From the NCBI GenBank assembly GCA_043821645.1, contig JBDRCO010000016.1, positions 1 through 14,141 on the forward strand: a stretch of 14,141 nt of DNA, in the 5' to 3' direction. This document shows positions 1 to 14,141 of this stretch, piece after piece. This DNA is from Pseudomonadota bacterium. Its GTDB lineage: Bacteria > Myxococcota > JACRCW01 > JAFGSX01. The position numbers and the translations under genes are program-made. The notes beneath the pieces were generated by a model. That model had not been told where the DNA came from, did not search any database, and saw nothing but the letters and a program-made list of their open reading frames with translations. Position 1 is the first letter of the stretch. Each line of letters opens with the position of its first letter.

Positions 1-223
1 CGGGCGGCTGGTGCGGCTCACCCTCGGCGAGGGCGGGCTCGTCCCCCGTCGGGGATTTCCATGGGTCGTCGGGCGCGGGGACGATGAGATCTCGGATGCT
101 CGAGCGCGGCGCCAGGCAGCCGTGGTAGCGCGTGAGGTTGAAGCCCTTGGGCGGCACCAGGGCGGCGAGTCGACCCAGGAGCTCGCTCGCGCTGAGCACG
201 ATGTGCGTGGTGCCGTCGTCCCG

Positions 224-295
224 GCTTTCCAGGGGGCGTCGGCCGCCCCCTCGCGTCGCCGGCACAGGTCCGACGACGGTTCACCCCGGCAGCAG
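224..295 (-). mobile_element. 72-nt double-hairpin mini-insertion E3 (absent from transposase copy B)
   Basis: Copy B reads aag aga aaa tgg gcc gac ggc. Copy A has 72 extra nt between aag and cgg gac gac ggc. Stems are CGTCGTCGG/CCGGCGACG and AGGGGGCG/CGCCCCCT. GCTTTC is repeated at 224-229 and 295-300. Confidence 0.8.
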
Positions 296-391
296 CTTTC
301 TCTTCAGCCGGAGCAGGAGCTCGTCGTCACCGAGCCAGCGCAGGCGGTGATTGGCGAGCGGGGGGCGGAGCACGTAGCGGCACAGCTCCGA

Positions 392-463
392 TGTTGTGAA
401 GGGGGCGTCGGCCGCCCCCTCTGCCGACGGGCGCAGGTCCCGTCGACATTCACCCTGGCAGCA
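392..463 (-). mobile_element. ~72-nt double-hairpin mini-insertion E2 in transposase copy A
   Basis: TGCTGCCAGGGTGAA-TGTCGACGGG/CCCGTCGGCA-G-AGGGGGCG/CGCCCCCT-TCACAACA. It lies between the GFSLHAARR block and ELCRY and shifts the frame. The adjacent AT-rich stretch 464-476 may belong to it. Confidence 0.8.
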
Positions 464-515
464 CTATTTTTGTTTGCTCGGGCCGGGCCCTTCTCGCGGC
501 GTGCAGGGAGAAGCC

Positions 516-585
516 TGCTGGTTGGGTGAGCTTGTCGGGACCCGTGCCCGGCAAGCGAGGGCCTGCCCGACAGGCCCTGACAACA
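516..585 (+). mobile_element. 70-nt double-hairpin mini-insertion E1, inserted antisense to transposase copy A
   Basis: TGCTGGTTGGGTGA-GCTTGTCGGG/CCCGGCAAGC-G-AGGGCCTG/CAGGCCCT-GACAACA. Removing 516-585 restores the frame (LCFAL-GFSLHAA). Confidence 0.8.
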
Positions 586-1342
586 CAGCGCAAAGCACAG
601 ATCGCCGGTGCGCTGACCTGCGGTGGGGTCGGAGAGGACCCTGCGGATGCGGCGGCCCGCCCGTTCACCCGTCGCCGCGATCCCCTGCACGCTGGCCTGG
701 AGCAGGCCGGCCAGCACCGGTTCCTCCTCCGACAAGCGGTCCGGAGTGTCCACGCCGTCGTCGAGGACCCCGCGCCGCACCAGCAGCCGGATCACCCGGC
801 CGGCGATGACCTCGACCAGCCGCTTGATCTCGCCATCCGACGGCGGTGGTGTCTCCACGAACAGCAAAGGCTCGCCCATGCCGTCGCCGACGTAAACGCC
901 GTCGAGCAGCAGCGAGTGGAAGTGCGGGGCAAGCCTCAGGTCCGAGTTGGCGCGCTGGATCACGGTGATGGAGCCGGTGCGGCCGCTGGCGTGCCCCATT
1001 GTCCGTGCGCGCCGCCGGTACCATACCGACACCGCTCGCAGGAAGACCGCCAGCACGTCGGAGCAGAGCGCGCCGTCATAAGCCAGCGTGTAGCGCGTCG
1101 CCGACGAACCCACCTGTCGGTTTCCCCAGGCTCACGCGTTGACTGAGAGAACGCGAAGGTGAAAGTTCTCGGCGATTGACCGCTCAGGCGCGCTGGCTGC
1201 CCGGCGTATGGGGATTCGTCTGACACCTTTTCTTGAGCACGCGCAGCCGCTGTGTGCATCCAGACCACGCGGGCACTCTACGCCTCGCCACGGCCCGTGG
1301 CAAAAGGCCCGCGCATGCCTGGCGCGCGAAAGCGCCCGCCGT

Positions 1343-4300
1343 TCACGGCACCGCGAGCGACCACAGCTCGGTTCCGATCTCCCCGTCATCGGCAAAGAAG
1401 TAGAGCCGGTCGCCGAGGACGATCGGCCACGACGGCGAGGCGCTCGCGCTGCCTGGCGCCAGGTCGTAAACGAGGTGACGGCTGTCGAGATCTTCGTCGA
1501 GGATCCACAGCTCCTGCCCGTGCAGTGCGTCGGAATCGGCGAACACCTGGCGCCCCTGGAAACCGGCGCGGTCGCCCATGGTCGTGGTGAAGAGGGGGAC
1601 CGGCCCGTCGGTCGCCTCGTCGTAGCGCCACAGCGTCCGGATCGCATTCGAGTCGAGGGCGACGAAGTAGACGCGCGGTCCGATCGCAAAGGCGCTCAAC
1701 AGATCGTCGAAGTTGAGCGTCGTCGTCAACCGCGTGCCAGGCTCGCTGCCGTCGGAGCGCCAGATCCGGCTTCCTGGATACACCCGGCCGAGCACCAGCA
1801 CCTCGGCTCCGAGACCGAGGATGCTGGTGGAGTTCAGCAGGGTGCTGAGTGTGGCGATGCGCCCCGTGCCCGTGCCCGAGCCATCGCTGCGCCACAGATC
1901 GCCGCCGGCGATGAACCACAGCTGGCCGTCGATGAGCGACAGCGCGCTGATGCTGCGCGCCGCGGACCCGGCCGCCGTCTCGGCGACCAGCCGCGTGCCT
2001 GGCACGGTGCCGTCGGTGGCGTACAGCTCGTAGCCGGTCGCCGCGGTGTAGCCGTTGAAGAAGGCCTCGTCGCCGAGCGCGACGACGTCGCCGAGCACCG
2101 GGAGGAGCGCGTAGGTCCCCGGCTCGGTGCCATCGGAGCGCCACAGGGTGGCGCCCACCGCAACGTAGAGCAGGCCGTTGATGGACCGCAGCCTGGAGAG
2201 GCTGCTTCCGCCCGACCCCGCGGTGACGTCCTTGACCATGGCGGTGCCGCTCGTCGAGCCATCGCTCGACCACAGCTCGCTGCCGTGAACTCCGTCGTCG
2301 CCGATGAAGAACAAGGTCCCGCTCACGTCGGTCAGCCCCGAGAGCGAGACAAAGGGCAGGATCGGCACCGTGCCGGTCGCCGTGCCGTCGCTGCGCCACA
2401 GCGCGGGCCCGACCAGGCCGTCGCTGGCCGCGAAGAAGAGGGAGCCTCCGCTCACCGCCGCGCCCGTCGGGCTGCAGCCCTGCTCGGCGATGTTGATATC
2501 GACGAGCAGGTGCGTGCCCTGGCTCGTGGCGTCGCTGATCCACAGTTCCTTGCCATGAACCGAGTCGAGATGGGCGAGGAACAGGGTGGCGCTGCTGGCG
2601 CCGAGCAGTGTCGGCGCCGTGCCCATGGCGACGACTTGGGTGGCGTCGCTGAGATCCGGGTGCAGTCGCCACAGCCCCAGGCCGCTGCCCGCGGTCGCCA
2701 CGACGTAGCGGTCGCCCTGCCACTGGACAGGCCTCGACGGGTTGGAGTTGCCGGCGCCGGCCTCGATGTTCTTGACCACGTGCGTGCCGCTTACCGTGCC
2801 GTCGCTGGTCCACAGCTCGGTCCCGGTCGCGACCATATTGGCCGAGAAGAGCAGGTTCGACCCGTCGCTGTGGAGCCACGGCATGCCGCTGAACGTCGCG
2901 GAGACGAGCGAATACGTCCCGTCGACCGTGCCGTCGCTGCGATAGAGGTAGAACCCGGACACGCTCGGGCTGGCGAAGAAGAAGACCAGGCCGCCCACGC
3001 TGACAGGCCCGGCCCAGTTCTTGCCGGTGGGGGTATCGGGCAAGAGCTGCAGCAGGCCGCCAGACGTTCCGTCGGTGCGCCACAGGCCGTTGAAGTTGAA
3101 CCCGTTGTAGGTGAAGAAGAGGTGGCTGTCGGTGGCGGCGAGATTGCGCGCCTCATGGATGTCCTGCTGGACGACCACGCGCGTGCCTGCGGGCGTGCCG
3201 TCGGTGCAGTACACGTGGGTCGAGGTGAAGCACAGCTCGTTCTTGAAGACTGCCGTCGACCATCCTCCGAAGCGGTAGATCGACGCCACGGCGGTCGTGC
3301 CAACCACCGTGCCGTCGCTTGTCCAGAGCTCGCGCCCCATCCACGAGGTGTGCGTGAAGTAGACACGGTCGCCAAATCCGACGGCCGAGCTCAGATCGCC
3401 GGCCTCCGGGCCAGCGGTGAAGTCGCCGAGCATGAAGGTTCCAGCCGTGGAGCCATCGCTGCGCCACAGCTCGCGGCCGTGCTCGCAGTCGTCGGCGAGA
3501 AAATACGCGATACCCCGGTGCACCGCGAAGCCGTAGGGCCAGGAGCCGACGGCGCCGGGGCAGATGTCGCGCACGAGCCGGGTCCCGGCCTCGGTGCCGT
3601 CGCTGACCCACAGCTCGCGGCCTATCCCCTTGCTGCTCGCTCCGAACAGCAGCCAGTCGCCGACGACCACCCCACCCGGATCGGACCCGACGGCCGCAGG
3701 CTGGACGTTGAGGTTCTTGACCAGCTCGACCGAGGGCCAGGCGCTGCAGGTGTCGGTGTCTTGCCAGTGTCCCAGGACGCAGCGACGGGTCATGCGGCCA
3801 TCGAAGCCGCAGCGCAGATCGCCGTCGGCGACGGTGCCGTCGACGCAGACATCCGGGTCATCGCAGAGCGCCGAGTCCTGCCAGAAGCCGTTCACGCAGT
3901 CCTGGATCAGGTGGCCGCGGTCGTTGAGCCCGCACCCGGTCGTTCCAACCCGCGAGCCGCTGTCACCGCACCAGCCCGCGAGGTCGCCGGGCGCAGCGTC
4001 GGGCGCGCTCGCGCTGTCGGCTGCGCTCGCGGCGTCGGACGCGGTCCCGCCCGCATCCGCCGACGGCGCGTCGTGCACACTGGCCTCGAGAGCCCCGGCG
4101 TCGGCCGGCGACACCGCGTCGAAAGGCGACACCACGTCGGCCGTCGACATGGCATCGGGAGACGACACGGCGTCGGCAGACGACAGCACGTCCGCCGTCG
4201 CGGAGTCCAGGGTCGCGCCATCGCCTGGCACCCAGGCGTCGATCAAGGCCGCGTCCGCTCCGTCCGAGGCTGCCGCGTCCAGCGAGGTCGCCCCATCCTG

Positions 4301-4567
4301 CGCCGTCGCATCCGCGGCGACGGTGTCGGCGTTCGACGCGTCCAGGTCCTCGACGTCAGCGGCCGCGCCGTCGGCCGCCACCGCGTCGGGGGTCGAGCCG
4401 TCGGCGATCGCGGCATCCTGTGCCGCGGCATCGGCGGGCTGAGGAGACGTGGCGTCGCGGCCCGTGCGTCCGGGATCGCAGGACCCGCAACCTTGCAGGA
4501 TCAGGACGCAGGCGGCGATGCCGGATCCCCACGCCGCCGGTCTGCGAACGTCTGCGCCGCTCTGCAT
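1343..4567 (-). CDS. ELWxxDGT-repeat lipoprotein, 1074 aa: signal peptide II, Asp/Ala-rich linker, two Cys-rich repeats, many ELWxSDGT repeats
   Basis: Lipobox-like VLILQG-C at Cys27; repeated GRELWVSDGT, GRELWRSDGS, GTELWTSDGT and GSELWSSDGS; purine-rich GAAGGGGG upstream of the ATG. Confidence 0.92.
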   Translation of the reverse strand: MQSGADVRRPAAWGSGIAACVLILQGCGSCDPGRTGRDATSPQPADAAAQDAAIADGSTPDAVAADGAAADVEDLDASNADTVAADATAQDGATSLDAAASDGADAALIDAWVPGDGATLDSATADVLSSADAVSSPDAMSTADVVSPFDAVSPADAGALEASVHDAPSADAGGTASDAASAADSASAPDAAPGDLAGWCGDSGSRVGTTGCGLNDRGHLIQDCVNGFWQDSALCDDPDVCVDGTVADGDLRCGFDGRMTRRCVLGHWQDTDTCSAWPSVELVKNLNVQPAAVGSDPGGVVVGDWLLFGASSKGIGRELWVSDGTEAGTRLVRDICPGAVGSWPYGFAVHRGIAYFLADDCEHGRELWRSDGSTAGTFMLGDFTAGPEAGDLSSAVGFGDRVYFTHTSWMGRELWTSDGTVVGTTAVASIYRFGGWSTAVFKNELCFTSTHVYCTDGTPAGTRVVVQQDIHEARNLAATDSHLFFTYNGFNFNGLWRTDGTSGGLLQLLPDTPTGKNWAGPVSVGGLVFFFASPSVSGFYLYRSDGTVDGTYSLVSATFSGMPWLHSDGSNLLFSANMVATGTELWTSDGTVSGTHVVKNIEAGAGNSNPSRPVQWQGDRYVVATAGSGLGLWRLHPDLSDATQVVAMGTAPTLLGASSATLFLAHLDSVHGKELWISDATSQGTHLLVDINIAEQGCSPTGAAVSGGSLFFAASDGLVGPALWRSDGTATGTVPILPFVSLSGLTDVSGTLFFIGDDGVHGSELWSSDGSTSGTAMVKDVTAGSGGSSLSRLRSINGLLYVAVGATLWRSDGTEPGTYALLPVLGDVVALGDEAFFNGYTAATGYELYATDGTVPGTRLVAETAAGSAARSISALSLIDGQLWFIAGGDLWRSDGSGTGTGRIATLSTLLNSTSILGLGAEVLVLGRVYPGSRIWRSDGSEPGTRLTTTLNFDDLLSAFAIGPRVYFVALDSNAIRTLWRYDEATDGPVPLFTTTMGDRAGFQGRQVFADSDALHGQELWILDEDLDSRHLVYDLAPGSASASPSWPIVLGDRLYFFADDGEIGTELWSLAVP

Positions 4568-4709
4568 CGGTGTGCCCCCTTCAGGAAGGATCAGGTGTCT
4601 ATCCCAGACTGATGCGGGCGATGGGGGCCGTAGGAAACACCAAGTGCCTCCCCATCGCCAACCTCGGGTACCAGCTCCTCGTGGCCCGTCTCCAAATCCA
4701 TCGCCATCG

Positions 4710-4718
4710 ATTTTAGCA
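4710..4718 (-). promoter_or_regulatory. Putative extended -10 promoter element (TGCTAAAAT) for the ELWxxDGT gene
   Basis: TGn-TAAAAT on the minus strand about 140 nt upstream of the start codon, in a very GC-rich background. Confidence 0.4.
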
Positions 4719-5147
4719 CGGCCTCCGAACCAGCGGAAACGCCGCCAGCGCGCGGCCCGAGCAAACGGGTACCTTGCCGCCCTGGCTCGGCGGCGCAGAT
4801 GTGGTAGAAGGTGACGTCGTCAGGTCGTCAGCAGAGCTCGAACGCGAGCTCGGCCTGAGGAGGCGCTCTCGCCGTATCCGGGTCCGCGATATGTCATGTG
4901 TCGGGTCCCGCCCCCCTCTTCCTCTTTCACCCTCACCAGCGATAGGCTGGCCCTCGAGCTCGATGCTTGCACGGGCAGCTGTCTGGAGGCGCCCCGGCTT
5001 CGCTCGGCCGCGCCTGTTCCCCGAGAGGCGCCAGACAGGTACACCTCCGGCGAGGCGTCCGCAGCAAGGTGCGTCTAGGCAGGCGCCTGGCCGGCTGGAG
5101 ACCGAGCCGGCGAGCGCCCGCGGACATCGAACCGGACGAGGTGCACG

Positions 5148-5708
5148 ATGCCCCTGCCACTCTGGGTTCCCATCCTTGGACCGCTCCTGGGCCGTCGGCG
5201 GAGCTTTCGAGAGCTGCCCCAGCTGGCCAAGCGCTGGGGGTTGAGCCACGGCGAGAGCGACATGCGCTATCGCTTCGGCGTGCTCCGTGGCTCGCTCGAC
5301 GGCTACCGGGTCGAGATCAGCCCGGACGTCCCGTCGCTCACGGTGCATTTCAACCGCAGCGACCATGAGTTTCGGATGGCGACCATGGACCTGGCCGCCC
5401 GCAAGCGAAAGGACTACCAGCTCGGACACGCCAGGTTCACGCGCGTCTTCGAGTGGATGGAGCTGAGCCCGCAGGTCGCCGCGGCGCTGCGCGGCCAAAC
5501 GGAGGTCTTCGAGCGTGTGTTGGCGCTCTGGACCTACCGGGTCGGCAGCATGTTCCTGGCCTCGTCCCTGTTCACCCTTTCGCTGCGACCTCCGCTGCAT
5601 CTCCACTTCCTCACGGTCGAACAGGTGGAGGACCTGCTGCCCCGCATGGTCGAGACCGTCAAGCTGATCGAGTCGGTGCTGTACCCAGAGGACCCCGCGG
5701 GGGGATGA
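5148..5708 (+). CDS. Hypothetical protein, 186 aa
   Basis: GAGGT Shine-Dalgarno before the ATG; globular amino-acid composition and GC-rich third positions, unlike the overlapping shadow ORFs. No family recognised. Confidence 0.7.
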   Translation: MPLPLWVPILGPLLGRRRSFRELPQLAKRWGLSHGESDMRYRFGVLRGSLDGYRVEISPDVPSLTVHFNRSDHEFRMATMDLAARKRKDYQLGHARFTRVFEWMELSPQVAAALRGQTEVFERVLALWTYRVGSMFLASSLFTLSLRPPLHLHFLTVEQVEDLLPRMVETVKLIESVLYPEDPAGG

Positions 5709-5785
5709 GCTGTTCGAGATGGTGCCCCGCCGGTGAGGCAGACGAAGGCGACCAGCTTCCGGCATCCACCGCAGGAGCATCTGTA

Positions 5786-5904
5786 GACCTCGCTGCGGAA
5801 CACCGCCGGTCAGCTGCGATCACCCAGAAAAAAATCGAACCGGTGACGAGATCGGTGACGAGAGCGCCCCTGCCCAGGATGCCCCATATTGATAAAATGT
5901 AAGT
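5786..5904 (+). other. Probable att-arm remnant of an integrative element at the selC 3' end (possible integrase C-terminal remnant plus tandem repeats)
   Basis: CGGTGACGAGA at 5841-5851 and 5853-5863 (12-nt period); DLAAEHRRSAAI resembles the post-catalytic tail of tyrosine integrases; AT-rich ATATTGATAAAATGTAAGT lies next to the tRNA CCA end. Confidence 0.45.
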
Positions 5905-6001
<97 letters not shown>

Positions 6002-6029
6002 ACAAGAACTTAGCTCAATTCAACCTCAT

Positions 6030-6119
6030 TTTGACAGCCAATTTGACAGCCAACTGAAAACAGCCACACCGCTCCCGCGGCACGGGTGGGCACGCCGACA
6101 GCCAGGTTGACAGCCAGGT
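6030..6119. repeat. Tandem direct repeats (GACAGCCA core), likely integrase arm-type binding sites
   Basis: TTTGACAGCCAA twice (6030-6041, 6042-6053), ACAGCCA (6060-6066), and GACAGCCAGGT twice (6097-6107, 6109-6119), all between the integrase stop and selC. Confidence 0.75.
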
Positions 6120-6122
6120 CGA

Positions 6123-7265
6123 TCATGGCGCCTCCTCCCCCTGCCCGCCTGCGAGCAGGGCGTGGATGGTGTCCGCAGCCCGCCGCTGCCGGCTGGCCAG
6201 GACATGCGCATAGATGTTCGCGGTGGTGCTGGGCTGGCTATGTCCGAGCACGGCAGCGACCTCCACGACAGGGACACCCGCTGCCAGCATCAGCGATGCT
6301 GCCGAATGACGCAAGTCATGAACTCGCAGCGCGCCGATCCCGGCCTCGGCAGCGATCACCTGCAGGCTGTCCCAGAGGCGTCGAGAGTCCAGCGGTGTGC
6401 CATCGGGCGAGGCCCAGACCAGGTGGCCCCAGCGCTCGCCCTGCCAGTCCGCACCGGCCTGCGCCGCCTCGAGCTGCTGCTCGGCCTGGCGCTGCTCGAG
6501 CGCCCGCAGCGCGAAGTCTGGGAGCGCTATCACACGCTCGCGGCCCGTCTTGGTGGGCTGCTCCTCCCAGTGACCGCGTATGCGCTGCAGGCTGCGACGA
6601 ATGCTGATCTCACCCCCGGTCAGGTCGACATCCTTCCACTGCAGGCCCGCCGCCTCGCCCCGGCGCAGCCCGAGCGCGAGGATGACCAGCCAGATGGAGC
6701 CGCCGGGCTTCTCCTGGGCGGCCTTGAGGAGCGCTCGCGCCTCGGCCTCGGTGAGAGCCCGCGGCCGCTTCTCGACGCCGACCCGCGGTGGCTCCACCGC
6801 GAGGGCCACGTTGCGGTGGACGATCTCCCAGCGCATGGCCTGGTTGAGCGCCGTCCGCAGCACGGCCCGGATGTGCAGGACGCGGCGCGCGGAGAGGCCC
6901 CGCTTCAGCCTGTCGTCGAGGACGTCTTGCACGTGTTGCGGCGTCAGCTTGCCGAGCGGGATGTGGCCGAGGGTCGGCTCGAGGTGCAGCCGGATGATGT
7001 CGTCGTAGCTCTCGAGGGTCCGGGGGCGCAGCCGCTGCTCCTGGTGGCTGTACCATCGCCTCAGGAAATCGCGCAGCTTCTGGCTGTTGTCGCCAAGCAC
7101 ACCGTGCTCTCGCTCCCGGTGCATCTTCTGCAGTGCCTTGCGGGCGTCCTGCTGGCTTCTCGCGTAGCGGGTGACACGCTTCTGCCCGTCGCGCAGGGTC
7201 GCCACCCAGCGCCCGTCGCTGCGCTGGTAGATGCTGCCCTCCCCGTGGCTTCGGCGACTGCTCAT
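6123..7265 (-). CDS. int: Tyrosine recombinase / site-specific integrase, 380 aa
   Basis: N-terminal GEGSIYQRSDGRW arm-binding motif; catalytic residues in GLRRGE, TKTG, HDLRH, LGH and TTANIYAH. AGGAGG precedes the ATG at 7265, so that start is preferred over 7331. Confidence 0.95.
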   Translation of the reverse strand: MSSRRSHGEGSIYQRSDGRWVATLRDGQKRVTRYARSQQDARKALQKMHREREHGVLGDNSQKLRDFLRRWYSHQEQRLRPRTLESYDDIIRLHLEPTLGHIPLGKLTPQHVQDVLDDRLKRGLSARRVLHIRAVLRTALNQAMRWEIVHRNVALAVEPPRVGVEKRPRALTEAEARALLKAAQEKPGGSIWLVILALGLRRGEAAGLQWKDVDLTGGEISIRRSLQRIRGHWEEQPTKTGRERVIALPDFALRALEQRQAEQQLEAAQAGADWQGERWGHLVWASPDGTPLDSRRLWDSLQVIAAEAGIGALRVHDLRHSAASLMLAAGVPVVEVAAVLGHSQPSTTANIYAHVLASRQRRAADTIHALLAGGQGEEAP

Positions 7266-7339
7266 GCGACCGCATCCTCCTGGGCTCTTGGCGCTAGAAT
7301 ACACGCCGCACCAGACGACGCTGTGCTCCAATGCGCGCG

Positions 7340-7440
7340 TGATCAGACTAACAAGATTGATGTTTAAAGTCTATTATTTTATCCATACAATTGCTCTTCT
7401 GTCTCAACTAATAAAATATTGCCTATAACATGATTTCGTC
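7340..7440. promoter_or_regulatory. AT-rich divergent promoter region between the integrase and the TA operon
   Basis: Abrupt drop in GC; -10-like TAAAAT (7412-7417) and TATAAC (7424-7429) on the + strand. Exact promoters are not resolved. Confidence 0.55.
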
Positions 7441-7452
7441 CTACGTTGGGCC

Positions 7453-7761
7453 ATGGTCGCGCTCCCTGTCCTGCTCACCCCGGCCGAGATGGGCGACACG
7501 CTCGCCGCCCGCTGCCGCGAGCTGCGTCTCTTCAGGAACTGGAGCCGTGGCACGCTGGCCAAGCGCGCTGGGGTCACGGTCGCCTCCCTCAAGCGCTTCG
7601 AGATCGAGGGCAAGGCCTCCCTGGAGTTGCTGCTCAGGGTGGCGCATGCCCTGGGCCGCCTCGACGAGTTCGCGTCCGTTCTGCTGCCGCCCAGGGCGCA
7701 GAGCGTGGCCGAGCTCGAGGAGCAGGTCGAACGCCCCCGGCGCCGACGGGGCCGCTCGTGA
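7453..7761 (+). CDS. XRE-family HTH protein, HipB-like antitoxin, 102 aa
   Basis: RELRLFRNWSRGTLAKRAGVTVASLKRFEIEGKASLELLLRVAHALG is a Cro/C1-type HTH; its stop overlaps the downstream hipA-like start (GTGA). Confidence 0.9.
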   Translation: MVALPVLLTPAEMGDTLAARCRELRLFRNWSRGTLAKRAGVTVASLKRFEIEGKASLELLLRVAHALGRLDEFASVLLPPRAQSVAELEEQVERPRRRRGRS

Positions 7762-9089
7762 GGAAGCTCGAGGTCCGCTTCACCCGCAGTAGCGACGACG
7801 AGCGAGTGGTCGGTACGCTCGCCGAGGATCGCGGTCGCACGTATTTCGAGTACGCGCCCGCGTTCGTCGAGACGGGCCTGAACCTGTCGCCCCTGAAGAT
7901 CCCCCTCGAGACCGGTCTGTTCGAGCACCGGGACCTAGCCTTCGGCCCTCTGCCCGGCCTGTTCGACGACTCCCTGCCCGATGGCTGGGGTCTCCTGCTC
8001 ATGGACCGGCATCTCCGGTCCCTGGGATTCCCGCTCGCCGAGGTCCATGCCCTCGACAGACTGGCCTGGCTCGGTCGCCGCACCATGGGGGCCCTCACCT
8101 ATCACCCGCCCGCGGAACCGGCGGAGACCACGGCGCGCTTCCTCGACCTCCAGACCCTGGCCGAGCACGCCCGGCAGGTACTCGAGGGCAAGGTCTCGGA
8201 GGTGCTCCCCGAGCTCGCACGCGCCGGCGGCTCACCGGGCGGAGCCCGGCCCAAGGTCCTGGTGGGCTTTGACCCGGGCGAGGAGCGGCTGCTATCCGGA
8301 GCCGACGAGTTGCCTGAAAGCCACGAGCACTGGATCGTGAAGTTCACACCTCGCGGCGAGGGCGACGACGACGGAGCCATCGAGTACGCCTACGCGCTCA
8401 TGGCCAGAGCCGCCGGGATCGCCATGCCGGCCTGCCGCTTGTTCGAGACCTCGACGGGCGACCTATTCTTCGGGGTCCGGCGCTTCGACCGGGAGCGCGG
8501 CCGTCGGCTCCACATGCACAGCTTCGGCAACCTCATCCACAGCAACTTCCGTGTCCCCTCGCTGGACTACGCGGACCTGCTCAAGGTGACCTCGGTCCTG
8601 ACCCACAACCACCAGGACGTGATCGAGGTGTTCCGGCGCATGGTCTTCAACGTGCTCGCGCACAACCGCGACGACCACGTGAAGAACTGGGCCTTCCTGC
8701 TCGACGACGGAAGCGGCGAGTGGCGACTCTCTCCGGCCTTCGACCTGTCGCCCAGCTCGGGGCCAGGCGGCGAGCACTCCATGACCGTGGCCGGCGAGGG
8801 CAAGAGCCCCCAGCGCGAGCACGTGAACGCGCTGGCGAAGAGCGCAGGCATCGGCAGGGCTGGCAGGGACGAGATCGTCGATCAGGTCACGGCGGCCGTG
8901 CGGAGCTGGCCCAGGTTCGCGCGGAAGGCTGGCCTTGCCAGGGAGAGCGTCGCCAGGGTCGGCGAGATGCACCTGTGGACGAAGAGCAGCAGCAGCTCCA
9001 GGGGACGCGCTCCCGAAGGGAAGTCCACGGCGACAAACGCGTCGCGCGGGCCGAGGACGCCGTCCGCGAGCCGATTACGCAAGCGCTGA
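7758..9089 (+). CDS. hipA: HipA-family kinase toxin (type II TA), 443 aa
   Basis: N-terminal couple domain (VGTL...FEY...LSP...DSLPDGWG); GGSPGGARPK P-loop; WIVKF; EYAY; RRFDR; NRDDHVKN; LSPAFDL. GTG start at 7758 overlaps the antitoxin stop. Confidence 0.92.
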   Translation: MRKLEVRFTRSSDDERVVGTLAEDRGRTYFEYAPAFVETGLNLSPLKIPLETGLFEHRDLAFGPLPGLFDDSLPDGWGLLLMDRHLRSLGFPLAEVHALDRLAWLGRRTMGALTYHPPAEPAETTARFLDLQTLAEHARQVLEGKVSEVLPELARAGGSPGGARPKVLVGFDPGEERLLSGADELPESHEHWIVKFTPRGEGDDDGAIEYAYALMARAAGIAMPACRLFETSTGDLFFGVRRFDRERGRRLHMHSFGNLIHSNFRVPSLDYADLLKVTSVLTHNHQDVIEVFRRMVFNVLAHNRDDHVKNWAFLLDDGSGEWRLSPAFDLSPSSGPGGEHSMTVAGEGKSPQREHVNALAKSAGIGRAGRDEIVDQVTAAVRSWPRFARKAGLARESVARVGEMHLWTKSSSSSRGRAPEGKSTATNASRGPRTPSASRLRKR

Positions 9090-9110
9090 GGGGCGAGGCG
9101 TTGGTCACGG

Positions 9111-9133
9111 GTCGACCTCCGCTCGAGGTCGCC
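9111..9133. terminator. Hairpin between the convergent hipA and kinase genes
   Basis: CGACCTC/GAGGTCG stem with a 5-nt loop; no U-tract. Confidence 0.25.
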
Positions 9134-9155
9134 TCGTCGGGCGGCAACATACGCT

Positions 9156-10205
9156 TCACTCCTCCGTTGGCGCTCGCTGCACCAGGCGGCTGCGCAGGGC
9201 TGCGAGCTCCTCGCCGAGTTCGAGCGCGGAGCGATACCGGTCCTCGGGGTGCGGCTCCAGCAGCTTGAGGAGAATCCCGTCCCACTCGGGGTCGATGTCC
9301 GGCCGCACAGTCGTCGGGAGGGCCGGCTGGGTCGATGCGTGCCTGAAGTAGTCTTCCGCTGCTGCGGTGCTGCTGAACTCGCCGTAGGGGTACGTGCCCA
9401 GCAGGAGCCAGTAGAGCGAGACCCCGAGCGCGAACAGATCGGAGCACTGGTCCCCGAGCAAGCCCTGCTCCAGAAACAAGCCCAGGACCTCCGGGGCAAT
9501 GAACGGGACAGTGCCGATGGCCACGCCAAAACCCGTGATGTCCGAGCCGGGCAGGCTGACCACGCCGAAGTCGAGCAACTTGGCGATCGGAGCCCCGGCA
9601 GCGTGCTGGAAGACGATGAAGTTGTCGGGCTTCACGTCGCGATGCCAGACCCCGCTCGTGGCGTGGACGGCAGCCAGGGCCGAGGTCATCTGGATCGCGC
9701 ACTCGAGCAGCTCGAGTTCCTCGAACGGACGGCCCTCCTGCTCCAGCCTTTCCCTGAGGGCACTGAGCGATTCGGAGCGCTCGTGATACTCCATGACATA
9801 GTAGGCCGCGTCGCCGTGTTCCCCGGCGTCGAAGACACTCACGACATTGGGGTGATTGATCCCGGCTGTGACCTGCGCCTCGCGGTTGAAGCGCTGCTTG
9901 GATATCTCCCCCAGGGACTGGCGATCCTCGAAGGGATCGAACTTGCGCGTCTTGATCGCGACGCGTCGCTTCAGGTTCAGATCCTCAGCCAGGTACACCA
10001 CCCCCATGCCGCCGTACCCGATCTTCTTCACCACCCGGTAGCGCCCCGCGATCGTTTCACCGCGCGCCAGAGCTCCCGGTGGACGATGGTCTTGACCGCT
10101 GGTCCGTCCACCGGAGGTAGGTGTCTGCGCAGCCTCGTGAGTGTTGCTGCCCTCGACCTTCTCTCTCCTCTTGCTGCGTGGCGCATCGGGGGCGGTCTTC
10201 TTCAC
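9156..10205 (-). CDS. Hanks-type (PknB-like) Ser/Thr protein kinase, kinase domain only, 349 aa
   Basis: GYGGMGVVY, VAIK, alphaC Glu (REA), HRDVKPDN, DFG, GTVPFIAPE, DLFALG, PEDR; AGGAG before the GTG; no transmembrane or sensor domain. Confidence 0.95.
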   Translation of the reverse strand: MKKTAPDAPRSKRREKVEGSNTHEAAQTPTSGGRTSGQDHRPPGALARGETIAGRYRVVKKIGYGGMGVVYLAEDLNLKRRVAIKTRKFDPFEDRQSLGEISKQRFNREAQVTAGINHPNVVSVFDAGEHGDAAYYVMEYHERSESLSALRERLEQEGRPFEELELLECAIQMTSALAAVHATSGVWHRDVKPDNFIVFQHAAGAPIAKLLDFGVVSLPGSDITGFGVAIGTVPFIAPEVLGLFLEQGLLGDQCSDLFALGVSLYWLLLGTYPYGEFSSTAAAEDYFRHASTQPALPTTVRPDIDPEWDGILLKLLEPHPEDRYRSALELGEELAALRSRLVQRAPTEE

Positions 10206-10717
10206 GGGAGCTGCTCCTGCTCGTTTGACATCGCGGGTGGTCCGGCCTTGAACCCATCATTCTGACATTGCCGGGTGGTCTTGACATCTCGGACGTCGTG
10301 CATTCATCGCTCGTCTTGACGGGCGCAGGTGCGGGCGACCTCGCCTCCCTGGGAACGGCCTGCGGCGGTTTTGAGGCTTCTGGAGTGGTGGAGTAATGCC
10401 ACATCATATCAACATGCGGACTGAGGGCGAGGTCGCTGGCCGCAACCGCACATCACGCCAAAAACCGATCCATGGTGGGGAGCCCGGTGGGGGGCGTCTG
10501 GGTGACGTCGGTTGATGGGGTCGCGCGTCTGGCGGTTCTTGATTGGACGAAGGTCCGGTGCTCCTCCCCTGCTGCTCTACCTCGCGTCGCGGGCACCTGC
10601 GAGACGCTCAGCACATGCCCCGGATGTCCTGCTCCAGCTCACGCCAGCCGCCGCATCCGCAAGATCCTGTCCGACCCGGCGCCGGGCCAGCGCACCGGTG
10701 AGCTGTGTTTCGCCCGG

Positions 10718-10787
10718 TGTTGTCAGGGCCTGTCGGGCAGGCCCTCGCTTGCCGGGCACGGGTCCCGACAAGCTCACCCAACCAGCA
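10718..10787 (-). mobile_element. 70-nt mini-insertion E1' (identical to E1)
   Basis: Exact reverse complement of 516-585, at the same position in the transposase. Confidence 0.8.
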
Positions 10788-10839
10788 GGCTTCTTCCTGC
10801 ACGCCGCGAGAAGGGTCCGCCCGGAGCAAACAAAAATAG

Positions 10840-10913
10840 TGCTGCCAGGGTGAATGTCGACGGGACCTGCGCCCGTCGGCAAAGGGGGCGGCCGACGCCC
10901 CCTTGGAGCAACA
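10840..10913 (+). mobile_element. ~74-nt mini-insertion E2' (near-identical to E2)
   Basis: Matches 392-463 apart from one substitution between the hairpins and a different 3' tail (GGAGCAACA vs CACAACA). Confidence 0.8.
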
Positions 10914-11492
10914 CCAGGAGCTGTGCCGCTACGTCCTGCGACCTCCTCTTGCCAACCACCGACTGCGCTGGCTGGGTGACGACGAACTCCTGCTCGCGTT
11001 GAAGAGAAAATGGGCCGACGGCACCACGCACATCGTGCTCAGCCCGTCGGAGCTCCTGGCTCGACTCGCCGCCCTGGTGCCGCCCAAGGGATTCAACCTC
11101 ACGCGCTACCACGGCTGCCTGGCGCCGCGCTCGAGCGTGCGAGATCTCATCGTTCCCGCGCCGTCCGCACCCGACGAGCCCGCCCAACTCGACGACGACC
11201 CCGAAAAGTCCCCGAAGGGGGACCGCGTTCCCGAGCCACCCGTCGCCGTCCCGGCGCGCCCGCGCAGGATCCCCTGGGCCGAGCTACCACGGAGAGTGTG
11301 CCGCGGCACTCGCGATGGCATCTGGCAGGCGCAGACTCGTCTGCTCGGCCCTTGCAAGCACGCGGCGCGGCCTGCCAACCTGAAACACGACATACACGTG
11401 GGTCGCAGGCAGACCCGGGGCAGGGCAGGCTGAGCCCCGACCGGTCCAGGCCACCACGACCACCCGGGTGCCCACCACAGGGAGCGAGACAG

Positions 11493-13001
11493 ATGCCGAG
11501 ACACAGACCCCGGGATCGCGGCTCTTCACCCTTGAGCTTGAGCACGCAGGACAGCCGCGGGGCTGCCATCGTTTCGGTCGAGCTGGCAGGCGACTGCCGC
11601 GTCGTGCCCGGAATGATCGTCGACAAGGGCCAGGCCCACCCGTCTCACGTGTCCATGTGGGTCGAGGCTCACAGCGGGCTGATCGTCGCGGTGGAGCCCT
11701 TTGCAGGAAGGCCCGCGACCGCTGTCCTGGCGGCGCACATGGCCAGGGGCCTGCGCCGGGCACGTGAACGCGAGGGTCTGGCCGGTGTGCGGCTGCGGGT
11801 AGCGGATGCGGCGCTGGCGGCCGCCCTGCGGCGCGAGCTGAACGATGCCGTCGAGGTTCGCGTGGGTCCTGTTCCCGAGCTGGACGACCCCATGAACGCT
11901 CTGGCCGGGCACCTGGGTGGGGGCGCCGAGGACCTGGAGCCGGGCTACCTGTCGGCCCCCGACGTGACTCCGGCCCTGGTGGGCGAGTTCTTCGCCGCCG
12001 CGGCCGGGTTGTACCGCCAGGACCTGTGGCGCGAGCTCAGCGACAACGAACTCTTTGTCGTCGACGTGCCGGACCTGGACGCGAATGGTCTGTGCTCCTG
12101 CGTGATCGGCCAGGCGGGCGAGAGCTACGGCGTGCTGCTCTACCCCACGGCCAGGGACTACATCGCGTTCTACCGGATGGGCGTGCAGGTCCAGGCCGGG
12201 CGCGTACCCGAGCTGTCCACGCCGCTGGCGTCGTGGCTGGCGATCAACTTCGATTCGACGCGCGAGCTGAGCGCCACCCAGCAGCGCGAGCTGCGCCAGC
12301 ACCGCTGGCCAGTGGCCGGGCCCGCGGCCCATCCGCATCTGATCCGCGCCAACCTGGCGCGGGAGGTCACGCCACCGTCGGCGGCGGACTATTGCCTGGC
12401 CACGGCGGTGGCCGCGGCGCTGACCCAGGGCGCCGACGAGCTGAGGCGTGTGTTCACCAGGTCCGAGCCGACGGCCCCTCGCGAGCTGCTGTGCCTGGCC
12501 AGCGTCGACGGGCGCGAACATGTGGTGCACCTGACCATGCCCCACCCGGAGGGAGAGGCGATCCTGGACGCCCTCGATGCCATCGACGACGAGGAGGACC
12601 CGTCGGGCGAGGATCCGGCCCACGATGTGCTGCGCGACCAGGCCGAGCAGGCGGCCGAACTCGTCACGCGCTTCGAGCTGTCCCTGGATCGCCAGCCTGA
12701 CGCACGCGTCCGCGCGGCCTGCGGCGTGGCCATGGCGCTGTGCTTGTACAAGCTCCAGCGCTCGGGCAGCGTGCTGCACCGGGCCTGGACCGCCGAGCTG
12801 GTGCAGGACTTCCTGCGCGGCACCGCCCAGGAGCTGCGCGGCACTGCCGAGCCCGCTGCCCAGCAGGTGCCCGAGTTCCTGCTCGACTTCGTCGACTTCC
12901 TGCACCGTGCGGGTCGGGTCGACGACAAACGCCGGACCATCCTGCGCAAGCGCATCGAGCGCGAGGCGCCGCGCTACAGGCGGGAGCTGGGGATGGCCTG
13001 A
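11493..13001 (+). CDS. Hypothetical protein, ~502 aa
   Basis: GGGAG SD before the ATG at 11493; globular sequence with strong GC3 bias from ~11570 (e.g. CSCVIGQAGESYGVLLY). The ORF-track extension to 11010 only shadows the transposase. Confidence 0.75.
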   Translation: MPRHRPRDRGSSPLSLSTQDSRGAAIVSVELAGDCRVVPGMIVDKGQAHPSHVSMWVEAHSGLIVAVEPFAGRPATAVLAAHMARGLRRAREREGLAGVRLRVADAALAAALRRELNDAVEVRVGPVPELDDPMNALAGHLGGGAEDLEPGYLSAPDVTPALVGEFFAAAAGLYRQDLWRELSDNELFVVDVPDLDANGLCSCVIGQAGESYGVLLYPTARDYIAFYRMGVQVQAGRVPELSTPLASWLAINFDSTRELSATQQRELRQHRWPVAGPAAHPHLIRANLAREVTPPSAADYCLATAVAAALTQGADELRRVFTRSEPTAPRELLCLASVDGREHVVHLTMPHPEGEAILDALDAIDDEEDPSGEDPAHDVLRDQAEQAAELVTRFELSLDRQPDARVRAACGVAMALCLYKLQRSGSVLHRAWTAELVQDFLRGTAQELRGTAEPAAQQVPEFLLDFVDFLHRAGRVDDKRRTILRKRIEREAPRYRRELGMA

Positions 13002-13062
13002 GGCCGGACACGCCGGCTTGACCCCGAGGGATACGGCTGTGGTCGCAGGCCCCGATTCACCG

Positions 13063-13983
13063 TCAGCGCGCGGTCGACACCAGGGCGTCGGCGTCGACAG
13101 TGTCCGCGCTGCGCGTCCCGCGATCGTGCGACCAGCCCAGCTCGAGCCCTGCCACGAAGTAGACCAGCGAGGTGATCCCCACGGCGAAGACGACGTCGCC
13201 AAGCACGCGCAGCCAGCGCAGGGTCGACAGCAGGTCGGTCTGTAAAAATTCGGCCGAACGTGCGTACCACAGGCCCTGCTCGACGCTGGCCGCGGTCTGC
13301 ATCAGGCCTATGGGCAGCAAGCTCAGCACCACCATCAGCACCAGACCGCCGTTGATGGCCCAGAAGGCCAGGCTGTGGGCACCGGTGCGCCAGCGCGCCT
13401 GCACGTCGAGGCCCTTGAGCGTGAACAGCATCAGACCGATGCCCAGCATGCCGTACACGCCGAAGAGGGCGGTGTGGCCGTGCACCGGCGTGGTGTTGAG
13501 CCCCTGCATGAAGTACAGCGCCACCGGCGGGTTGATGAGAAAGCCGAACAGGCCTGCGCCGACCAGGTTCCAGAAGGCCACGCCGATGAAGAACAGGATG
13601 GGCCAGCGGTAGGCCTCGACCCAGGGTTGGCTGTGGCTCAGGCGGTAGGTGTCCAGGGCCTCGAGGCCCATGAGCACCAGCGGCACCACCTCGAGGGCGC
13701 TGAAGCTGGCGCCCAGTGCCAGGATCGCGGTGGGGGTGCCGGTGAAGTACATGTGGTGAAAGGTCCCCAGGATGCCACCGGCGAGGAAGATCACCGACGA
13801 GAAGAGCACGGCCGAGGTGGCGGTGCGGGTCTTCAGCAAGCCCAGCTTGGTGAACAGGAAGGCGACCGCCACCGTGGCGAAGACCTCGAAGAAGCCCTCG
13901 ACCCACAGGTGCACCACCCACCAGCGATGGTACTCGATGACCGCCAGGTTGGTGTGGCGGCCCCACATGATGCCCGCGCCGTA
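13063..13983 (-). pseudogene. norB: C-terminal half of a quinol-dependent nitric oxide reductase (qNor, NorB/NorZ); N-terminal half missing
   Basis: RWWVVHLWVEGFFEVF, GTFHHMY, FSALEVVPL, WNLVGAG, YFMQGLNTTPVHGHTALFGVYG, QGLWYARS, WLRVLGD. Confidence 0.92.
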
Positions 13984-14141
13984 GTCGACCTGCGCTTCCT
14001 CGCCCGGCGCGGTCGTGATGACGACGTGCGCCTCGGCGCTGGTGCTGCCGCGCAGCGTGCGCACGAAGCGCTTCACGCTGCCGTAGGCCGAGCGGAAGCC
14101 GTGGTCGTCGACGAGGTCCTGCCAGATCGCCATGGCGTTGC
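13978..14141 (-). mobile_element. istA: IS21-family transposase (IstA) N-terminal fragment fused in frame to the qNor fragment; continues beyond the window
   Basis: NAMAIWQDLVDDHGFRSAYGSVKRFVR...ITTAPGEEAQVDYG is the IstA HTH-to-first-catalytic-Asp signature. Confidence 0.85.

Follow-up and report, generated by a model that had tools for sequence, protein, structure and literature searches.

A lineage-restricted double-hairpin repeat family, probably of small non-autonomous mobile elements, in uncultured myxobacterium-like bacteria

The window analysed here, a stretch of DNA of 14,141 nt taken at its full length, carries several sequences of about 70 nt that fold into two hairpins and lie within remnants of IS91-like transposase genes. 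The locus raises the question of what these sequences are and whether they are aimed at such genes. They are probably members of a family of small, non-autonomous mobile DNA elements of the REP/MITE/RPE kind. This repeat family is restricted to one lineage, two genera within a single family of uncultured myxobacterium-like bacteria, whose genomes carry about 100 copies each.

Copies in the window and their empty sites

A covariance model detected five copies in the window at 62-79 bits, the next best match reaching 10 bits. Copy A (215-296, minus strand, 69.3 bits) is followed by copy B (384-465, minus strand, sense to the transposase pseudogene, 78.9 bits) and by copy C (514-594, plus strand, antisense to the pseudogene, 63.1 bits), which is a clean 67-nt insertion. 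Copies C' (10709-10789, minus strand, 62.3 bits) and B' (10838-10919, plus strand, 77.8 bits) are the paralogs of C and B in arm I1 of an inverted duplicate. The places and strands given in the sequence-only reading, in which A, B and C lay at 224-295, 392-463 and 516-585, were borne out when the sequence was read again, and the motif TGCTG-N3-GGGTGA was found five times against 0.01 expected, a number reached in 0 of 200 shuffles. The two stems, the loops ACCYGYG and SCCGA and the single T-G wobble of each first stem, located on the TGCTG strand, could all be read directly. In copy A the order is the TGCTG-N3-GGGTGA head, hairpin 1, hairpin 2 and a purine tail of 9 nt.

The five copies are present as claimed, but they are not independent. 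An IS91-like transposase fragment is duplicated in inverted orientation (about 90%) at 72-656 and 10647-11162, with 86-93% complementarity across three arms (I1-I3), so only three insertions are represented, with B corresponding to B' and C to C'; the cores of C and C' are identical (63/63 nt). The 52 nt between B and C (464-515) lie outside any element and align with the uninterrupted IS91-like copies on contigs C77 and C71. This spacer is therefore original IS91 sequence, B and C are two separate insertions, and a single composite MITE made of B, spacer and C was rejected. The CAACA tail that had been ascribed to the element also aligns with uninterrupted IS91 sequence of C77 and C71 and is unconserved in a 43-copy alignment; it is not a feature of the unit.

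The left host is an IS91-like (Y2 HUH) transposase pseudogene (2-1113, minus strand), recognised by Pfam Y2_Tnp and by paralog alignment and interrupted by C, B and A, with frame shifts across the insertions and one in-frame TGA. Its segment 104-391(-), which holds the TGA, matches Y2_Tnp positions 108-178 (E 1.3e-12), and segment 589-1113(-) gives a weak match to model positions 1-32 (E 0.0065). The right host (10647-11430, plus strand) is a C-terminal fragment only, carrying C' and B' without A; its segment 10903-11430(+) matches Y2_Tnp positions 109-178 (E 4.8e-16), and in BLAST comparisons to C71 and C77 the likeness to other copies stops near 11290. All IS91-like genes seen were partial. 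In an Rfam search of the window the only match was tRNA-Sec.

The paralogs supply the sites before insertion. Copy A is confined to the left IS91-like copy: its 74 nt are missing from the right copy, C77 and C71, which have AT in their place, and one metagenome contig joins 222 to 297 with the same AT between. For B, C77 and C71 are uninterrupted and metagenome contigs contain C without B, and for C both paralogs have an empty site. The metagenome contigs may derive from paralogs or relatives and were not counted as allelic polymorphism. A fourth insertion, D, occurs in five IS91 copies (C5, C15, C77, C112 and C139) and has uninterrupted counterparts in paralogous IS91 copies. The element thus enters as a whole unit without a consistent target duplication. 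At its junctions the element has taken the place of a few target nucleotides (AT for A, CTCGAG for D); C and D lack a duplication, whereas B possibly has a degenerate flank repeat of 9-10 nt and A one of 6 nt. Across 83 copies the longest flank repeats were distributed as in shuffled pairings. A, B, C and D occupy four different IS91 places in both orientations with no common target motif, which does not fit targeting of the IS200/IS605 type. The element is also unlike the IS91 ends (oriIS/terIS), since the conserved end region past the transposase stop codon, aligned from C15, C77 and C112, contains no head or hairpin motif and was matched by the covariance model only at insertion D.

Anatomy and fold of the unit

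The unit measures 65-76 nt and consists of a YGCTG-N3-GGGTGA head, a variable hairpin of 9-10 bp, a linker of 2-3 nt, an 8-bp G+C hairpin with a CCGA loop and a purine-rich, Shine-Dalgarno-like tail. The 5' end is precise, always (Y)GCTG, whereas the tail varies from 4 to 12 nt. Tails are often A-rich, many end in TAG or CAG, and the consensus starts with G-TGCTG. The only terminal inverted match is of 5-6 nt (TGCTGC...GCAGCA) and is found in a minority of copies.

The stems are kept by compensatory change. Among 43 copies of the own genome such changes were found in 15 of 17 pairs. In the second genus (49 copies) 14 of 17 pairs change on both sides and 96% of the cells are paired; none of 500 shuffles was as good, and slid controls reached at most 50%. 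The covariation that the sequence-only reading had seen among three variants therefore holds in both genera.

In each of the five window copies, the strand bearing TGCTG has a fold that is 2-6 kcal/mol better than that of the complementary strand. Over both genomes G-T wobbles outnumber A-C mismatches by 32 to 13 (binomial p 0.007, for copies that share ancestry); in the own genome alone this bias is modest (17 vs 9, p 0.17). The orientation of the element to neighbouring genes is even, with 47 heads and 48 tails facing a stop codon. Taken together, the G-T bias and the even orientation indicate that the element itself, rather than transcription, determines which strand folds. Orientation relative to local GC skew gave no signal (20 to 20 and 13 to 18), a test that was uninformative because the genes themselves split 1032 to 988 and skew does not mark the strands here. 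The earlier proposal of a selected single-strand structure with conserved unpaired motifs, carried by a non-autonomous mobile unit, is supported by the empty sites, the covariation and, as described below, the identical unlinked copies and the presence or absence at orthologous sites of the two genera.

Distribution and genomic context

With the covariance model, the own genome gave 103 copies, and the sole other genome of the family, that of a sister genus, gave 87. Of 39 further relatives from this class or phylum, 38 had none and the last had one weak match (E 8.9e-5). A scan of 185,579 species genomes with the 18-nt head word turned up only 17 isolated, scattered matches, close to the number expected by chance; one of them, in Polyangia (L017), was rejected as it lacks the hairpins. 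The earlier reading had recognised no known family, and this one is absent from Rfam: no match was obtained at gathering or permissive thresholds, the best for positions 180-640 being 18 bits (E 0.9). A literature search on repetitive extragenic palindromic, RAYT and REPIN elements returned no relevant paper for Myxococcus or Myxococcota, and the main text of PMC3733652 contains no mention of Myxococc, Deltaproteobacteria or Sorangium.

The element has been gained and lost between paralogs and between genera. At 16 syntenic sites occupied in the sister genus, the own genome has 13 empty sites, two with the element and one with a remnant of the head. The cores at C23:20405 and C70:106210 are identical (65/65 nt), and 13 pairs at separate sites differ by no more than 2 nt, 12 of them on different contigs and one including the dnaX copy. 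Head-to-tail arrays with periods of 71-81 nt occur on C23, C36, C51, C63 and C96; inverted arrangements comprise the B/C pair of the window, which is made of separate insertions, and three composite loci. Half-models found no long autonomous element with separated head and tail halves, only nested short composites, the 3' half-model being too weak (29 hits) for this use. A genome-wide regular expression for CCGA-loop hairpins was dropped, as it was swamped by chance matches in a genome of 70% G+C.

It had been claimed that the elements are found only inside IS91-like transposase genes. This is true of the window alone. Of 99 copies, 66 are intergenic, 22 touch the end of a called gene and 11 lie in called ORFs, counts that rest on crude GC3-based gene calls covering 80% of the genome; with the same crude calls, element ends face a stop codon 95 times and a start codon 58 times. 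The element persists where its harm is small: beside stop and start codons, a few nucleotides away, between the genes of operons, within decayed IS91 copies and, with the frame kept, in protein loops. Operon-spacer copies are found between rpoB and rpoC, in ribosomal operons and in the ATP-synthase operon. In the sister genus rpoB and rpoC overlap, while here they are separated by the element. Among 11 tightly flanked copies none splits a gene and seven are in sense orientation; in five of these seven, 7-13 nt separate the purine tail from the start codon downstream of it, as at rpoC, rplW, atpC and exbD. Samples in which the lineage is present come from groundwater, biofilm and aquatic sources. 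None of the public runs listed as containing the stretch is on record as RNA and RNA run X16 gave no match, which has no bearing on expression.

Three copies lie in frame inside intact dnaX, valS and hsdM, where they add inserts of about 21-26 residues that are absent from orthologs; the dnaX insert has 24 residues and is missing from four orthologs. The protein domains of the three carriers are intact. The sister genus has two more in-gene copies, in a urocanase and a DUF2229 gene. All five keep the frame open and stop-free (3 of 99 copies examined here, 2 of 43 in the sister genus), a result that is suggestive but not proof because the ORF-spanning screen was biased towards open frames.

Mode of spread and rival explanations

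Several known repeat systems resemble the element. REP, BIME and REPIN elements with RAYT transposases are described from Enterobacteria and Pseudomonas (PMC3733652; see also PMC3116915 and PMC3337134). According to PMC3733652, a REP unit is a single short palindrome of 20-40 bp bearing an unpaired GTAG or CGTC tag immediately at one of its ends. The likeness extends to tens to hundreds of copies, compensated hairpins, a position mostly between genes near 3' ends, clusters or arrays, occasional in-gene copies, the lack of a target duplication and a vertical, lineage-restricted spread. In contrast to REP, the element has two unlike hairpins in its unit and a fixed head of 16-19 nt, no GTAG or CGTC tag stands against either stem in 43 aligned copies, and its arrays are mostly head-to-tail, not the inverted doublets of REPIN. 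PMC10969869 and PMC3733652 present RPE as a palindromic selfish element of Rickettsia. In that account RPE lies in frame in unrelated intact protein genes, adding a short peptide, and also between genes. The in-frame inserts in dnaX, valS, hsdM, urocanase and DUF2229 genes agree with this, in way of life and not as a sequence family: lineage and sequence are different, RPE-1 is twice as large, genes contain only about 3% of the copies here, and the present element has a tail resembling a Shine-Dalgarno sequence and often occupies the spacers of operons. The original report of RPE reportedly dates from 2000.

IS200/IS605 ends and PATE have a hairpin close to either end and are expected to be cleaved some 10-20 nt beyond these hairpins, following a strand-specific single-stranded-DNA logic without target duplication. 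The element likewise has subterminal hairpins at both ends and lacks a target duplication, but there is no conserved 4-5-nt target at its left end (the flanks of A, B, C and D differ) and no Y1 gene carries its ends. BOX elements are modular, with variable module numbers and modules larger than those of the present element. Modularity and variable module numbers are shared (here an optional 5' module comes before the head and the two hairpins, and hairpin 2 is sometimes duplicated), as is the lack of a known transposase, whereas sequence and host are unrelated to the BOX elements of Streptococcus pneumoniae, which are named in PMC10969869. A classical MITE, as a deletion derivative of a DDE insertion sequence, would differ in having a target-site duplication of fixed length, of which the flanks of 83 copies gave no sign. 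The family is new, of an already known REP/RPE-like kind.

Whether the genome's own RAYT (Y1 HUH) transposase moves it as an ordinary REP/REPIN family was considered, and is very unlikely. Copy number, intergenic 3'-end position, in-gene copies and hairpins match the REP picture of PMC3733652, and a RAYT-like gene is present on contig C32 (NF047646, 63.8 bits, below the 80-bit cut-off). This gene, however, is boxed by a different inverted repeat family of about 29 nt, which has dispersed inverted pairs of its own. None of the four Y1_Tnp genes of the own genome has an element nearby, and the sister genome (82% complete) gave no Y1_Tnp match despite its 87 copies, nor any match to the Y1-like protein of C3; the missing tag and the two unlike hairpins speak against REP as well. 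The earlier suggestion of a REP/PATE-like HUH substrate can be retained in the sense that the element works like one, while the lack of the tag, of a cognate RAYT or Y1 gene and of a fixed target argues against membership. Among candidate small nuclease partners, DUF559 is absent from both genomes. The single GIY-YIG match of the own genome lies in a 713-residue frame that is probably UvrC, and the sister genome has one such frame, of 107 residues. No partner transposase carrying the element ends was found in searches of either genome.

An explanation that is unlikely, yet less so than the other rivals, takes the unit as a functional RNA motif, a set of portable protective hairpins with a Shine-Dalgarno-like tail that the cell keeps to stabilise or tune neighbouring messages; mobile spread would be compatible with it. 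The closeness to stop and start codons, the sense orientation of most tightly flanked copies and the spacing of their purine tails agree with such a role, and the G-T bias fits RNA as well as single-stranded DNA. The even orientation at stop codons is unexpected for a strand-specific RNA signal, though, most orthologous sites are empty in the other genus, copies also lie in pseudogenes and within coding sequence, and no Rfam family corresponds to it. A weaker candidate, which would be surprising, is that the genome captured some small, structured and abundant nucleic acid, for instance a small RNA after reverse transcription or a retron-type msDNA, through end joining or target-primed reverse transcription. 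It is read from the junction anatomy: the precise 5' end against a variable, often A-rich tail, the replaced target nucleotides and the missing duplication. No master copy or promoter was recognised, and tandem head-to-tail arrays and nested composites are atypical of retroposition. The earlier proposal of a hyper-parasite, or of an anti-transposon system of the host, directed against IS91-type transposase genes is highly improbable. It draws on 10 of 99 copies, from four independent insertions, lying in about 7.5 kb of IS91-like DNA, or 0.1% of the genome, where by our own arithmetic they are roughly nine times as dense as in that fifth of the genome which is non-coding. Yet about 90 of the 99 copies are elsewhere, the two IS91-like loci examined in the sister genus hold none, and the insertions show no common place, orientation or target. 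Dead insertion-sequence copies are among the few neutral landing sites, a simpler account of the excess, and they also multiply their passengers, as seen for D. The presence of copies between genes and in frame in essential genes argues against an anti-transposon system, so that an attractive but wrong reading is corrected. Hardly credible is a mini-intron or translational-bypass element removed from messages. The G-TGCTG start, the TAG or CAG tail ends and the copies inside essential genes recall one, but all in-gene copies are open-framed, no tightly flanked copy splits a gene, a unit of 65-76 nt matches no intron model, and most copies are intergenic; the earlier mention of this idea is accordingly disfavoured.

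For the preferred mobile DNA element, movement may proceed as a folded single strand, that of TGCTG. An enzyme acting in trans, most likely one of the HUH type that works on single-stranded DNA, would recognise both hairpins as well as the unpaired motifs GCTG, GGGTGA and CCGA, which are invariant, and the accumulation in IS91-like genes would reflect a neutral landing ground and not targeting. A more specific proposal, doubtful at present and slightly more so than the RNA motif, is that the double hairpin is mobile without a RAYT or a recognisable transposase of its own and enters transiently single-stranded DNA, its ribosome-binding tail re-priming the downstream gene. Entry into single-stranded DNA would account for the excess in rolling-circle IS91 copies and for the landing at the overlapping rpoB/rpoC junction, and with its tail the element could separate essential genes that overlap or are coupled while translation of the downstream one is primed anew. 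If this were true, a selfish element would bring along the signal that renders its own insertion harmless.

The family adds well-supported structured mobile DNA from a barely sampled lineage, with unusually clear covariation in two genera and clean before-and-after sites, such as the rpoB/rpoC overlap pulled apart and the in-frame inserts in dnaX and valS. As the same genome has a separate pair of RAYT and repeat, the element provides a test case of how repeats spread when no transposase is dedicated to them. In annotation, masking is possible at about 100 sites per genome, and the additional 21-26 residues in three proteins should not be taken for domain novelties.

The element family and its fold

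All five copies proposed by the sequence-only reading were located in the window: A at 215-296 (-), B at 384-465 (-), C at 514-594 (+), C' at 10709-10789 (-) and B' at 10838-10919 (+). The head motif TGCTG-N3-GGGTGA occurred five times, compared with 0.01 expected, and a covariance model built from 43 of the own-genome copies scored them at 62-79 bits, against at most 10.4 bits in the remainder of the window. The host genome comprises 7.07 Mb in 140 contigs (~70% G+C), and the window is the entire contig C16 (JBDRCO010000016.1). A simple motif search and two nhmmer rounds gave 82 and then 99 copies in this genome, and the covariance model found 103 (E ≤ 0.01). With the same model, 87 copies were detected in the sister genus, the only other genome of the family (82% complete). 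The other 39 genomes searched, which belong to the same class or phylum, had no copies except for a single weak match in one of them. An 18-nt head word occurred only at chance level across 185,579 species genomes. The element matched nothing in Rfam, and literature searches on REP/RAYT/REPIN repeats and myxobacteria found no description of it. It is a new family, but the kind of small, structured mobile DNA to which it belongs is known.

The head, YGCTG-N3-GGGTGA(A), is followed by hairpin 1 (9-10 bp, loop type ACCTGCG or ATTCACT), a linker of 2-3 nt, hairpin 2 (8 bp, loop around CCGA) and a purine-rich tail. The core, from the head to the end of hairpin 2, spans 59-67 nt (mode 65), and tails with known junctions measure 4, 9, 9 and 12 nt. 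The unpaired GCTG, the G-run of the head, the closing pairs and CCGA are invariant or nearly so. Loops of the ATTCACT type are complementary to the head sequence GGGTGAAT, which makes an alternative pairing possible. About 14 copies carry an optional 5' module of ~45 nt ending in TTGACAG (...GAGGTGTCCTTGACAG), immediately 5' of the head (for example C22:51852-51895, C5:45383-45430 and C95:1810-1852); it contains a TTGACA hexamer, but by eye no -10 box at the proper spacing. Some copies are arranged head to tail in arrays with a period of 71-81 nt, others carry hairpin 2 twice, and nested or composite forms also occur.

RNAalifold, applied to the 43 own copies, predicted exactly the two hairpins first described, with at least one double change in 15 of the 17 pairs. 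A better test was made with 49 sister-genus copies absent from model building: 96.0% of cells were paired, compared with 76.3% in shuffles, and two-sided changes were found in 14 of the 17 pairs. On none of the five measures did any of 500 shuffles do as well, and pairing in slid controls fell to 32-50%, the alignment having been fitted to the model. The proposed covarying fold is strongly supported in both genomes. G-T/T-G pairs outnumbered A-C/C-A mismatches by 17 to 9 here and by 15 to 4 in the sister genus (pooled 32 vs 13, p 0.007, among copies that share ancestry), and the TGCTG strand folded better in all five window copies. To a modest degree, this bears out the earlier proposal that the folding strand can be told from its wobbles.

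Insertion events and mobility

An IS91-like transposase fragment (Pfam Y2_Tnp) is present twice in the window in inverted orientation, at 72-656 and 10647-11162, the duplicate having arms of 151, 93 and 258 nt that are 86-93% complementary; the left transposase copy covers 2-1113 (-) and the right copy 10647-11430 (+). B and B', as well as C and C', are therefore paralogs, and the five window copies are not independent events. Copy A is an additional 74 nt in the left fragment only. Alignment of both fragments with the IS91-like copies on C77 and C71 showed the A, B and C sites to be uninterrupted in these two, and the 52 nt separating B from C to be IS91 sequence. A, B and C are three genuine insertions, each 67-74 nt long. 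Five other IS91 copies (C5, C15, C77, C112 and C139) contain a fourth insertion, D, within their C-terminal coding part; the C71 copy has the empty form. Metagenome contigs, which may be paralogs or relatives, hold IS91 copies with C but without B as well as empty A and C sites, and fit an insertion order of C, then B, then A.

Comparison of the flanks revealed no regular target duplication. A few target bases were replaced at A (AT) and D (CTCGAG), C was clean, and B may have a degenerate flank repeat of 9-10 nt. Contig C16 terminates within the IS91-like copy; its left end (657-1235) is a repeat mosaic, with 757-1096 being 88% identical to C63:68241-68579 and 1096-1235 being 94% identical to C128:8426-8565. 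The assembly probably broke on these repeats.

Forty sister-genus loci with the element were fetched, and 16 could be placed here by both flanks at one site. Thirteen of these sites lack the element, two are occupied (C87:312278 and C69:13084) and at one (C23:204756) there is a head remnant. One pair of unlinked copies has the same sequence across 65 nt. A difference of at most 2 nt was found in 13 pairs located at separate sites, 12 of which span different contigs; the dnaX copy and one on C49 form such a pair. During the orthologous-site comparison another repeat class of this genome was seen, in which the intergenic C123:14145-14455 and C111:85810-86025 are flanked by opposed runs of a 6-7-nt GTTCCC/GGGAAC-like unit.

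Sites between and within genes

Gene calls were our own and crude, based on long ORFs with high third-position G+C (4,280 calls, 80% of the genome). By these calls, 66 of the 99 copies lie between genes, with 22 touching a gene end and 11 inside a called ORF, so the element is not confined to transposases, contrary to what had been supposed. Eight of 87 near-full copies lie within ORFs. In this set the tail side points to a convergent gene's stop codon in 48 copies, at a distance of at most 10 nt in 19 of them, and to a same-strand gene's start in 29; on the head side the neighbour is a stop in 47 copies and a start in 29. Where tails were read, the convergent stop codon typically stands 11-12 nt beyond hairpin 2. 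Several copies abut tRNA genes.

The excess in IS91-like DNA is real, but not exclusive. Ten of the 99 copies, from four events, lie in about 7.5 kb of such DNA (0.1% of the assembly), a density far above uniform expectation and about ninefold that of the genome fifth without gene calls. An anti-transposon system, as first suggested by the concentration in transposase genes, was rejected: the four insertions share neither site nor orientation, and the element is absent from the two IS91 loci examined in the sister genus. Insertion-sequence copies that have decayed offer neutral ground and also copy their passengers; a mechanistic link by way of rolling-circle intermediates, which are single-stranded, is conceivable.

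The family offers some instructive insertion sites. Eleven copies are tightly flanked by same-strand genes, and comparison of the neighbours with Pfam showed that all 11 stand between two different complete genes: rpoB/rpoC, rplD/rplW, atpG/atpD, atpD/atpC, exbB/exbD, a histidine kinase and its sigma-54 regulator, an acyl-CoA dehydrogenase and an enoyl-CoA hydratase, and four further pairs. The sister genus has no element between rpoB and rpoC, which overlap there, GTG and TGA sharing bases; two more relatives show the same arrangement. The copy here is therefore a lineage-specific insertion, at a junction that is among the genome's most constrained, and its tail now provides a purine tract 7 nt upstream of the rpoC start.

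Three own-genome copies are embedded in long open frames whose third-position G+C is high on either side of the element. DnaX has intact domains, domain III being divided into two stretches, and a 24-residue insert that is missing in the orthologs of four relatives, the sister genus among them. Valyl-tRNA synthetase has ~26 extra residues in a loop after the conserved WYIEL motif (missing in three relatives), and the type I methylase HsdM has 21-26 (missing in two). Each of these three elements runs antisense to its host gene, and it is the same frame of the element that is read in every case. Two of 43 sister-genus copies examined are also in frame, one antisense in a urocanase gene and one sense in a DUF2229 gene, whose orthologous site here is empty. 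Residence of this kind within genes is described for Rickettsia palindromic elements and intragenic REPs in passages of PMC10969869 and PMC3733652. The valS frame (5' part, C133:1355-1700) opens with ~80 residues of low third-position G+C, and its tRNA-synt_1 match begins at model position 185; this part, upstream of the region studied, may be frame-shifted or misassembled.

Candidate mobilising enzymes and surroundings

In the mechanism that we favour, the element would move via a single-strand DNA intermediate, which an HUH-type enzyme supplied in trans would recognise. This is suggested by the hairpins near both ends with their fixed unpaired motifs, the absent target duplication, the wobble bias tied to the element's own strand and the unbiased direction of neighbouring genes (47 vs 48). 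The insertion sites share no target motif, which argues against the IS200/IS605 variant of this mechanism. The genome holds four Y1 (IS200-like) genes, none with an element close by, and the sister genome (82% complete) gave no Y1_Tnp match. The IS91-like genes seen are all fragments, and no resemblance was found between the element and the IS91 end region. Neither DUF559 nor small GIY-YIG nucleases are available as partners in this genome, and both were rejected.

One of the Y1 genes (C32:2393-3493) resembles REP-associated tyrosine transposases (NF047646, 63.8 bits, below the cut-off). It is flanked on both sides by an inverted A+T-rich repeat of its own (~29 nt), which also occurs in inverted pairs 80-110 nt apart on six other contigs (C9, C5, C29, C118, C53 and C112). 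Gene and repeat are a separate transposase-repeat pair, of the kind termed TIR-associated in a passage of PMC3733652. One copy of this repeat (C5:45613-45641) adjoins an element cluster. Three diverged paralogs of 360-522 residues (C3:61095-62177, C63:72199-73299 and C128:6774-8342) have a weak central Y1_Tnp domain (22-30 bits); none was found in the sister genome with the query used. The C128 paralog adjoins an IS91 fragment and the C63 paralog lies ~3.6 kb from sequence resembling window 757-1096.

The inverted IS91-like fragments enclose ~10 kb with a tRNA-Sec gene (5909-6001, (-), Rfam 78.6 bits), directly beside it a phage-type tyrosine integrase gene (6126-7331, (-)), and genes for a HipA-family kinase (7446-9086, (+)) and a Ser/Thr protein kinase (9159-10205, (-)). 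The stretch therefore looks like an island integrated at tRNA-Sec and bracketed by IS remnants. A 1,074-residue open frame at 1343-4567 (-) consists of many diverged repeats of a ~42-48-nt motif (direct-repeat families D1-D8). It had no Pfam match at E 0.01, and its repeated peptide may resemble the ELWxxDGT-type repeat of myxobacterial surface proteins.

Follow-up and report, generated by a model that had tools for sequence, protein, structure and literature searches.

The locus considered here raises the question of how nearly identical short inserts came to lie at the same sites in two copies of a transposase gene that are themselves well diverged. The window, by which we mean the whole 14,141-nt contig (C16), belongs to a 7.07-Mb draft genome in 140 contigs, a metagenome-assembled bin with 3.95% contamination and 70% G+C from an uncultured, myxobacterium-like lineage. 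Within it two mutually matching stretches lie in inverted orientation, copy A from 1 to ~1131 on the minus strand and copy B from 10647 to ~11304 on the plus strand, and copy A is cut by the contig start (i.e., the contig begins inside it). Both copies carry the inserts E1 and E2, designated E1' and E2' in copy A. The best reading we can give, which rests on sequence comparison, is that the apparent youth of the inserts relative to their surroundings probably reflects an exchange of pieces between the transposase copies by recombination, and the inserts themselves belong to a dispersed family of small hairpin repeats. The features discussed below are collected in Table 1.

The window also holds other features of some interest in their own right. 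The segment bracketed by the two inverted transposase relics (9.5 kb) contains a gene for the selenocysteine tRNA. A long open frame at 1208–4612, comprising about ten diverged repeats of 126–144 nt or multiples of this length, is beta-propeller-like, and an 18-nt tandem repeat occupies 4099–4188 in the same region. The third IS91 remnant of the window (Table 1) has further copies on C128, C112 and C15.

Table 1. Features of the window and in-frame copies of the repeat elsewhere in the genome. Positions without a contig prefix are those of the window; R1 is the covariance model of the repeat described in the text.
Feature	Position	Strand	Differences, copy A vs. copy B	Other evidence
Copy A, 3' part, cut by contig end	1-225	(-)		similarity to transposase
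E3, 72 nt, copy A only	226-297	(-)		R1 match, 75.2 bits
E2' in copy A	395-466	(-)		R1 match, 81.7 bits
E1' in copy A	516-585	(+)		R1 match 513-583 (+), 69.3 bits; 100% identical to E1
Copy A before E1', with HUH motif HFHSLLLDG	586-1131	(-)		matches L068 residues 125-296; ~124 N-terminal residues missing
Third IS91 remnant: last transposase codons and ~200 nt of element 3' end	4623-4874	(-)		91% identical over 252 nt to C77:6925-7176
Selenocysteine tRNA gene	5909-6001	(-)		Rfam, 78.6 bits
Copy B before E1	10647-10717	(+)	15/71	transposase homology starts here, at ~residue 270 of the 492-aa relative L068
E1	10718-10787	(-), reverse relative to gene	0/70	R1 match 10720-10790 (-), 69.3 bits
Transposase spacer between E1 and E2, 49 nt, GFFLHAARRVRPEQTK	10788-10836	(+)	4/49
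E2	10837-10908	(+), forward		R1 match, 84.6 bits
E2 core	10837-10905 vs. 399-466		1/68, at 10882
Tail of 10-12 nt after E2			8/10 aligned bases and a 3-nt gap
Copy B, remainder, catalytic ELCRY region to RIPWAEL	10909-11304	(+)		matches L068 residues 311-436
Gene segment	10918-11012		15/95
Gene segment	11013-11140		9/128
Repeat in dnaX (domain III)	C43:140782-140850 (L151)	reverse		host by Pfam
Repeat in valS (anticodon-binding domain)	C133:2834-2902 (L152)	reverse		host by Pfam
Repeat in hsdM (type I methylase)	C25:1309-1378 (L153)	reverse		host by Pfam

A previous sequence-only reading of this DNA had reported that E1 and E1' agree at 70 of 70 positions, that E2 and E2' differ at one internal base and in a divergent tail, that 7 of the 33 nt directly before E1 differ, and that the 31 codons from ELCRY to KRK carry 12 synonymous and 1 non-synonymous differences. 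All of these counts were reproduced here, with 13 codons differing in the last case (the single replacement being A to R; pS 0.48, pN 0.03). The contrast it drew between the inserts and the host gene is not due to chance, as the inserts differ at 1 of 138 positions and the gene segments at 43 of 343 (Fisher p = 5e-6), and the block made up of E1, the spacer and E2 differs at 5 of 187 positions compared with 30 of 166 in the adjoining flanks (p = 1e-6). The statement that the genes diverged synonymously stands for the 31 chosen codons but is weaker elsewhere, with 6 of the 23 residues before E1 differing and pN close to pS in the segment 11011–11160. Taken over the whole comparison, third codon positions account for 26 of the 43 gene differences and dN/dS is 0.22. 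The logic by which this divergence was held to predate the inserts is sound, since third-position-biased divergence must date from working genes and the inserts break the frame: the 70 nt of E1 cause a +1 shift, and E2 adds 73 nt in copy B and 70 nt in copy A, with the gene frame entering a TGA within it. What had escaped notice is the third insert, E3 of copy A, which brings an in-frame TGA, and the reverse orientation of E1. Because Nei-Gojobori pS takes values of 0.46, 0.16, 0.48 and 0.07 in four successive gene segments, and pN values of 0.12, 0.06, 0.03 and 0.07, segments of very different age alternate along the two copies.

The host gene is, judged from its protein profile, an IS91-family (Y2_Tnp) transposase. 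Matches to the Pfam family Y2_Tnp (PF04986) exceed the curated cut-off in the paralogs C77 (69.5 bits) and C71 (61.5 bits) as well as in copy B (60.7 bits, at 10882–11130) and copy A (49.9 bits), and the host gene resembles IS91/ISCR elements in having this domain together with an HUH motif and an RY-type tyrosine region. All five Y2_Tnp matches in the genome are partial, and no intact IS91-type transposase copy was found there; the copies thus differ from IS91/ISCR elements in being fragments with up to three foreign hairpin repeats each. Intact relatives of 492–507 aa exist in metagenomic and genome contigs (L068 and L066). When aligned to the 492-aa relative L068, copy A covers residues 125–416 and copy B residues 270–436, so that the RY region is found in both, the HUH motif is present in copy A and absent from copy B, and the N-terminal zinc-finger region is missing from both. 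A complete protein, which would combine the N-terminal zinc-binding region with the HUH motif and the catalytic tyrosine region, is thus encoded by neither copy. As truncated fragments that also hold the frame-breaking E1 and E2 and, in copy A, the stop of E3, the two copies are dead whatever the inserts do, being differently 5'-truncated relics. Of other insertion sequence families the genome holds 4 matches to DDE_Tnp_1 and 3 to rve, each within a long open frame, which leaves no comparable set of relics for testing whether the repeat is enriched in relics of insertion sequences.

All three inserts, E1, E2 and E3, belong to a single family of dispersed 72-nt repeats with two hairpins, E1 being the reverse complement of the same element as E2 and E3. 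E2-like sequences were found on many contigs by BLAST and profile search. In an alignment of 39 copies the repeat consists of a conserved 5' box of ~17 nt followed by two distinct GC-rich hairpins with conserved loops; 15 of the 17 predicted base pairs show compensatory changes, single copies fold like the alignment consensus, and E1 folds into two hairpins. The covariance model built from the repeat alignment, R1, has 104 matches in this genome at E<=0.01, with all five window inserts among them. A search of 41 genomes, with up to 121 candidates scored in each, gave lower bounds of 101 copies for this genome and 88 for G001, a same-family genome from a sister genus and the only sister in the collection searched; among the matches scored, 38 of the other 39 genomes gave none, and G027 gave one weak match. 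The repeat is thus a lineage-restricted, non-autonomous, REP/RPE-like mobile element with ~100 copies per genome. At gathering thresholds, an Rfam search of the whole window returned only the selenocysteine tRNA, with no family for the inserts. Literature searches turned up no account of such a repeat from Myxococcota; for Myxococcus xanthus, a repetitive element was reportedly described in 1991.

Most copies of the repeat are intergenic, and many are clustered. Among 86 profile matches there are 22 pairs of close neighbors (<=150 nt apart), of which 17 are in tandem, 5 are head-to-head and none is tail-to-tail, and the E1/E2 pair is one of the head-to-head cases. Tandem arrays of 2–4 elements spaced by 2–12 nt occur at C36:57477-57782, C96:42903-43115, C23:20404-20543 and C63:32-174, and further head-to-head pairs on C2, C5 and C26. 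None of the 86 copies lies between divergently transcribed genes, as far as crude GC3-based open reading frame calls can tell. The ends of the 39 aligned copies are not mutually complementary when inspected by eye, so the repeat has no terminal inverted repeats and is no MITE. No consistent target duplication was seen by eye at 4 filled versus empty sites, and no common target motif or duplication in about 50 flanks inspected in the same way. The genome has four Y1_Tnp loci, beside which no R1 match above 10 bits was found with filters off, and no R1-like ends were found on the intact IS91 relatives. In one subfamily (C87c to C87e) the first hairpin loop of the GGACCTGCGCC type is replaced by the GGATTCACTCC type, which is complementary to the conserved 5' GGGGTGAAT box; this suggests that an alternative pairing or pseudoknot may form between the GGATTCACTCC-type loop and the box.

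The window copies are not the only IS91-like genes with the repeat. None of the E1, E2 and E3 sites is occupied in the paralogs on C77 and C71, and copy B is also empty at the E3 site. A fourth site, ~25 codons before the stop, holds a near-identical variant in five relics (C77, C5, C112, C139 and C15), in frame with the transposase in those of C5 and C112, and is empty in four copies, of which two are on C71 and one each on C18 and C128. The flanks of this 3'-end site form two haplotypes, one of which is also found in the empty C128 copy, with the empty C18 copy being partly like the other. In the sister genus the site is filled as well, in a remnant in L065/L012. A related metagenomic relic, L111, is filled at this site too (R1 55.8 bits), by a variant that resembles E1 (86%) and elements of G001 (84%) more than it does the 3'-end variant of this genome; at 1142–1201 of L111, a G001-like IS91 relic with an internal deletion has the repeat at the contig end. 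A fifth site lies directly after the HUH motif in a relic of G001 (L161, G001:C43, ~164-235), where the repeat keeps the upstream reading frame but not the downstream one. Among the 82 related loci, 79 have no R1 match at E<=1, and the intact relatives, L066, L067 and L068 included, are empty at all sites.

Outside transposase relics the repeat can be part of a reading frame. Using a crude filter, we found 8 of the 86 copies inside a coding-like open frame; two of these are inserts of copy A and one is a 3'-end relic, and inspection of the other five placed 2 in non-coding leaders and left 3 as true in-frame inserts, in dnaX, valS and hsdM (Table 1). Each adds ~24 residues, always in reverse orientation, and third-position G+C is ~0.9 on both sides. 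The DnaX residues 299–328 and the residues 514–538 of the ValRS frame are absent from the orthologs in G001, G002 and G003, and the hsdM insert was judged solely from Pfam alignment length. The valS gene (L152, ~1640–1700) also has one extra base relative to the G001 ortholog, giving the overlapping frames 550–2862 and 1307–3607, a difference that reflects either an error of assembly or a true frameshift.

To place the repeat among known systems, we compared it to REP-type and Rickettsia-type elements. A typical REP is a short (20–40 nt) single palindrome with a conserved 5' tetranucleotide, the GTAG-type head. The present repeat is about twice that size and has two different hairpins and a conserved 5' box, with no conserved GTAG-type head. 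It also departs from these systems in being absent from the flanks of all four Y1_Tnp genes, where a RAYT gene would have REPs beside it, and in that its inverted pairs are not near-identical doublets. It is like REP, BIME and REPIN sequences (PMC2817692) in its ~100 copies per genome, GC-rich hairpins, location at gene ends rather than promoters, arrays and lineage restriction, and in having neither terminal inverted repeats nor target duplications. Rickettsia palindromic elements (RPE; Ogata et al., 2000) are hairpin repeats that lie between genes and in frame in unrelated housekeeping genes, as summarized in PMC10969869. They resemble the present repeat, which is likewise small and hairpin-forming, has no gene of its own, and is both intergenic and in frame, where it is read as a short peptide loop; the stop-free insertion in the unrelated genes dnaX, valS and hsdM makes this a likeness in behavior. 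They differ in length (~100–150 nt vs. 72 nt) and in how often they occupy genes, 3 of 86 copies of our repeat being in intact genes vs. nearly half for some RPE families. The host is also of a different sort, being of free-living type with a 7-Mb, 70% G+C, myxobacterium-like genome, and many copies stand in tandem arrays. The repeat is best classed as a new family of an already known kind of small hairpin repeat.

The history of the inserts in copies A and B was examined by comparing the two with C77 and C71 over 356 shared columns, of which 26 are quartet-informative. Nine of the 26 sites group A with B, and seven of these nine lie in the spacer or a few bases from the insert ends (10715, 10718, 10796, 10808, 10829, 10832, and 10911, with 10718 possibly an alignment effect). 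Twelve group A with C71 and B with C77, mostly in clusters (six at 10678–10687, with pairs at 10820–10823 and 10947–10950), and five group A with C77 and B with C71, all of them at 11015–11060. Since the sites split 9, 12 and 5 among the groupings, the last two in runs, the four-gamete expectation is violated, and it is violated in blocks. The patches can be followed letter by letter. Between 10678 and 10702 copy B has the C77 letters at 8 of 8 differing sites and copy A has the C71 letters at 6 (10678–10687), and further on copy B is C77-like at 10935–10956 and C71-like at 11015–11060. Over 10918–11010 copy B differs from C77 at ~4 of 93 positions, as compared to 15 of 93 between A and B.

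The spacer between the inserts deserves separate mention, as its four differences had been taken as an argument against a single conversion tract. Three of the four lie within 8 nt, where copy B has the C77 letters at all three positions and copy A the C71 letters at two, and A and B have derived states in common at 10796, 10808, 10829, and 10832, against C77 and C71 and also L067 and L068. The argument is weakened accordingly, and because the spacer differences match paralog letters and the other spacer states are shared, E1, spacer and E2 behave as one young block of ~190 nt. Two further features that do not belong to the element are common to A and B, the loss of one codon where E1 is inserted and identical base changes ahead of E2.

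We consider it probable, with moderate confidence, that ectopic recombination or gene conversion among IS91 paralogs put one insert-bearing block into two mosaic backgrounds. Exchange between these paralogs can be read directly from the sequences and is enough to account for such a placement. Patchy gene conversion was one of three options offered by the sequence-only reading, and it draws support from the haplotype mosaics shared with C77 and C71, the 9/5/12 quartet split, and the spread of pS from 0.07 to 0.48. Several copies of the repeat have landed in a rolling-circle transposase gene of the IS91 family, possibly moved by a single-strand, hairpin-recognizing transposase acting in trans, as suggested by the hairpins, the clustering, and the lack of terminal inverted repeats and target duplications. 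The mostly synonymous differences would have arisen earlier, in donor lineages that were then working genes. The insert-bearing block may then have been copied from one relic into another, or an insert-bearing relic may have been duplicated and its flanks overwritten by insert-free paralogs up to the insert edges. Overwriting of the flanks up to the heterology would explain identity that stops at the element edges, and what may have kept the inserts alike is that no other donor exists for them and that no perfectly identical stretches of the two copies are longer. The 3'-end site repeats the pattern, with its near-identical element in five relics on two flank haplotypes.

Some observations fit this recombination account less well. 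The block ends within 3 nt of the outer border of E1 and exactly at that of E2, and random conversion tracts would not be expected to end at element borders unless the flanks had been overwritten from insert-free donors. On the right side of E2 the adjoining bases, which differ strongly between A and B, match no insert-free paralog, and would rather suggest that two junctions formed separately or that damage followed. Because about half of the A/B differences match no assembled paralog (13 are unique to A and 13 to B over the 356 columns), unsampled or lost donors must be assumed.

The border-to-border identity and the different right junctions of E2 in A and B would be natural if each insert variant had been copied independently into its own target in already diverged copies, in a homing-like manner, by transposition or by repair that the element directs, and without co-conversion of the flanks. 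Filling of the 3'-end site in relics with two flank haplotypes, one also found in an empty copy and the second partly so, points the same way, as do the different variant held by L111 at that site, the presence of the repeat at five or more different sites in IS91-like genes of two genera, and the clustering of elements into 22 neighbor pairs. We nonetheless find independent homing, another of the options first proposed, unlikely. Copies A and B have in common derived changes of the spacer and junctions that are foreign to the element, and both have lost the same codon where E1 is inserted; BLAST of the genome found no other E1 or E2 variant to serve as a source; the ~50 flanks hold no common target motif or duplication; and the intact relatives and other metagenomic loci are overwhelmingly empty. 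The resemblance to homing introns and inteins is only a surface pattern, namely the same insert at the same site in diverged genes, as the repeat is too small, has no ribozyme or endonuclease, has a length unfit for protein splicing, is mainly intergenic, and sits here in dead hosts. That the sites flank catalytic blocks, as homing elements' sites do, was not borne out as an explanation, since the family lies mostly between genes.

A related idea, which we regard as quite unlikely, is that the repeat actively homes between or targets IS91 copies, with a hairpin-recognizing single-strand transposase that prefers single-stranded rolling-circle intermediates of IS91-type elements, or positions beside small palindromes in them, and re-copies a given variant into the same site of paralogs with junctions exactly at the hairpin borders. 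If true, this would explain why five sites in IS91-like genes of two genera are hit, why different variants occupy the 3'-end site, and why the identity islands end at element edges.

Common descent without recombination, in which the inserts predate the split of A and B and were held by selection on sequence or structure while the flanks drifted, seems very unlikely to us. The covarying stems and conserved loops do indicate structural constraint on the family; selection on hairpins would, however, allow compensatory change, and only 0–1 changes are seen in 138 nt. The flank differences are shared haplotypes with four-gamete violations rather than scattered mutations, synonymous divergence is ~7-fold unequal between segments, and a third-position bias in the flanks is unexpected in a gene already broken by inserts.

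It is also conceivable that the draft mis-phased or collapsed repeated variants of the insertion sequence and so produced identical inserts in mosaic flanks, as the genome is a 140-contig bin with some contamination, the contig starts inside copy A, and the identical stretches of 78 nt and ~80 nt could act as graph junctions. We judge such an artifact highly improbable: many of the mosaic patches are 10–25 nt long and thus below usual assembly word sizes, flank-insert junctions of A or B type must exist in the reads for the contig to be built, and contigs from four public DNA runs, which are short and of low depth with none of those listed spanning the region, show no insertions or deletions over it. 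In the same low-depth contigs the search for insert-less junctions, which the sequence-only reading had recommended, yielded a single form, joining 10828 to 10918, which also agrees with the C77 paralog at 16 other letters; none of the runs listed as holding this DNA was on record as RNA. That the gene stayed functional, with its inserts spliced, bypassed, excised or tolerated in the protein, is extremely improbable and largely refuted for A and B, given that this sole insert-less form is the paralog, that E1, E2 and E3 shift or stop the frame, that both copies lack the zinc-finger region and B also the HUH motif, and that a permissive Rfam search of 10650–10960 returned no intron or ribozyme (best E = 0.14, an unrelated family), even though the family is translated in frame in dnaX, valS and hsdM, is in frame at the 3'-end site in C5 and C112, and the overall dN/dS of A and B is low.

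The analysis removes a tempting homing or splicing interpretation of this locus and illustrates that identity islands in diverged multicopy genes can come from recombination between paralogs. A family of 72-nt hairpin repeats that had not been described before, with ~100 copies and limited to one family-level group, is also defined, and dnaX and valS show that its copies can be accommodated in frame by essential genes. The Rickettsia-type case of selfish DNA within coding genes is thereby extended to a genome that is large and GC-rich, from a lineage without sign of an intracellular lifestyle. The result also bears on gene calling in such genomes, for which the R1 covariance model can be used to mask or annotate the element.
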